Assembly: GCA_934754495.1 (NCBI GenBank) | Contig: CAKVHW010000001.1 | Span: forward strand, 2,011-66,010 | Direction: 5' to 3' | DNA from: an uncultured Clostridia bacterium | GTDB taxonomy: Bacteria; Bacillota; Clostridia; Christensenellales; UBA1242 | DNA length: 64,000 nucleotides | Part shown: one piece after another, positions 1 through 64,000 of the stretch | Layout: each line of letters opens with the position of its first letter | How positions within the stretch are numbered: the first letter of the stretch is position 1 | Notes under the pieces: model-generated | Database searches by the model: none | What the model saw: the letters and a program-made list of their open reading frames with translations, nothing else | Told to the model about the DNA's origin: nothing | Made by a program: the position numbers and the translations under genes

Positions 1-1459
1 TAAGCACGTCTGTCTCAAGAGTTAAAATTTCCCAATCGCCACTACCAGAATAAATTGATGAATCATCATTAGTTATACCACTCCAATTATAGCTACCACC
101 ATTAAGTTCAAATCGCAAACTGCCTTTCATACCATTTAACATTGTTGTTCCGGCAGGCATATTGCTTTTCATTGCAATACTAAATCTATATTTTTTACCT
201 TTCAATACACTTACATGGTTGTAAATTCTACCAGATACTCCATAAGAGCCAGAAAGTTTTAAACATTTTGTTCCTTCAAAAGCATCTGTATCAACAATTT
301 CCATTGTAGCATTGGCTTGATTTGTTAGCCCAGTATATGTGCCAACACTATAACTTTCAAAACCCCCGTCTATTGTTTCACAATGTTTACTTACATAGTA
401 TATATTAGATGTTGTGGAAGCCGTACCTGATGCCCAATTATACATATCCATTGTGGTTTCGCTTTTCTTATCATAGAACTTACCATATTTACTAGGCACC
501 ATATTCAATAAAACATTTCCATCAGCATCATACATTTTAATTTGACCAAATTCAATTTCCTGTGCCCATACAGCATCCCAAACCATACTAATTTCGGTAT
601 TTAATGTGCTAGAAATTGTAAATGTAACCTTAGTCATTGTCCCACTTGTAAATTGGTCTACTGTTTTATCAGCCGTACCTGTAAGACTTGTAAATTTCCA
701 AGAATTTCCATTAATACCAATCCATGCACTATTGTATGTACAGAAGAATATATTACTATTTTTAGCCGTTGTTTTTGCGGTTAGTTCTATTTTACTTACT
801 TGGTTCCATTTAACACCAAGTTTAGGTGCAACTGTTGAACTTTTTACTTTAGTAAGCGTATAGTTATTTGCAAACCAACCTGCTGGAGTGTTTGTCCAAG
901 GGTCTTTATAGCCTAGCCTATACACTCCGCCAGTGTAGTCCACCATTTCAACTGTCATTTTGATTTTCATTGTTTTATTAGCGCCTTCGGCTGTAGGTGT
1001 AACGCTACTAACCAAGCTTACGCTTGCATTAGGTGCCAATGTTGTATTGTAGTAGAAAACTCCACTATATGTATTTTCAATATTCTCATCACTTGCTAGG
1101 AAACCACTATTAAGGGTAACATTGCTAAAGTATCTTGTTGTTGCTATTTCTTTAGTGCTTTCGTTTACGTATATACTATAAAACACTCTTAGCAAAACAT
1201 TGGTTGTGCCGTTGTTGGTGATTGAGTTGTTTGCTGTTACAGATTTTGGTGTTCCGTTTAAGCCAGTTGTAAATTCTGTTGTAGTGCTACTACTTTTTAC
1301 TTCGGTTTTTGCAGAGTTGGTTGTGCCGGAATTTGTAGTATTACCATTTTTATACAACCAAGCCAAGGTATATTGGCACGCAAAATAAAAAAGCATTAGC
1401 ATAAGCACAATGCTACTAATTAAAACCACTATTGTTTTATTCGTTTTCCATTTTTTCAT
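1..1459 (-). CDS. secreted/surface protein, truncated by window edge (signal-anchor N-terminus, S/T/N-rich linker, CBM4_9-like segment)
   Basis: Minus-strand frame is open from ATG 1459-1457 (MKKWKTNKTIVVLISSIVLMLMLFYFACQYTLAWLYKNGNTT...) down to position 2 with no stop; hand-translated at both ends. It is absent from the ORF track because the stop lies outside the window. Hydrophobic N-terminus. The segment DGGFESYSVG...GTKCLKLSG...KKYRFSIAMKS resembles carbohydrate-binding modules. Family call is motif-level only. Confidence 0.6.
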   Translation of the reverse strand, partial: MKKWKTNKTIVVLISSIVLMLMLFYFACQYTLAWLYKNGNTTNSGTTNSAKTEVKSSSTTTEFTTGLNGTPKSVTANNSITNNGTTNVLLRVFYSIYVNESTKEIATTRYFSNVTLNSGFLASDENIENTYSGVFYYNTTLAPNASVSLVSSVTPTAEGANKTMKIKMTVEMVDYTGGVYRLGYKDPWTNTPAGWFANNYTLTKVKSSTVAPKLGVKWNQVSKIELTAKTTAKNSNIFFCTYNSAWIGINGNSWKFTSLTGTADKTVDQFTSGTMTKVTFTISSTLNTEISMVWDAVWAQEIEFGQIKMYDADGNVLLNMVPSKYGKFYDKKSETTMDMYNWASGTASTTSNIYYVSKHCETIDGGFESYSVGTYTGLTNQANATMEIVDTDAFEGTKCLKLSGSYGVSGRIYNHVSVLKGKKYRFSIAMKSNMPAGTTMLNGMKGSLRFELNGGSYNWSGITNDDSSIYSGSGDWEILTLETDVL

Positions 1460-1580
1460 TTTAGTGCGTATTTACCCTTATACTTTCTTATGTCTTATTT
1501 TATAATAATACAAATTTTTTGTAAAACAAATTTTAATAATATTATATATTATTATCTATAATTACCAAATTTTTATGTGC

Positions 1581-1715
1581 GTTGTCACGCTTATTATCAA
1601 AAGAAGTTGTAGCTCTAGTATTAACAGCTAACAATCTTTTGGTGTTGTCATGCTTATTATCAAAATTAACTGCATACAAAATATAAGCCAACAACAATCT
1701 TTGGTGCTATCGCAC
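1581..1715. repeat. imperfect direct repeat with 63-bp period (2 full copies plus 1 partial) in the spacer upstream of the secreted-protein gene
   Basis: gttgtcacgcttattatcaaaa (1581-1602) versus gttgtcatgcttattatcaaaa (1644-1665) match 21/22. caatcttttggtgttgtcatgc (1632-1653) versus caatctttggtgctatcgcac (1695-1715). Both pairs are offset by 63 bp. Confidence 0.7.
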
Positions 1716-1745
1716 AAAAAAACACCCTAGTTTAGGGTGTTTTTT
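1716..1745. terminator. bidirectional intrinsic terminator
   Basis: Stem ACACCCTA / TAGGGTGT (1722-1729 / 1733-1740), flanked by an A-run and a T-run, downstream of the degV stop. Confidence 0.7.
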
Positions 1746-1793
1746 ATTGTTCCAAAAATTTATTTCATTTAAAACCAAACACAAAGTTACTTT

Positions 1794-2690
1794 CTATGGC
1801 AACAAACGTTGTTCGTTACTAACAAACGCAAAAGCAACTGCATTTGGACCAACGTGGGCTCCAATAATAGGTCCCATAATTCTAATTTCAGGTTCGAAAC
1901 CAAAAGTGTTTTTAATTTCCGCTTGAACTTCTTGAGCCATAGGAAGATTATCGGTATGAACAACAACTGCTTTAAAGTGTTCTTTATTGAAAGTAAAGTT
2001 TTGTTTCGTTTCGTCAATAATGCTCTTAATAGCCTTTTTAGAGCCCATTTCTTTACGAACAATTTCAAGTTTGCCAGCTCTAGTAAACTCGATAATTGGT
2101 TTTAATCTAAGCATTGTACCAATTGCCGCCTTAACTCCGCCAATTCGTCCGCCACGTTTTAGATACATAAGGTCGTCAACAATAATTAAGTGTTGTAAAA
2201 GCCCCTTAAGTTTGTTTATTTCATCAAAAGTTTCTTGTAATGTTGCACCCTTATCACGCATATCTACGGCAATACGAACAAGCATACCTTCACCAACTGT
2301 TGTTGTGGTACTTTCTAGTGCCATGTAATTAATGTCAGGATATTTTTCTTTAACAATTTCAATGGCTTTAAGTGCATTGTCAATGGTTGGGCTTAGTCCC
2401 TTGCCTTGCGAGATGTGAAGTGCATTTTTAATGCCTTTTTCTGCCATTCTTGTAAATAAATCAATATGAGCTTGCAAATTCAAAATAGATGTTTTAGCAA
2501 CACCACCTTTACGCAAACGATTGTAAAAATCAACATATTCTTGTTGGGTTTGGAAATTATCCAAATATTCATTAACCACACCATTTTCTTCAATTGTAAA
2601 CGAAAGTGGTTCTACATACACGTCCAGTTTTTTGATTTCATCAGCATACAACTCACATGTACTATCCGAACTGATTTCAAAATTTCTCAT
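1794..2690 (-). CDS. DegV family fatty-acid-binding protein
   Basis: 298-aa ORF. N-terminal SDSTCEL..., the central GKGLSPT region and the YLKRGGRIG motif are typical of DegV/EDD-fold proteins. One of three paralogues in the window. Confidence 0.85.
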   Translation of the reverse strand: MRNFEISSDSTCELYADEIKKLDVYVEPLSFTIEENGVVNEYLDNFQTQQEYVDFYNRLRKGGVAKTSILNLQAHIDLFTRMAEKGIKNALHISQGKGLSPTIDNALKAIEIVKEKYPDINYMALESTTTTVGEGMLVRIAVDMRDKGATLQETFDEINKLKGLLQHLIIVDDLMYLKRGGRIGGVKAAIGTMLRLKPIIEFTRAGKLEIVRKEMGSKKAIKSIIDETKQNFTFNKEHFKAVVVHTDNLPMAQEVQAEIKNTFGFEPEIRIMGPIIGAHVGPNAVAFAFVSNEQRLLP

Positions 2691-2704
2691 TTATTTTCTC
2701 CCTA

Positions 2705-4072
2705 TTATTTATTTTTTCCTTTTTTAGATTTTTCTATATAAATTGTTTTTATATCGCTATCATCAACACTATTCACCGCATTTTTACCATTTGCCTTGCT
2801 CTTTTTAGATTTTTTCGAGCCAAATGGAGCATGAATTTCGGACATCATTATTTCGTGGTTTTGAAGATAATCCACAACTAGTTTTCGTGAATATTCTTCA
2901 TTTGCTGGAATAAGATAACCACTAAAGGCAATTCCACCAGCCACAACTGCAAGCACTGGAATCATAGAACCACACATTCCAAGTAGCATCGGTACCATAA
3001 CCGCCAAGTTGGAAGTTATTTCCCTATTAAATAATGCCCTATTACCTGCACCCATAATACGTGCCTTTGGAAGTAGCCTTCGCAAACAGAATGTTGAGAT
3101 GTTGCCATAGAACAATCCAATAATTGCATTCAATACAAATAGTAATGCTACATTTTTAACAAATATTAGCATTGCTGTACCCACAGCACATACAACACAG
3201 CTTATTACTAATAGCGGAGTTGTCTCCTTTTTAGAGTCAATAATGCCAAATAGGAAACACCCTAGTCCAAACATTCCACTATAAAGAGCATTCATGTAAC
3301 CAGCCATTCCAAACGATGGGAATGTAAGATACAAGTGAATTACATATGCTGCCCCAATTACATCCATAAAGCTAAAAATAAAATATACAATCGCATAACC
3401 CAAAAGCATTTTGTGTGTAAATTTTTTTTGTTTCTTTACAAGTTCTGGACTGTTTGAAAATGTTAAAACAGCATTAGAAACCGCATCAGCATTAAAGCCT
3501 TTTTGATTACGACTTCTAACATAGTAAACAACAAGCGGAATAACAGAAATTATATAAATTACAACAGAAATAATAAGTATAAGTGTTTTGTTTACATCAA
3601 GCATAACACCACCAACAACAAATGCAAGTAAAACACCAAGTTGCTCTAATAGTCTAGTGACGCCTAGCGAATTTCCATCTTGTCCTTCTTGAGTGGAGGC
3701 ATAGTTGTATAACACTTCAAGTGGCATTGTTTTAAAACCTTCGGCAAAACCATAGAACAAAACCGAACCTATTACTCCAATCCACAAGTTGATTTCTATT
3801 AGCAATATACTAATTGAATACAACACTACCGGAACAATTCTAATCATTAGTGCTAGTTGTGGGCTGTTTTGAAAAAACTTGCGGCATACAATACTAGTAA
3901 GAAGTCTAATTAAATATTGCACAACCACACTTGCACATGCCAGCACAAGCGAACCAGTTGCATCCAAAATAATAACAGGAATAAATGCACCAACAAGCTT
4001 AGTGGCAATATTTGAAAGCAACTTATAAAAATTAAGTAAAAACAATTGTTTTTGCATTTTCCTAAATTTCAT
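2705..4072 (-). CDS. multi-pass membrane transporter, MFS-like, with Lys-rich C-terminal tail
   Basis: 455-aa ORF with about 12 hydrophobic segments and a tail of ...GSKKSKKSKANGKN...KSKKGKNK. The MFS assignment comes from topology only. Confidence 0.5.
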   Translation of the reverse strand: MKFRKMQKQLFLLNFYKLLSNIATKLVGAFIPVIILDATGSLVLACASVVVQYLIRLLTSIVCRKFFQNSPQLALMIRIVPVVLYSISILLIEINLWIGVIGSVLFYGFAEGFKTMPLEVLYNYASTQEGQDGNSLGVTRLLEQLGVLLAFVVGGVMLDVNKTLILIISVVIYIISVIPLVVYYVRSRNQKGFNADAVSNAVLTFSNSPELVKKQKKFTHKMLLGYAIVYFIFSFMDVIGAAYVIHLYLTFPSFGMAGYMNALYSGMFGLGCFLFGIIDSKKETTPLLVISCVVCAVGTAMLIFVKNVALLFVLNAIIGLFYGNISTFCLRRLLPKARIMGAGNRALFNREITSNLAVMVPMLLGMCGSMIPVLAVVAGGIAFSGYLIPANEEYSRKLVVDYLQNHEIMMSEIHAPFGSKKSKKSKANGKNAVNSVDDSDIKTIYIEKSKKGKNK

Positions 4073-4140
4073 CCTTTTCTAACAACTTTAATAATATATC
4101 ATATCATTAAAAAAATTAAAAATTATTTGGGCAAGTTTGC

Positions 4141-4209
4141 AAAAAAAACACACTTTAGCTTAATTTAACCAAAGTGTGAGTAAAAAAAACGAGAGGCGGG
4201 TACCTCTCG
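4141..4209 (-). terminator. tandem intrinsic terminators after the 4337 gene
   Basis: Minus strand: CGAGAGG-loop-CCTCTCG (4190-4209) followed by a T-run, then CACACTTT-loop-AAAGTGTG (4149-4178) followed by a T-run. Confidence 0.65.
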
Positions 4210-4336
4210 CTACCTAAATATGTGTATGTAAATAGGTAGAATGAAAAATGGAAAAACATTTTATTTGTTTATAAAATGCATTATAATAATACCACTAAAA
4301 ACATAAGGTGTCAATACCCTAATTTTAAAAAAATTG

Positions 4337-5299
4337 CTATTTTTTTAGGTTTTTTAGCACTTTTTGAACACCTAAATCATTAATAATGGAAATTCTTTGC
4401 CCTCTACTAAACAAAATTAGTGTAACTCGCCCATCATCTTTTAACATTTTAACATCGTTAATCTTTATTATAATCTTGTCTTTATCCCAATACGAAAGCG
4501 AATAATCCACCTCACCATACGGCACAACAAACTTTAGTTTTGGATTATAAAATCCCTCACCATATATCACAAGCGTGTTTTTGTATTTTGGTACACAACC
4601 ATAACACATCAAACTTTGACTTGGTAAAATTGTACTAATTTTAGTTGTTTTAACTTGAATGCTGTTTTTTAATTCTACCACAGTGTTATCAGAAATTTTT
4701 TCTCTTATTACACACCCATTATTTATTACACTATTTTCACCAATGGAACTATATATTTTACAATCATCACATATTTTCACATTTTTACAAATATTTATCT
4801 TTTTGTCAAAAAGAGTGCTGTTATTGTCATAAAACCTATTATTATTTCCAACAACAATATTTTCACACAAATTATATCCACTACCAATATAATTAAAATC
4901 ACCACTTATTACAAGTGGAAAAGCAATGTTTGAATATGGTGAAATATAATTTGTGCACGCACTTACACATACCACTTTTGCACGAGTAAGCACACCAATT
5001 AAATCGTTATTGTTAAGATTATTATCAACCACATTTTTTGAAATTAAGTACATAAATATTGCAAACAATCCACTCTTGCAACTTAGGTCAATATTATGTT
5101 CTATATAATACTGTTCATGCTTTTTACATTCTAAAAAAACTATTTTTTCATCTACTTTACAATTGGGAAAATTGTTCTTAATAAGTTTTCTAAGATAGGA
5201 TAATGTTAATTTTTTAAACCAAATATTTTTTAATTCCATATTGATATATATGAAATTTTTATAGGAATGTTTAATAATTTGTATAGCAAAACTGCACAT
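4337..5299 (-). CDS. hypothetical Cys/Asn-rich protein with hexapeptide-like beta-helix segment
   Basis: ORF 4337..5332 begins with TTG. ATG at 5299 has GGAAGA about 11 nt upstream; ATG at 5239 is also possible. The middle (ICKNVKICDDCKIYSSIGENSVINNGCVIREKISDNTVV) resembles left-handed beta-helix repeats. No confident family. Confidence 0.45.
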   Translation of the reverse strand: MCSFAIQIIKHSYKNFIYINMELKNIWFKKLTLSYLRKLIKNNFPNCKVDEKIVFLECKKHEQYYIEHNIDLSCKSGLFAIFMYLISKNVVDNNLNNNDLIGVLTRAKVVCVSACTNYISPYSNIAFPLVISGDFNYIGSGYNLCENIVVGNNNRFYDNNSTLFDKKINICKNVKICDDCKIYSSIGENSVINNGCVIREKISDNTVVELKNSIQVKTTKISTILPSQSLMCYGCVPKYKNTLVIYGEGFYNPKLKFVVPYGEVDYSLSYWDKDKIIIKINDVKMLKDDGRVTLILFSRGQRISIINDLGVQKVLKNLKK

Positions 5300-5410
5300 T
5301 TTGTATGGTCTTCCAATATTACAATTGCGCAAGGTTAAAATGCCATTATTTTGTTTACATTTTATTTTAATTTTGTAATAATAATAAAAAATTTAAAGGT
5401 GGCTTGTATT

Positions 5411-6031
5411 ATGAAAAAAGGTTTGTTTATTTCTCTTGAAGGTGGTGAAGGAGCTGGCAAAAGTGAGCAAGTAAATTTTATAAAAAAATGGTTTGAATAC
5501 AATCAAATTCCCTATTTACTAACCAAAGAACCTGGCGGGACAGAACTTGGTGAAGAACTTAGACCAATCATAAAAACAGCACCATACCCAATTAACACAC
5601 GTGCTGAATTATTGCTATTTAATGCATGCCGTGCAGAACTAGTAGATGAAGTGATTAAACCCAACATTGAAAAAGGTGTAACTGTTGTGTCCGACCGTTT
5701 TAGCGACAGCACTTATGCATATCAATGTGCTGGACGTGGTTTAAACGAAACAGATGTTAAAAACATTATTGACTTTGCAACTGGTGGCTTACAACCAGAT
5801 GTAACATTTTGGCTTGATATAACACCAACGCAGGCATTTGCAAGAAAACATGGTGCAGACATTGGGGACCGCATTGAAAATACCGACCTTAGCATGCATG
5901 AGAGAGTTTATTCCGCTTACAAACACCTAAGCGAAACACTACCACGAGTTATTAGAATAGATGCCACTCTTACAATCGCCGAAGTAAGCAAACAGATAGA
6001 AACACATCTTAATAAATTATTTAATAAATAA
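5411..6031 (+). CDS. tmk: thymidylate kinase
   Basis: MKKGLFISLEGGEGAGKS P-loop, followed by TKEPGGT and a DRF..S lid region. RBS AAAGGTGG lies upstream of ATG 5411 (internal Met of ORF 5351..6031). Confidence 0.9.
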   Translation: MKKGLFISLEGGEGAGKSEQVNFIKKWFEYNQIPYLLTKEPGGTELGEELRPIIKTAPYPINTRAELLLFNACRAELVDEVIKPNIEKGVTVVSDRFSDSTYAYQCAGRGLNETDVKNIIDFATGGLQPDVTFWLDITPTQAFARKHGADIGDRIENTDLSMHERVYSAYKHLSETLPRVIRIDATLTIAEVSKQIETHLNKLFNK

Positions 6032-6060
6032 CTTAACAACTCCAGACTTTAACATTAACT

Positions 6061-6091
6061 AAAAAAACACCATTTTAAATGGTGTTTTTTT
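6061..6091. terminator. bidirectional intrinsic terminator
   Basis: A7-CACCAT...ATGGTG-T7 hairpin between the convergent tmk and 6105 genes. Confidence 0.7.
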
Positions 6092-6104
6092 GTTTTAGAT
6101 ATTA

Positions 6105-6617
6105 TTATTTATTATTTTTTAAAACTTCAATAATTAAAGCCTTCATTTCCGCATCGGTAAGAATACCTTGCTTATTAAGTTTTTTAATTTCCTCTATTCT
6201 ATCTAATCCCCCTGATTGACTATTGGTGTTGCTTTTTGCTTGGCCTACAATAGCGGCATCTGTCTTATAACCATTTCTTAAGCATAATGAAACTACATAT
6301 AAAATCATAGGAATAAGTGGAATTAGTGATACAAGACTTTTAAACACTGCAAAAACCATACAAATAATCCCATTCAACATTAGTCCAGCGACACAAACAT
6401 TCATATATGCCTTTTCGCTTGGATTTTTTACCCCCCAAATAGAAGGTATTAGCAAGGCAACCGACAGTATAATAACTACTATTTCATAAGCATCTGCAAA
6501 TGAATTATATCCATCTCTAGTTACCATTCTATAAACTTCAAGAGAGATGCATAGTAGTGCTACGATAATACTAGCTAAACTAGCAAAAAGTTGAAAAGTT
6601 CTTTTAAGATTATTCAT
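6105..6617 (-). CDS. four-TM membrane protein with SHOCT-like C-terminal helix
   Basis: 170 aa. Hydrophobic core followed by ...LDRIEEIKKLNKQGILTDAEMKALIIEVL, which resembles the short C-terminal SHOCT domain. Architecture is shared with 44906..45472 and 45465..45998. Confidence 0.6.
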   Translation of the reverse strand: MNNLKRTFQLFASLASIIVALLCISLEVYRMVTRDGYNSFADAYEIVVIILSVALLIPSIWGVKNPSEKAYMNVCVAGLMLNGIICMVFAVFKSLVSLIPLIPMILYVVSLCLRNGYKTDAAIVGQAKSNTNSQSGGLDRIEEIKKLNKQGILTDAEMKALIIEVLKNNK

Positions 6618-6702
6618 TTTTTTCCTCCAAATATTACTTTATAAGTATAGTAACACGTCATGTACAATATGTCAATATTTATTTTTTTTAACTCATCTGT
6701 TT

Positions 6703-7704
6703 CTACAATGTATTAATTCTAAATTTGTCTTTTTGAATTTCATCAGCTATTTTAACAATTTTTTCTAGTCTATGATTAATACCACTCTTTGATATATTAT
6801 AACTATATAGTTTTCTTAGAGTTTCAAGCGATTCGTCTGGATTTGCAAGCCTAATTAAGCAAAGTTCCATAAGAGGTTCGTCTAAATTTTCAAGCCCCAT
6901 ATTATCCTGAATAATTTTAATTGCCTTCATTTGTTTCACTGCTGCTCCAACAGTTTTGTTAAGGTTGGCATTAAAACAATTTGTTTGTCTATTTACATTG
7001 TTTCTAACTTCTCTTATTGCCGCTTCATTTTGAAGTGTAAGCACTGCATGTGATGCTCCAACTAATGCAAGCATATCACAAATAAGTTGATATTCTTTAA
7101 TGTACACAATTGGCGAGTTTTTTCTTATTGTAACCTTACTTGGAATATTAAATATTTCCAAAAGTTTTACAAAGTCATCAGCCAAATTTTCAAAGTTAAA
7201 TACAAATTCTAAGTGATAGCCACTGCTATTGTTTCTATGTTTGTTATCGTAATTTTTAATCACAATATTACTTGTTGCACAACTTACAAATGCACCCTTA
7301 ATATAACTTTTTTTGCAACAATCATCAGCAATCAAAAAGTTTGGAATGCCATTATTAATTGTTTTACACCCTTCTTCATTAAGCGAAACAATTCCCATAT
7401 CAACAAGTAGTTGTTCGGTCACTTCACTTGGCAAAGTGATTCTGTATCTTGTGTTTTTAGAAATAGTAGCATTATCGTCTGAAATTTCAAGGTCGCATTC
7501 GTAACCATAATACTGTTTGATAATTGCATTAATTTTAGGATACAACTCTTCAATTTCAGTAAAAATTTCTACAACATAATTTTTGTTTGTAATATTAAGT
7601 TGACCACTGCATTTAATTACAGCACTCAAAAAAGCAATAGCACAACAATCGTTTGTGATATCTTGTTTTAACACTTCTAATTTTGCTTCATATGCAAATG
7701 ACAT
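6703..7704 (-). CDS. whiA: sporulation/cell-division regulator WhiA
   Basis: 333 aa. N-terminal MSFAYEAKLE...C..AFL.A, a degenerate LAGLIDADG-type middle and a C-terminal HTH (ISKSGINHRLEKI) are typical of WhiA. Confidence 0.85.
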   Translation of the reverse strand: MSFAYEAKLEVLKQDITNDCCAIAFLSAVIKCSGQLNITNKNYVVEIFTEIEELYPKINAIIKQYYGYECDLEISDDNATISKNTRYRITLPSEVTEQLLVDMGIVSLNEEGCKTINNGIPNFLIADDCCKKSYIKGAFVSCATSNIVIKNYDNKHRNNSSGYHLEFVFNFENLADDFVKLLEIFNIPSKVTIRKNSPIVYIKEYQLICDMLALVGASHAVLTLQNEAAIREVRNNVNRQTNCFNANLNKTVGAAVKQMKAIKIIQDNMGLENLDEPLMELCLIRLANPDESLETLRKLYSYNISKSGINHRLEKIVKIADEIQKDKFRINTL

Positions 7705-7744
7705 TGTGCTACCGCCTGCCTTTTTTATTAAAATACATTATATC

Positions 7745-7775
7745 AAAAAAACAACTAAAAATCTAGTTGTTTTTT
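7745..7775. terminator. intrinsic terminator
   Basis: ACAACTA-loop-TAGTTGT (7751-7770) with a flanking A-run and T-run. Confidence 0.6.
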
Positions 7776-7822
7776 AAAATTCAATAATTATTATTTTCTG
7801 GTATAGTTATTTTTAAAACCAA

Positions 7823-8620
7823 TTACTTTTTATCTACCGCTTTAGCAACTTCGTATGCTATGTCTGTCATTACAACTTTTAAATTATGGCGGTATTCTTT
7901 AGGAAACATACCCCAATCTTTCATACTATTTACAGCATCAGAAAAATACAAGAATTGTCCAAATTTAAAACCCATTTTTTTAGCAACAACACACCAAGTG
8001 GCACACTCCATTTCCACCGCAGTACACCCCTGATTAATTCTAAGTGCTATAAGTTTTTCGGTTTCTCTGTAAAAGGCATCAGTTGTCCAAGTACGACCCA
8101 CTTCAAATTTTACTTTATGATTTTTAAACGCCTGCTCTATATTTTTTGTCACAAAGTTGTCGGTTGTTGCCAATACATTGGCTGACGCATAATGATAGCT
8201 TGTACCTTCGTCTCTAATTGCATCGGTCACAACAAGCATTTTAGAACCATCAAAAGTGTGGTCAATCAGTCCTGCCGAACCACAAGCAATAAAGTTTTTT
8301 ATTCCCATTGAGCCAAGTTCTTCCATAGTTGCGGCGGCATTTGGCGCCCCCACAAAAGGCACCACAAAAAGTATTCCGTCCACTACATACATAGGGTGAT
8401 GGTCTTCCCCTGCTTGAATAAAACCTATTTCATCAACCTTGCCTAATGTATCAAGCCACGCTTTTAATTCGGCATAAAAAGTAAGCACACAAGTTTTGAT
8501 ATTGTTCTTTCTAATATACTCAATAGTCACATCGTGTTTGCCCGAACTATTTATTGCTTTTTTCGCTGTTAAAAATGGCTTATCATCATAAAATTTATCA
8601 TCAATCAAATGATTAATCAT
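7823..8620 (-). CDS. nucleoside phosphorylase (PNP/UDP family, uridine-phosphorylase-like)
   Basis: 265 aa with motifs CGSAG, IRDEGTSYHY, TTDAFYRE and VEMECA. Confidence 0.75.
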   Translation of the reverse strand: MINHLIDDKFYDDKPFLTAKKAINSSGKHDVTIEYIRKNNIKTCVLTFYAELKAWLDTLGKVDEIGFIQAGEDHHPMYVVDGILFVVPFVGAPNAAATMEELGSMGIKNFIACGSAGLIDHTFDGSKMLVVTDAIRDEGTSYHYASANVLATTDNFVTKNIEQAFKNHKVKFEVGRTWTTDAFYRETEKLIALRINQGCTAVEMECATWCVVAKKMGFKFGQFLYFSDAVNSMKDWGMFPKEYRHNLKVVMTDIAYEVAKAVDKK

Positions 8621-8623
8621 TTG

Positions 8624-9391
8624 TTACTCCTTGTCCAAATTATATGTTTTGAATTTAGGAATTTGGTTTATATTAACTACCTGTTCTGGCGGAATGTTAT
8701 ATTTTTCAACAAAGTTTAAGCCCCTATGGTTTTTGCCCACTCTTTCTGGGAAATGTGCATCGCTATCCACTATAAACTTAACACCACACTCAATCATATC
8801 GTGCATTTGGTCGTCACTAAAATTAATGTGTTTCCCGTTAAGTTCTATATATGTACCATATTCTTTAGCCACCTTTGCCACCTTTACAGGGTCTACAAGA
8901 CAGCCGTGAGTGTTAAGGTGCGATATAATGTCAATCTTATTTTTCTTGATAGCATTAATATATGCTTGAGTGTTTTTCTCTATTTGTTTTTTGCTGTGTC
9001 TACCTATTCCTAGTGCATTTGGCACCCAAAAATTAAAAAACGATTTAATATTTTTAGGCTTGTACAGTCCATGAAAACCAACAACTAATATGTCTACAAG
9101 TTTACGGCTTTCAGGTGGCAAATCTATATTTCCGTCAAGGTCTAACAGGTTGCTTTCTAATCCACAAAGAATATCTATTTGACCAGCATATTTTCTACGC
9201 AAACTCTCAATTTGAACACGCATTTCATTGTATTCTTTTTTGTTGATTCCATAAAAAGATTGCGAAAATGAGTGCTCAGTAATTGCTATTTGTTTTAGTC
9301 CCCTTTTTATAGCGGTTTTAACATTATCTTCCACCGTGCCATGACCATGCGTGTATATTGTGTGTGTATGATAATCTCCTAGTAATGCCAT
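8624..9391 (-). CDS. PHP-domain phosphoesterase (histidinol-phosphatase family)
   Basis: N-terminal GDYHTHT..HGHG, ITEHS, and C-terminal DSDAH metal-ligand motifs. Confidence 0.75.
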   Translation of the reverse strand: MALLGDYHTHTIYTHGHGTVEDNVKTAIKRGLKQIAITEHSFSQSFYGINKKEYNEMRVQIESLRRKYAGQIDILCGLESNLLDLDGNIDLPPESRKLVDILVVGFHGLYKPKNIKSFFNFWVPNALGIGRHSKKQIEKNTQAYINAIKKNKIDIISHLNTHGCLVDPVKVAKVAKEYGTYIELNGKHINFSDDQMHDMIECGVKFIVDSDAHFPERVGKNHRGLNFVEKYNIPPEQVVNINQIPKFKTYNLDKE

Positions 9392-9402
9392 TTTTCTTCC
9401 CC

Positions 9403-10308
9403 CTAGTTTATATAAATAATCTCCGTTTCCAGTTGAATATTATAGTTCTGTTTTATTGTGTCTTTGACCCTATCTATTAGCATTAACACATCTTTGCTAC
9501 GTGCTAGCCCTGCATTAACAATAAAATTTGAATGTTTTACACTAATCATTGCTCCGCCTATTGCATAGCCTTTAAGTCCACTTTCTTCTATAAGTTTTGC
9601 AACACTCACTCCGTCTGGATTTTTAAAAACACTGCCGGCACTTGGGTGATTAAGCGGTTGGCTAGCAAGTCGTTTTTCTTTAATCTCGTTTCGCCTTGTT
9701 GTAAGTTCACTTTTCTTGCCACGTTCCAACGAAAATTGTACCCTTAGTATTATTGCATTAGTGTTTTTAAACACACTTTGCCTATATCCAAACTTACATT
9801 CTGCATTGGTGTAAAGTCTAATTTTGCCGTCCACAAGCGCCAAAACATCAGTTACAACATCGCTCATTCTAAAGCCATATGCCCCTGCATTCATAACCAC
9901 CGCACCGCCTACAGTCCCTGGAATACCAAAAGCATCTTCCAATCCCTTTAGACCGTGGTCTGTGGTTGTTACACTAAGTCCGCTAAGACTTGCCCCACCA
10001 TAAGCAACAACCATTTTGCCAAAGAAATCCACATGGTTAAATCGGTTTGAAATCTTTACAATTACTCCATTATAACCAGCATCATCAAAAAGCAGATTGG
10101 TGCAATTGCCCACAACAAAATGTTTTATCTGTTTTTCGGTCAAAAAACCAACAACTTTAATTATCTCTTCCAAACTTTCTGGTTCTGCCACCACTTTTGC
10201 CTTTCCGCCAATTTTAAACGATGACATTTCGCTAAGCAACACATGTTTTTTCACGCACTTGCACATCTTTTTAAGTTTTGAATAGATATAACTAAAATTA
10301 TTGTTCAT
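9403..10308 (-). CDS. murB: UDP-N-acetylenolpyruvoylglucosamine reductase
   Basis: 301 aa. FAD-binding N-terminus (SFKIGGKA...), then GSVFKNP and GGAMISVKHSNFIVN motifs. Confidence 0.9.
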   Translation of the reverse strand: MNNNFSYIYSKLKKMCKCVKKHVLLSEMSSFKIGGKAKVVAEPESLEEIIKVVGFLTEKQIKHFVVGNCTNLLFDDAGYNGVIVKISNRFNHVDFFGKMVVAYGGASLSGLSVTTTDHGLKGLEDAFGIPGTVGGAVVMNAGAYGFRMSDVVTDVLALVDGKIRLYTNAECKFGYRQSVFKNTNAIILRVQFSLERGKKSELTTRRNEIKEKRLASQPLNHPSAGSVFKNPDGVSVAKLIEESGLKGYAIGGAMISVKHSNFIVNAGLARSKDVLMLIDRVKDTIKQNYNIQLETEIIYIN

Positions 10309-10375
10309 ATTTTACCTTAAAATAAAATTTTTTTCAAATTAATTAGTAATATATATTCACTTTAAGGTAAATAGT

Positions 10376-12175
10376 TTAATTTTTATCAAAAAATTCTTTT
10401 ATATTTTCCGCCTGACGTTTTGTAATACCATTAACTGCTACAAGTTCTGTAAAACTAGCCTTAGCAATATTGTCATAACTTTTAAAGTATTCAAAAAGTG
10501 TCCTAACAGTGGCTTCACCCACCCCTGGAATTGCCAACAATCTAGATTTTAACGTGCTTTTATCACGTCTGTTTCTATGGAATGTTATTGCAAATCTATG
10601 GCTCTCGTCACGCACATTTTGTAGCAGTTTTAATGCATAGTTGTTTCGTGATAAAATGTACGGCTCACTTTCATTAGGCTTAAACACTTCTTCTTCTCTT
10701 TTAGCAAGAGAAACCATATCAACATCAAAACCCATGCTGGTAATTACCCCATAGGCATAAGAAAGTTGCCCTTTTCCACCGTCAATCAAAATAAGGTCTG
10801 GCTTGCTAGAAAAACTTATGTCGCCACTGTTTTCGTATTCATTAACACGTCTTGTCAAAACTTCTTTCATGCACTCAAAGTCATTAGGCTGGTCTATATC
10901 AATTTTAAATTTTCTATAATGACTTTTTAGCGACTCTCCATTAACAAACACAACCATACTTGCCACAGTGTTTGTTCCGCTAATGTGCGAAATATCGTAG
11001 CCTTCAATTCTATATGGCAAATGACGTAAATTAAGTGTAGACTTTAATGTTTGCATTGCACCCATTGTTTTTAGTTCGTGCAATTTATCACTTGAAATAC
11101 TTTTTTCCAAATCTTGTTTTGCATTAAGGTTTGCCAAGTCTAAAAGTTTTTTAAATTTGCCTTTTTGTGCAAACACAAACTCAACTTTTTGCCCTTTACT
11201 ATCGTTAAGCCAATTCGTAAGTGCTTCACTTTCAAAAAATGTAACAACGGTTTTTGGAATAATGTTGCTTGCATAATATTGTGGCACAAAACTTTCAACT
11301 GATGCAACTCCATCGTCAATTCCAATAACATTGTAGTTGTTAAGCCCAACCATTTTACCAGCACGTACAACAAGCACAGTTATTACAGCCGAACTGCCAT
11401 TGCTAGCAAATCCAAACACGTCTACATCAACTAGAGTGCTAAGGTTTGCAACTTGATGAGCATTAATGTTTTCAATTAGTTTTAATGACTGTTTGTATTT
11501 TATGGCTCTTTCAAATTGTTCGTATTCAGCACATTTTAACATTCTTTCGGTAAGAATTTTTTTAGCTTCACTTAAGTCGCCTTTTAGAAAATTAACAACC
11601 TTTCTTACTTCCGCCATGTACTCTTCCGTCGTGGTTTTCCCTGTGCAAGGTGCAAGACACGTGCCCATTTCATAGTTTAAACATTCACGTTTTGCATTTA
11701 ATGTATTGCAATCTCGTAGTTTAAAAGTGCTATTTATAATGTCGTACAAATCACTTGCTTTAATGTTGTTAAAGAATGGCCCAAAGTACAGTGCCTTATC
11801 TTTTCTAACCCTTCTTGTAATTTCTATTTTAGGATATTTTGTATTAAGGTTTATTTTAATATATGGAAATGCTTTTCCGTCTTTTAGTAAAATGTTATAA
11901 AACGGCTGATGCTCGTGAATAAGGTTGCTTTCTAGATTTAGTGCTTCAAATTCACTTGTAACTATAATGTAGTCAAAGTCGTAAATATTTTTCACCATCT
12001 GCATAACCTTTTCTGGTTTTGCGGTGTTTACAAAATAACTACTAACCCTATTTTTAAGGTTTTTAGCCTTGCCAATATATATAATGTTGCCTTGGGCATC
12101 AAACATTTTGTAAACCCCTGGATTGGACGGCAACTTTTTAACTTTGTCTTTTAAATAATCAATACGTGTATTCAT
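10376..12175 (-). CDS. uvrC: excinuclease ABC subunit C
   Basis: 599 aa. GIY-YIG N-terminus (PGVYKMFDAQGNIIYIGKAKNLKNRVSSYF), an endonuclease domain and a C-terminal HhH (IPGVGEATVRTL). Confidence 0.95.
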   Translation of the reverse strand: MNTRIDYLKDKVKKLPSNPGVYKMFDAQGNIIYIGKAKNLKNRVSSYFVNTAKPEKVMQMVKNIYDFDYIIVTSEFEALNLESNLIHEHQPFYNILLKDGKAFPYIKINLNTKYPKIEITRRVRKDKALYFGPFFNNIKASDLYDIINSTFKLRDCNTLNAKRECLNYEMGTCLAPCTGKTTTEEYMAEVRKVVNFLKGDLSEAKKILTERMLKCAEYEQFERAIKYKQSLKLIENINAHQVANLSTLVDVDVFGFASNGSSAVITVLVVRAGKMVGLNNYNVIGIDDGVASVESFVPQYYASNIIPKTVVTFFESEALTNWLNDSKGQKVEFVFAQKGKFKKLLDLANLNAKQDLEKSISSDKLHELKTMGAMQTLKSTLNLRHLPYRIEGYDISHISGTNTVASMVVFVNGESLKSHYRKFKIDIDQPNDFECMKEVLTRRVNEYENSGDISFSSKPDLILIDGGKGQLSYAYGVITSMGFDVDMVSLAKREEEVFKPNESEPYILSRNNYALKLLQNVRDESHRFAITFHRNRRDKSTLKSRLLAIPGVGEATVRTLFEYFKSYDNIAKASFTELVAVNGITKRQAENIKEFFDKN

Positions 12176-12286
12176 ATTTCAATTATAATGCAATTTGCTT
12201 AAAATTAAAAGGACTTTAACCAATTTGCCTATTGAAAACAAAAAAAATATATGCTATACTTTTAAGTATAAAAAGAGGAAAATTAG

Positions 12287-13546
12287 ATGGAAGAAAATAA
12301 AGTCTTAGACTTTGTGCTATACAAAGCAAAAAACAATGCTGAACTATTTTTAGACGACTTATATGAAAACGATTACAAACGTATTAATGCAATTATGAAC
12401 CCAGACAATATAAATTCGCTAACACTGTATATGTTGTTATTAAGCAAAAAACTTGATGCATATTCAGCACTAACACGCTCTAATGAGAGATTAAACATAC
12501 TCGCCGCCAAAGGAAAAAAGCACAAGGCTCCAATAGAATTCAACAAAGAAGACCAACATGAATCCATTAAAGAGTTTTTAAATTTGGCTAAACATGTGGA
12601 CGGTTACATCAACGATTGCACAAATATTATGTGCGACCTTCATGACAAAATTAAGTCGTCATTCACACTACTAACTGGCAAAGGTCTAAACAGTGCTTTT
12701 ACTATTCCAGAAATAAATAGCCGTGCTGAAAGATTGTATTTAGAAATGAAAAAGTCTAAAAACTTTGACAAACTTTTCAACTACGTAATTACATCTATGG
12801 TTGACCTTGCACTTGATGCCGATTCAACTCCTGCTGATACTTTCGAACAAGTTGCCAACAAAAATATTGGAATTTTAAGAAGTTATCTTAACGACAAACA
12901 CATTTCACTTTACGAAACTTATGTATTGTACGACAAAATCTTATTAAGATCTATTGGCAATATTGCAAGAATGGGCAGATATATGGCAGAAGTGTGCCAA
13001 GACAACATTGATATCCCTGCAAACGAACACTGCATGTACTTAGTTGAAAGCAAAAATCTTGACCAACTATTTAAAGAGTTTGACGAAAACGACAAAAAGG
13101 TTTTCCCAGACCTTGGTGCTCACGATGGCAGAAAATTCACCAACAGATTGATTGGAATTAAAAACCGCATGACTTATTTAGGTGGCAAGGATACCCTTAT
13201 TGATTCAAGCGAAATTGAAAATGAAATGTTGTTCAACATTATTACTGAAGCACCACACCAACTTGAAACATTTGTTAAGTTTTTAATTGACGAAAAAATA
13301 AAATTACCACTTGCTGGCGACCGAATGAACTTTTACCTTGCCGACCTTGCTAGCAAATTCGACAATCGTACTATTTCTCGTGCATTTATTGAAGAACACG
13401 GAACAGGGCTTCCTGACATTGATAAATTTAGAAGCAAAAATGGTATAACAAGTGAAATGATTTCATTCGTTAAGGCTAAAAAACCTAGAAAGCAAGATAA
13501 AGCACAAGACAATGTTAAAGTTATGACAAAAGCACCACGTGATTAA
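12287..13546 (+). CDS. hypothetical protein (predicted all-helical, no recognised domain)
   Basis: 419-aa ORF with RBS AGAGGAAA upstream of the ATG and its own terminator at 13554-13589. Divergent from uvrC. Confidence 0.6.
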   Translation: MEENKVLDFVLYKAKNNAELFLDDLYENDYKRINAIMNPDNINSLTLYMLLLSKKLDAYSALTRSNERLNILAAKGKKHKAPIEFNKEDQHESIKEFLNLAKHVDGYINDCTNIMCDLHDKIKSSFTLLTGKGLNSAFTIPEINSRAERLYLEMKKSKNFDKLFNYVITSMVDLALDADSTPADTFEQVANKNIGILRSYLNDKHISLYETYVLYDKILLRSIGNIARMGRYMAEVCQDNIDIPANEHCMYLVESKNLDQLFKEFDENDKKVFPDLGAHDGRKFTNRLIGIKNRMTYLGGKDTLIDSSEIENEMLFNIITEAPHQLETFVKFLIDEKIKLPLAGDRMNFYLADLASKFDNRTISRAFIEEHGTGLPDIDKFRSKNGITSEMISFVKAKKPRKQDKAQDNVKVMTKAPRD

Positions 13547-13553
13547 TGACAAT

Positions 13554-13589
13554 AAAAACACACAAGTTAAAAATGCTTGTGTGTTTTTT
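13554..13589 (+). terminator. intrinsic terminator
   Basis: ACACACAAG-loop-CTTGTGTGT (13558-13584) followed by a T-run. Confidence 0.75.
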
Positions 13590-13659
13590 CATTCACTAAA
13601 AATACAAATAAATCATATTTATTAATAATTAAAAAAATTTGTAAATTTAGGGGGAGAAT

Positions 13660-13857
13660 ATGTCATTTACAAACGATGTTTTGCTTGTGCTACTACTCTC
13701 GGTTTTAACTAGCACCGATGGCGACCTTGCCAACAACCAAAACTTTTTATTATTATTACTGCTTGTGCTTTCGCTTGACTCCACTGTTAATGGAAACAAC
13801 AATAGTTCCTGCTGTTGTGGGTCAATTAGCAATTGCCGATGCCGTGGACTTATTTAG
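13660..13857 (+). CDS. small Leu-rich peptide with Cys-rich C-terminus (65 aa)
   Basis: MSFTNDVLLVLLLSVLTSTDGDLANNQNFLLLLLLVLSLDSTVNGNNNSSCCCGSISNCRCRGLI. GGGGGAG lies just upstream of the ATG (short spacing). Bracketed by terminators on both sides. Contains an internal duplicated module (cttgtgct... occurs twice). Confidence 0.5.
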   Translation: MSFTNDVLLVLLLSVLTSTDGDLANNQNFLLLLLLVLSLDSTVNGNNNSSCCCGSISNCRCRGLI

Positions 13858-13862
13858 TTAAC

Positions 13863-13892
13863 AAAAAAAACACCCCGTTATGGGGTGTTTTT
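13863..13892. terminator. bidirectional intrinsic terminator shared by the peptide gene and prfA
   Basis: A8-ACACCCC-gttat-GGGGTGT-T5. The T-run overlaps the prfA stop codon. Confidence 0.75.
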
Positions 13893-14967
13893 AGTCTTGT
13901 TTGTTTTCTTCTAAAAGTTCTTTTTGATGAGCAATTGTAAGATTATCAATTAAATCGTCTAGATCACCATTTAAAAAGCCTTCTAGGTTGTAAACGGTAT
14001 AATTTATACGGTGGTCAGTAAGACGGCTTTGTGGGTAGTTGTACGTTCTGATACGCTCACTACGGTCACCAGTTCCTACTTGGTTACGTCGATTTTTAGC
14101 ATACTCTTCGTCTGCTTGCATTTTAAAGTGGTCATATAATTTACTTTTTAAAATAACCATCGCTTTTTCTTTGTTTTTAAGTTGGCTACGTTCGTCTTGG
14201 CAAGCAACAACAATCCCTGTAGGCAAGTGAGTAATACGCACTGCGCTATCGGTTGTGTTTACGTGTTGACCACCTGCTCCGCCACTACGGTAAACATCTA
14301 TTTTAAGGTCTTTTTCATTTATATCAATATCTACGTCAACTTGTTCTGGTAGCACTGCAACTGTGGCTGTACTAGTGTGAATACGTCCGCTAGCTTCTGT
14401 TTCTGGCACACGTTGAACACGATGAACACCACTTTCGTATTTTAATCTTGAATATACACCTTTGCCCTTAATTAAGAAAGAACATTCCTTAATTCCGCCT
14501 AGTTCTGTTTCGTTAAGTTCTAGCACTTCAACTTTCCAACGATTACGGTCGGCATACATATTATACATTCTAAATAGCACCGCACCAAACAAGCACGATT
14601 CTTCACCACCTGCTCCGCCACGAATTTCCATGATAACGTTTTTCTCATCGTTTTCGTCTTTTGGCAAAAGCATAACTTTAAGCTCTTCTTCACTATCGGC
14701 AAGTTTTTTAGTATTTTCTTGAATGTCAAGTTCGGCAAGTTCTTTTAGTTCTGGGTCGCTTTCGGTAGCCAAAATATGTTTTGCTTCGTCCAAATTTTTC
14801 TTAACTGCAAGGTATTTATCATAGGCTTCAACAACAGGTTGAAGGTTGCTATACTCCTTAGTAAGGTCACGATAAAGCTTATTATCAGCAATTACTTCTG
14901 GGTCCATAATTCGTGCCGAAACTTCTAGGTATTTTTGTTTTATAACATCTAATTTATCTACTAACAT
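13891..14967 (-). CDS. prfA: peptide chain release factor 1
   Basis: 358 aa with RVQRVPETE (PxT-type tripeptide), SGGAGGQHVN (GGQ) and an RF-1 type N-terminus. Confidence 0.95.
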   Translation of the reverse strand: MLVDKLDVIKQKYLEVSARIMDPEVIADNKLYRDLTKEYSNLQPVVEAYDKYLAVKKNLDEAKHILATESDPELKELAELDIQENTKKLADSEEELKVMLLPKDENDEKNVIMEIRGGAGGEESCLFGAVLFRMYNMYADRNRWKVEVLELNETELGGIKECSFLIKGKGVYSRLKYESGVHRVQRVPETEASGRIHTSTATVAVLPEQVDVDIDINEKDLKIDVYRSGGAGGQHVNTTDSAVRITHLPTGIVVACQDERSQLKNKEKAMVILKSKLYDHFKMQADEEYAKNRRNQVGTGDRSERIRTYNYPQSRLTDHRINYTVYNLEGFLNGDLDDLIDNLTIAHQKELLEENKQD

Positions 14968-15779
14968 TTTTCCGCCCTTATAAATCTATTAATTCCACTT
15001 AAGTCTTTAATGATTGTAATATTTTTAAAGTTTTTTTCCAACAATTTTGATATATAATTTTCTTGATTTAATCCAATTTCAAGATACAATATTCCATTTT
15101 CATTTAAATAGTTTGCACAATTTGTAGCAATAATCTTGTAAAAATCGTAGCCATCAACCCCACCATCTAGTGCAAGGCGTGGGTCATATTTTTTTACTTC
15201 CACTTGAAGCGAGTTAATATCACCACTTGCAATGTAAGGGGGATTACTCACAATTAAATCAAATTTTTGTGACACATTGTCAAACATGTTACTCTTTACA
15301 AGATTAACTTTAGCACCATTTAGTTTTGCATTTTTTTTAGCACATTTTAGTGCCTTGCTACTAACATCTAATAGTACAACATCGCTAAAGCCATTTTTAT
15401 TAAGTGCAATTCCAATACAACCAGAACCACAACACAAGTCAAGCACACTTAAATTTTTGTTTTCATGATTAATAATATAATCCGCTAAAAATTCAGTTTC
15501 TGGACGTGGAGTAAGAGTGTCTTTGTTTTCCAAAATAACAACATTTAAAAAGTCGCTTTGTCCTATTACAAGTTGTAGTGGCACACCATTAATTCGTTTA
15601 TTAACCGCTCTACTTAGTGTGCGATATTGCGTAGGTGTAATTTCCACGTTGGCAATAATATCGCTTTGGCTTAGCCCCAACATTTCAGTACACAAAAAAA
15701 TACACTCATGGGCATAGTTGTCACTATGAGTGGATAATTTTTTGTTTAAATTTTTTAAAACGTCTTGAATTTTGTACAT
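14961..15779 (-). CDS. prmC: release-factor glutamine N5-methyltransferase
   Basis: 272 aa with the SAM motif VLDLCCGSGCIG and the catalytic NPPY. Overlaps the prfA start by 7 nt. Confidence 0.9.
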   Translation of the reverse strand: MYKIQDVLKNLNKKLSTHSDNYAHECIFLCTEMLGLSQSDIIANVEITPTQYRTLSRAVNKRINGVPLQLVIGQSDFLNVVILENKDTLTPRPETEFLADYIINHENKNLSVLDLCCGSGCIGIALNKNGFSDVVLLDVSSKALKCAKKNAKLNGAKVNLVKSNMFDNVSQKFDLIVSNPPYIASGDINSLQVEVKKYDPRLALDGGVDGYDFYKIIATNCANYLNENGILYLEIGLNQENYISKLLEKNFKNITIIKDLSGINRFIRAEKC

Positions 15780-15818
15780 GGTCGTTTAATAAAAAATGGA
15801 CAAAAGATTGCCCATTAA

Positions 15819-16025
15819 TTAGTCTAAATTATATTTCTTTTTAAATTTCTCAACACGACCAGCAGTATCAACCAATTTCTTTTTACCACTGTAAAAAGGG
15901 TGACATTTGTCACAAACTTCAACTCTAATTGTGTCGCCAGCAATTGTAGATTTAGTTTTGAATTTATTACCGCAACCACAAATAACTTCTACTTCGTGAT
16001 AGTCAGGATGGATATTTTGTTTCAT
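15819..16025 (-). CDS. rpmE: 50S ribosomal protein L31 (Cys-containing, Zn-ribbon form)
   Basis: [22 protein letters not shown]...[22 protein letters not shown] precedes the fourth codon (Met) of ORF 15819..16034. Confidence 0.9.
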
Positions 16026-16181
16026 ACCGTTCACCTCATAAATAATTTTGCTTAACTATTGTATAACAAAATCACTTACTAGTCAACACTTTTTGAAAAA
16101 TTAAACGCATAATTATATGTATTTTTATTCTATTTACTCTGCCAATTGTTTCTAAATCACGGTATAAAATCACTTTAAGTG

Positions 16182-17534
16182 CTAAATTCGCTTTAATGCC
16201 TTAATAATTTTATCATAAATATCCCCTGCACCAAGCACCAAAACAATGTCATATTTTTGTGCATCTTTTATTTCACAAGTAAGTTGTTTTATGGTGTCGC
16301 AATACACCTTATTTTTATGTGGTATTTCATTAAATAGTTCTCTTGCACTGCCACCTATCATATAACTTTCCCTGGCAGGATACGTCTTAAAAATCACAAG
16401 TTTTTCTACTTTGCCAAAGCACTTTTTAAACTCTTCTTTTAGCCCTATTGTTCTACTAAATGTATGTGGCTGAAATACACATAAAATTCGCTTATGGGTA
16501 TCACGAATACATGCTATACTGCTTGCTATTTCTGTAGGGTGATGAGCATAATCACACACCACAGTGGTGTTGTTAATTTTCCCCACTTTTTCTAGTCTTC
16601 GCTTTACACCCTTAAACTCTCGAAGCGCAAAGTATATTGTGCCAATATCAACCCCCATTACTAGCCCCACTGCGATTGCACAAAGTGCATTTTTTGCATT
16701 ATGAAACCCCATTTGAGCGGTTGTAAATTTGCCCACATAACCATTATAATACACCAAAAAAGTGTAAGTGCCATCACAATTTAATGTCACATTTTTCCCC
16801 ACGACATCATAGTCACCATCAAAACCGACCGTAACCACACCCACTTTAGCGGTTATTTTTTTAGCAAAGTCATTGTTTTCAAATACAACCACAGTGTTTC
16901 TCACACTGTTTGCAAAGTTTAAAAATGCTTGTTCAAGTTGTGCATAACCCTTATAAAAATCGGTATGATCAAGTTCTATATTTGTAATAACACCAATGCT
17001 AGGTTTTAAAAATCTTATACTATTTCTATACTCACAACCTTCACTCACAAAAAATTGTTTGCCACCAAGTTTTGCATTTCCAAATGCCACACTTTCCCCG
17101 CCAACATGTATTGTAGGGTTAAGCCCGGCCCGCATTAGTACATCGCCAATTAAAGCCGTGGTAGTAGTCTTTCCATGCGTTCCACTCACAACAATGCTTG
17201 TTTCAAACATGGTTTCTATTATACCCAAAAACTCCGACCTTTCCATAACATTTAGTCCCATTATTCTAGCGGTTTTTAGTTCTACATTATCTTCGTGTAT
17301 TGCCCCACTAAAAACCACATAATTAAGGCTTGAACTTATATTGTTGACACTATGCCCATGAAAAACGCAAGCACCCATTTTACTTAGTTTTTTTGTTTCC
17401 TCGTTAATCTGTTCGTCCGAGCCACTCACCCCTGCCCCAAAGAGCAAACAAAACTGCGCCAAAGCACTCATACTTATTCCGCCAATGCCTATAAAAAAGA
17501 CATTTAAACCGTTAAAATTGTTTATTTTTTCCAT
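16182..17534 (-). CDS. murC: UDP-N-acetylmuramate--L-alanine ligase
   Basis: 450 aa. N-terminal Rossmann GIGGISMSALA, Mur ligase P-loop GTHGKTTTT and the C-terminal domain. Confidence 0.9.
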   Translation of the reverse strand: MEKINNFNGLNVFFIGIGGISMSALAQFCLLFGAGVSGSDEQINEETKKLSKMGACVFHGHSVNNISSSLNYVVFSGAIHEDNVELKTARIMGLNVMERSEFLGIIETMFETSIVVSGTHGKTTTTALIGDVLMRAGLNPTIHVGGESVAFGNAKLGGKQFFVSEGCEYRNSIRFLKPSIGVITNIELDHTDFYKGYAQLEQAFLNFANSVRNTVVVFENNDFAKKITAKVGVVTVGFDGDYDVVGKNVTLNCDGTYTFLVYYNGYVGKFTTAQMGFHNAKNALCAIAVGLVMGVDIGTIYFALREFKGVKRRLEKVGKINNTTVVCDYAHHPTEIASSIACIRDTHKRILCVFQPHTFSRTIGLKEEFKKCFGKVEKLVIFKTYPARESYMIGGSARELFNEIPHKNKVYCDTIKQLTCEIKDAQKYDIVLVLGAGDIYDKIIKALKRI

Positions 17535-17638
17535 AAAAATATATATGAAACAATATCAAAAAAGTTGTAACACATTATTTTTTTATGTTATACTTATTGC
17601 AAGTAAAAGAAATTTGCTTATATAAAGGAAGGTACAAA

Positions 17639-17911
17639 ATGAAAATTTCAGACGTACGCATTAGATTAATGCAAAATGACGACACTAAATTAAAGGCAGT
17701 AGCATCTATTACAATTGATGATTGTTTTGTAGTTCACGACATTAAAGTGCTAGAAGGCAATCAAGGTTTCTTTGTAAGTATGCCTAGCAGAAAAACTCCT
17801 GATGGACAATACAAAGATGTTGCTCACCCAATCAATACTGATACAAGAGAACAACTAAACAAAGTTGTTTTGGAAGCCTTTGAAGCAGAAAAAGCAAAAC
17901 CTAGAGATTAG
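17639..17911 (+). CDS. spoVG: septation/sporulation regulator SpoVG
   Basis: MKISDVRIRLMQNDDTKLKAVASITIDDCFVVHDIKVLEGNQGFFVSMPSRK... is classic SpoVG. RBS AAAGGAAGG lies upstream of ATG 17639. Confidence 0.9.
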   Translation: MKISDVRIRLMQNDDTKLKAVASITIDDCFVVHDIKVLEGNQGFFVSMPSRKTPDGQYKDVAHPINTDTREQLNKVVLEAFEAEKAKPRD

Positions 17912-17946
17912 TAAATAAAAAAAGTCCCCACTATTGTGGGGCTTTT

Positions 17947-18417
17947 TTATTCAACTTTTTTAATATCATTAACATTAACACACATATCAGCGATATCCTT
18001 TCCTGTGGTTGTATCTGTAAAAATAATATACCATTCGTCTTTTATGGCATGCTCACTCATTATTGTGCCAATTGAACCTTTTTTAACTCCCTTATTTAAG
18101 TATTTGGGCTTATCATTTATTAGTTCTACCATATCATATTCTTGAAAAGTATTTTCTTTAAACGAACCACGGTTAAGGTTTTTATTTTTCATCAATTCTG
18201 TTATTTCACTTTGTAAGTTGTCACCTATCACTCCTACTGCTTTTAGACTTTCATAGCCAACTTTTTTAATTGCATAGTCACCATAATTTTGCAAGTTTAA
18301 AAACATAACTTCCGCACTACCACTATCACAGTTTAAAACAATACCTACAGTGCCAACTTTAATATCGCACAGAATATTTTTATCTATTAATTTCACTACA
18401 TCGTATTTTTTCATCAT
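17947..18417 (-). CDS. hypothetical protein with two tandem small beta-barrel modules (DUF4926-like)
   Basis: 156 aa. Repeat 1 is YDVVKLIDK...VGTVGIVL...AEVMF. Repeat 2 is YDMVELINDKP...KGSIGTIM...YIIFTD. GGAGA RBS present. Family call is tentative. Confidence 0.55.
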   Translation of the reverse strand: MMKKYDVVKLIDKNILCDIKVGTVGIVLNCDSGSAEVMFLNLQNYGDYAIKKVGYESLKAVGVIGDNLQSEITELMKNKNLNRGSFKENTFQEYDMVELINDKPKYLNKGVKKGSIGTIMSEHAIKDEWYIIFTDTTTGKDIADMCVNVNDIKKVE

Positions 18418-18613
18418 CTATCTCCATATGGTGTATTACAAGTTATATAGCCCTCGGGATTAACTTTCCAGCCACTAATTACACTAATTTCATCTTTATT
18501 TTTATTTTTTAATGATATAACAATATTAATGTTTTGTCCATATTTATCTAATGAATTTAATTTACTGCCAACAAAAAAACAAGGGTTATTGGTTGCCCTT
18601 GTTTTTTTTCATA

Positions 18614-21613
18614 TTAGTTAAAAAGATTCACTTTAATTGTAGGAATACTACCATCTGAAACATTCCAAATACTTGTATTTAAGAATTTCCAGTTGTTGGA
18701 CTTTTTCATTTCTGATTCAATAAGACCTTCATTTCCACCAAAACCACATTGATTATTGTCTTTTAGTTTTGATGATTTTAAGTAGTGGTAATTCTTAACA
18801 AAACCACAATTACGTTTTGAAAGGATTGGTTGTCTGTGAATATCATTAGCACTTGCACCATAACCTTTGCCTTTTGCATTTTCAGCAATTGAAACGACAT
18901 TGATTACAACACCACCTTCCTTAGAATTAGCATTATAACCAACGTGGTATACAATACCAGCATTGTTGCTACCAATCATCTTAACTTTTGAGTAAATGTT
19001 ACTAACGACACCCTTAGAAAGTTCGCAAACCACACCAGCAGTGTAAGTTCCGTTTAGTTTAACATCATCAACAGAACAAACATCTATAATGATTACATTT
19101 TCGCTTGTGTCAACACTAGCAGTATCATCCAATAAAATAACCCAAATATTGTTTGCAGCATTTAGTTGACAAGAATAACCAACGTTTGCACTACCAGCAA
19201 TACCACCTGCTTTGTAGCCATGAAGTGTGGAATTTTTAACATCACAGTAAATAATTTGTTTGTCTTGTGTTGCAAAGAATACAACACCAGCAACACCACC
19301 AACATAAGAGCCTTCGCTATTTCCAACAGTAATATTTGCTACTACACTAGCAGAAGAGATGCTTCCACATGTATAACCAGCAACACCGCCGGCATTGATA
19401 GTTCCTGTTTTTTCGTTGTTAATAACAACTGCACCATCGGCAACACCAGCAGTAACACCAATGATTGTGCCTTCGTTGTAACCAGAAACACCACCAACGT
19501 ATGCAGAATTAAAGTCTGATAATGTATTAATTTTTACATTATTTAAAGTAATTCTTTGTTTACCTTCAATTGTGCCAGCATTGTGACCAGCAATACCACC
19601 AAGTTCAAGTTTTCTTAACAAGCCATTAATAGTAACATTTGTTACACCACCCTTAGTGCTTACTTGACTAAGAGTTTCACTATAGCCATAAATTCGACCA
19701 GCATTATAACCAGCAACAGCACCGCCGTACACATTTGCATTAACTGTGCTATTGTTTATCATAAAGTTTGATATTTGACCATTGTTATAACCAGCAATTA
19801 CACCAGCATACTCGCCATTAATTTCACTATCTGTAATATATAGACCATCAATAATTGCACTACTACCTACATAGCCAAATAGTCCAGCATATTTGTTGCT
19901 ACCAGCAACTTTAAGATTTTTAAATTGAACACCACTGCTTACATAGATTTGACCATTAAATGGTTTTTCTTCTGTGCCAACTGGAGTCCAGTTAACGCCT
20001 GTAAAATCAACATCGCCAACTACCAACATTGTTGCGTCAAGGTTTGCATCTAGTAATGTTTTGAAATCATTGTAATTTCTTACAACATTTTGAACAATGC
20101 TTTGATTTTCAGCAGGACTAACTGCTTGGTCGCTGTAATTTAATACAGGGTAACCATTATTTTCACCAACTTTAATTTCCCAAACACTTGTATTCCAGTA
20201 ATATAGTTCTGGGTCTTCTTTAGTATAAGTTAAAGAACCACTAGAAAATGAATAGTTAATTTTACCAATACTTGCAGAGATTAATGTAGATAAGTCTTTT
20301 AGGTTTTCTGTTTCATTAGAAACTCTAGTAGAATATGAATTAAAGTCTGCATCTTTATTTCCAGCAACTTTAGCAATTCCGCTAACACCTGTTAGGTTTG
20401 CTTCATAGTAGTTACCAGTAATTACGTTGTAGAATGTGCCATCAGCACTTGTAGAGTCAGTTGTTGTACCAATTACAAAACCAACTTTATTTGCTTGAGC
20501 CTTAGTAGGAACAACAATGCTATAGCATTCTTGAACATAACCACCAAGGTCTAGCTTGTAACTTCCGCTACCTGTATTTTCAAGATATTTGTTTTCGCCA
20601 ACAATTCCGCCAAAAGCAAAGATTGCACTGTCATCAGTATTAACTGTACCGGTAGTATAACTAAACATAATTTTAGCACCAATGTTTGCACCAGCGATAC
20701 CACCAACAACACCTTTAATTCCGCTCTCACCATCTTTAGCACTTGCCATTGTAACAACGGCACTTGTTCTATCAATTACAGCAACTGATTTTTGTTCTCC
20801 AGTGTTAATAGATTTGTTTATACCAGCAATACCGCCAACATTTGCCATAGCCTTAACGCCATTGTAAATGCTAACACTCTTTACTTCTACTCTTGAAATT
20901 GTACCTTCGTTAATACCAGCAACTGTACCCATGTTAAGAGTATTTTCATTAGCAGTTATAACTGCGTTTTCAAACTTAACATTTTTAACAGTAGCAGTGC
21001 TTGCAAGTGAACTAAACAAACCAATGTTTTCGCCACCATTTACATACAAGTTTTCAATAGTATGACCGTTACCATTAAATGTGCCTTTAAGTTCAGGAAG
21101 TGGAGTCCAACTTCCGCCATTTTGGATATCAATAATAGTACCTAAGTCAATGCTATTAGAAAGTTCGTAGCATTTATCTAGTGTGTATAGTGGATTTGTG
21201 CCAATGCTAGCAAGTTCTTCAGCGCTTGAAATTCTAAAAGGATAACTTGCAGTACCATCACAAACGATAATATCACAACTTACATTTCTGAATTTTGCAT
21301 TATTTGTTTTAAACACAACCTTAGCTACACCACCACCAACAGCTTCGAATTCGCCAACTGCGGTTTTGCCGTTAATTTTAATATCGCCGTTAGTAACTTT
21401 AACAACGCTATCGTTGGTACTAAATACTTCAACTGTTGTGTATGAATTAGGGTCTTCCAAATCAAGACCAAGTTCAAACTTTTCATTAATATTTTTGTAT
21501 AATGATGCTGTTTTTAGTGAAATTACTTCGTTGTCTTTAACTAAATAAAAAACACCAAACCCTATTGAAACAGCAACGATTATAACAATAATTGTTGTTA
21601 AAAATTTTTTCAT
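18614..21613 (-). CDS. large membrane-anchored surface protein with Ig-like N-terminal domain and many GLUG-type repeats
   Basis: Start chosen at MKKFLTTIIVIIVAVSIGF (ATG 21613), preceded by GGGGGGAAAGGAAG. At least 10 motifs of the form GG(I/V)(A/V/S)G.N.G.I (VGGIAGINKS, VGGIAGANIG, FGGIVGENK, AGVIAGYNNGQI, GGAVAGYNAGRI, LGGIAGHNAGTI, VGGVSGYNEGTI, AGGVAGYTCGSI, VGGVAGVV, AGGIAGSANVG). Confidence 0.75.
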   Translation of the reverse strand: MKKFLTTIIVIIVAVSIGFGVFYLVKDNEVISLKTASLYKNINEKFELGLDLEDPNSYTTVEVFSTNDSVVKVTNGDIKINGKTAVGEFEAVGGGVAKVVFKTNNAKFRNVSCDIIVCDGTASYPFRISSAEELASIGTNPLYTLDKCYELSNSIDLGTIIDIQNGGSWTPLPELKGTFNGNGHTIENLYVNGGENIGLFSSLASTATVKNVKFENAVITANENTLNMGTVAGINEGTISRVEVKSVSIYNGVKAMANVGGIAGINKSINTGEQKSVAVIDRTSAVVTMASAKDGESGIKGVVGGIAGANIGAKIMFSYTTGTVNTDDSAIFAFGGIVGENKYLENTGSGSYKLDLGGYVQECYSIVVPTKAQANKVGFVIGTTTDSTSADGTFYNVITGNYYEANLTGVSGIAKVAGNKDADFNSYSTRVSNETENLKDLSTLISASIGKINYSFSSGSLTYTKEDPELYYWNTSVWEIKVGENNGYPVLNYSDQAVSPAENQSIVQNVVRNYNDFKTLLDANLDATMLVVGDVDFTGVNWTPVGTEEKPFNGQIYVSSGVQFKNLKVAGSNKYAGLFGYVGSSAIIDGLYITDSEINGEYAGVIAGYNNGQISNFMINNSTVNANVYGGAVAGYNAGRIYGYSETLSQVSTKGGVTNVTINGLLRKLELGGIAGHNAGTIEGKQRITLNNVKINTLSDFNSAYVGGVSGYNEGTIIGVTAGVADGAVVINNEKTGTINAGGVAGYTCGSISSASVVANITVGNSEGSYVGGVAGVVFFATQDKQIIYCDVKNSTLHGYKAGGIAGSANVGYSCQLNAANNIWVILLDDTASVDTSENVIIIDVCSVDDVKLNGTYTAGVVCELSKGVVSNIYSKVKMIGSNNAGIVYHVGYNANSKEGGVVINVVSIAENAKGKGYGASANDIHRQPILSKRNCGFVKNYHYLKSSKLKDNNQCGFGGNEGLIESEMKKSNNWKFLNTSIWNVSDGSIPTIKVNLFN

Positions 21614-21664
21614 AAAACTTCCTTTCCCCCCTTTAGTGATACAGTTAGTTTTTTTATTGCTATT

Positions 21665-21693
21665 ATTATATAATAAATCACCTATGTTGTCAA
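21665..21693 (-). promoter_or_regulatory. consensus sigma-A-type promoter for the GLUG-repeat gene
   Basis: Minus strand has TTGACA (21693-21688), a 17-nt spacer and TATAAT (21670-21665). Both hexamers are perfect. Confidence 0.6.
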
Positions 21694-21768
21694 TACCAAA
21701 TATCTTAAATAATTTGGTGCAAAAATACAAAAAAGCAACAAGAAAATCCTGTTGCTTTATTATGTGTT

Positions 21769-23112
21769 TTATTTAGTAATTGTAAGCAAAACTTCTCTAA
21801 TTCTGTTATCTTCAACCTTAGTAATTTTAAAAATCATCTTAATTGCGTTCTGCACAAGATTAGCATCGTCATCAATTGTTTCGTCAATTGTTTCAAAAGT
21901 TAGTTCTTGCCCAACATACGGCATACTTTCGGCAAGCTCGAATATAAAACCACCTATGGTAGAATATTGTGATTCAGGAAGGTGTTCTATTTCAAGCTGT
22001 TCAAACAAGTCTTTAATATCCATATCGGCATCAATCAAATATTGATTGTCGCTAATTTTTACAAGACTTTCCTTAACTTCTTCATCATCGTGTTCGTCAT
22101 AAATTTCGCCAAACATTTCTTCAATTGCATCTTCTAGTGTAATAATTCCACTTGTTCCACCATGCTCGTCAGCAATAACAGCCATGTGTTTTTTCTCTTT
22201 TTGCATTTTTCTAATAACATCGTCAAGTTTCATGTTTTCATTCAAAAACATAGGTTTTACCATAAGCTTTTTAATGTCAACCTTATCAGATTTTAGTAAT
22301 GCTGTAAAAAAGTCTTTTTGGCTTAAAATGCCCACAACATGGTCTATATCATCATCATATACTGGCATACGTGAATATTGTGTGTCCACAAAAACTTTTT
22401 TAATGTTTTCGTTGGTTTCATTTTGTTCCACAGCTATCACGTCTACCCTAGGTGTCATAACATCATAAGCGGTTTTTTCATTAAGGTCAAACACACCTTG
22501 TAAAAGTTGGGCATTATCTTGATCAATAACACCTTCCTCTTGCATTGTATCAATAATGCTTTCAAGTTCGTTTTCAGTGACTGTAGGAGCCTTATCTGTA
22601 TCTTTATTTTTCTTGAATGCACCTTGAAGTTTTTGGAATAAAAATGTAAGAGGTGTAAGTAGTTTCATTAAGAAAAACAACAAATTAGAATATCTTAATG
22701 CAGCCTTTTCCGGATTTAGTTTTGCCAAACACTTAGGTGTAATTTCACCAAAAATCAAAATGATAATGGTCATAACAACTGTATTTAAGAGGTTTGCTAG
22801 TGTTGGGCTAAGGACTGTTGTAGAAAGTATGTATGCGCATATTGTTGTGCTGGCAATGTTAACAAGGTTGTTGCCTACTAGTATTGTAATAATGGCTTTT
22901 TCGTAATGTTCACAAATATACAAAGCCTTTAGTGCGCCTTTTCTTTTTTCTTCGGCATATGTCTTCATTCTAAGTAAGTTTACACTTGAAAATGATGTTT
23001 CGGCGCTAGAAAAGAATGCCGAGCAAATTAGTAAAAAAATAACCACAACTGAAAGTATTATATCAACTTTCACTGTGTTTGAAATTGCTCCTAAAAACGG
23101 GAGTGGTTCCAC
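21769..23112 (-). CDS. CNNM/TlyC-family membrane protein (DUF21 + CBS pair + CorC_HlyC)
   Basis: 447 aa. N-terminal 4-TM DUF21 (FFSSAETSFSS), CBS region, and C-terminal transporter-associated domain. GTG start with AAGGAG 9 nt upstream. Confidence 0.8.
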   Translation of the reverse strand: MEPLPFLGAISNTVKVDIILSVVVIFLLICSAFFSSAETSFSSVNLLRMKTYAEEKRKGALKALYICEHYEKAIITILVGNNLVNIASTTICAYILSTTVLSPTLANLLNTVVMTIIILIFGEITPKCLAKLNPEKAALRYSNLLFFLMKLLTPLTFLFQKLQGAFKKNKDTDKAPTVTENELESIIDTMQEEGVIDQDNAQLLQGVFDLNEKTAYDVMTPRVDVIAVEQNETNENIKKVFVDTQYSRMPVYDDDIDHVVGILSQKDFFTALLKSDKVDIKKLMVKPMFLNENMKLDDVIRKMQKEKKHMAVIADEHGGTSGIITLEDAIEEMFGEIYDEHDDEEVKESLVKISDNQYLIDADMDIKDLFEQLEIEHLPESQYSTIGGFIFELAESMPYVGQELTFETIDETIDDDANLVQNAIKMIFKITKVEDNRIREVLLTITK

Positions 23113-23223
23113 TTTTAAAAATCTCCTTAAAATTTAATAATGATAATATATCTTATCATATATTTATGAGATTGTAAAGGGGTTTGATATTTTTAATAGC
23201 CATTCTTTAACAACACAAAGTTA

Positions 23224-23252
23224 TTTACAATCTTGAAATTTTAGGTTATAAT
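23224..23252 (+). promoter_or_regulatory. sigma-A-type promoter for the dnaD/dnaB-like - dnaI operon
   Basis: TTTACA (23224-23229), 17-nt spacer, TATAAT (23247-23252). Confidence 0.5.
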
Positions 23253-23267
23253 AATCTTGAAATTTTA
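23229..23267 (+). repeat. perfect 15-bp direct repeat flanking the -10 element
   Basis: AATCTTGAAATTTTA occurs at 23229-23243 and again at 23253-23267 (period 24 bp). Confidence 0.8.
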
Positions 23268-23283
23268 TTATGGGAGTTTAGCA

Positions 23284-24726
23284 ATGGCTTTTTGTAATTT
23301 TTCGGGCGAATTTATTAAAAACAGTACAATCCAAATTGACAGCAACTTTTTTACACAGTTTTTGCCATATGTGAGTGATGCCAGCCTTAAGGTGTATATG
23401 TTTGGGCTATATTGTTGCAACAATTCTAATTCTAAGGACAATTCTCTTGCTAAATTTAGTGCTATTTTAAATCTTAGCGAAGAAGACATTATAAGCTGTT
23501 TTTATGAATGGGAAGAACTTGGCCTTGTTACCATTGTTCAAAAAAATCCTTTTGAAGTAAGATATTTACCTATTTCAAATGGGTCAATTAGACTTAAAAA
23601 ATTCAACACCAAAAAATACACTGCCTTTAACACTAAAATGTTGGAATTACTTAGCCGTGACATTACTCCACTTGAATTTAACGAGTACTACACCACCATT
23701 GAAAGCCTTCACATAGAACCTGACGCACTTATTATGATAACAAAATATTGTGTAGATCTTAAAGGAAGTGATGTAGGTTACCCTTATATTTTGAATGTTG
23801 CAAAGAAATGGATTTATGACGGAATTCGCACATGCGAAGATGTTGAAAACCGCCTTATGGAACAAGAGAAAAACACAAGCGGTCTTAACGATATTTTAAA
23901 AGCAATGGGAATTAAACGAAACCCTAGTGCTGACGAATATCAAAGTTATCTTACTTGGCTAAACAAAATGGAACTTAGCAACGAGATGATAACATACATT
24001 GCAAGCAAGTTTTGTAAAAAAGGTGGATTTTCAAAATTAGAAAACCTTGTTGAAAAATGCTACAACAAAAAATTGTTTAGCATTAAAGAGATTAACGACT
24101 ACTTTGCCATGGAAAACGATTACTACGACACAGCAAAGCAAGTTTGCAAAAACTTAGGTCAGTACTACTCCAACCTAGAACCTGTTGTTGAAAATTACAT
24201 AACAAAATGGGCAGCAATGGGATTTGATAAAGACACAATTTTAAAACTTTCAAATTATTGTTTTAAAATTTGCATTTACACCCTAGACGGAATGAATAGC
24301 AAGATTACCCAACTTGCGGACAAAAACTTATTTTCAATTTCTGACATTGACAACTCAATTGCCGAACTTATCAAAAAAGATAGCCAAATAAAAACCATAC
24401 TTTCCAAACTTGGAATTGAAAGAAATGTTATTGCCAGCGACCGCCAACTATTTAAAATATGGACACTTGATTGGCAACTTCCTGATGATGTAATAGATTA
24501 TGCTTGCACACTTGCTTGTGATAAATATATGCCAATGCAATATTTACATCGCATTTTGTCGCAATACCATAGCGGAAATGTAAAAACTGTTGATGACGCT
24601 AAAAAGATTAAGACCAACGACTTTAATTCAAAGCCTAGCACTCCAAGTAAAAAGGTTGAATCAAGAGATTATTCTCAAAAGGAACTTAACTCACTATTTG
24701 ATAATATTACGGAGGTGGAACTATAA
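23284..24726 (+). CDS. replication initiation/membrane attachment protein (DnaD-domain, Bacillus DnaB-type)
   Basis: About 480 aa upstream of, and touching, dnaI. Repeated DnaD-like helical modules (...YPYILNVAKKWIYDGIRT..., ...ENYITKWAAMGF...). GGGAG RBS lies 7 nt before ATG 23284; the ORF track starts at TTG 23257. Confidence 0.7.
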   Translation: MAFCNFSGEFIKNSTIQIDSNFFTQFLPYVSDASLKVYMFGLYCCNNSNSKDNSLAKFSAILNLSEEDIISCFYEWEELGLVTIVQKNPFEVRYLPISNGSIRLKKFNTKKYTAFNTKMLELLSRDITPLEFNEYYTTIESLHIEPDALIMITKYCVDLKGSDVGYPYILNVAKKWIYDGIRTCEDVENRLMEQEKNTSGLNDILKAMGIKRNPSADEYQSYLTWLNKMELSNEMITYIASKFCKKGGFSKLENLVEKCYNKKLFSIKEINDYFAMENDYYDTAKQVCKNLGQYYSNLEPVVENYITKWAAMGFDKDTILKLSNYCFKICIYTLDGMNSKITQLADKNLFSISDIDNSIAELIKKDSQIKTILSKLGIERNVIASDRQLFKIWTLDWQLPDDVIDYACTLACDKYMPMQYLHRILSQYHSGNVKTVDDAKKIKTNDFNSKPSTPSKKVESRDYSQKELNSLFDNITEVEL

Positions 24727-25667
24727 TGGACGCAATTGAAAAACTAAAAGATGTATTCAACAAAAAAAGAACAGACGCCGAATACACTGCCACCCTAAAC
24801 AAATACAAAGTTTTTGAAAACCCAGAATTTAAAAAACTTTATAACGAATGCAAGCAACTTTCACTTGATGTAGCTAAGGAAGAATATCTTCATAAAGACG
24901 CAACAGTATCACGCAATGCATTTAAAAAACTAAAAGCCGAACTTTATTCAAAACTAGAAAAGGCTGGCATTAATATTAAATCATTATATCCTCAATACGA
25001 GTGCAACAAATGCCACGACACAGGGCTTACTAAAAACGGCTACTGCGATTGTTTTAAAAAAGAACTTTCAAAACTATTATTAAGCGAAAGCGGACTTTCT
25101 GACAAAAACTTACCAGATTTTGACAATATTAAAACCGATATTATCACAAACAAACAACAAAAGAGCGAATATACAAATGTTAGTGCTCTACTTAAGGAAT
25201 ATATTAATATAATTCCAAATAACACAAAACATGTAATTACTCTTATTGGTGAAGTAGGAGTAGGCAAAACATATTTATTAAAAGCATGTGTAAATGAAGC
25301 CATAAAAAAAGAATTGTATTGCTATTACACCACAGCATTTGCACTTAACCAAGATATGTTAAAATATCACCTAAGCGACCTAGAAGGAAAAGATGCTGTA
25401 ATAAGAAAATATTTAGATTGCGACCTACTTTGCATTGACGACTTAGGCACTGAAAACACAATTAAAAATGTCACCGTGGAATATCTGTATTTTATTATCA
25501 ACGAAAGATTGCAATCAAACAAAAATACAATTATCACAACAAACCTTACTCCTCAACAAATCATGCAAAACTACGATGAACGTATATTTAGCAGAATTGC
25601 AAACAAAAAAGACTGCATTCTAATAAATATGACTGGCGATGACCTAAGACTAAAAAGCGGAAAATAA
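24726..25667 (+). CDS. dnaI: primosomal helicase loader DnaI (AAA+, IstB-like)
   Basis: N-terminal Zn module CNKCHDTGL..GYCDC, Walker A GEVGVGKTYL and Walker B LLCIDDLGTE. GGAGGTGG RBS. Confidence 0.85.
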   Translation: MDAIEKLKDVFNKKRTDAEYTATLNKYKVFENPEFKKLYNECKQLSLDVAKEEYLHKDATVSRNAFKKLKAELYSKLEKAGINIKSLYPQYECNKCHDTGLTKNGYCDCFKKELSKLLLSESGLSDKNLPDFDNIKTDIITNKQQKSEYTNVSALLKEYINIIPNNTKHVITLIGEVGVGKTYLLKACVNEAIKKELYCYYTTAFALNQDMLKYHLSDLEGKDAVIRKYLDCDLLCIDDLGTENTIKNVTVEYLYFIINERLQSNKNTIITTNLTPQQIMQNYDERIFSRIANKKDCILINMTGDDLRLKSGK

Positions 25668-25738
25668 AATCAATATTTTACATTAATTAAGTAATTTTAA
25701 TAATTTAGTTGTTTTAATTAATATCAATTATAATCAAC

Positions 25739-25772
25739 AAAAAAAGACTATCAAAACGATAGTCTTTTTTTT
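25739..25772. terminator. bidirectional intrinsic terminator
   Basis: AGACTATC-loop-GATAGTCT (25745-25765) flanked by an A-run and a T8 run. Confidence 0.75.
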
Positions 25773-25865
25773 GTAGCATTCATCGTAACTGCTTTAGTAC
25801 TTATACCTACTTTTAATATTTATTGATGTTAATTTTTATATGCTTTATTAGAAGTATCATTGTTT

Positions 25866-27257
25866 TTAGTATTCGCAGTTGTTTGGAGTACGTGGGAAAG
25901 GAATAGAATCTCTAATGTTTTCCACACCAGTAAGATACATTACAAGTCTTTCAAATCCCATACCAAAACCAGAGTGCTCTACACCACCAAACTTTCTAAG
26001 GTTTAGATACCACTCAATAGGTTTAGTATCAACATGCATTTCTTCACAACGTTTAATTGTTTTTTCATAATCTTCTTCACGTTGACTTCCGCCCATAAGT
26101 TCGCCAGAACCAGGTACTTCTAGATCAACTGCCGCAACAGTCTTTCCATCTGGGTTTAATTTCATGTAATATGCCTTAATATCTTTTGGCCAGTTTTTAA
26201 TAAACACAGGACCACCAAAATATTCAGTAATATACTTCTCATGTTCTTTGGCAATATCGCCACCTTCTTCAGGTTCGAATTCCCATTTAACTTTAGCATT
26301 CTTAAGTAGTTTAATAACATCTGCATGGTCAATTCTTACAAAGTCACTATTAACAACTTTGTGCAATTTATCTAGCAAACCTTTTTCAACAAAACTATTT
26401 AAAAATTCCATTTCTTGTGGACATGCTTCTAGCACATAATTAATAACATGCTTTAGCATATCTTCTTCAATATCCATAAGTTGGTCTAAGTCGCAGAATG
26501 CAATTTCAGGTTCTATCATCCAAAATTCATTTGCATGAGTTTTTGTATTGCTATTTTCTGTACGGAAAGTTGGGCCAAAGGTGTAAATTTTACTAAATGC
26601 CATAGCATATGCTTCACCATGAAGTTGTCCACTACCAGTAATGTATGCTTTTTTGCCAAAAAGGTCTTTACTTGTGTCAAGAGAACCATCTTTAGCAATT
26701 GGTGGCTTTTCAAAGTTTAGGGTTGTTATCTTAAACATTTGATCGCTACCTTCGCAGTCGGTAGTAGTAATAAGTGGAGTGTGAACATACACATAACCAT
26801 GTTTTTGGAAGTAATCGTGAATGGCCATAGCAGCCACACTTCTTACTCTAAACACCGCGCTAAACATATTAGTACGTGGTCTAAGATATGCTTGCTCTCT
26901 TAAAAATTCTAGACTATGACCTTTCTTTTGAAGTGGGTATGTGTTGTCAGTAGGTGTAATTACACTAACCACACTTGCATGAAGCTCAAAAGGTTGTTTT
27001 GCTTCTGGAGTAAGCACAAGTTTTCCTTCAACTGCCACCGATGTGCCAGCATTAAGTTTACTTACTTCAGAATAGTTTGTAATGTCATTAGCATTAAGCA
27101 CCACTTGAAGTCCTTTAAAACAAGTTCCGTCATTAAGGTCCATAAAGCCAAATGTTTTTAAATCTCTTACAGATTTTACCCAGCCAGCAACAGTAATTGG
27201 CTTATCGGTATAATCCATATACTTTTTGTATATTTCAACAATATCTGTTTTTTTCAT
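25866..27257 (-). CDS. asnS: asparagine--tRNA ligase
   Basis: 463 aa. OB-fold N-terminus (VAGWVKSVRD), class IIb core, and C-terminal FPRTPNNCEY typical of AsnRS. Confidence 0.9.
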   Translation of the reverse strand: MKKTDIVEIYKKYMDYTDKPITVAGWVKSVRDLKTFGFMDLNDGTCFKGLQVVLNANDITNYSEVSKLNAGTSVAVEGKLVLTPEAKQPFELHASVVSVITPTDNTYPLQKKGHSLEFLREQAYLRPRTNMFSAVFRVRSVAAMAIHDYFQKHGYVYVHTPLITTTDCEGSDQMFKITTLNFEKPPIAKDGSLDTSKDLFGKKAYITGSGQLHGEAYAMAFSKIYTFGPTFRTENSNTKTHANEFWMIEPEIAFCDLDQLMDIEEDMLKHVINYVLEACPQEMEFLNSFVEKGLLDKLHKVVNSDFVRIDHADVIKLLKNAKVKWEFEPEEGGDIAKEHEKYITEYFGGPVFIKNWPKDIKAYYMKLNPDGKTVAAVDLEVPGSGELMGGSQREEDYEKTIKRCEEMHVDTKPIEWYLNLRKFGGVEHSGFGMGFERLVMYLTGVENIRDSIPFPRTPNNCEY

Positions 27258-27260
27258 AAA

Positions 27261-29006
27261 TTACTCCTTTTCTTTAATAAGTTGAAGTCCAACATCTTTT
27301 AATTGTTGTTCGGTCACCCTACTTGGAGCACCCATCATAAGGTCTCTAGCATTTTTGTTCATAGGGAATGCAATAACTTCTCTAATAATATCCTTTTGAG
27401 TAACAAGCATTAGCAAGCGGTCGAAACCGAATGCACAACCAGCATGGGGAGGTGCACCATATGAGAATGCATTATATAATGCCCCAAATTTACTCTTAAC
27501 AGTATCTTCATTATATCCAACCATTTCAAAAGCCTTAACCATAAGTTCTTGGTCGTGGTTTCTAACTGCACCACTAAGAGATTCATACCCATTAATAACA
27601 AGGTCAAATTGATATGCCAAAATGTCAAGTGGATTTTTTTCAAGCAATGCTTTCATTCCGCCTTGTGGCATACTAAATGGATTGTGTGCAAAGTCTAAGT
27701 TTCCAGTATCTTCGTTGATTTCAAAGAATGGGAAATTATCTACCCAACAGAAAGCAACTTTGTTTTTATCAATCAATCCTAGGCTTTCACCAAGTTCGTT
27801 TCGAAGCACATTAGCAAGTTTAATTACAAGCGGTTTTTCATCAGCAACAATAAATATGCTTTCTCCACCTTTTAAATCAAATTCTTTTATTAAATCAGTT
27901 TTATTTTTATCGGTTAGGAATTTAACAATACTACCACTAAATTCGCCATCAGCATATTTTAGCCAAGCAAGACCCTTACCTTCATAACTTACAATTAGTT
28001 TGCCAAGTTCGTCATAGTATTTCCTAGACTTTTCCCCCGCATTAGCACTTATGGCTTTAATGGTTTTACCTTTAAATGCATTAAATTCGGTGTCAGCAAA
28101 AATGTTTGTAATATTATGCACAATAAGTGGGTTTCTTAAGTCTGGCTTATCACTACAATATTTTTCAATTGCTTCACGATATGGAATATGCACAAATGGT
28201 GCTTTTGAAATTTCAAAATCTGTAAATTCTTTAAACAATGCGGTTGCAAATTCTTCGCATGCACTCATAACATCTTCTTGAGTTGCAAAACTCATTTCCA
28301 TATCTATTTGATAAAATTCACCTGGGGTACGGTCAGCACGAGCGGCTTCATTTCTAAAACAAGGTGCAATTTGGAAATATTTATCAAAACCACTAACCAT
28401 TAAAAGTTGTTTGAATTGTTGTGGTGCTTGTGGAAGTGCATAAAATTCGCCTGGTGCATTAATTGTAGGAACAATATAATCTCTTGCTCCTTCTGGACTC
28501 GAACTTGTAAGGATTGGAGTTTGAACTTCCAAAAATCCCATTTCGGTCAATTTGTTTCTAGCAAAATTTAACATCTTTGCACGTTTTACAATAAGTTCGT
28601 GAGTGTCTGGATTTCTAAGGTCAAGATATCTATATTTTAATCTAAGTTCTTCCTTAGTATTTGGCGCATCGGCAATTTCAAAAGGCAAAACACTTTGACA
28701 TTTGCCTAGCACTGTAAGGCTATTTACTTCTACTTCAATATCACCTGTTTCCATTTTAGGGTTTTTACTATATCTTTCTAGCACTGTACCACTTACTGAA
28801 ATTGTGCTTTCCTTATTAACACCATTAATCATGTTTTCGTCTTTCAACACTAGTTGGGTAAGTCCAAAGTGGTCACGAAGTGTAACAAATGTAAGTCCGC
28901 CAAGTTTTCTTATGCTATTCACCCAACCGGCTAGTCTAACACTTTTACCCACATCGCTCATTCTAAGCTCGCCACAATTATGTGTTTTGTAAATATTTTC
29001 TTTCAT
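27261..29006 (-). CDS. aspS: aspartate--tRNA ligase (bacterial type with insertion domain)
   Basis: 581 aa with RLAGWVNSIRKLGGLTFVTLRD, QSPQ-like PQAPQQFKQLLM, FRNEAARADR and GAPPHAGCAFGFDRL. Confidence 0.95.
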   Translation of the reverse strand: MKENIYKTHNCGELRMSDVGKSVRLAGWVNSIRKLGGLTFVTLRDHFGLTQLVLKDENMINGVNKESTISVSGTVLERYSKNPKMETGDIEVEVNSLTVLGKCQSVLPFEIADAPNTKEELRLKYRYLDLRNPDTHELIVKRAKMLNFARNKLTEMGFLEVQTPILTSSSPEGARDYIVPTINAPGEFYALPQAPQQFKQLLMVSGFDKYFQIAPCFRNEAARADRTPGEFYQIDMEMSFATQEDVMSACEEFATALFKEFTDFEISKAPFVHIPYREAIEKYCSDKPDLRNPLIVHNITNIFADTEFNAFKGKTIKAISANAGEKSRKYYDELGKLIVSYEGKGLAWLKYADGEFSGSIVKFLTDKNKTDLIKEFDLKGGESIFIVADEKPLVIKLANVLRNELGESLGLIDKNKVAFCWVDNFPFFEINEDTGNLDFAHNPFSMPQGGMKALLEKNPLDILAYQFDLVINGYESLSGAVRNHDQELMVKAFEMVGYNEDTVKSKFGALYNAFSYGAPPHAGCAFGFDRLLMLVTQKDIIREVIAFPMNKNARDLMMGAPSRVTEQQLKDVGLQLIKEKE

Positions 29007-29016
29007 ATTTTCTCCT

Positions 29017-29055
29017 TAAAATTAAAAATACCCTTGATAAAAATGTCAAGGGTAT
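29017..29055 (-). terminator. intrinsic terminator-like hairpin immediately upstream of the aspS RBS (candidate attenuator)
   Basis: Minus strand: ATACCCTTGA (29055-29046), loop CATTTTTA, TCAAGGGTAT (29037-29028), then TTTTTAATTTT, then AAGGAG and the aspS ATG at 29006. Confidence 0.6.
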
Positions 29056-29104
29056 AATTTTTAAAATAAATAAATTATAATTGCATTAAAAAATGTACCC
29101 ATTA

Positions 29105-29161
29105 TTAAAATGTGTATAAATTATTATTGTTGCAATCATCATTTAATTTAATTTTTAACAT
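29105..29161 (-). CDS. candidate leader peptide MLKIKLNDDCNNNNLYTF (18 aa)
   Basis: Hand-translated. ATG at 29161-29159 with AAGGA (29175-29171) 9 nt upstream. Codons 7-14 are AAT GAT GAT TGC AAC AAT AAT AAT. TAA stop at 29107-29105, 4 nt before the putative antiterminator arm. Confidence 0.35.
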   Translation of the reverse strand: MLKIKLNDDCNNNNLYTF

Positions 29162-29188
29162 ATTGTTTTTTCCTTAAATGTTATAAAA

Positions 29189-29217
29189 AGTTTACACCTT
29201 GACAGCAAACTTGTCAA
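29189..29217 (-). promoter_or_regulatory. sigma-A-type promoter upstream of the aspS leader
   Basis: Minus strand: TTGACA (29217-29212), 17-nt spacer, TAAACT (29194-29189). The -35 hexamer is part of the inverted repeat TTGACA..TGTCAA. Confidence 0.45.
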
Positions 29218-29232
29218 TAACTTTAGCTAATT

Positions 29233-30021
29233 TTATTTGCTAGTGGTCTTGTAAATTGCCCCAATTAACCAGCTTATTGGCATAAATCGGCTAGCAAAAT
29301 GAAGTAGTTTCATTTTACCGCTAATTATGTACATAGGTTTTGTGCGTTTTTTATAACCTACTTTTAGAGCACATTTAGCAACATGAATTGGATCCATGCG
29401 TTTTTTATCTGCTTCTGGGCTGTCAAATTTGCTTTGAGCACTCATTGGTCTATCGCCATAACGCTCATTAGTAGCCAAAACAACCGTTTTGTTTTTAGTA
29501 AAGTTGGTGCGTATATTACCTGGGCAAAGAGCCACAACATCTATACCATAATCCCTTAGTTCGCTACGTTGGGCATAACTAAGAGTTAATACTGCCGCTT
29601 TTGATGCACCATACATACTGCGATATGGCATAGGAAATAATGCCATACAACTAGAAATGTTTATAATCCTACCACCCTTTTTCATAAGTGGAAGTGCATA
29701 ACGAGTACAATTAATTACCCCATACACATTAACAGCAAATTGTTTTTCAATTGCACTAGTAGGAATAAGCTCCAATACGCCATTTAATCCGTAGCCAGCA
29801 TTATTTATTAAAATATCAACATGTCCAAATTTTTCTTTAATTGCTTCAAAACACTCTTTAATGTTTTCTTCATTTGTAACATCACAGTAGTAAAAGTTTT
29901 CTATTCCTTCACCACCCATATTAGCCAAAGTGATTACGGTGTCGCCTTTTTCCTTATATAATTCAGCAGTCTTTAATCCTATACCACTAGTAGCACCTGT
30001 GATAACAACTATTTTATTCAT
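29233..30021 (-). CDS. short-chain dehydrogenase/reductase (SDR)
   Basis: 262 aa with VVITGATSGIG, NNAG and the YGASKAA catalytic YxxxK. Confidence 0.85.
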   Translation of the reverse strand: MNKIVVITGATSGIGLKTAELYKEKGDTVITLANMGGEGIENFYYCDVTNEENIKECFEAIKEKFGHVDILINNAGYGLNGVLELIPTSAIEKQFAVNVYGVINCTRYALPLMKKGGRIINISSCMALFPMPYRSMYGASKAAVLTLSYAQRSELRDYGIDVVALCPGNIRTNFTKNKTVVLATNERYGDRPMSAQSKFDSPEADKKRMDPIHVAKCALKVGYKKRTKPMYIISGKMKLLHFASRFMPISWLIGAIYKTTSK

Positions 30022-30225
30022 CTATAAATCCTTTTTGCATAAATACTTATGCACTATTTTTATTGATTATATATTATATAATAAGCACTTACAAAAAACA
30101 AATAAATTAACAAAACTTAATCACACAAAAACAATATTATACATAATATGAAGTGTGTATAGGTTGCATACGCTATTCAACTTATACACCCTCCCCTTCT
30201 TCCAACTTTTTTAAGTTGTTTATAT

Positions 30226-30262
30226 AAAAACCCCCTATTTTAGCAAATAATAGGGGGTTTTT
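30226..30262. terminator. bidirectional intrinsic terminator
   Basis: A5-CCCCCTATT-loop-AATAGGGGG-T5 (stems 30231-30239 / 30249-30257). Confidence 0.75.
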
Positions 30263-30277
30263 GTTTAAAAGTATAAG

Positions 30278-30421
30278 TTATCCACATAATCACATCAGAA
30301 TTTTTATAAATTTTAATGAATAAATATAAATATTTGAATAAAAACACATTTTTTTGAATTTTTACACAGTTTTTCACAAGAGTTATCCACTTATCCACAT
30401 TAAATTTGGTATTTATCCACA
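30278..30421 (+). promoter_or_regulatory. DnaA-box cluster (3 perfect + 1 one-mismatch + 2 weaker boxes, all in one orientation)
   Basis: TTATCCACA at 30278-30286, 30391-30399 and 30413-30421. TTATCCACT at 30383-30391. TTTTACACA at 30360-30368. TTTTTCACA at 30370-30378. Confidence 0.7.
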
Positions 30422-30518
30422 AAAAGTTTTCTAATTCTGTTCTAATTTATGCCATTTTTGTGTACAAAACTGCCAAAAACGGAAAGTTGTACACATTATT
30501 TTTTGGAAATATGCCAAT

Positions 30519-32048
30519 CTACGGACAGAATGCGGTTGGAATTGAACCCTGCATATTATCCAAATTTATGCATTCGGTTGCATCTTTTATTAGTTCAACA
30601 TCGCTTTCAATTGCTTCCATTCCGGCTGGAGCATCTTCTGTCCCTTCAATGACAATTCCGTTTTGAGGCTTATATATTTCGTGTCTTATTTCTTTTTCAT
30701 CTAGTAGTTTACCATCCTTAAAGGTTTGAAGATATGCAACGGCTTCATATCCTTCACGTGGCCAAGAAAGCCTAAAGTACTCTCCTTTAAATAAAACCTT
30801 GTCAGAGTACTCATGTTTTTCGTCAGGTTTTACAATGTCGCCAGTGTGCGATATTACTTGCACAGTTTCGCTACGAGTATTGTAAGTATATCCCTCCGCA
30901 TTAGGCATACCATACACTTCAGCACTAACCGAATTTTTATCGGAGTATGTGTGAATAAATATATCTGCACCAGTATTGTTGGTAAACTTTAAGTCCGATA
31001 TATATTCCGAAACCATTGCATCAAGTGCAAGCGGAACATATTTAACAGGAAGTGTATGTTTATGGACCTCGTCAATAGAGACACCTGCTTTAATAAGGGC
31101 GTTATATAATGTTGTGCTGGCTTGGCAAATCCCACCACCAACACCTTCAACAAATCGACTATTGTATATTATGGTTGCGGTTTTGTACCCTTCTTCCAAA
31201 GTATGTGGTCCTGTGACTTTGTTAAACGAAACTGTTTCGCCGTTTTTAACAATCATTCCGTCAAACTTTTGCAAGGCAAGTTTTACATTATGTTTTCTAT
31301 TTCCAGTGCTATCGGCAACATTTGTGCTAAAAGTGGCTATTTTACTAGTGTTTTTAACATTGGTCTCCTTAGTTACGTCTGCCACCTGCTCGAATGTTGG
31401 AATTTCCACAACAACCTTATTGCTTTTTAAAAATTGATTGTTTATCATTTCATACAACAAGGTTTTGTCTACTCTTAAGCCAGATTTACTATCACTTATC
31501 TCAAACATTTTATCGGCAGTTGGGTCAAATTTAATTTCACTACTAATAGGTTCTATTTCAATTTCCTTAATAACCGCTTCAATTTTTTCATCTAGTCCCA
31601 CAAACAAATAATTAAATGCAATATTAAGGTTTTTGCCATCAATTGCATTCAAGTAATCCACTTGCTGGTCATAAGTACCCACTTCGTCATCATGGTCTTT
31701 AGCCATATCAATAATTGTGTGAATGTCACTATTTACGTCAAAATCCGATTTCGTGAAATGCCACTTTTTATCACCATACTTTAAGGTCAAATCGAATTGG
31801 TTGGCATTCTCGCTAAACACCTGCGACAAATACTCCACCGCTTTAGAACTATTCATTCCTGCCACATTGTAGCCATTAATAGTTGTACCGGTGCTAAATG
31901 TGTGTTCGCCTGTATTTTCAAGCATATAAAATTGCCCAACAACCACCATTACCATAACACAAGCAACTATCGACAAGCCCATAAAAACTGCAGTCGTGTT
32001 GTCTTTAGTTTTTTTCTTAATTTTTTTTGTCTTTTTTTCTTTCGCCAT
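30519..32048 (-). CDS. VanW-family protein with N-terminal membrane anchor
   Basis: 509 aa. TM segment after a Lys-rich N-terminus. VanW core VSFNKVTGP...GYKTA..I...VGGGICQASTTLYNA. Confidence 0.8.
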   Translation of the reverse strand: MAKEKKTKKIKKKTKDNTTAVFMGLSIVACVMVMVVVGQFYMLENTGEHTFSTGTTINGYNVAGMNSSKAVEYLSQVFSENANQFDLTLKYGDKKWHFTKSDFDVNSDIHTIIDMAKDHDDEVGTYDQQVDYLNAIDGKNLNIAFNYLFVGLDEKIEAVIKEIEIEPISSEIKFDPTADKMFEISDSKSGLRVDKTLLYEMINNQFLKSNKVVVEIPTFEQVADVTKETNVKNTSKIATFSTNVADSTGNRKHNVKLALQKFDGMIVKNGETVSFNKVTGPHTLEEGYKTATIIYNSRFVEGVGGGICQASTTLYNALIKAGVSIDEVHKHTLPVKYVPLALDAMVSEYISDLKFTNNTGADIFIHTYSDKNSVSAEVYGMPNAEGYTYNTRSETVQVISHTGDIVKPDEKHEYSDKVLFKGEYFRLSWPREGYEAVAYLQTFKDGKLLDEKEIRHEIYKPQNGIVIEGTEDAPAGMEAIESDVELIKDATECINLDNMQGSIPTAFCP

Positions 32049-32121
32049 AAAACAAAAAACCTCGTACTTTTTTTATTTTAGTATGAGATTTTTTTATATT
32101 ATTATTTATTAAACCATAAGG

Positions 32122-33375
32122 TTATTTATTAAATTTTATTGTTTTCACAATTTTTAATAATTCATCTTTTTCATTTTTAACCTTTCCAGCAAGGCACATT
32201 TCAAACAACAGTTTTAATATTTGCGAAATCTTGTTTTCAGGCACAAATGATTTTAAATCTTCTCCGCATACCTCAAGAGATGTAAGACTAAGCGGAACGC
32301 CGGACATTTTCAGGTTCAATATAAGTTCGCTTACAGGTTTAAAATCAACATACAAATTAACAACTTCATGCTGTTTTTGTGTAAGCGTGTGATAATTAAC
32401 AGCACTAAACTCGTTAAGTGGTTTAAATTTTAACACCTGCAAACACATATATGTTTTTGCCAAGTCACTTGCAAGTTCATTAGAAATTCTAAGATTGTTA
32501 AAAAACATCATAATGTCGCCATTTACTTGATTTTCGTGTATATATTTAAAGTCATATTTATTAAGCAAAAATAGTGTCAAAAATGCAAGCAACCTTAATT
32601 CACTTTTTGCCTTGAAAAAGTTTTGATACTCTTGTGATTTAATATTTATGTTAAAGTTTTCATAATTAAGACCAAATAAATATTTGTATATATTTAGCCC
32701 ATTAAAATATCGTATAAATTCGTTTTTATTAACACCATATTTAAAGTCTGCAACTACAATTTTGTTTAGTTCCATAAGTTTTCGCTCAGCAGTAATAGAC
32801 CTTAATTGATACACCATTTCACTTGCGGTTTTAAAGGTTTTTGCATTAATTTTAAAGCCAAGTTCACATGCAAAACGAACCATTCTAAGAAGCCTTAGCC
32901 CATCGGAGGAAAACACAAATAGTGGTGTTTCAATACATCTTAAAACTTTATTTTCAATATCGGCTTTCCCATTATATGGGTCAAAAATCTTACCGCTTAA
33001 AACATTGTAATAAATTGTATTACATGTAAAGTCCCTACGTTTTGCATCAACTAAAATATCGTCAACAAACTCCACACTTTCTGGCAGATGATTTCCTTTA
33101 ATATAATTTTCTCTTCTAAAAGGGGTGTACTCATAATCTTCGCCATCATTTGTACTTACTAAAAGCGTGCCAAGTTTTGCATTTATCACTTTGGTTTTTA
33201 ATCCAATCTCCTTACACCTTTCTTGAACTTCTTCCGATAAAAAAGGTGAGCAAATATCAATATCGTCCGAATCCATTCCCATTATAGCATTTCGCACATA
33301 TCCGCCAACAATATACAATTTTCCATCTAGTGCGGTAGCAAGTTTTTTTAAATTATTACTAACAACTAATTCCAT
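32122..33375 (-). CDS. cca: CCA-adding tRNA nucleotidyltransferase / poly(A) polymerase family
   Basis: 417 aa with GGYVRNAIMG..SDDIDI (GG.VRD...D.D) and the RRDFTCN motif. Confidence 0.75.
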   Translation of the reverse strand: MELVVSNNLKKLATALDGKLYIVGGYVRNAIMGMDSDDIDICSPFLSEEVQERCKEIGLKTKVINAKLGTLLVSTNDGEDYEYTPFRRENYIKGNHLPESVEFVDDILVDAKRRDFTCNTIYYNVLSGKIFDPYNGKADIENKVLRCIETPLFVFSSDGLRLLRMVRFACELGFKINAKTFKTASEMVYQLRSITAERKLMELNKIVVADFKYGVNKNEFIRYFNGLNIYKYLFGLNYENFNINIKSQEYQNFFKAKSELRLLAFLTLFLLNKYDFKYIHENQVNGDIMMFFNNLRISNELASDLAKTYMCLQVLKFKPLNEFSAVNYHTLTQKQHEVVNLYVDFKPVSELILNLKMSGVPLSLTSLEVCGEDLKSFVPENKISQILKLLFEMCLAGKVKNEKDELLKIVKTIKFNK

Positions 33376-33515
33376 ATTATAATTATATCAATATAAATGC
33401 TTTTTTCAAAGTTAATAGGTTTAAATTAATTAAAAAAAGTGGCAGTTGCCACTTTTTATTTTTTACAAATTCTGTTTTTTATGCGTTGTTTTTTAAGTGC
33501 CACAAAATAGATTTG

Positions 33516-34388
33516 TTATTTTATACGTTTGTCTTCTGTATAAAAAATAGCTAAAGAATCTGGTCCACCATGACTAGCAACGCATGCATTAAGCGGAACT
33601 ATTACAATATCCAGATTTGGTTCTTTTTCCAAAACAGATTTTTTAAGTTCTTCCGCATCACCAGCACAATCGGCTTCTATTATGATAACATGTTTGCTCA
33701 TATGGTTGTAGTTTTGAGCAAAAATTTCAGCAAGTTCCCTTATAGCTTTTTTCCTACCCATAACTTTTCTAAATGGTACAATAATTCCACTATCATTTAC
33801 CCTAAGTACCGGTTTAATTTGAAGAAGCCCACCAATAAAAGCCTTAACTGCCGTTATTCTTCCACCACGTGCTAAAAATTTAAGCGAGTCAAGTGTAAAA
33901 CTATGTGCAATGTTAAGTTTAACAGAATTTACATATTTTTCTGCCTCATAAATATCATTTACTCTGCCAGCTTCAACTTCATCGATTAGCATTTTTACAA
34001 GTACACCTACTCCACCCGATTGACAAAGTGAATCTATCACTACAACATTATTTTTATACTTTCCTTTAAGTTGCTTAGCCACATTGTTAAAGTTATTAAA
34101 AGTATTACTCATTCCACTTGAAAAACTAATATGAATTACATCTTTGCCTTTTTCTAAAAGATGAGTTAAGTAATTTTGAGCATCGTATTCATTAACCTGC
34201 GATGTTTTTATTTCAACCCCTGTTCTTAGTAGTTTTGCAATTTCGTTTTTGGTGTGTTTTTTCTCATCGGTCTTAAAAGTTTCGCCATTAATATAGTATT
34301 CCATTGGCGCAACTTGTATATCATATTTGCTTATTGTTTGTTCGTCTAAATCGCAAGCATCTTCAACACTAATTATAAATTTTTCCAT
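33516..34388 (-). CDS. DegV family fatty-acid-binding protein
   Basis: 290 aa with ISVEDACDL, SSGMSNT and FLARGGRIT motifs. Confidence 0.85.
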   Translation of the reverse strand: MEKFIISVEDACDLDEQTISKYDIQVAPMEYYINGETFKTDEKKHTKNEIAKLLRTGVEIKTSQVNEYDAQNYLTHLLEKGKDVIHISFSSGMSNTFNNFNNVAKQLKGKYKNNVVVIDSLCQSGGVGVLVKMLIDEVEAGRVNDIYEAEKYVNSVKLNIAHSFTLDSLKFLARGGRITAVKAFIGGLLQIKPVLRVNDSGIIVPFRKVMGRKKAIRELAEIFAQNYNHMSKHVIIIEADCAGDAEELKKSVLEKEPNLDIVIVPLNACVASHGGPDSLAIFYTEDKRIK

Positions 34389-34611
34389 ACCTAAATCTCT
34401 CCAAGGTTATATTATAGTTGTTTTACACATAATTGTAAACACTTTTACTTATTTTGTTTAAATTTGGTTTTGATGTTTCATCACATCAAGCAACAAAAGA
34501 AGTACTCCAGTATTTTACTTTTACGCATTTAAAACTTATACATTTATTATATTAAAAAACACATTTTTTAACAATCTACTTAGTGCCACCGCAACTACAC
34601 ACATTCCTGCC

Positions 34612-34652
34612 GCTTAAATATAGTGAAATTTAAGCACTCTACTCACAGTAGA
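34612..34652. promoter_or_regulatory. two adjacent inverted repeats in the degV / XRE divergent spacer (candidate operator or RNA structure)
   Basis: GCTTAAAT (34612-34619) / ATTTAAGC (34628-34635) is a perfect 8-bp inverted repeat. TCTACT (34638-34643) / AGTAGA (34647-34652). Both are enclosed by CACATTC (34600-34606) / GAATGTG (34651-34657). Confidence 0.4.
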
Positions 34653-34714
34653 ATGTGGCAATAAAAAGGGGTATTTTACTTGCCTAAAATAGTAAAATGA
34701 TGTATTATACTAGT

Positions 34715-35317
34715 ATGGAAGACATTAAGAAAACAATATCTAAAAACTTAATATATTACCGCACGCAAGCAAAACTTACACAATTTGAACTTGCTCAAAA
34801 ACTTAACTATTCCGATAAATCAATATCAAAATGGGAACGTGGTGCTGGTATTCCTGACATTGTAATACTAAAACAACTTGCCGACTTATACAACATTAAG
34901 GTTGATGATTTCTTAAAAGAAAATACCGATGTCGCAATAGAACAACCACCCACAAACAACAAGAATGTTAAGCATTTAATAACCACCCTTATCTCTGTGG
35001 GACTTGTGTGGTTTGTGGCAACTATTGTGTATGTTGCACTACTTTGGCTAAAAGTGCCAAGGTGTTGGCTTGCATTCATCACCGCAATTCCAGTATCAAT
35101 GATAGTACTAATTGTACTTACAAGAATATGGTATAAATTATATGTTGTAGGAATATTTGTGTCATTGTTTGTATGGACACTTGCCCTAACAATATATTTA
35201 TTCACACTTACAACTCACAGTTACTATTTATTTATAATATGTGGGCCATTCCAAGTTTTAATAATACTATGGTTTATTTTAAGATATAAGACTCGAAACA
35301 AAAAAACTACACAATAA
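34715..35317 (+). CDS. XRE-family HTH regulator fused to a C-terminal multi-TM domain
   Basis: MEDIKKTISKNLIYYRTQAKLTQFELAQKLNYSDKSISKWERG is an HTH_3-type domain, followed by 4 hydrophobic helices. The ORF track starts at 34697. I prefer ATG 34715, which sits 7 nt after a TTGCCT-17-TATTAT promoter (possibly leaderless). Confidence 0.75.
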   Translation: MEDIKKTISKNLIYYRTQAKLTQFELAQKLNYSDKSISKWERGAGIPDIVILKQLADLYNIKVDDFLKENTDVAIEQPPTNNKNVKHLITTLISVGLVWFVATIVYVALLWLKVPRCWLAFITAIPVSMIVLIVLTRIWYKLYVVGIFVSLFVWTLALTIYLFTLTTHSYYLFIICGPFQVLIILWFILRYKTRNKKTTQ

Positions 35318-35408
35318 TGTGCAGTTTTTTTATAACAATTTTTAAAGGCAATATTTTAAATCAAATACTAAAATATTTGTACTGTATAAATTTATATTAT
35401 TTTAAATA

Positions 35409-36746
35409 TTAAAATGTAATAAAATTAATACCATAAATTTGATTTGTGTTTTTATCAACTTTAACTTTATCGCTAATCTCAACACCAGCAATTGCCAAAA
35501 CATCGTTTCCAACAGCAAGCACTGGCAAAACATCTCTAAAACGTGATGGCACTTTTTTATCTATAAAGTACTCGTTAAGTGATTTTGTTCCGCCACCAAA
35601 CTTTGTGAACATGTCGCCATTTTTTCTAAAGCGCCAAACAGCATTTTTATCAACTTTTTTAGCATCAATCACATTTTGATATGCGTCCATATTAACCACA
35701 TTACTTGCATACACTTCTAGCACCCCAACACCTGGAATATTATATTTGCCACGTTTTAGTTTTAGTGGTTTAAGGTCAACTTTTAGTCGTCTATTGGTAA
35801 ATGTGATAAATCCATATTCCTTAATTACAACAACACCATTTGGTAAATTTACCTTAGCACCATTTTCGCCGTTTATGGCAAGGTCACATACAATTGCCAA
35901 ATGTTTTTTTTCAATATCAACACTTGCCCCAATTGCTTTTAAGGCTTTAAATATTAACCTGCTTGTAAGCGATGGGCTATTAGTAAAATAACTTGAGTAC
36001 GCCTTAACAGTATTAGCACTTTCTCTTACAATTGCATTTTTGCTAATTTGTGAATTGATGTATTCATTATCTTGTTTGCATAGTTTACCAAACTCGCAAA
36101 TTGTGAAATCTGCATTTTGCCACCTATTTCTAATAAGAGGCATAATCATATTTCTTATAAAATTTCTGGAATAGTCGTTTTGCAAATTTGTTTCGTCTTC
36201 AACAAAAGGAATATCGTTTGAATTAACATATGCTTGAATTTCCGTCTTGGGAGTATACAAAAGCGGACGAATAAATCTGCCGTCACGATTAAGTTCCATT
36301 CCGCATGCACCAGCAACACCTGCACCACGGAAAATATTTAGTAGAATTGTTTCAGCCTGGTCTTGCATGTGGTGACCAAGAGCAATTTTATCTACAACCT
36401 TATCGTCAAGCAACTTATTAAATACTTGATATCTGCCTTCTCTTGCACCTTGTTCTAATCCAACTTTTTTATTGGAACACAACGAATTAATGTCAAGCAC
36501 AAAAGGATAACATTTAATATTGTTTTTTTCACAATAGTTTTTAACAAACATGCTATCATTAGCACTATTTTTTCTTAAACTATGGTCAACATTAATTACG
36601 ACCAAATTAAATTTCAACTTATGTCTTAAGTGCATTAACACATTAAGCAAGCACATACTATCTTGCCCGCCCGAACAAGCCACACCTATTGTTTCGCCTT
36701 CTTTTATTAACTTGTTGTTAATTATTAATTGTTCAATTTTATTCAT
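35409..36746 (-). CDS. tilS: tRNA(Ile)-lysidine synthase
   Basis: 445 aa. PP-loop GVACSGGQDSMCL and C-terminal TilS domain (...VLPVLAVGNDVLAIAGVEIS). Confidence 0.9.
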   Translation of the reverse strand: MNKIEQLIINNKLIKEGETIGVACSGGQDSMCLLNVLMHLRHKLKFNLVVINVDHSLRKNSANDSMFVKNYCEKNNIKCYPFVLDINSLCSNKKVGLEQGAREGRYQVFNKLLDDKVVDKIALGHHMQDQAETILLNIFRGAGVAGACGMELNRDGRFIRPLLYTPKTEIQAYVNSNDIPFVEDETNLQNDYSRNFIRNMIMPLIRNRWQNADFTICEFGKLCKQDNEYINSQISKNAIVRESANTVKAYSSYFTNSPSLTSRLIFKALKAIGASVDIEKKHLAIVCDLAINGENGAKVNLPNGVVVIKEYGFITFTNRRLKVDLKPLKLKRGKYNIPGVGVLEVYASNVVNMDAYQNVIDAKKVDKNAVWRFRKNGDMFTKFGGGTKSLNEYFIDKKVPSRFRDVLPVLAVGNDVLAIAGVEISDKVKVDKNTNQIYGINFITF

Positions 36747-36857
36747 ATTTTCACCTTAAATTAATTGTTTTGTCAAAAAATATAAGCTAAAAGCCAACAA
36801 AATCATTAATATTAAGACTCATTATATAACAAAAATATATTTTTTTCAAGTTAATTT

Positions 36858-39131
36858 TTAGATTGGAAACACTCTAACCACCAAAACAGTCATATCATCT
36901 TTGATTTTTCCGTCATTCAAATCCACTGCTCTATCTAAAATTTCTTCAGATATGGTTTGCGGATTAGTTGTTGTAATATTTTCTATAAATTCCTGCAAAT
37001 CAGACTTTTCGTCAAAAGCATCACTTATTCCGTCAGAAAGTAACACAATCGTGTCAAAAGCCTTAATCGTTCGCTTTGTAATATGCGGTTTCATTTCTTC
37101 CAATACACCTATTGGAAGCCCACTACTTTCTATTACTTCTACTTGGTCTTTGTTTTTAACAAATCCATATGTTGCACCTAATTTTATAAAATCACCAGTG
37201 TTGTTATTAAAATCTAGCACACACAAATCAACCGATGAAAAGTTTTCTTCATTATTTAGACTAAGAAGTTTGTTGATACTATTTAGAATAGTATCATTTT
37301 CAAAACCAGCCTTATAAAAGTTTTCTATTAATGTAATTGAAAGGTTGGAAATTCGTTGAGCTTTTTCTCCGCTACCAACACCATCGCACAGTGCAACCAT
37401 ATACTTACCATTATCAAGTTTTACCACACTATGGGCATCGCCATTTTTTAATACACCACCTTTGCTTATACTACTGCACCCAAAAACAAGGTCGAAGTTG
37501 CTCTTGGTTTTAAGGTACAATATGGAACAGCCCTTATTCACTGCCGACTCATCGCTTACTAACGCCATTTTTGTTTTGCACACATTAGAAACAATTTTTT
37601 CAACTTCTTCTTTTTTGTAGTTACAATTTCTTACCACAAGCGAAACGTTTTTAGATTTTTCTCGTTCTTCGTACACTATGGCTTCATAACACACAATGTT
37701 AACATAACTAAGTTCTTCTATTAGTTTATTTTCTTTTTCAGTATCAAAAGTAATATTAAGCCTTACTTCATTTGAAAGTTTTTTTAGCATTTCATTCACA
37801 CCAAGCAACTGGTCGGCAATTAGTGTCCTGCTTGCGTCCATATTACTTACTAAATGCGTATAATTTTTATAGCTCTTGATACTTTGATTTAGTACCGACA
37901 CAAGGTAATTTATTTTTCCGCACTTACTCACCAAGTATTGTGGCACATCAAGTAAGTTTACCTTGCCACGCTCAAAGCCACATTCAACAAGCATTTCAAA
38001 CACATCTCTTGTGTTTCTATTGCGGTTGCACATATTTTTTTCTGGGCAATTGGCACAAACCTTATTGGCAAGTTCGTCTGCAAGAAGGGTTTTTGCTTCA
38101 TCTTCTGGCAAAGTCCCCTTAATCATTCCACGATACACAACATTCATTTCTTCAAAAACTTGTGCAAGTTCGTTCATTCTTTTGCAAATGCCTGTTTTAG
38201 TGCGATTAACAAGGCTCCTAATTGCAACATTATCTCGCCTTACTCCAACCACATCTTTAACATATTCCAAAACAAATTTAGGGCAAGTTAAAAATACTAA
38301 TCCGCCACCACCAACTGAAATTAAACTAAACCACGAAAATGTTGTATAGGTTTTAAAAAATAATCCAAGCAATATCTCTGATAGTGTGACCGCCAGCACA
38401 CTAAATACCTTAAAACTTGTTTTGAATGCTAGTGCCGACAAACCATACACCACAAATACTGCAACGTAAAGTATATTAAGGCTGTGAATTGCCGACCCAA
38501 GTCCTAAAAGCCCAGCGATTAAAAATGTGTTTCTAGGCGATGTATAGGCAGTGATTAAGATGATAAACACACCCATAAACTTAGAGAACTCAAAAAAGTA
38601 AATATTTGTGTTGGCTAGCCCCATTCCCAAAATTACAAGTAATAGCGAACCGCAAATTTTTTCATCTAAATTAAGGCTTGCATTATACTCTCGTTTAATC
38701 GCAACAAAGAAGTTTAAAAAAACATACATGGCTACAACTTCCAGTAGCACCGCAAAGGTTACTACCAAATTTTGTTTTAGTTCACCAAAATTCAAATAGC
38801 AAAAACACACATTTGAAAATATAAATGGCACTAACAATGTGTATTTGTTTAATCGTTTTTTTATTTGCTTTAAAACTATTGCCGTTAGAACAACTACAGC
38901 AAAAACATTTAATGTTATGTACAAAGTTTTTAGGCTATAACCAGCAAGTGTGTTTCCCACTAAAAAACATATGGTTAAATATTTTGTTTTGTAGTTTAGA
39001 TACAACACCGCCAATATTGCCGAAATACCAAACGGCGACACCGAATAACCGCAGTTTGCCCTACCTAGAATATAAAAAAACAACACCGATAGTGCGGTTT
39101 TTAGTGTTAATTTAATGTATTTTTTCCACAT
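36858..39131 (-). CDS. spoIIE: stage II sporulation protein E (membrane PP2C phosphatase)
   Basis: 757 aa. About 10 N-terminal TM helices, a central regulatory region and a C-terminal PP2C/SpoIIE domain (ALCDGVGSGEKA...LLSDGISD...DDMTVLVVRV). Confidence 0.85.
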   Translation of the reverse strand: MWKKYIKLTLKTALSVLFFYILGRANCGYSVSPFGISAILAVLYLNYKTKYLTICFLVGNTLAGYSLKTLYITLNVFAVVVLTAIVLKQIKKRLNKYTLLVPFIFSNVCFCYLNFGELKQNLVVTFAVLLEVVAMYVFLNFFVAIKREYNASLNLDEKICGSLLLVILGMGLANTNIYFFEFSKFMGVFIILITAYTSPRNTFLIAGLLGLGSAIHSLNILYVAVFVVYGLSALAFKTSFKVFSVLAVTLSEILLGLFFKTYTTFSWFSLISVGGGGLVFLTCPKFVLEYVKDVVGVRRDNVAIRSLVNRTKTGICKRMNELAQVFEEMNVVYRGMIKGTLPEDEAKTLLADELANKVCANCPEKNMCNRNRNTRDVFEMLVECGFERGKVNLLDVPQYLVSKCGKINYLVSVLNQSIKSYKNYTHLVSNMDASRTLIADQLLGVNEMLKKLSNEVRLNITFDTEKENKLIEELSYVNIVCYEAIVYEEREKSKNVSLVVRNCNYKKEEVEKIVSNVCKTKMALVSDESAVNKGCSILYLKTKSNFDLVFGCSSISKGGVLKNGDAHSVVKLDNGKYMVALCDGVGSGEKAQRISNLSITLIENFYKAGFENDTILNSINKLLSLNNEENFSSVDLCVLDFNNNTGDFIKLGATYGFVKNKDQVEVIESSGLPIGVLEEMKPHITKRTIKAFDTIVLLSDGISDAFDEKSDLQEFIENITTTNPQTISEEILDRAVDLNDGKIKDDMTVLVVRVFPI

Positions 39132-39300
39132 ACTTTTTCACCTACATAATAGTGTAAAACCTTGCCCACAATCAGCCAAATTAATAATGTGGCTAGTTTT
39201 GTTGGAATTAGACAAATTATGTAGAAAATATAATTTTTGTATTATTTTATTAAGATTTACATCATATACATTAGTAATATTTTTAAGGGAGTTAAAAAAC

Positions 39301-39576
39301 ATGGAAAATGTTACTATTAAGCAAGCAGAACAAATAAACAACAAAATTTTGCTAGAAAACCGCAACAAATTAAACATTACAGGTGTAACAAAAATGATTA
39401 GTAGCAACGAAACATTGATTGTTATGCAAGTTAAAAACACTCGCCTAACCGTGTGCGGAAAAGCAATTAGAATAGAAAAACTTGACATCGAAAACGGCAT
39501 ATTAGATGCAAGTGGCGAATTTGACAGCATTAAATACAGTGACCACGGCGGAGTGTTTAAAAGGATTTTTAAGTGA
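39301..39576 (+). CDS. yabP: sporulation protein YabP
   Basis: MENVTIKQAEQ...LNITGVTKMISSNETLIVMQVKNTRLTVCGKAIRIEKLDIENGILDASGEFDSIKY. GGGAG RBS. Synteny with yabQ and divIC. Confidence 0.8.
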   Translation: MENVTIKQAEQINNKILLENRNKLNITGVTKMISSNETLIVMQVKNTRLTVCGKAIRIEKLDIENGILDASGEFDSIKYSDHGGVFKRIFK

Positions 39577-39911
39577 TATTAAAATACATACTTGGTGGGC
39601 TAATATGTGGGTGTCTGTACGGCTTAACACAATGCTTTGTTCTGTTTTTTAAAAAACACATTGTTGCCCAAATTTTATTCGACCTACTCTTTAGTTTTGC
39701 AAGCGGAATTATATATTTGTATATCACAATGGTGTTAAATCTTGGCAGTTTTAGATTTTATCTAACCGCAATATTCTTAATTTCGTTTGTTTTTCAACGC
39801 AAAACCATTGGAAAATTATTTGCCAAACTTTACACTTTGGTCTATAATTGGTTATGTAAAACAATAAAAGTGGCAAAAACCACAAAACTTGGAAAGGTCG
39901 TATTTAAATAA
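39573..39911 (+). CDS. yabQ: spore cortex biosynthesis protein YabQ
   Basis: 112-aa membrane protein. Its GTG start overlaps the yabP stop (GTGA). The position between yabP and divIC matches Bacillus synteny. Confidence 0.65.
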   Translation: MILKYILGGLICGCLYGLTQCFVLFFKKHIVAQILFDLLFSFASGIIYLYITMVLNLGSFRFYLTAIFLISFVFQRKTIGKLFAKLYTLVYNWLCKTIKVAKTTKLGKVVFK

Positions 39912-39915
39912 CACT

Positions 39916-40209
39916 ATGAAAAACAGCAAACAAACAGTTAAAATAGTAAGTACAATCGTTGTGTGCATAACAGCGGTTTTGTTTGTTGTGCTACTTTTTC
40001 AATTTGCTAAAATTGTTTCACTAAAAACAAAACAACGCCACTTAAATACCACAATTGAACAAACCCAAAAACAAATAGCCGAATACGATGAACTTCTTGA
40101 TTACATCAACTTTAAAGACGGCGAATATAGTCAAGAGTTTTTGGAAAACTATGCTCGTGAAGTTTACGGCTGGGGAAAACCTGGTAGAACATATTACACT
40201 AATAAATAA
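39916..40209 (+). CDS. divIC: septum formation initiator (DivIC/FtsB family)
   Basis: N-terminal TM, a coiled coil (LKTKQRHLNTTIEQTQKQIAEYDELL) and C-terminal ...NYAREVYGWGKPGRTYY. An alternative TTG start lies at 39889. Confidence 0.7.
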   Translation: MKNSKQTVKIVSTIVVCITAVLFVVLLFQFAKIVSLKTKQRHLNTTIEQTQKQIAEYDELLDYINFKDGEYSQEFLENYAREVYGWGKPGRTYYTNK

Positions 40210-40239
40210 CACCTTAATTTAATAATAAGGTGTTTTTTT
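40209..40239 (+). terminator. intrinsic terminator after divIC
   Basis: ACACCTTA-loop-TAAGGTGT followed by T7. Confidence 0.75.
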
Positions 40240-40325
40240 ATTGCTTTATATTTTTTTATTTTACCAAACTTGCAAACTCGTCACTAAAAAACAAAAAAGA
40301 CTAAACATCGTTTAGCCTTTAAAAA

Positions 40326-40403
<78 letters not shown>

Positions 40404-40423
40404 ATATTTAATTTACGAGTACT

Positions 40424-40452
40424 AGTATAAAATAATATTATGTGTTTGTCAA
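40424..40452 (-). promoter_or_regulatory. sigma-A-type promoter for the initiator tRNA
   Basis: Minus strand: TTGACA (40452-40447), 17-nt spacer, TATACT (40429-40424). Confidence 0.5.
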
Positions 40453-40629
40453 TAGTTTTTGTTAATTTTAAACATATAATATAATTTATTGGTCACCAAA
40501 CAATAAAAAATTGTAATATGTTGTCAAAAAAAATTGCAACATGTTTTTATACAATATATAATTCATGTTTTAATTTTTTGCCTAAAATAGTAAATATTTT
40601 AAAAAAAATTAATAAATTTAAAAATACTC

Positions 40630-40658
40630 TTGACATAAAATACAAACTATTGTATTAT
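40630..40658 (+). promoter_or_regulatory. sigma-A-type promoter for the tRNA-Met / tRNA-Glu pair
   Basis: TTGACA (40630-40635), 17-nt spacer, TATTAT (40653-40658), about 20 nt before the tRNA 5' end. Confidence 0.55.
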
Positions 40659-40677
40659 TACATTGTCTAAAATTTGT

Positions 40678-40754
40678 GGCGGCGTAGCTTAGTTGGTTAT
40701 AGCATTCGGTTCATACCCGAAAGGTCGTAGGTTCGAATCCCACCGCCGCTACCA
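40678..40754 (+). tRNA. tRNA-Met, elongator type (anticodon CAT; tRNA-Ile2 not formally excluded)
   Basis: GGCGGCGTAGCTTAGTTGGTTATAGCATTCGGTTCATACCCGAAAGGTCGTAGGTTCGAATCCCACCGCCGCTACCA. 77-nt cloverleaf with encoded CCA. The anticodon loop TTCATAC is like elongator Met. Confidence 0.8.
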
Positions 40755-40785
40755 AACTAATGCTATTTAGTTTTAAAAGTTTTAT

Positions 40786-40860
40786 GGTCCCATGGTCAAG
40801 CGGTTAAGACACCACCCTTTCACGGTGGTATCAGGGGTTCGAGTCCCCTTGGGACTACCA
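40786..40860 (+). tRNA. tRNA-Glu (anticodon TTC)
   Basis: GGTCCCATGGTCAAGCGGTTAAGACACCACCCTTTCACGGTGGTATCAGGGGTTCGAGTCCCCTTGGGACTACCA. 75 nt with encoded CCA. Confidence 0.9.
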
Positions 40861-40866
40861 AATATT

Positions 40867-40896
40867 AAAAGCACTAAGTAAGCTTAGTGTTTTTTT
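40867..40896 (+). terminator. intrinsic terminator after the tRNA pair
   Basis: CACTAAG-taag-CTTAGTG followed by T7. Confidence 0.7.
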
Positions 40897-41013
40897 GTTT
40901 TTAGAACATACATATCAAAAAAATGCACCTTATTATAAAAGTGCACTTTTGGTAGTATTTTTATTTTTCAATATTTTTTTAAAATAAAAACATTAGTTAA
41001 TAAAATTCATTAA

Positions 41014-42060
41014 TTAAAATGTAAATAAAATCAAATTAGTATTTGGTTCTATTTGTTTGTCTGCATAATTTTCAACAGACAAGTTATACTCAATTTTTGA
41101 ATAACCATCTTCACCAGCCTGTAACATATAATCAGGTTTGTATCCTGCCAAAGTTAGGCTAGAATTTACAGAACTATATGCAAGTTCGGTGTTGTCGTTA
41201 TAACAACTTATTTTTGTAGCACCCAACACGTCAAATGCGTACTTTGATACAAATTCCAAAACCGATTTAAAGTCAAGGTCATAAAATTCGCAATCGCTAA
41301 TAATGTTAAGTCTAAACTTTTTATCTTCCCTAACAAGGCTAATTAACGCAACAACCTTATGATTATTTGTGGTGCTAACAACCCATGATTTTACAAGGTT
41401 GTCATTTGCTAAATCTGTGATAACTCCAGCACGAGCAACACGTGCATTTTTATAACTTGGATTTAAAAAGAATGGCAATTCGCCCACAAACCTAACGCCC
41501 TTAAACACTCCTAGAATTTGGTCAACTTCGGGCTTAATAAGAGGCTCTACCACAAACTTCTTAGAATATGTATACCCGTCAAGTTTTTGTTCTAGATAGT
41601 CAAAAAAGTCAAGCTTGTAATCCTTAGTTGCATCCACTTCACCAAAAGCAAAAATAGAAGGTTTTTGAATGTCGTTGGTCATAATGGTAGGATTAAGTGC
41701 TTTTAAAATTTTAAACAATGCAACATTATTTTTAGCCGACATACTAATGCCAACCATAGTGCGGTTGTAATAATAAACATTATGTTTAATAAGATATTTC
41801 TCAAATTCGTCCACAACGCTATAATAACTATCGGCTCTAAACATATTAATGTGATAATTCCTAACAACAAATTTTAAGTAGTCATTTAAAAATATTTCTG
41901 CTTCACCCTTATCAAAATAAAAATATTTCGTATAGTTAGTACCACAAAACTCGTGTTCGTCAGCAGGAAATATGTCAAAAAAATTGTGTTTTGTTTCACA
42001 ATAATTTTCAAGTTCTATTGGTTTTGATTTTTCCAAATTTTTCTTAATAATTGCTTCCAT
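41014..42060 (-). CDS. hypothetical protein with degenerate GNAT-like C-terminal domain
   Basis: Start chosen at MEAIIKKNLEK (ATG 42060); the ORF track TTG at 42144 would overlap the upstream gene. The C-terminus ...FKSVLEFVSKYAFDVLGATKISCYNDNTELAYSSVNSSLTLAGYKPD resembles RimJ/L-type acetyltransferases but has no obvious Q/RxxGxG/A loop. Confidence 0.5.
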   Translation of the reverse strand: MEAIIKKNLEKSKPIELENYCETKHNFFDIFPADEHEFCGTNYTKYFYFDKGEAEIFLNDYLKFVVRNYHINMFRADSYYSVVDEFEKYLIKHNVYYYNRTMVGISMSAKNNVALFKILKALNPTIMTNDIQKPSIFAFGEVDATKDYKLDFFDYLEQKLDGYTYSKKFVVEPLIKPEVDQILGVFKGVRFVGELPFFLNPSYKNARVARAGVITDLANDNLVKSWVVSTTNNHKVVALISLVREDKKFRLNIISDCEFYDLDFKSVLEFVSKYAFDVLGATKISCYNDNTELAYSSVNSSLTLAGYKPDYMLQAGEDGYSKIEYNLSVENYADKQIEPNTNLILFTF

Positions 42061-42100
42061 ATTACATATATTAACACAAATTTTTTTTGCTTGCAACACC

Positions 42101-42814
42101 TTACATAATTTTATCGGCAGTAATGCTTTCAACACCACACCCAATCATCTTGATTGCAGTATTGTAGCCCTTAACACCCCACACCGAAACACCTATGCCA
42201 AAGTTGTTAAACTTTCTGACCGTATCTTTTCTAACCAGTCGCCAAAGCATGCTAACATTAACCTTATACTTTATACAAAAATTCAAAACCCTTCGCATTG
42301 GGTTGGACACCAACAACTGCAGTTTTTGATTTGGCAACATTTTTCTAAGGCGAATAAGAATACTTTGATTAAATGAAATCAACACACAATTTTTTAAATA
42401 TTTATGCCACTTTAAAATTTTCAAAACCTTATCGATTTGTTTATCTGAAAAATCATACTTAAACTCAATCACACACATCTTGTTATATTTTTTGCAAATT
42501 TTCACATACTTTTTAAAAGGGCAAATTGGAGCTGAAATGCTTTGCTTTGAATTAACAATTTTTAAGTGTTTAAGTTGTTCGAATTTAAAATCATGAATAA
42601 GGGTTTTTAATCCCAAAAGCCGCTTGCCGTTTTTATCGTGAAAGCACACGCATTTACCATCAGCGGTAAACTGAATGTCGGTTTCTACACCCCACACATA
42701 TGGGCTAATGCAAGCACTTTTAAATGCCGAAAACGAATTTTCAACCGCACTTTCGCATAGTCCTCTATGCAAAATAAGTTTTGTTAAATCGCTAATTCTT
42801 TCCAAAAACCGCAA
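42101..42814 (-). CDS. glycerophosphodiester phosphodiesterase family protein
   Basis: ILHRGLCESAVENSFSAF...GVETDIQFTADGKCVCFHD matches the GDPD HR..E.D..H pattern. TTG start; AAGGAG is nearby, so the exact start is uncertain. Confidence 0.7.
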   Translation of the reverse strand: MRFLERISDLTKLILHRGLCESAVENSFSAFKSACISPYVWGVETDIQFTADGKCVCFHDKNGKRLLGLKTLIHDFKFEQLKHLKIVNSKQSISAPICPFKKYVKICKKYNKMCVIEFKYDFSDKQIDKVLKILKWHKYLKNCVLISFNQSILIRLRKMLPNQKLQLLVSNPMRRVLNFCIKYKVNVSMLWRLVRKDTVRKFNNFGIGVSVWGVKGYNTAIKMIGCGVESITADKIM

Positions 42815-42924
42815 AACTCCTTAAATAATAATATATTAATTAATATATATATTTGACAAATTTTGCCCAATTAATTATACTTATACTGATTAAATGTGTT
42901 TTAGTAAAACAAAAAAGGGAAAAA

Positions 42925-43731
42925 ATGACAAAAAGCAAACATTCAATTTTTGCGATTTTAATCACTTCAGTAATGCTAATGATTGCTGTTGCATTTTTTT
43001 ACGTCCCTACAAATAAAGTTTATGCCGCCCCAACAACCTACACCATAACATACTCAAAACAAGGCGTGACAATACTTACTACAAGCATAGAACAAGGTTC
43101 AAACCTAACCGAAGCCGATATTCCACCTGAAATGTTACCTGAAATTGGCGAAAACGAAATGATATATTTTATGTACACCATGGGCGAAGACGGAACACTT
43201 CTTTCTGCAAAACGTACAGGCAACGATAGTAATATTATTATCTCAAACATTCAAGGCAACGTGTTTATATATTCACAAGTATTTAAAGACCCTTCAAAAC
43301 AACATAAGGTTACATTTAATTTTCCAGATGGATCCCAAACAACAATGACTGTATACAACGGCGAAGATTGCCCTGCTCCAGATTATAATCTTGGATTTTG
43401 CGAAAGAGCAAAATATAGTGCATCACTTAAAAATGTTCGTGAAGACATGACAATTAACGTAACAGTAGATAAGTCACTAAAATATGCATTCATAATTGGT
43501 TGTGGCACAGTGTTGCTCGCTGGAATTGTTGTAATTGTGGTAATTATTTTAAAACTTGTAAATACACCTGAAGACGATGATGACAGCGACATTACAGAGC
43601 CACTTGATGAAAATAATGACAGTGAAAATATTGTAGCTAAAGATGATGCCAACACTTCGCAAGGTGATATTCAAAGCGACACCACTCCACTAGATAGTGA
43701 AGCTAATGCAAACGAAAAAGTTGATAAATAA
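42925..43731 (+). CDS. type I membrane/surface protein with acidic cytoplasmic tail
   Basis: Signal peptide MTKSKHSIFAILITSVMLMIAVAFFYVPTNKVYA, a beta-rich ectodomain, a TM segment (AFIIGCGTVLLAGIVVIVVIIL) and a D/E/N-rich tail. Confidence 0.65.
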   Translation: MTKSKHSIFAILITSVMLMIAVAFFYVPTNKVYAAPTTYTITYSKQGVTILTTSIEQGSNLTEADIPPEMLPEIGENEMIYFMYTMGEDGTLLSAKRTGNDSNIIISNIQGNVFIYSQVFKDPSKQHKVTFNFPDGSQTTMTVYNGEDCPAPDYNLGFCERAKYSASLKNVREDMTINVTVDKSLKYAFIIGCGTVLLAGIVVIVVIILKLVNTPEDDDDSDITEPLDENNDSENIVAKDDANTSQGDIQSDTTPLDSEANANEKVDK

Positions 43732-43740
43732 AAAAGTATA

Positions 43741-43774
43741 AAAAAATCGACATTAATTAGTGTCGATTTTTTTT
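43741..43774. terminator. bidirectional intrinsic terminator
   Basis: A6-ATCGACA-loop-TGTCGAT-T8. Confidence 0.75.
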
Positions 43775-43831
43775 GTGTCAATTATTTATAATGTTCACTT
43801 AAATTGTTACATGGTAAACAACTATTTCTTT

Positions 43832-44800
43832 TTACGCCGCCTTTGCTTCTTTTTTTACTCTTTTAAGTTCTTTCTTTTTGGCTTTCTTTTCCATTTTCAA
43901 AACTTTCTTTTCGTCTTTAGCAATCTTTTTAAGACGTTTTTTGCGTTCTTTTTTACTTTCAATAGGTTCAATATCAAGCTCTTCTTCTAGTAGGTGTGGG
44001 TTTTGCATAAACTTTTTAAACATTCTTACACTCTTAACAAAATAAAAACCATCGCAATATCTTTCTTCGGTTGTCATGCCCATTTTTAACACTTTGCCTA
44101 TTTTTATTTCATCTCCTTCAACAACAGGTTCCATTTTTTCTTTACCTATACTATAAAACATACCTGTTGTACCAAAATTGTAAAGGTGGTGATGAATGTA
44201 ATCGCCATGAATTGATTTAAGGTTTGTGAAATAAAAACTTGTGTGGAATGGTGATACATCAATAAGTTTTTTAGGCATAATTCCTAAATAGTCTAATCCT
44301 CTTAATATGTTTACGGCAAATCTCACAAGGCAATTTGGAATGAATTTAAACACGTTAGCAGTCTTTTCAGTGCTATTTTTATCGTCCATTGCATGCTTAA
44401 TATTTCTATCCAAAATTTCTTTAACTTCGTAGATGTTTTCTCTACCAGTAAAGCGAATCTTCATTGTTGCGTCTGGACTTTCGTCATTTAGACCCTTTTT
44501 AACTGTAAACGAAACATATAGGCCGTTACGTTGGTACACTCTACCAGCAACTGCAAATCTGTTAAGATGTGGGCGTAATGCATATAATCTTACTGCACCA
44601 GCCAACAAAATATCCATGTAAGAAAAACAAATCCCTTCTTTTTCACGTTTTTCTTTAATAAATTCATCAAAAGGTTCACACCTAAGTTCTACAACGTTAA
44701 AATTCATCGCATCGTTACGAGTTTTCATTAGAATAGGTACAAGGGCTGTTTCTGCATCAATATCTTTTACTCTAACTCCATCGCTTCTAAAACCAAACAT
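43832..44800 (-). CDS. stand-alone 2-oxoacid dehydrogenase E2 / CAT-like acyltransferase domain with Lys-rich tail
   Basis: 322 aa. ...FSYMDILLAGAVRLYALRPHLNRF... and ...GMTTEERYCDGFYFVKSV resemble the E2/chloramphenicol-acetyltransferase catalytic fold. No lipoyl domain. Tail is KKERKKRLKKIAKDEKKVLKMEKKAKKKELKRVKKEAKAA. Confidence 0.55.
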   Translation of the reverse strand: MFGFRSDGVRVKDIDAETALVPILMKTRNDAMNFNVVELRCEPFDEFIKEKREKEGICFSYMDILLAGAVRLYALRPHLNRFAVAGRVYQRNGLYVSFTVKKGLNDESPDATMKIRFTGRENIYEVKEILDRNIKHAMDDKNSTEKTANVFKFIPNCLVRFAVNILRGLDYLGIMPKKLIDVSPFHTSFYFTNLKSIHGDYIHHHLYNFGTTGMFYSIGKEKMEPVVEGDEIKIGKVLKMGMTTEERYCDGFYFVKSVRMFKKFMQNPHLLEEELDIEPIESKKERKKRLKKIAKDEKKVLKMEKKAKKKELKRVKKEAKAA

Positions 44801-44905
44801 AATTTTACTCCTAAAAATCTATATGTTTTAATTATATAGTTTTTTAAGCAATTTGAAAAGAAAAATTACTTGCTTTTGGAATATTTAACAAAAAATAGCC
44901 CAATT

Positions 44906-45472
44906 TTAGTGGCTATTTTTATTTTTATTATTCGCTTCTTCTTCAATATATTTGTTTAACATATTGTTATATTGTTCTTCAGTGATTGCACCGACTTCTT
45001 TTTGTTGTTTTATAAAGTTTATTTTTTCTGTTAATATGTCCATACTAGATTGCGGTTTTGCCTGCTCTGCAACAGCCCTACTTTCGCCGTTTTTAAGCAT
45101 ATTGCCCACAACGATTGCCATAATTCCTGGAACCAGCGAAACGACAAACAACAATTGCAACACACCAGTGTAAATAACAATTTTATACCCACCAATTATG
45201 ATGTTTTGGGTTTTGCTATATCTTAAGTATGTTACTCCTGCATACATGTTTAGGAATGCCCCAACAAAGCAATCCGTAATTGTCATAGTAATTTGAAAAT
45301 TTAAATCTGTTTCGTCTTTCAATTCCATGGCTTTCATAAAAAAATCTCTTACCATGGCTTTAATATTCCACGCATCAAACAAGTACAAGGCAACAGCAAT
45401 AATGAATAGTCCTGCTATCACAAAACTTATTATTGCTGTTATTGTTAGTAATGTTTTATTTTTTTTAGTCAT
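44906..45472 (-). CDS. four-TM membrane protein with SHOCT-like C-terminal helix
   Basis: 188 aa. C-terminus is ...INFIKQQKEVGAITEEQYNNMLNKYI. Its start overlaps the upstream paralogue's stop. Confidence 0.6.
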   Translation of the reverse strand: MTKKNKTLLTITAIISFVIAGLFIIAVALYLFDAWNIKAMVRDFFMKAMELKDETDLNFQITMTITDCFVGAFLNMYAGVTYLRYSKTQNIIIGGYKIVIYTGVLQLLFVVSLVPGIMAIVVGNMLKNGESRAVAEQAKPQSSMDILTEKINFIKQQKEVGAITEEQYNNMLNKYIEEEANNKNKNSH

Positions 45473-45998
45473 TGTCCACCAATAATTTGGTTAGCATATC
45501 CAAAAACTCTTGTTTGGATATTGTACCATCTTCCTTTAATTTTTTTACTTGGTCTATTTTTTGTTTTAAGTGAACCGAATATTCTTTTTCGGTGTTAAAA
45601 GCATCTGGTTGGTTTTTATCTACAATAAGGCCAGCAATCACAAGCACACTTGCAACAACCGAATTGCACAATACCATATTAACTGCCGAGCCACTTGCAA
45701 CTAGCCCACGTGATGTAAGCGGATTAGTGCCAAGTTTGCTTTGAGCCAAATAAAGCCCACCACTTGCAAAACCAATAATTGTAGTTAGCCCAAGATAAAC
45801 AAACAAGCCCGCAATTAAAATTGTAACAAGGCTAGCATTGTATGCCACAATATTGGACCTATTAATAGTTATTCTTAACCACGAATCAAGTGCTTCTATT
45901 TTCACTGCTAGCACAATTAAAACCGCCATAGTAGCTACTGCTCTAGCAATTTGCATTGCACCGGCAACTAAAAGCAAAGTATTTCTGTTGTTTTTCAT
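45465..45998 (-). CDS. four-TM membrane protein with SHOCT-like C-terminal helix
   Basis: Start at MKNNRNTLLLVAG (ATG 45998, AGAGGTG RBS). C-terminus is ...IDQVKKLKEDGTISKQEFLDMLTKLL. Confidence 0.6.
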   Translation of the reverse strand: MKNNRNTLLLVAGAMQIARAVATMAVLIVLAVKIEALDSWLRITINRSNIVAYNASLVTILIAGLFVYLGLTTIIGFASGGLYLAQSKLGTNPLTSRGLVASGSAVNMVLCNSVVASVLVIAGLIVDKNQPDAFNTEKEYSVHLKQKIDQVKKLKEDGTISKQEFLDMLTKLLVDND

Positions 45999-46045
45999 AT
46001 GTACACCTCTAAAATAATAATAGCACACATTAAACATTAATCAAA

Positions 46046-46363
46046 TTAAAATTGACTGGAATAATCCTTAACAATTTTTAATATTTCATCAAAGTCATCA
46101 TCTTCGGCACATTTATTACGGCATATTGCACCACATTTTTCGCATTTATGCACCACAACATAACCCTTTTTGCCGTTAAGTTCTACATTAATTGGTTTAA
46201 GTACTCCCTTGCAAGGATTTGCCCTATCGCCAGGCATAATATCCACATGCAACGAGTGTAAGCAATATGGGCAGTGATTGCGAGAACTATATTTTAGTGG
46301 TGGTACTATTTTACCACAATGTGCACATTTAAATCCGCTATCGTTTTTTGTAAAGTTCTTCAT
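46046..46363 (-). CDS. RNHCP-domain Zn-ribbon protein
   Basis: 105 aa containing the literal SRNHCPYC motif plus CAHCG and CEKCG pairs. 4-nt overlap with radC. Confidence 0.7.
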   Translation of the reverse strand: MKNFTKNDSGFKCAHCGKIVPPLKYSSRNHCPYCLHSLHVDIMPGDRANPCKGVLKPINVELNGKKGYVVVHKCEKCGAICRNKCAEDDDFDEILKIVKDYSSQF

Positions 46364-47127
46364 TCCGCATCTCCATATTTTGCACGTGGTTGTGCAATTT
46401 TTGGTTTTGGAATATTTAGTATTCTTTCGGCTTCTTTTTCGTATTCAGCCAAAAGACCCGAATGATAATAACTATATGTATCGTTTACACCTACAATTAT
46501 ATGGTCTAAAAGTGAAATGTTGTTAAGGTACATTCCAAAAACTAATGCTTTAGTGAATTTATTATCTTCAGCCGATGGTGTGGCTGGGCCACTTGGGTGA
46601 TTATGTGCAACAACGAAATTTACAACACCATGAGTAAGTAATAAGTCCGTAACATCTCTAATGTTAAGAAGTGCCTGATTTTCTGAGCCAGCGGAAACTT
46701 TTCTTGTAAAGTTTACCTTATTGTTGCCATCAATACCTACTACATATACTTCTTCGGTTGGAATGTTGCTAAGATACGGCAAAACTAGTCGTTTGGCTGA
46801 GTTGTAATCTTTAACAACGCTAACAGTTTTTGCACGATGTTTTTGGTAATAAAAATAAAAATTTTTGTATTCTGATAAAAAGTTTGCAACAACTTCGCCT
46901 ACGCCCTTAACACGTTTTAGAGAATTAACATCTGCGTCCAAAACACCAGCAAAACTGCCAAATTTGTTAATAAGTTCGTGAGCAATCTCGTTGGTGTCAC
47001 GAAGCGGAATAGCAAAAGTAAGCAAATATTCTAGCACTTGATGTTCGTGCAACGAATCAAGTCCACTTGTTTGAACTTGTTTTCTAAGCCTATCACGATG
47101 CCCGCTATGTAAATTATTCTTTTCCAA
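46360..47127 (-). CDS. radC: RadC-family JAB/MPN domain protein
   Basis: 255 aa. N-terminal HhH region (LKRVKGVGEVVA) and JAMM motif VAHNHPSG...PSAEDNKFT. Confidence 0.85.
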   Translation of the reverse strand: MEKNNLHSGHRDRLRKQVQTSGLDSLHEHQVLEYLLTFAIPLRDTNEIAHELINKFGSFAGVLDADVNSLKRVKGVGEVVANFLSEYKNFYFYYQKHRAKTVSVVKDYNSAKRLVLPYLSNIPTEEVYVVGIDGNNKVNFTRKVSAGSENQALLNIRDVTDLLLTHGVVNFVVAHNHPSGPATPSAEDNKFTKALVFGMYLNNISLLDHIIVGVNDTYSYYHSGLLAEYEKEAERILNIPKPKIAQPRAKYGDAE

Positions 47128-47195
47128 TTTTTAAAACTCCTAAGTAATATTTTACAATAAAATTATCGTTTTAGCAACATTTAGATTATAAAAGT

Positions 47196-47225
47196 TTGAC
47201 ACTATTACTGCAATTTTTATATAAT
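47196..47225 (+). promoter_or_regulatory. sigma-A-type promoter for degV paralogue 3
   Basis: TTGACA (47196-47201), 18-nt spacer, TATAAT (47220-47225). Confidence 0.5.
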
Positions 47226-47261
47226 TATAATGCAATAAAATTATTAAGAGAGGTTATAAAT

Positions 47262-48116
47262 ATGGCAATTAAAATAGCTTGTGATAGTTCTGCCGATTTG
47301 GGTAAGGAATATTACAAAAAACATAATGTTAGCGTTATGCCTTATATTATTGTTTTGGGCGACACAAACTACAAAGACGGTGAAACAATTTCAACCGAAG
47401 AAATTTTTGATTATGTAGATAAAAACAAACAGCTTCCAAAAACTGCGGCTTTAAACGAATATATTTTCCAAGAGTTTTTTGAGAAGAATTACAGCGAAGA
47501 TGGTCTGATTTACTTCAACCTTTCTAGCAAGATTACTTCAACTTACGAAAACGCTCTTGCTGCTGCTAAAAACTTTGAAAAGATACATGTTGTTAATTCT
47601 CTATCGCTTTCAACCGGCGAAGGAATGCTTGTAAAATACGCTTGCGAACTTGCCGAATCAGGTGCAAGTTTTGAAGAAATTGTGGAAAAAGTTGAAAACC
47701 GCAAACAATATGTTCAGGCGAGTTTTGTACTAGATAGGCTTGACTACCTACACAAAGGTGGAAGATGTTCTTCACTTCAACTTCTTGGTGCAAACCTATT
47801 AAAACTTCACCCTTCTATTCAAGTAACAAAAGAAGGCAAAATGGTTGTAAACAAAAAGTATCGTGGGAAAATGCCAGAAGTTATACATAAATATATTGAC
47901 GACACACTTATAGAATTTAACAATCCAGACTTGTCTTTCTGCTTTATTACATACACCGCACGCACTGATCAAGACATAATAGACAGTGCAGTAAATGCAG
48001 CTAAAGCCCACGGATTTAAGGAAGTATACCAAACAACCGCAAGTTCTACCATAAGTTGTCACTGCGGTCGAAACACCCTTGGCATATTGTACTTTAATGA
48101 CGGCGGACAAAATTAA
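47262..48116 (+). CDS. DegV family fatty-acid-binding protein
   Basis: MAIKIACDSSADL..., SSKITSTYENA and YLHKGGRCS. AGAGAGG RBS before ATG 47262 (internal Met of ORF 47196..48116). Confidence 0.85.
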   Translation: MAIKIACDSSADLGKEYYKKHNVSVMPYIIVLGDTNYKDGETISTEEIFDYVDKNKQLPKTAALNEYIFQEFFEKNYSEDGLIYFNLSSKITSTYENALAAAKNFEKIHVVNSLSLSTGEGMLVKYACELAESGASFEEIVEKVENRKQYVQASFVLDRLDYLHKGGRCSSLQLLGANLLKLHPSIQVTKEGKMVVNKKYRGKMPEVIHKYIDDTLIEFNNPDLSFCFITYTARTDQDIIDSAVNAAKAHGFKEVYQTTASSTISCHCGRNTLGILYFNDGGQN

Positions 48117-48144
48117 TAAGGTTTTTAAATAAGGAGATACTATT

Positions 48145-48432
48145 ATGATAAAGGTTTTTCAAGTACCTGTAATTTTAAATGAAGATGAGTCTTTTGACGA
48201 AATTACATATCAAGCAGAAGGAATTGCTGATTATTGGGACGTAAAATCCAAAGAATACAGAGACCCTCAATCTGCCCTTGACGATATTAAAGCCCAACTT
48301 ACAAAACAATTTCAAAAAGATGCCGACACTTGGGGCGAGGTTATAATTGAAGAAGAAAGAGACTTGCAATTAGACGATGGTCAAAAAATTGTAACATTGG
48401 AAATAAGTATCAACCTAGATGACGAAGAATAA
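48145..48432 (+). CDS. small highly acidic hypothetical protein
   Basis: 95 aa, rich in D/E. AAGGAGA RBS. Followed by a 10-bp-stem terminator. Confidence 0.55.
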   Translation: MIKVFQVPVILNEDESFDEITYQAEGIADYWDVKSKEYRDPQSALDDIKAQLTKQFQKDADTWGEVIIEEERDLQLDDGQKIVTLEISINLDDEE

Positions 48433-48437
48433 CAAAA

Positions 48438-48478
48438 CAAAAAGAATGCTTCAATAATTAAAGCATTCTTTTTATTTT
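48438..48478. terminator. bidirectional intrinsic terminator
   Basis: AAGAATGCTT-loop-AAGCATTCTT (48442-48470) followed by a T-run. Confidence 0.75.
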
Positions 48479-48600
48479 GTCTTTTATTTTTATAACACAT
48501 TAGAATTAAAAACAAAATTATTATTTTTTTAATCAACTAAAACAAGGTTGATTTTATTTAAAGCACAACAACATAAACTTACAATCAAAACAATTTGGAT

Positions 48601-50103
48601 TTAACTAGCAAAGAATTTGTAAGTTTTGCCTTTTAATTTGTCGCCAAAACTATCTTCTCTTACTTCTTTCAAACTAAGAAGTCTACAACCTTCAATAATA
48701 TTATAAATATCTTTATCAATATCTTTTATAATATCTTTGCCATGTACTAGTGCAGTACATTCAAAAGATGCATTAAGTTTCCTTACGTCTAAGTTTGTTG
48801 TTCCAACCATAGCAGTAATTCCGTCAATGCTTACAAGTTTTGACCTAACAGCACCATTATTATATTCATATATCTTAACACCATCTCTAATAAGACCCTC
48901 ATAATAGCCCCTACCCATGATATTAAGATTGTATCTATCCGAATTATTACTTACCACCAAACTCACTTCTACACCGCTTTTAACTGCGTTAGAAAGTGCC
49001 TTAGCAAGCAAGCCATCTATTAGCACACACGAACTTACAATTGTGATGCGTGATTCCGCATTGTTAATAAGGTTTAAATACAAATCTCTTACCTCATTTC
49101 TATTAGCAAGCGGGCTAATACTAAGCGGCTGAACAAATTCATTTGATTTTGCTTTTTGAGGTATTTCTGGGCGATAATCCAAATAATCTTTATTTAGTTT
49201 TCCGCCAGCAAATTGCCACGAATTTAAGAACAATGTAGAAAGCCCCCACGATGCATCGCCCACAATTTTAAGCGATGATTGACGCCAATTGCCCACTTCG
49301 GTGGTCACCTGAACGTGTTTGTCAAATATGTTGTTTCCGCCTATAAATGCCACCACCCCATCAATCACAACCAATTTGCGGTGTGATGAAAATCCGTATA
49401 ATGACGAGCGGAAAGGACGTGCTTCTATTTTAAAGTTTATAAGTTTTTTAAAAGTGAGTTTGTCAGTGAAAGCATTTTTGTTAGTCTTAGGATTGTAAAG
49501 TATTTTTATCTCAACACCTTCACGTGCTTTTTGTTTTAGTAATTCAAAAAGTTTGTTCCAAACCTCGCCTTCCCAAATTTTATATGCTTCAATAAAAATG
49601 TATTTTTTGGCATCTTTTATTTCTTTAAATAATTCCACATAAAAATTATCTGCACCTGAAATATACTGAGTTGAACTATTTTGATACAATGGTGCATTAA
49701 AGTAATTTTGACAATATGTAGATATTTTACTTGCTATCAAGTTTTGTCTTTTCAAATTGTCTAGTGACGACTCATTTACAATTAAGTATTCAGCACTTTT
49801 ATAGTTAAGGTCTTGCCATTCACGTCTGCCAAACAACACTTTAGATCTACTTTTAGTAAGCACATATAGTGTTATTCCGAATAATGGAAAAGCAAAATTT
49901 ATAAGCAACGTGGACATTTTATGTGTAACGAAGTTGTTGGAAGCAATAAACGGAAGCATAACGAGTGCTGTAAATGTCCCCACACAGGGATATATCCAAA
50001 AATACTTAAAAAAAGAGGCTGTGACAAGAATTGCCACATTTAAAACAAATATAAAAATTAATAAATTTCGTTTTGATAAAATTCTAGATTGTGTTTTTCC
50101 CAT
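48601..50103 (-). CDS. cls: cardiolipin synthase-like phospholipase D family protein
   Basis: 500 aa. Two N-terminal TM helices. First HKD motif is intact (SSHRKLVVIDG...GGNNI). Second motif reads VRSKLVSIDG...GTTNLD, with Arg in place of His. Confidence 0.75.
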   Translation of the reverse strand: MGKTQSRILSKRNLLIFIFVLNVAILVTASFFKYFWIYPCVGTFTALVMLPFIASNNFVTHKMSTLLINFAFPLFGITLYVLTKSRSKVLFGRREWQDLNYKSAEYLIVNESSLDNLKRQNLIASKISTYCQNYFNAPLYQNSSTQYISGADNFYVELFKEIKDAKKYIFIEAYKIWEGEVWNKLFELLKQKAREGVEIKILYNPKTNKNAFTDKLTFKKLINFKIEARPFRSSLYGFSSHRKLVVIDGVVAFIGGNNIFDKHVQVTTEVGNWRQSSLKIVGDASWGLSTLFLNSWQFAGGKLNKDYLDYRPEIPQKAKSNEFVQPLSISPLANRNEVRDLYLNLINNAESRITIVSSCVLIDGLLAKALSNAVKSGVEVSLVVSNNSDRYNLNIMGRGYYEGLIRDGVKIYEYNNGAVRSKLVSIDGITAMVGTTNLDVRKLNASFECTALVHGKDIIKDIDKDIYNIIEGCRLLSLKEVREDSFGDKLKGKTYKFFAS

Positions 50104-50162
50104 TGGTACACCTTTTATATATTATATGTTACCATAAAAACGCTAAATACACAATTTATTGA

Positions 50163-51302
50163 TTAATGTTTTTCAATTTCGGTGAAATCCATTTGCTTGT
50201 AAATATGGTTTTCAGCCTCTCTTGCACATTCCTGAACCTGTGCCTTACTTTCTTTAATGTTTCGATAGAAAGCATCACCATCTTGCGATTGGAAATATAC
50301 ACCAATTATTTTTTTATTATTAGTGTTTAAAAGTGTATATGCTGCTCTTCTTCTTGCTCCACCAACAATGTTTTTAGCCACACTTTTTTCGCTTGCAACA
50401 AAAACATTATATGCCAAAATTCTTCCTGCATTATCTACAACAGTTATCCCGTCATAATTAAGCATTGTTACAAGAATTTCCGAGAAATCACGAAGTTTTC
50501 CTTCACTATAACTTTTACTGGTTAAGAAAATTTTTGCAAGTTGGATTGGTTCTGGAAGCCAAGTTCCGTCCGCCAAAAGACCTTTAGTATCTTTATAATC
50601 CTTATCCACAATCAAACAAATTGTACCGTGAGAATTATGAAACATTTTGGTGAATATATTGTTGTACATATTCTTAATATCTTCACGTTTTTTCTTGGTC
50701 GTTTTTAATTTTGTAAGTCCATCGTTTACAAACTTGGAAATATTTTCTTCACTATCACGTGGCATAATATTAGCCATGTTAAAACAAATATTTGTTTTAT
50801 TTCCATTAATTCCACTAAACGACATTACGCCGGCAGCAACAACTGCCATGTAAATTAGTTTTGTTTTACCAGCAAGAATTGGCATATATTCTTTGTCGAA
50901 AACAAGTTTGTCTAATGGCATTTCTTTAATACTATTGGTAGCCTTAACTATACCATATTGCACACCATTAGAATAGTTTATGTATATTGACCAACCATTT
51001 AAACAAAAGCACATTAATGCTTTAATGCGTTGGTTGAAGTTATTGGCATTTTCATCATTATAAAATCCAATTTCAACACAATTAGGAATTGTACGTGTAA
51101 CTGCGTGAATATTAGTAGTCACATATATGGTTGGACGAATTTTAACACTCTCTTCTTCGTAATTTAAAAATTTGTAAATAGACCCTAAAAAACCTGCCGT
51201 TTCGCTTGGACCAAGTGAAGGAAATTCCATAAGCATAAAATCTTTAACAGCTTCTTTAGCGGTTGAGTAAAAAACATTAGTAACCATACGCAAAATCCCC
51301 AT
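50163..51302 (-). CDS. hypothetical protein with C-terminal diadenylate-cyclase (DisA_N/DAC)-like domain carrying non-canonical motifs
   Basis: 379 aa. Residues about 224-345 (HGTICLIVDKD...NYDGITVVDNAGRILAYNVFV...GGARRRAAYTLL...IGVYFQSQDGDAF) parallel the DAC pattern GALIVI...DGAvI..g.I.AA...L....GtRHRAA...vvVSEEtG. DGA appears as DGI and RHR as RRR. The start may be Met6 (51287, GGGGA RBS). Confidence 0.55.
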   Translation of the reverse strand: MGILRMVTNVFYSTAKEAVKDFMLMEFPSLGPSETAGFLGSIYKFLNYEEESVKIRPTIYVTTNIHAVTRTIPNCVEIGFYNDENANNFNQRIKALMCFCLNGWSIYINYSNGVQYGIVKATNSIKEMPLDKLVFDKEYMPILAGKTKLIYMAVVAAGVMSFSGINGNKTNICFNMANIMPRDSEENISKFVNDGLTKLKTTKKKREDIKNMYNNIFTKMFHNSHGTICLIVDKDYKDTKGLLADGTWLPEPIQLAKIFLTSKSYSEGKLRDFSEILVTMLNYDGITVVDNAGRILAYNVFVASEKSVAKNIVGGARRRAAYTLLNTNNKKIIGVYFQSQDGDAFYRNIKESKAQVQECAREAENHIYKQMDFTEIEKH

Positions 51303-51461
51303 TTTTTTTCATTATAACATTTTAAAAAAATAACACAATTATTTTTTAATAAAATTTTAAAAAAACTTACTTTTTGTCAAAAAACACCACTAATTAAACA
51401 TTATTATTATACATTATGTAATAATATATCGAATTTTGACAAAAACTTAAATTTAAGGTTT

Positions 51462-51496
51462 AAAAAAAGTTGCAAAGTATTAATCTGCAACTTTTT
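51462..51496. terminator. intrinsic terminator after the DUF2207 gene
   Basis: A7-AGTTGCA-loop-TGCAACT-T5. Confidence 0.7.
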
Positions 51497-51520
51497 ACTT
51501 TTAAATTATAATTTTTAGGT

Positions 51521-53455
51521 TTATCTTCCGTGTGAGCCACCGCCACCGAAACCGCCACCAGAGAAGCCACCGCCAAATCCGCCACGCCCACCTGACATGC
51601 CAATCTTAGAGTATGTGCGAGTTGCCCCTGTAGCCACAGCCATCGCTGTAAAAGTGTTATTTAATGAGTTACACAACATATACGCATTAAGTGGTGAGAT
51701 ATAAGCATTTTGAGCAGTTGGAATATATATTTTTTCAAAATTTTTAACGAAATCATCTAAAACATTAAGAGCATAAGCATATGGCAAAATATTATAAAAA
51801 TAACTTGGGTCTTCTTTAACAAGCCTTTCAATTCTACTCTTTTCCATAATTGTAATGCTGTGTTTAAATCCCCAAAGTTTACCATAAACGCTTTTCATTT
51901 CAGCTGTCATGCTAAACATGTTTTTACCAAGCACAACATACACCACAACTGGAAGCAATGTATAAATTCTGCCAAACATCAAGTCGTAACCTCGTGGAAT
52001 GGAAATTATATTTATTACCAACACCACAATCATCATCATGATTGCTCCAACACGTGCTATGTTAAGTTTGTGGTCATCATCTTCAATAAAATATGTGCTT
52101 CCCCAAAGTGCCATTGCCACAAATGAAATAACCGCTGTCGCAATTATTACTGGAATACTAGGCCCCATACTCTTAGTACGAATATGTACTGCCACAAGCA
52201 TTATTACATAAGGAATAAACGAAATCAATCCCATCAAAAAATGAGATGTTTTACTAGAACTTTTGTATCTATCGCCAATAAGATTTTTAACATCTTCTGA
52301 GCATGTATTCATTACAGCACCAATATTTATATCGGTTTTCGAAAGCTCATAAGTTGTGTTTTCTTCTTTTGGAAAGAATGCTTTAAATAAATCTTTTTCA
52401 TATATTTTAGCTTTATCGTCAAGTTCTTTCAATTTGGTAATTGACACAGGCTTATTATTGGTATCGTTGTTTATTTTTACAATTCCCTTGCTTGCCCAAT
52501 ACAAAACAAGGCTCACAAGACGTTTTGGCGAAAATTTACCATTAATAACATAATCGCAATCACAAGGAGTGTATCCTTCTGGTGGATAGAATTCCACCAC
52601 TCTTATTGGCTTATTTTTATTAGCCATATCAATAGCAACAAAGATGATTACCATTGTAAGAATAATAGAACCTACAAGAACACCAATCTCAACGCCAATA
52701 TGGAAGCCTTGCGACTTTGTATAATATCCCTTAGGAAGGTTCATTTTAACTGTAAGTGCTTCGTAAGGTTCGAATGAAGTTGAGCCAACTGATGAAAGTG
52801 TAAGTGTCTCATTATTGTAAACATATGGGATTTCACTTGTGTCATTAGCACCATACAAACCTTTATAGAATGTAGGCACAACATCAATTGATTTTGGGAA
52901 GTGAATAGAGAATGTAAATTCTTCAGTTTTTACTGGTTCTTGTTCTCCCATAAGGTTAAACACAAACAAATCGTAATCTTTTACAAAATCGTTTCCAATG
53001 TTAAACTTATAATTGATTGTGTATGTAATTAATCTATCACTGGTTGTTGTGCCATAACCATTTACATAGTTATCACCACCAAGTTCTATTACTGTATAAT
53101 TTCCACTTTTATACGTATTATATATCTCATTACCAGTAATTTCTGAGATGGTGCAATAATACTTTTGTTTTTTTGTTTTACCTTTTTCATTAAATGAAAT
53201 TGTTTGGGTATTAGGAATATACCTCACAATACCTTTATGTTTTCCATCACTAGGCGAACCAAACTGAACCTGCATTGTTTCAGTAACATAATAAGTGTTG
53301 TTTTCGTAAATAGTCAACTCAACATTTTTTGATTTGTAGTAATAATTGTTGTAATTAACATCGGCACTAACAATAGAAAAACTAGGTCTTAAACTAAGGC
53401 CTAGCAAAAGTATTAATATTAAACTAAAAACAAATATTATTCTTTTATTTTTCAT
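51521..53455 (-). CDS. DUF2207-family membrane protein with Gly-rich C-terminus
   Basis: 644 aa. Signal peptide, an extracytoplasmic beta-rich domain, several TM helices and a GGRGGFGGGFSGGGFGGGGSHGR tail. Immediately downstream of lemA, the usual pairing. Confidence 0.75.
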   Translation of the reverse strand: MKNKRIIFVFSLILILLLGLSLRPSFSIVSADVNYNNYYYKSKNVELTIYENNTYYVTETMQVQFGSPSDGKHKGIVRYIPNTQTISFNEKGKTKKQKYYCTISEITGNEIYNTYKSGNYTVIELGGDNYVNGYGTTTSDRLITYTINYKFNIGNDFVKDYDLFVFNLMGEQEPVKTEEFTFSIHFPKSIDVVPTFYKGLYGANDTSEIPYVYNNETLTLSSVGSTSFEPYEALTVKMNLPKGYYTKSQGFHIGVEIGVLVGSIILTMVIIFVAIDMANKNKPIRVVEFYPPEGYTPCDCDYVINGKFSPKRLVSLVLYWASKGIVKINNDTNNKPVSITKLKELDDKAKIYEKDLFKAFFPKEENTTYELSKTDINIGAVMNTCSEDVKNLIGDRYKSSSKTSHFLMGLISFIPYVIMLVAVHIRTKSMGPSIPVIIATAVISFVAMALWGSTYFIEDDDHKLNIARVGAIMMMIVVLVINIISIPRGYDLMFGRIYTLLPVVVYVVLGKNMFSMTAEMKSVYGKLWGFKHSITIMEKSRIERLVKEDPSYFYNILPYAYALNVLDDFVKNFEKIYIPTAQNAYISPLNAYMLCNSLNNTFTAMAVATGATRTYSKIGMSGGRGGFGGGFSGGGFGGGGSHGR

Positions 53456-53472
53456 ATAAATCCTACTTCGAA

Positions 53473-54072
53473 CTAAAATTCTACTTTAGGGTTTTTTCTT
53501 TGTTCCTTATCTTCAATTTCAAACATAGGTTTCTTTTCAAATTTAAACATGTTTGCTAATAAATTTGTAGGGAACACTTGGATTTTAGTGTTGTATTCTT
53601 TAACAACAGCATTGTAATATTTACGACTACTAGCAATGTCTTGCTCAAGTACCTTTAATTGATCTTGCAAATCCATAAAGTTTGTGTTTGCTTGAAGTGT
53701 TGGGTAATTTTCAGTAAGTGCAAAAAGTGATTTTAATGTACCAGTAAGAACATTTTCTGCATTGGCTTGTTCTGCACTACCTGGTTTTGCTTGCATAGCC
53801 ATGTTACGGGCTTGAATAACTTTTTCCAAAGTTTCGCTTTCATGTTTTGCAAAACCCTTAACTGTGTTTACAAGATTTGGAATTAAATCATAACGTTTTT
53901 GAAGATAAACGTCCATAGTAGCAAAACCTTCTTCAACTTCGTTACGTTTTCTAACTAGCCCGTTATAACCAGCCCAGAAGAACATAATCACGAAAAAGAC
54001 TAAGCATAATACAACAGCACCAATAACGATGCCAGCGATAGCACCACCGCTTAAACCTAAAAATGATAACAT
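53473..54072 (-). CDS. lemA: LemA family protein
   Basis: 199 aa. N-terminal TM then YNGLVRKRNEVEEGFATMDVYLQKRYDLIPNLV..., typical of LemA. Confidence 0.85.
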   Translation of the reverse strand: MLSFLGLSGGAIAGIVIGAVVLCLVFFVIMFFWAGYNGLVRKRNEVEEGFATMDVYLQKRYDLIPNLVNTVKGFAKHESETLEKVIQARNMAMQAKPGSAEQANAENVLTGTLKSLFALTENYPTLQANTNFMDLQDQLKVLEQDIASSRKYYNAVVKEYNTKIQVFPTNLLANMFKFEKKPMFEIEDKEQRKNPKVEF

Positions 54073-54139
54073 AATTTTTCTCCTTAAAATTTCTATTAAT
54101 ATTATACTAATTAGTATATTTTTTTACAACAAAATAACA

Positions 54140-55423
54140 TTATTTTTTCAAAATTTTGTCTTTGCCACCCATGTAAGGACGTAGCACTTCAGGAATTGTA
54201 ATACTGCCATCTTCGTTGTAGTTGTTTTCCAAAAGAGCAATAAGTGCTCTTGGGCTAGCAAGAACTGTGTTGTTAAGAGTGTGTAAGAAGTATGTGCCAT
54301 TTTCACCTTTTGCCCTAATGCCAAGACGACGTGCTTGTGCATCACCTAGTGTAGAACAACTGCACACTTCAAAGTATTTTTGTTGACGTGGGCTCCATGC
54401 TTCAATATCACAAGACTTAACTTTAAGGTCTGCTAAATCTCCGCTACAACAATCAAGTTGTCTTACAGGAATATTAAAGTTGTTGAAAATCTCAACCGAG
54501 TATTTCCACATTTTGTTGTACCAATCCATACTATCTTCTGGCTTACAAAGTACAATCATTTCTTGTTTTTCAAATTGGTGAACTCTATAAATCCCACGTT
54601 CTTCAATGCCATGTGCACCTACTTCTTTTCTAAAACAAGGACTATATGATGTCATTGTAATAGGAAGTTCGGTTTCCTTAATAATTTGGTCTTTAAATTT
54701 ACCAATCATTGAGTGTTCGCTTGTTCCAATTAAGAATAGGTCTTCGCCTTCAATCTTGTACATCATTGCGTCCATTTCGGCAAAACTCATAACACCATTA
54801 ACTACGTCGCTATGAATCATGAATGGTGGAATGCAATATGTAAAGCCCTTATTAATCATATAATCTCTACCATAAGCAATCATTGCTTCATGAAGACGTG
54901 CAGCATCACCCATAAGGTAATAAAAACCATTACCGCTTGTACGTCCTGCACTATCTTTATCAAGACCACCAATGCTTGCCAAAATATCAGCATGATATGG
55001 CACTTCAAAACTACGTTTTTGAGGTTCGCCAAAACGTTGTACTTCAACATTCTCGGTGTCATCTTTTCCAATAGGAACAGATGGGTCAATAATATTAGGA
55101 ATACTCATCATAAGTTTTTTGATTTCGGCTTCAATTTTTGTTTGTTCTTCTTCAATTTCAGCAATACGGCCGTTGTTGTTAACAACTTGTTGTTTTAGTT
55201 CGTTGGCTTCATTAACTCTCTTTTCACGCATTAGTTTGCCAATTTCACCAGACAATTTGTTACGCATTGCTCTAAGGTCATCGCCTTCCTTTTTAAGGTC
55301 ACGATTTCTTTCGTCAAGTTCTAACACAGTATCAACATAAGCAATCTTATGCATTTGAAATTTCTTTTTAATATTTTCCTTAACCACTTCCGGGTTGTTT
55401 CTTAAAAAATTAATATCAATCAT
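54140..55423 (-). CDS. serS: serine--tRNA ligase
   Basis: 427 aa. N-terminal coiled-coil arm (MIDINFLRNNPE...) and class II core (FRKEVGAHG..ERGIYRVHQFEK, TLNNTVLASPRALIALLE). Confidence 0.95.
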   Translation of the reverse strand: MIDINFLRNNPEVVKENIKKKFQMHKIAYVDTVLELDERNRDLKKEGDDLRAMRNKLSGEIGKLMREKRVNEANELKQQVVNNNGRIAEIEEEQTKIEAEIKKLMMSIPNIIDPSVPIGKDDTENVEVQRFGEPQKRSFEVPYHADILASIGGLDKDSAGRTSGNGFYYLMGDAARLHEAMIAYGRDYMINKGFTYCIPPFMIHSDVVNGVMSFAEMDAMMYKIEGEDLFLIGTSEHSMIGKFKDQIIKETELPITMTSYSPCFRKEVGAHGIEERGIYRVHQFEKQEMIVLCKPEDSMDWYNKMWKYSVEIFNNFNIPVRQLDCCSGDLADLKVKSCDIEAWSPRQQKYFEVCSCSTLGDAQARRLGIRAKGENGTYFLHTLNNTVLASPRALIALLENNYNEDGSITIPEVLRPYMGGKDKILKK

Positions 55424-55576
55424 GTTCTTTCTCCATAAAATATTGCTAAAAGTCTAGCATTTTACATGTGTTTTGTCAATTATTTGCCATAACATAGTTT
55501 TAAATTAAACACAAAACAGTATTAAAATTATTACTTTTGTTAAAAATTAAAACAAAAACAATAAGGAGAATATAAA

Positions 55577-56176
55577 ATGACAAAAATAGAATTTGACAAA
55601 AGCGAAACAAAAATAAATCTTGCAAGGGCATTTGCTGGAGAATGTCAAGACGGTGCAAGATATCAATTTATTGCAAAACAAGCAGAACAAGAAGGCTATG
55701 CATACATTAAATCATTGCTAAAAACTCTAGCGAAAAACGAGATGGCTCATGCTAAGGTTTACTACGACCTTATCACTCAAAACTGCACAAAAAAACAAGA
55801 AAATATTCAAATTGAGGGCGGTTACCCTTTTGAATTTGGTAATCTTCAGCAAAACCTTATGGACAGCATCAAGACCGAACTTAGCCAAAGCAATAATGTG
55901 TATCCGTCATTTTCAAAAGTTGCTAAAGACGAAGGATTTGACGATGTGGCACATGCATTTGATTTAGTAGCAACTGTTGAAAACTGCCACCACTTGTTAC
56001 TACAACAGATTTATGACAAATTAAAAGGCAAAAAACTTTATAAATCTGCCGAACCACGTAAATGGAAGTGTAGCGAGTGTGGATTTGAGCACACAGCAAA
56101 GCAAGCATGGAACGAGTGCCCATCGTGTCACATGCCACAGGGCTATGTTGAAATTCCAATTGACACCGGCGAGTAA
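55577..56176 (+). CDS. rbr: rubrerythrin
   Basis: 199 aa. Ferritin-like diiron domain (NLARAFAGECQDGARY...EMAHA) plus a C-terminal rubredoxin-like CSECG...CPSC. Confidence 0.85.
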   Translation: MTKIEFDKSETKINLARAFAGECQDGARYQFIAKQAEQEGYAYIKSLLKTLAKNEMAHAKVYYDLITQNCTKKQENIQIEGGYPFEFGNLQQNLMDSIKTELSQSNNVYPSFSKVAKDEGFDDVAHAFDLVATVENCHHLLLQQIYDKLKGKKLYKSAEPRKWKCSECGFEHTAKQAWNECPSCHMPQGYVEIPIDTGE

Positions 56177-56289
56177 TTAGTTTTTTAAAAATAGGTGCTA
56201 CAACACAAGTGGTTGTTGTTACAAAATGGTTACAAATCAACAGCCCCACTTAATGAAATAATGCTAAAAAAGTATTGTGGCAAGAAAAT

Positions 56290-56320
56290 AAAAAAGACCC
56301 AAATTAACGGGTCTTTTTTT
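56290..56320. terminator. bidirectional intrinsic terminator
   Basis: A5-AGACCC-loop-GGGTCT-T7. Confidence 0.75.
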
Positions 56321-56378
56321 AAAAACAAAATAACATGATTATAATTCAATTATCAGAATTATTATTGTTTTATTATCA

Positions 56379-58172
56379 TTAAATATTAGATGTTAAAGCA
56401 ATCTTTTTACCAGTAATTTTAACACGTGGTTGGTTAGGTTTTGCCACACCAATTTGTGTGCCTTCTGCACTAAATGAATTAACAGAGCCAATCTCACCAG
56501 ATGTTTTACCTTCAATCAAAACAAGATATGATTGAATAGGAAGTTTTGCTTCAATTTTTCCGTTTTTAGTGCTTACATAATAAGGAATATTTTCGGCAAA
56601 CGATGTAGGAAGAAGTCCTGCACTTTCAGTTGATGCATAATCAATTGAATCAAATAATTTTTTAACAGTAAGTTTTACATTGGCATCGCCAGTGCAAACA
56701 ATTCTAATTGGATTGCCATTAGTTGTTGCGGTAATCTTACCGTCTTTAGATGTGATTTCAGAATAGAAGTATCTTGCACCTTCGCTACCCCTAACACCTT
56801 TAATTAATGGTAAATTAGAAGCATCATAACGAGTAATTGCATTTACTGTAATACTACCTTTTTTGCTGTAGAATATACCATCTTGGTAATATTCGCCAAC
56901 CTTAATGTCGCCGTATGTTGTATACACAATAAGTGAAGATGTTTCGGAATACTCTCTATCTTCGGCTGTGAAGCCTTTCATTGGGTAATATCCGCTTTCA
57001 CCAATTGTAACATCACCATTTTCGCTTGTGATAGATGCTTGATGAGTAAGGTGTTTAATATTAACACTGCCGTACTTATTGCCAAGACCAAGTTTTCCTA
57101 AAACTTCGTCAACTTCAACTACTGCACTTTCGGTGAAAATTGTGTTTTCATAAACCTTTGTTGTGCCAGATTGTGTATATTTGTAGCTGCCGTCTTCGTA
57201 TGTATTCTTAACACGGCTAGTTGAGTTTAAAGTGCCAATTTTTAGTGTGCCTGTTGTTGATTTATATAAAAATCCGCTTTCGCCACAAACAACTTCGTTT
57301 GCATCAAACTTAACATTTTTTCCAATAACTTCCATGCCCTTTTGTGCTTCAAGTTTTTTAAATTTGTAAGAAGCGTTTTGAGAGTTTAGTGAAAGTTTTC
57401 CTTTAGTAACAGTAACACTATCAAATTGAGTAAAGTCAAAAGTTCCGCCGTTTGTTGTGATATCTAGATTTTCAAAACTTCTATTTTTTTCAATTACATT
57501 TATGCTACTTCCAAAGTTTCCAATAATTGCACTACCCTTGTTGGTTTTGATTTTTAATGAATTAACATTAATTGGAAGTACTTCTTTAGTTATTGCATCA
57601 GTAAGAGCATTTTTTGTTTCTCTTTCACCTGCTCTAAATTCAATATCTTTATCTCCAGTAGTTATGTTTAGGTCGTATGATGCAGAATGAAAGAATGGAA
57701 GCCTAATGTACATGGTGTTAAGTTTTTTGTAAGATAGCCAACCTTCTTGTTCTATAAGTGTAATTTCAATGTTGTATACTTTGCGTCCTTCGCTATCAAC
57801 CGAACTATATGCTTTAATTGTTTGGTCTGGTGTAACAACCGCCGATTTTTTTTGTGTTTCTGGGTCAACAGTTGCTTTTAAAAAGCCCATGTAAGCACTA
57901 GATGTTGTTATTTCCAAATTAGCATCAGAATCAATAGGCAAAAGCACAACTCCATAGTTTTTGGTGTTAACCTTAATGCTAATTCTTTCCATATCACTAG
58001 GAATGGCATTTTTATAATGCACCTTATCTTCAAAAGACACATTTCTAAAATAGTAGCCAAACAAAGTAGAATTTTTAGACAAATACAAAAATCCCACACC
58101 AAGTGCAAATATAAACACTATTGACACCAAAACAAGTGCCGTATAAACAAGTATACCTTTTAAGGCTTTCAT
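56379..58172 (-). CDS. membrane-anchored beta-rich protein (possibly DUF4097/adhesin-like)
   Basis: 597 aa. N-terminal TM (ILVYTALVLVSIVFIFALGVGFLYL), then a long S/T/G/N-rich region of predicted beta-strand repeats. Family call is tentative. Confidence 0.5.
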   Translation of the reverse strand: MKALKGILVYTALVLVSIVFIFALGVGFLYLSKNSTLFGYYFRNVSFEDKVHYKNAIPSDMERISIKVNTKNYGVVLLPIDSDANLEITTSSAYMGFLKATVDPETQKKSAVVTPDQTIKAYSSVDSEGRKVYNIEITLIEQEGWLSYKKLNTMYIRLPFFHSASYDLNITTGDKDIEFRAGERETKNALTDAITKEVLPINVNSLKIKTNKGSAIIGNFGSSINVIEKNRSFENLDITTNGGTFDFTQFDSVTVTKGKLSLNSQNASYKFKKLEAQKGMEVIGKNVKFDANEVVCGESGFLYKSTTGTLKIGTLNSTSRVKNTYEDGSYKYTQSGTTKVYENTIFTESAVVEVDEVLGKLGLGNKYGSVNIKHLTHQASITSENGDVTIGESGYYPMKGFTAEDREYSETSSLIVYTTYGDIKVGEYYQDGIFYSKKGSITVNAITRYDASNLPLIKGVRGSEGARYFYSEITSKDGKITATTNGNPIRIVCTGDANVKLTVKKLFDSIDYASTESAGLLPTSFAENIPYYVSTKNGKIEAKLPIQSYLVLIEGKTSGEIGSVNSFSAEGTQIGVAKPNQPRVKITGKKIALTSNI

Positions 58173-58423
58173 AAAACACCGCCTAAATACATTATATTTA
58201 TTTTATTATATAATACAAAACCATAAAAATCAAACAAATTAGATATAATTGTGAGTAATGTAAAACTTATTAAAACACCATAGAAACTCTTTAGCATAAG
58301 TGTGTTTTTAGTTTTTTTACAACACAAAACAACAATATCATCACAAAAAAAAGTCAAACTTAGCATCAATTATTTGCTTTAAAAATAAAAATAATGTTAA
58401 ACTATAAAAAAATGGGGGAAAAT

Positions 58424-59098
58424 ATGAAAACCGCTAAAAAAACTCTTATGTATACATCACTTGTTGCTCTTGCAGTGTGCATTGTACTACTTATAGGTTC
58501 ACTGTTTGGCTTAAAGACCTTTGAAGGAGCACTACTAAAATTGCTAGAAACATTTGCAACAATTGCCGTTGCAGGATTCTTTGCCATAAATGCACTTACT
58601 ATGACAGAAAAAAACAAAATTATAGGTTTTGTATGTGCAGGACTTCTTGGCTTTTTAAGTTTACTTCTTATTATAATCTTCTGGACAAATATTCCTTGGG
58701 GAATTTTCCAACAACTTGTTTTTGTGCTAACAATTGCTACAGTTTTGTTTAATATTATTGTAAACCTAAACTTAAAACTAGACAAAAATTTACTAGTTTT
58801 GCAAATCATAACATACATATTAATTGGCATTATTGATGTTATTTTAACAATGGTTATCTTCGGAAGCAAAATACTTACCAACGATGCTATATTAAAAGTA
58901 TTTATTGCTGGTTGTATTATTGTTTTTGGGCTACTTTGTGCACTAGAAATTTTAAGCAAAAAGGTAGAAAAAACACCTATGCTAATTAAACAAGGTGAAC
59001 TAAACGATGTGGACTCGCTAAAAACACAAGTTAAGGCATTACAAGAAGAAAATGCTCGCCTTAGAGAACAACTAAGTAAATACGAAAATCAAAAATAA
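58424..59098 (+). CDS. multi-pass membrane protein with C-terminal coiled coil
   Basis: Start at MKTAKKTLMY (ATG 58424, GGGGGA RBS). About 6 hydrophobic helices. Ends ...LKTQVKALQEENARLREQLSKYENQK. Confidence 0.6.
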   Translation: MKTAKKTLMYTSLVALAVCIVLLIGSLFGLKTFEGALLKLLETFATIAVAGFFAINALTMTEKNKIIGFVCAGLLGFLSLLLIIIFWTNIPWGIFQQLVFVLTIATVLFNIIVNLNLKLDKNLLVLQIITYILIGIIDVILTMVIFGSKILTNDAILKVFIAGCIIVFGLLCALEILSKKVEKTPMLIKQGELNDVDSLKTQVKALQEENARLREQLSKYENQK

Positions 59099-59161
59099 TA
59101 ATTAATATTAACAATAAGCACACATAAAAATAAAAAACTAAAAATTAAAATTTTTATGAAT

Positions 59162-59220
59162 TAATTTTAAGTAAGTTTATTAGTAGTAATTTTAAGTAAG
59201 TTTATTAGTAGTAATTTTAA
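59162..59220. repeat. 25-bp tandem repeat, 2.4 copies
   Basis: taattttaagtaagtttattagtag at 59162-59186 and 59187-59211 (both perfect), then taattttaa at 59212-59220. Confidence 0.9.
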
Positions 59221-59253
59221 TTATGTTATGTAATTCTAGACCTTATTACAAAA

Positions 59254-59285
59254 TAAAAAAATGACCTAAAATAGGTCATTTTTTT
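59254..59285. terminator. bidirectional intrinsic terminator
   Basis: A7-ATGACCTA-aaa-TAGGTCAT-T7, directly abutting the alaS stop. Confidence 0.8.
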
Positions 59286-59286
59286 A

Positions 59287-61110
59287 TTATTCTAATACAG
59301 CCTTAATACGTCTTACACCAGCAGAAGAACTCTCTTCTTTTTTGATTTTAAATTTGCCAAGTTCGCCAGTGTTTTTAACATGTGGACCACCACAAATTTG
59401 GAAATCAACATCGCCAATTTTGTAGATGCTTACTATTTCGTTTGGCTCTGCTTTATGCACGCCATAAGCACCTTGTTTTAATGCTTCTTCAAATGGCATT
59501 TCAACACGTTCTACATCAATCTTTTTAGCGATTGCATCGTTTACAAAATCTTCAAGTTGTTTTATTTCGCTAGGGTCTAGTTTTCTATCAAAGTTAAAGT
59601 CAAAACGAAGTCTTTCGCTTGTAATATTACTACCCTTTTGTTCTACTCCTGTGCCAAACATATGTCTTAGTCCTGCTAGCATTAAGTGGCAAGCAGTGTG
59701 AAGTTTAATAGTGTCATCACTACCATCAGCAAGACCACCTTTAAATTGCCCAGCACTTGCAGTACGAGCAAGTTCTTGGTGTTCCTTAAATGCTTCGTCA
59801 AAACCAGCCTTATCTACTGAAAGACCATGTTCTTTAGCCATTTCGATAGTAAGTTCTACTGGAAAACCAAATGTATCAAATAGCCTAAATGCACTTTTAC
59901 CACTAATAATTGTTTCTGGCACATATTTAGGGTCTTTAGCACTCATAAATTCATTTTTTCTTAAAATGCCGTTTACAACTTTTTCAAATTCTTTAACACC
60001 AGCATTAACAGTGTTTAAAAATCTTTCTTCTTCCTTATTAAGTTCGGATATAATTTTGTTTTCGTTGGTTCTAAATTCTGGGTATGTGTCTTCAAAGAAT
60101 TCAATATAATGTTTGGCAAGAAGTGCAAGTTTGCCCTTTTCAATGCCAAGTTTCATTGCCTCACGAACAGCACGGCGAATTAGACGGCGTAGCACGTAGC
60201 CCGCTCCAACATTGCTAGGTGTAAGACCCTTTTCGTCACCCATAATAACTGTTGCGGTACGAATATGGTCGCACACAATTCTAAATGAACGAGTGTATTC
60301 ATCGCCATCGTCATTGTATTTTTTACCAGATAGTTGTTCTAATAATTTAATAGCATCTTCAAAAACATCGGTCACATAAATAGATTTTGCACCGTTTAAA
60401 ACTACGATACAACGTTCTAGCCCATAGCCACAGTCAACATTCTTTTGAGTTGCTGGCAAGTACCCAGTGTCGCTAACTTTATTGTATTGCATGTACACAT
60501 CGTTACCAAATTCCATATACTTTCCGCAATCGCATGATGGGTTGCATTCGTCTGAGCATTTTGGTTTGCCAGTATCTAGGAAAAATTCATTATCTGGTCC
60601 GCATGGTCCACGGTTTATTTCCCACCAGTTGTCTGGTATAAAGAAAATACGGTCTTTAGACACGCCAAGTGCTTCCCAATAACCTGCAGTTTCGGTATCC
60701 TTAGGTGCGTGTTCGTTTCCGCTAAAACATGTCACTGCAAATTGTTCTGGTTTTAATCCCAAATATTTAGGGCTTGTTATAAATTCGTGGCTCCAAGCGG
60801 TTTTTTCCTTTTTGAAATAATCGCCAATACTCCACGAACCCAACATTTCAAAGAATGTAAGGTGACTGCGGTCGCCCACTTCGTCAATATCGCCAGTACG
60901 AACACATTTTTGAACATCGCAAATTCTCTTGCCCATTGGGTGTGGTTGTCCCATTAGATATGGCACTAGCGGGTGCATACCTGCAGTTGTAAACAACACA
61001 CTTGGGTCGTTTTCAGGAATAACCGATGCACTTTTAATTTCAATATGACCTTTACTTTTGTAAAAGTCCATCCACATTTTTAATAAATCTTTTCTAGTAA
61101 GTCTTTTCAT
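59287..61110 (-). CDS. alaS: alanine--tRNA ligase, short form lacking the C-Ala domain
   Basis: 607 aa. The catalytic core (FTTAGMHPLVPY..., QKCVRTGDIDEVGD.SHLTFFEMLGSWSIGDYFK) and editing domain (HTACHLMLAGLRH, ICGGPHV) are present. The protein ends ...GVRRIKAVLE, where canonical enzymes continue into a coiled coil and C-Ala domain. Confidence 0.85.
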   Translation of the reverse strand: MKRLTRKDLLKMWMDFYKSKGHIEIKSASVIPENDPSVLFTTAGMHPLVPYLMGQPHPMGKRICDVQKCVRTGDIDEVGDRSHLTFFEMLGSWSIGDYFKKEKTAWSHEFITSPKYLGLKPEQFAVTCFSGNEHAPKDTETAGYWEALGVSKDRIFFIPDNWWEINRGPCGPDNEFFLDTGKPKCSDECNPSCDCGKYMEFGNDVYMQYNKVSDTGYLPATQKNVDCGYGLERCIVVLNGAKSIYVTDVFEDAIKLLEQLSGKKYNDDGDEYTRSFRIVCDHIRTATVIMGDEKGLTPSNVGAGYVLRRLIRRAVREAMKLGIEKGKLALLAKHYIEFFEDTYPEFRTNENKIISELNKEEERFLNTVNAGVKEFEKVVNGILRKNEFMSAKDPKYVPETIISGKSAFRLFDTFGFPVELTIEMAKEHGLSVDKAGFDEAFKEHQELARTASAGQFKGGLADGSDDTIKLHTACHLMLAGLRHMFGTGVEQKGSNITSERLRFDFNFDRKLDPSEIKQLEDFVNDAIAKKIDVERVEMPFEEALKQGAYGVHKAEPNEIVSIYKIGDVDFQICGGPHVKNTGELGKFKIKKEESSSAGVRRIKAVLE

Positions 61111-61341
61111 AAATCCACCTTTTATATGTGGTATTTTATCACCTTAAACCCCAAATTGCAAGTTATAACACTATATTTTAAAAATACAATATTTCATGTA
61201 CACCAAATTATCACCAACAAATAATGATTTATTTAATAGGATACATATTTAAATTTAATCCCTTCCCCGCACCTCGTCCTTTTACTCTACACATTTTTTA
61301 AGTACGACAGTGCTCCGAAATTCCACTTTAAATTTTCAACA

Positions 61342-62724
61342 TTAACTTAGCACTTTATGTTTTTGATACGGCCTAATGGCTTCACATTTACTAAATATGA
61401 AGTAGCCGGTAATTAGGGCTATTTGAATGCCTACAAACAAAATAAGTGCAAGACCTGTTTGAACTCCAACCGACTGATTTTCAACTTGCGGATTAAATTT
61501 TATAACATCTAACAACACTCCTACTATTAGTAATGTAAGGCTACTTGCAAGATTACTAGTAAAAGTAAGAACACCACTATACATAGCTGTTTTGTTTTTG
61601 CCAGTAAGTCTGTTTTGATGAGTAATTGCATCACTATACATACTTGTTGGGAGCGAGTAAAGTGCACCACTACCAATACCGCACACAAATATTGCAAACA
61701 TTATAAACAGAAAAGGTTTTTTAAGGGAAAATCTTAATAAAAATATGGTTATTATTAAAAACGAACCCACAACTGACACAAAAATTGCCGAAAGTAAGGC
61801 TTGTTTTTTATCTTTGGAAACACTCAATTTAAACCACAATGGTTGGCTAACTAGTGTACCACAAAGCAAAACCACAAGAAGCAAGGTAATATGGCTACTA
61901 CTTAGTACAAAACAATAAGTGAAAAAATGCATTCCAACACTAGTAAGAAAAACACCGCTTAACATACAAATTGAATAACCAATAATAAGTTTAGAAAGTT
62001 CCCTGCATTTTAGCGTGCCAACAAAATCTTTAAAAATCTGCGAAAACTTAAAAGTTTCGTTTTTCTTTAAAACCGATTTTTCTTTGGTGAAAATAATACA
62101 AACTAATCCGCTTATTACACAAATTATACTTGTGAAAACCGCCATATATCTATATCCTACTGGGTTAAGTTGTCCCACAGGGTATTCTGTGGTATTAGGC
62201 AAAAAGACATACAGTAGCACACTTGGAATAATCATTCCCAATAAGAAAAAACAAGTTTTGCTAATTTGAATAAGTGTGCGGTCGTGATAGTTTTTAGAAA
62301 TGTCTGTGCCAAGTGCCATATATGGTGTGGAATATAGTGTGTTAAAGGTTTCAATAAGAATTAATCCTACTAATATCCAAACAAATTTTAACCCAGCACT
62401 AAGTCCAACAGGCACAAACCAAATAAAAAGATTTAGCCCCACCATACCAAATGTGGCTACTAGCATATACCCCCTGCGATTGCCCATTTTTAGCAGTGGA
62501 TAACTATCACTTAAATACCCCACAATTGGGTCTGTAAAACCGTCCCAAAATGTACTAAGCGCTATGGCAATTCCCACCAATACACCGCTAAGTTTCAAAA
62601 CCGATGTACCAAAAAACATAAAAAAATTGGTCATTGTTTGGCTAATTACACTATAACCCAAATTACCAAGACCGTACACTATTTTGTTGTTTCCACCACC
62701 CCTTTTAGATGCCATTTCACTCAT
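61342..62724 (-). CDS. GPH-family (MFS_2) glycoside/cation symporter-like transporter
   Basis: 460 aa, 12 TM. N-terminal signature ...FWDGFTDPIVGYLSDS... is typical of the glycoside-pentoside-hexuronide family. Confidence 0.7.
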   Translation of the reverse strand: MSEMASKRGGGNNKIVYGLGNLGYSVISQTMTNFFMFFGTSVLKLSGVLVGIAIALSTFWDGFTDPIVGYLSDSYPLLKMGNRRGYMLVATFGMVGLNLFIWFVPVGLSAGLKFVWILVGLILIETFNTLYSTPYMALGTDISKNYHDRTLIQISKTCFFLLGMIIPSVLLYVFLPNTTEYPVGQLNPVGYRYMAVFTSIICVISGLVCIIFTKEKSVLKKNETFKFSQIFKDFVGTLKCRELSKLIIGYSICMLSGVFLTSVGMHFFTYCFVLSSSHITLLLVVLLCGTLVSQPLWFKLSVSKDKKQALLSAIFVSVVGSFLIITIFLLRFSLKKPFLFIMFAIFVCGIGSGALYSLPTSMYSDAITHQNRLTGKNKTAMYSGVLTFTSNLASSLTLLIVGVLLDVIKFNPQVENQSVGVQTGLALILFVGIQIALITGYFIFSKCEAIRPYQKHKVLS

Positions 62725-62810
62725 ACAATATTCTCCACATTTAGTATGTGTAAAATACTAATAATGATGTACTTTTATATTTGATATTTTAAAGGCTTAT
62801 ATGGTTTACT

Positions 62811-62845
62811 AAAAAAGACCGCTTTAATAAGTGGTCTTTTTTTTT
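62811..62845. terminator. intrinsic terminator after the GT2 gene
   Basis: A6-AGACCGCTT-loop-AAGTGGTCT-T9. Confidence 0.75.
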
Positions 62846-62853
62846 ATACAATA

Positions 62854-64000
62854 TTATGCAATGTCTGATTTATCTTTTTTATGTTTGATGTTTTCTTTTA
62901 GTTTTTCCATCAACTCTGATTTTTGTTCCAAAACTTCTTCTTTTGATTGTTCAGTATTCAAAATTTCTTCTTCTGAAACTTCCAACATTTCAATGTCATC
63001 TATATTAGAATTTTCTTTAATTGTTTCACCAACTTTATTTTCGTTAGCATGGTCAACATTAACTGGATATTCTTCGTTTAAAAGTGGAAGAATTGCAATT
63101 TCGTCATCATGCGAAACTTGTGGTTGTTGTGTTTCAATCGTATTAGGCATTACTTCAGATTGAGTTAAAGTTGTTTCGTTTACTGCGGTTGTGTCGCTAG
63201 CAACTACATTTGCATTATCTGTGTTAGTTTTGCTTGGGTCCTTATATTCTTCGTTCATTTCGTCAATAGTTTTTGCAATGTTGTGATCAATTTGCTTCCA
63301 TTCAATTTTTCTTGATACTGCAACAACAAATAGTGGGAAGTTGATAAGGTCAAACCAAGCCCATGTAAACAAGTATTTCACAATGTGTTTTGGCTTACAA
63401 ACAATATGTTTACGTTCTCTAATATATAGCAAAATACCAAATGCAAGTAGCGAGAAATAAAATCCGCCAGCCCAGGTAAGAATTGACATAAATTGTCTAC
63501 CAGCCACAAACAAATCTGGGCGGAACACCCCTACCACACCTGTAATTATTGGCCAAAACAAACCTACAAATAAACCAAAAGGATAATATGGGAAAAAGTG
63601 AAAAAACAAGTCGTACGCAGTCACACGTTGTTGAAAAGTTCTGCCTTTCCCAAACATTGTTTTTATTAGCCCACCCATGTGAGCGAAAAACGAAACAAGT
63701 ATACCTTTAGTCCATCTAAGACGTTGTGTCCATGCGGTTTTCATATTGGTAGGTTGTTCGTCATAAAACTCTGCATCTTCACAATAAGCAATTTTTACAC
63801 CGTCTATTGCCATCTGCAAGCTAAACTCGTTGTCTTCGGTTAGCCCCAAAAAGTGCCAGCCGTCGTTTTTAACAAGTATAGAGTTGTGCATTGCAAAACC
63901 AGTACCAGCAACGCTTGTACCAAGCCCCATTAGACTACGTGGTCTATTAGAAAACATGCTTTGTCTATAAAAGTGAAAACCATATGCCGCACTAATGCTG
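62854..64000 (-). CDS. processive family-2 glycosyltransferase, N-terminus beyond window edge, with long acidic low-complexity tail
   Basis: The frame stays open upstream of the ORF-track Met (63957) to position 64000. It contains GTGFAM, LTEDNEFS and the QRLRWTKG (QxxRW) motif, then 4-5 TM helices and about 150 aa of a D/E/N/T-rich tail. Confidence 0.75.
   Translation of the reverse strand, partial: SISAAYGFHFYRQSMFSNRPRSLMGLGTSVAGTGFAMHNSILVKNDGWHFLGLTEDNEFSLQMAIDGVKIAYCEDAEFYDEQPTNMKTAWTQRLRWTKGILVSFFAHMGGLIKTMFGKGRTFQQRVTAYDLFFHFFPYYPFGLFVGLFWPIITGVVGVFRPDLFVAGRQFMSILTWAGGFYFSLLAFGILLYIRERKHIVCKPKHIVKYLFTWAWFDLINFPLFVVAVSRKIEWKQIDHNIAKTIDEMNEEYKDPSKTNTDNANVVASDTTAVNETTLTQSEVMPNTIETQQPQVSHDDEIAILPLLNEEYPVNVDHANENKVGETIKENSNIDDIEMLEVSEEEILNTEQSKEEVLEQKSELMEKLKENIKHKKDKSDIA

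Follow-up and report, generated by a model that had tools for sequence, protein, structure and literature searches.

The question raised by this locus is how the adjacent genes for aspartyl- and asparaginyl-tRNA synthetase (aspS-asnS) of an uncultured Clostridia bacterium are controlled. An earlier note on the same DNA had pointed to a short reading frame rich in Asn and Asp codons, followed by an antiterminator arm and a terminator, between a promoter and aspS, and had read this arrangement as a candidate ribosome-mediated attenuator. The window is the whole stretch of DNA that was analyzed (64,000 nucleotides), and it was compared to related loci. That interpretation is supported by the comparative and folding data, from which we judge, with a probability of roughly 0.8, that the element is a classical leader-peptide attenuator by which the operon follows the availability of charged tRNA-Asn and tRNA-Asp.

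Layout of the leader and its reading frame

The leader elements lie on the minus strand, and the coordinates given for each of them in the earlier note were confirmed when that strand was read. The features are as follows.

29233-30021: SDR oxidoreductase gene upstream of the leader, its stop codon 15 nt from the -35 box
29217-29189, minus strand: promoter, with TTGACA at 29217-29212, a 17-nt spacer, and TAAACT at 29194-29189
29175-29171, minus strand: Shine-Dalgarno site AAGGA of the leader ORF, 9 nt 5' of the ATG
29161-29105, minus strand: leader ORF, ATG to TAA, 18 codons plus stop, product MLKIKLNDDCNNNNLYTF
29152-29130, minus strand: region 1, 5' strand of the anti-antiterminator helix, core UGAUUGCA at 29138-29131, overlapping the Asn/Asp codons
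29143-29120, minus strand: regulatory codon run, codons 7 to 14, AAT GAT GAT TGC AAC AAT AAT AAT
29116-29096, minus strand: weak local hairpin UAC-a-CAUU / AAUG-g-GUA, taking in the stop codon and GGGUA, with a U run 3'
29100-29086, minus strand: region 2a, 5' strand of the antiterminator, GGGTACATTTTTTAA (arm GGGUACAUUUUUUAA), beginning 4 nt past the stop codon
29086-29060, minus strand: region 2b, 3' strand of the anti-antiterminator, core UGCAAUUA at 29085-29078
29064-29050, minus strand: region 3, 3' strand of the antiterminator, TTAAAAATTATACCC (UUAAAAAUUAUACCC), with 29055-29050 common to the 5' arm of the terminator
29055-29018, minus strand: intrinsic terminator, stem ATACCCTTGA at 29055-29046 with TCAAGGGTAT at 29037-29028, then TTTTAATTTT
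29017-27261, minus strand: aspS including its Shine-Dalgarno site, AAGGAG at 29017-29012, ATG at 29006, CDS 27261-29006
27257-25866, minus strand: asnS, 3 nt past aspS

The promoter matched the consensus at 10 of 12 positions in a promoter scan. The identities of aspS and asnS were assigned by NCBIfam equivalog models (NF001750, aspartate--tRNA ligase, 722 bits, and NF003037, asparagine--tRNA ligase, 600 bits, respectively), and asnS is presumably cotranscribed with aspS.

Seven of the eight codons in the run at codons 7 to 14 specify Asn or Asp, and these clustered codons match the amino acids of the synthetase genes downstream. Asn and Asp codons make up 7.7% of the trinucleotides of the window, corresponding to a probability of about 1.2e-7 per position for at least seven in eight. 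Among the 549 ATG-started ORFs of 10 to 35 codons in the window, the leader ORF was the only one with more than four Asn or Asp codons in any stretch of eight. About 700 kb, comprising the window and related loci, was scanned on both strands. Short ORFs that had a Shine-Dalgarno site and at least five Asn or Asp codons in six numbered 18, and these were the leaders of 16 aspS-asnS and 2 asnA-asnS loci and nothing else. The caution in the earlier note that AAT-rich mini-ORFs arise easily in AT-rich DNA is not upheld by these counts, and the Asn/Asp ORF of the window is far from chance.

A short promoter-proximal ORF with its own ribosome-binding site was found in 16 loci. Its length ranged from 12 to 20 codons, and every orthologue contained 5 to 9 Asn or Asp codons. 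Changes inside the run were mostly synonymous (AAT/AAC or GAT/GAC) or exchanges between Asn and Asp, and the peptide outside the run was poorly conserved. TAA, TAG, and TGA were all in use as the stop codon, which lay 2 to 5 nt 5' of GGGU in 13 of the 16 leaders and overlapped it in 1, while the two noncoding frames contained 32 and 76 stop codons over the 16 ORF spans. The use of all three stop codons near GGGU and the density of stop codons in the other frames were taken as signs of a coding frame, and we infer that the leader ORF is translated.

Distribution among related loci

The same layout was found before aspS-asnS in 16 loci, comprising the window and 15 related uncultured Clostridia, which are not all independent, as L207 and L212 are almost identical and the window is close to L001. 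The order was always promoter, Shine-Dalgarno site, Asn/Asp ORF, stop codon, GGGU(A), terminator, and aspS. AspRS identity among these loci was 74 to 100%, and the intergenic sequence around the leader elements diverged across that range. In all 16 leaders, the promoter matched the consensus at 10 to 12 of 12 positions and lay 21 to 30 nt 5' of the leader ATG, a Shine-Dalgarno-like GGAG, AGGA, or GGTA was present at similar spacing, and GGGU was invariant. In every case, the leader ORF was followed by an intrinsic terminator, which preceded aspS, the first structural gene, by 17 to 33 nt (71 nt in L202). The earlier note had named, as the comparative check on its reading, conservation upstream of aspS of the ORF with its Asn/Asp run, of the terminator, and of the GGGU(A) arm, and the comparison bore this out.

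Two of the leaders, L016 and L211, constitute a sub-type in which the stop codon lies 19 to 20 nt before GGGU and the anti-antiterminator helix is weak. A ribosome at this stop codon leaves the antiterminator unblocked (P of 0.45 to 0.51), and the sub-type fits the attenuator model less well. An ACAC motif near the stop codon lies outside the ORF in both.

Neither leader nor T-box accompanies the aspS-asnS genes of the close relatives L003, L006, and L026, from which the element was deduced to be dispensable. For 3 of the 12 AspRS relatives with contigs fetched (L205, L206, and L208), aspS was found in a yidC-jag-aspS-trmE context with a gap of 13 to 23 nt and no leader. In 14 more distant relatives, a T-box motif was observed at the same position; the cut-off of the T-box family RF00230 was reached in six relatives (L011, L022, L052, L056, L064, and L079), and in L011, the best aligned of the T-box relatives, the specifier aligned as GAC (Asp). 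RF00230 was matched neither by the window at its gathering score nor by the window leader at E ≤ 10, and the five leader loci scanned (L001, L004, L008, L012, and L016) had no match either. Stem I, the specifier loop, and the T-box sequence AAUUAGGUGGNACCGCG were not found in the window leader, in agreement with the earlier note, which had seen no T-box motif there.

In L067 and L068, aspS stands apart, and an Asn-only leader precedes asnA-asnS. The leader ORF (MIKFINNNNNNNLKHIC/S) has seven Asn codons and no Asp codon and is set in the order promoter, Shine-Dalgarno site, ORF, GGGUUUU, and terminator, followed by asnA (TIGR00669) and asnS. These leaders produced the same fold switch as the aspS-asnS leaders. 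They provide a natural control, in that the codon content tracks the downstream genes.

A metagenome motif scan with ACCCAT-N(14-32)-RTTRTYGCARTYRTCRTT gave no true leader among the matches listed, which corresponded to an unrelated abundant human-gut sequence (aacgatgattgcaacaat...atgggt, inside an apparent gene). Covariance-model matches elsewhere in the window, at 1716-1784, 30137-30264, and 56289-56379 (E of 0.13 to 0.7), had no Asn/Asp ORF and were dismissed.

Three competing helices

A helix between the Asn/Asp codons (region 1) and the segment just after GGGUA (region 2b), absent from the earlier note, was found by RNAalifold. The window duplex has an energy of -13.1 kcal/mol. Because MAFFT placed helix strands wrongly in the more divergent of the leaders (L204, L210, L202, L016, and L211), the helix was assessed by alignment-free comparison of cognate and noncognate duplexes and by a model-fitted alignment. 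Cognate duplexes averaged -13.5 kcal/mol, compared to -9.9 kcal/mol for noncognate strand pairs (permutation p = 5e-5). Compensatory changes were observed in 6 of the 8 core pairs and, in the model-fitted alignment, in 14 of 18 pairs. The covariation score was 0.386, against 0.18 for shuffles (0/500) and at most 0.085 when the partners were slid. Different strands occupied the same position in L210 (AUAACAAUUU:AAAUUGUUAU), L204 (GACUAUAA:UUGUAGUC), and L016 (GACAAU:AUUGUU). The Cys codon UGC lies inside the helix core and is gone where the helix uses other bases (L016, L210, and L211). An anti-antiterminator helix involving the regulatory codons is thus a property of these leaders, weakly so in L016 and L211, and with it the element takes the form of a classical attenuator with three helices.

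For the antiterminator, the earlier note had paired the GGGUA arm with the flank of the terminator as 5 bp and 7 bp separated by two mismatches around a single pair. The pairing was recovered; the loop detail was not, RNAduplex giving 5 bp, a 3x3 internal loop, and 7 bp. The window duplex 2a:3 had an energy of -10.5 kcal/mol, and energies of -9.4 to -13.7 kcal/mol were obtained in 14 of 15 leaders (-6.4 kcal/mol in L016). Terminator energies across the leaders were -8.4 to -15 kcal/mol, so that the A-U-rich antiterminator, which had been suspected of being weak, is comparable to the terminators and not especially weak. Cognate antiterminator strands were distinguished from noncognate ones at p = 0.009. 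The GGGUA:UACCC core never varied among the leaders and, being invariant, carries no covariation information. The antiterminator overlaps the 5' arm of the terminator, whose stem showed compensatory changes in 8 of 10 pairs. In the window, the 10-bp terminator hairpin (29055-29028, -12.8 kcal/mol) with its U-tract ahead of the aspS ribosome-binding site was found as previously described.

The local hairpin around the stop codon, of which a similar one was drawn in 11 of the 16 leaders (-2 to -4 kcal/mol), was dropped as a relied-on element because its stability was no better than that of shuffles. It is possibly a sequestrator or a pause hairpin, and its role is uncertain.

The effect of a ribosome was modeled in constrained folds of a transcript ending before the 3' arm of the terminator (region 4), with the ribosome placed on the Asn/Asp codons or on the stop codon. 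With the ribosome on the Asn/Asp codons, the probability of 2a:3 was about 0.9 to 1.0 in nearly all leaders. With the ribosome at the stop codon, it was 0.00 in 14 of the 16, the stop codon being placed such that a terminating ribosome blocks the antiterminator in all except L016 and L211. In the free RNA, folded likewise without region 4, 1:2b was dominant in about half of the leaders. For the window, the probability of 2a:3 rose from 0.25 at the first Asn/Asp codon to 0.68 at mid-run and 0.99 at the last codon. Shuffling of the middle segment abolished the switch, with a mean dP of 0.38 for real and 0.03 for shuffled sequences. The proposal that a stalled ribosome frees the antiterminator and that a ribosome at the stop codon covers GGGUA in favor of the terminator was therefore reproduced by the folds lacking region 4. 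In full-length equilibrium folds, the terminator won in every ribosome state (P of at least 0.8 in nearly all, the lowest being 0.57), from which it follows that the antiterminator must act as a kinetic trap.

Proposed mechanism and comparison with known systems

In the mechanism proposed, RNA polymerase would start from the 29217-29189 promoter, and a ribosome would translate the 18 codons of the leader ORF on the emerging RNA. Three helices would then compete, namely the anti-antiterminator 1:2b, formed by the Asn/Asp codon region and the segment past GGGUA; the antiterminator 2a:3, formed by GGGUA and the U run with the A run and UACCC; and the terminator 3:4, in which region 3 would supply the 5' arm of the hairpin. 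As the order in the RNA is 1, 2a, 2b, 3, 4, the helices 1:2b and 2a:3 cross and are mutually exclusive. A ribosome short of Asn-tRNA or Asp-tRNA would stall on the run and cover region 1, and region 2a, left free, would capture region 3 before region 4 is made, allowing read-through into aspS-asnS. When both charged tRNAs are plentiful, the ribosome would reach the stop codon, 4 nt before GGGUA, and mask 2a; after its release, 1:2b would re-form. Covered 2a and 1:2b alike would lead to the terminator and to the end of transcription. We infer that whether the ribosome stalls is set by tRNA charging and that it moves in step with the polymerase. Loose coupling with runaway transcription is reported for Bacillus subtilis in the available parts of PMC13323073 and PMC7858274. 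This counts against the model, as ribosome-mediated attenuation needs a ribosome that keeps pace with RNA polymerase.

Other explanations of the same region were weighed against this mechanism. The hairpins might form an RNA-only switch, answering to a ligand, to a protein (AspRS or AsnRS on its own mRNA, as E. coli ThrRS acts on its own), or to uncharged tRNA, with the ORF incidental to the GAUUGCA-type helix. The ORF is indeed partly constrained at the RNA level, as the UGC Cys codon is part of the helix core and is missing where other bases form the helix, and the ACAC motif leaves the ORF in the L016/L211 sub-type. However, the Shine-Dalgarno site, ATG, open frame, and stop codon near GGGU are kept in 16 of 16 leaders despite the stop-dense other frames, the changes within the run are synonymous or between Asn and Asp, and an Asn-only run accompanies asnA-asnS while a mixed run accompanies aspS-asnS. 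Furthermore, no Rfam family, the T-box included, matched the leader. No family reached the gathering score, and none was credible at a permissive E ≤ 10; the weak matches (preQ1-II, PyrR, and others, 10 to 19 bits against cut-offs of 41 to 79) were noise centered on the terminator. An RNA-only switch was considered very unlikely. A leader peptide that senses the general state of translation, through ribosome slowing, antibiotics, or TnaC-like arrest on free Asn or Asp, and not tRNA charging, was deemed very unlikely too, and slightly more so. The cause of stalling is not readable from the architecture alone, and inducible resistance leaders in Firmicutes share the layout, as far as the available parts of PMC6851288 and PMC9226507 describe it. 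Against this, the regulated synthetases match the clustered codons exactly, as does asnA-asnS for the Asn-only form, the peptide is poorly conserved beyond its run, and relatives have an amino-acid-specific T-box at the same position.

Least probable of the three is the absence of any attenuation, with the hairpin acting as the terminator of the SDR gene, the aspS promoter lying at or after it, and the mini-ORF arising by chance. The SDR gene has no terminator of its own in the 15 nt between its stop codon and the -35 box, the hairpin, when read on the plus strand, scores as a terminator too, and TTGACA occurs within the window terminator stem. This TTGACA was rejected as a promoter since most orthologues lack it and show other sequences there, such as CCCTTAAT or CCCAAGA. 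Each of the 16 loci has a promoter with 10 to 12 of 12 matches past the SDR gene and ahead of the leader ORF, the gap from the terminator to the aspS ATG is just 17 to 33 nt with nothing found there by the promoter scan, and the conserved ORF, its Asn/Asp run, and the covarying helix 1:2b are beyond chance. The preferred reading is the leader-peptide attenuator.

Literature searches found no Asn/Asp leader peptide and none reported for aspS, asnS, or asnA, in keeping with the earlier note, which knew of no such attenuator for aspS/asnS in Firmicutes. The mechanism is that of the textbook; it is the Asn/Asp specificity that was not found described. It is likely that these leaders are the first described family of Asn/Asp leader-peptide attenuators, arisen in a lineage of uncultured gut Clostridia at the position of the T-box in relatives, with a codon content that tracks the downstream genes. 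Asn and Asp would thereby join the few amino acids that leader peptides sense, and the synthetase operons under classical attenuation would number two, pheST being the first. It would also offer a clean evolutionary example of a T-box and a mechanistically different sensor of tRNA charging at the same position in related genomes. Attenuation in Firmicutes is thought to be mostly ribosome independent, since RNA polymerase can run ahead of the ribosome. An attenuator that depends on the ribosome and is conserved within a lineage of Clostridia would give a direct way to probe coupling, and if it works as predicted, coupling in this lineage is close enough for ribosome position to decide termination. 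The covariance model with a simple ORF rule could serve to annotate such leaders in gut metagenome-assembled genomes.

The closest known system in kind is E. coli pheST, where the pheM leader peptide forms an attenuator before synthetase genes with codons for the amino acid charged. The codons there are for Phe in a proteobacterium, whereas those of the clostridial leader are of two kinds, Asn and Asp, before two synthetases; no sequence or Rfam match to the pheST leader was found for the window leader. In the E. coli trp, his, and thr attenuators, 1:2 is the anti-antiterminator, 2:3 the antiterminator, and 3:4 the terminator, with the regulatory codons in strand 1 and the stop codon adjoining strand 2; codons for two or more amino acids are combined in the thr and ilv leaders. 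This logic of three helices holds here as well, but for a synthetase operon in place of biosynthetic operons, and strand 2 is split, with 2a in the loop closed by 1:2b, so that exclusion results from crossing and not from shared nucleotides. The Rfam Trp_leader, His_leader, Thr_leader, Leu_leader, Phe_leader, and Lactococcus Leu/Phe leader families did not match the leader even at E ≤ 10.

In Firmicutes, His leader peptides have been predicted for a hisS paralogue and hisZ in bacilli and for his operons in the B. cereus group, Peptostreptococcaceae, and Erysipelotrichales (PMC2965389, PMC9413887). These likewise replace T-boxes or other regulators and are known from comparative genomics only, but they are specific for histidine and not for Asn/Asp. 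A Leu-rich attenuator peptide of the Staphylococcus aureus ilv-leu operon represses branched-chain amino acid synthesis, according to the available part of PMC5794164; on that description, it is also a leader-peptide attenuator in a Firmicute, but it is Leu specific, acts on a biosynthetic operon, and is unrelated in sequence. The T-box (RF00230) before aspS(-asnS) has the position, the genes, the terminator/antiterminator output, and the tRNA-charging signal in common with the leader. It differs in that it binds uncharged tRNA directly, through the Stem I, specifier loop, and T-box sequence that the window lacks, and in that it reads a single codon (GAC in L011), whereas the leader would read both Asn and Asp codons.

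Leader elements and their conservation

The elements that the earlier note had placed upstream of aspS (promoter, AAGGA, ORF, both antiterminator arms, hairpin and aspS ribosome-binding site) were all confirmed on the minus strand. The features are as follows.

29217-29212 and 29194-29189, minus: promoter, TTGACA and TAAACT with a 17-nt spacer (pattern scan, 10/12)
29175-29171, minus: leader Shine-Dalgarno sequence AAGGA (sequence reading)
29161-29105, minus: leader ORF, ATG to TAA, encoding MLKIKLNDDCNNNNLYTF (sequence reading)
29143-29120, minus: run of Asn/Asp (N/D) codons
29107-29105, minus: leader stop codon
29100-29086, minus: antiterminator 5' strand, GGGTACATTTTTTAA (sequence reading)
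29064-29050, minus: antiterminator 3' strand, TTAAAAATTATACCC (sequence reading)
29055-29028, minus: terminator, a 10-bp hairpin and then TTTTAATTTT (same terminator in the pattern scan)
29017-29012 and 29006, minus: aspS Shine-Dalgarno sequence AAGGAG and aspS ATG
27261-29006, minus: aspS (NF001750, 722 bits)
25866-27257, minus: asnS (NF003037, 600 bits)

The upstream neighbour of the leader is an SDR oxidoreductase gene. On the plus strand, too, hairpin 29028-29055 is scored as a terminator, with 12 pairs followed by AATTTTTAAA; this probably reflects only the symmetry of its A/U flanks, since no convergent plus-strand gene ends there. A search of the whole 64-kb window against Rfam returned three tRNAs only (40329-40857; one on the minus and two on the plus strand). 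As nothing credible was found in the leader, it is taken to lack a T-box, as had been claimed.

Conservation was assessed in uncultured gut Clostridia (labelled Clostridia, Christensenella sp. or Candidatus Onthoplasma), sampled as AspRS relatives at one genome per species plus 12 contigs fetched via AspRS homologues. The same leader precedes aspS-asnS at 16 loci (the window and related loci L001, L002, L004, L008, L012, L016, L201-L204, L207 and L209-L212), where AspRS is 74-100% identical to that of the window and the gene order is VanW-SDR-aspS-asnS wherever the contig extends far enough. The upstream-region comparison proposed in the earlier note thus found the ORF, N/D run, GGGU and terminator kept throughout. 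All 16 leaders have a promoter (10-12/12) 21-30 nt upstream of the leader ATG, an SD-like sequence, a frame of 12-20 codons containing both Asn and Asp codons, and an intrinsic terminator (−8.4 to −15 kcal/mol) 17-33 nt upstream of the aspS ATG (71 nt in L202). Their peptides include MLRIKLNDDCDNSLYTF, MRIRLNDDCNNNNNAF, MIFNQNDNCNNNDSAH, MFIKLNDNNLNDDNDTH and MKIILNDDNNNI.

Several observations point to the leader ORF being read in its frame. Across the 16 ORFs the two other frames hold 32 and 76 stop codons. The stop codon varies in identity (TAA, TAG and TGA are all used) and lies 2-5 nt before the invariant GGGU in 13 of the 16 leaders, overlapping it in one more. Differences between species within the N/D run are AAT/AAC, GAT/GAC or N-for-D swaps, and the preceding Leu codon may be TTA, CTA, CTT or TTG. 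Just 5' of the stop, a (U)ACAC motif (window 29111-29116, with an equivalent in all leaders) is kept as an RNA element; in L016 and L211 it follows the stop. The one pairing seen for this motif, to GGGUA, is weak.

Two counts contradict the warning that AT-rich DNA readily produces AAT-rich mini-ORFs. The window has 549 ORFs that start with ATG and are 10-35 codons long, and in all of them except the leader ORF the number of N/D in any 8 codons stays at 4 or below. Both strands of ~700 kb (the window and 92 related loci) were also scanned for short ORFs that follow a Shine-Dalgarno site and have N/D at five or more of six codons, and all 18 ORFs returned were leaders of the N/D or Asn-only kind. 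N/D codons make up 7.7% of window trinucleotides, and the chance of at least 7 N/D in 8 codons is therefore ~1.2e-7 per position.

Pairing and folding of the leader RNA

The RNA strands are, in order, 1 (N/D codons), 2a (GGGUA and a U run), 2b (the segment after it), 3 and 4 (terminator 3' arm). Strand 2a pairs with strand 3 (an A run and UACCC), which covers the flank of the terminator 5' arm and the beginning of that arm. A further helix, 1:2b, was absent from the earlier account and is added here as an anti-antiterminator; given the strand order, 1:2b and 2a:3 cross and are mutually exclusive. It was seen with RNAalifold in the first seven leaders, where GAUUGCA (Asp-Cys codons) pairs with UGCAAUC right after the GGGUAC-U-run, and this structure accounts for the odd conserved Cys codon. 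Leaders lacking that codon build the helix from different bases at the same position: GACAAU:AUUGUU in L016 and L211, AUAACAAUUU:AAAUUGUUAU in L210, GACUAUAA:UUGUAGUC in L204 and GAUUGCAAUAA:UUAUUGCAGUC in L002.

Covariation of helix 1:2b is supported by two tests. In an alignment fitted to the model, and so biased toward the fitted structure, compensatory changes occur in 14/18 pairs of the helix core and terminator, and the covariation score of 0.386 exceeds both the 0.18 of shuffles (0/500) and the maximum of 0.085 obtained after sliding the partners. Because of this bias, an alignment-free duplex test was added, in which the N/D region paired with its own downstream segment at a mean of −13.5 kcal/mol versus −9.9 with those of other species (permutation p = 5e-5).

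The antiterminator had been suspected of being weak, being A-U-rich. This was not borne out, as 2a:3 duplexes of −9.4 to −13.7 kcal/mol in 14/15 leaders (−6.4 in L016) are comparable to the terminators. Cognate strands pair better than non-cognate ones (p = 0.009), and shuffled 2a equals the native energy in at most 12/300 trials for 14/15 leaders. The GGGUA:UACCC core is invariant, with a U-G wobble in four leaders, and therefore provides evidence of conservation and none of covariation.

Constrained folding of the two structures, also proposed earlier, was performed on transcripts ended just before the terminator 3' arm, with the ribosome modelled as 28 nt held single-stranded (−15 to +12 from the first A-site base). 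A ribosome placed on the N/D codons let the antiterminator form: P(2a:3) reached ~0.9-1.0 in almost every leader, and in the window it rose from 0.25 at the first N/D codon to 0.68 mid-run and 0.99 at the last. With the ribosome on the stop codon the antiterminator was blocked (0.00 in 14/16 leaders); L016 and L211 form a sub-type with a poor fit to the stop-codon geometry. Free RNA formed 1:2b instead, with 2a:3 near zero, in about half of the leaders. Shuffling the stop-to-terminator segment abolished the effect of ribosome position (mean dP 0.38 native versus 0.03 in shuffles). At full length and equilibrium the terminator wins in every modelled ribosome state, so the antiterminator would have to be a kinetic trap during transcription. 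That the modelled switch is kinetic rather than thermodynamic, and that the L016/L211 sub-type departs from the stop-codon geometry, are among the main limits of the interpretation. The hairpin UAC-a-CAUU/AAUG-g-GUA, which is weak and precedes a U run, may aid timing or sequester 2a; its stability does not exceed that of shuffled sequences.

Asn-only leaders and T-boxes in relatives

The covariance model gave weak extra matches in two related loci, L067 and L068 (E 0.018 and 0.056). There aspS stands alone, and ~140-150 nt downstream of it an Asn-only leader (L068:4870-5065; L067:4880-5075) precedes asnA (TIGR00669, 328 bits) and then asnS. Its order is a TTGACT-17-TATAAT promoter, GGGGAG, an ORF, the stop, GGGUUUU (1 nt after the stop) and a terminator. 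The ORF, MIKFINNNNNNNLKHIC (or ...HIS), has seven consecutive Asn codons and zero Asp. Under constrained folding the switch is repeated: the N-codon helix and terminator form in free RNA or with the ribosome at the stop; with the ribosome on the Asn run, UGGGUUUU pairs with AAACCCA, a pairing that in L068 persists in the full-length minimum-energy fold. The element is a sister of the N/D leader and a natural control for codon specificity: Asn alone precedes asnA-asnS and Asn plus Asp precede aspS-asnS, and leader codon content therefore follows the genes. Such a match would be hard to explain unless the codons were the sensor. The interval from this attenuator to asnA contains a second short ORF with an SD (MRKTNAVAGEEDNNILHLRGKN; L068:5254-5352, L067:5276-5375), and the ATG opening the asnA ORF is overlapped by a 12-bp hairpin, GCAUUUAAGGGG/CUCCUUAAAUGC; this may be a second layer of control, at translation.

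The T-box signature (GGTGGNACCGCG) stands upstream of aspS, mostly with asnS adjoining, in 14 more distant relatives: L011, L022, L052, L056, L064 and L079 (about 2700-2960) and L058, L065, L069-L071, L073, L074 and L076. Six of the 14 reach the RF00230 gathering score and two more score 80-82 bits. The specifier position of the closest, L011 (AspRS 75% identical), aligns to GAC, Asp. The register is ambiguous in L065 and L076, where the alignment places ACA at the specifier and reading by eye suggests GAC or AAC; the L076 specifier could be AAC (Asn). A tRNA-charging sensor is thus usual at the position before aspS in the wider group, and in one sub-lineage the N/D leader stands at that position. 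Three close relatives (L003, L006 and L026; AspRS 78-81% identical) have aspS-asnS without leader ORF or T-box in the region of about 2800-3000; the L026 5' UTR has an AU-rich hairpin and U run (attgca...tgcaattttttt). Several others have neither element, with aspS alone or in a yidC-jag-aspS-trmE context. The latter arrangement, with 13-23 nt before aspS and no adjacent asnS in L205, L206 and L208, implies that the locus was rearranged several times within the group. In a metagenome motif scan (contigs L081-L200; e.g., L083, L088 and L090), the matches listed were dominated by one sequence (…gcaaacgatgattgcaacaatatcgtccataagcattttctgttttatgggtt…), very abundant in human-gut contigs, which was rejected as an unrelated chance match.

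Proposed mechanism and relation to known systems

Classical leader-peptide attenuation of aspS-asnS is the best-supported interpretation on sequence and folding grounds; the proposal of the earlier note is supported and is extended by the covarying helix and the Asn-only control. At low Asn-tRNA or Asp-tRNA, the ribosome would stall on 29143-29120 and cover strand 1, leaving GGGUA free to take UACCC, so that the terminator is prevented and aspS-asnS transcribed. With ample charging it would reach the stop at 29107-29105 and cover GGGUA, allowing the terminator to fold; after its release, 1:2b would re-form with the same outcome. The analysis demonstrates the parts and how far they are conserved, together with the covariation and the results of folding; from these we infer leader ORF translation, charging-dependent stalling and the timing of polymerase and ribosome.

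A switch of RNA alone, in which the codons are not the sensor, fails to explain why the SD, ATG, frame and stop are conserved and why codon content matches the regulated genes. Were the leader instead a sensor of translation in general or of its nascent peptide, the limitation of peptide conservation to the N/D run would be unaccounted for. The view that the hairpin terminates the upstream gene, with aspS read from a downstream promoter, is contradicted by the conserved promoter preceding the leader and by the mere 17-33 nt between terminator and aspS ATG. The TTGACA embedded in the stem, a worry raised earlier as a possible aspS promoter, is not conserved in orthologues.

The window leader would work like the trp, his, thr and pheST attenuators of E. 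coli and, by its sequence-testable defining features, belongs to the classical leader-peptide attenuator class; the Rfam search assigned it to no Rfam leader family nor to the T-box family. A full-text literature search, with most subscription journals outside its coverage, revealed neither a leader with Asn or Asp codons nor one that serves aspS, asnS or asnA; a Shewanella study names a "tRNA synthetase leader" for aspS, lacking a leader peptide. It is likely, but not certain, that no Asn/Asp leader has been described before. The novelty is in the amino-acid specificity and target genes, the mechanism itself being textbook. The case is unusually clean, with a clear story of related genomes that have different sensors at one position. 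It is also relevant to the question of whether ribosome and polymerase are coupled in a Firmicutes lineage. A Leu-rich attenuator peptide is reported to repress the synthesis of branched-chain amino acids in S. aureus (PMC5794164). Leader peptides replacing T-boxes in Firmicutes were predicted earlier, but for histidine (PMC2965389; PMC9413887).
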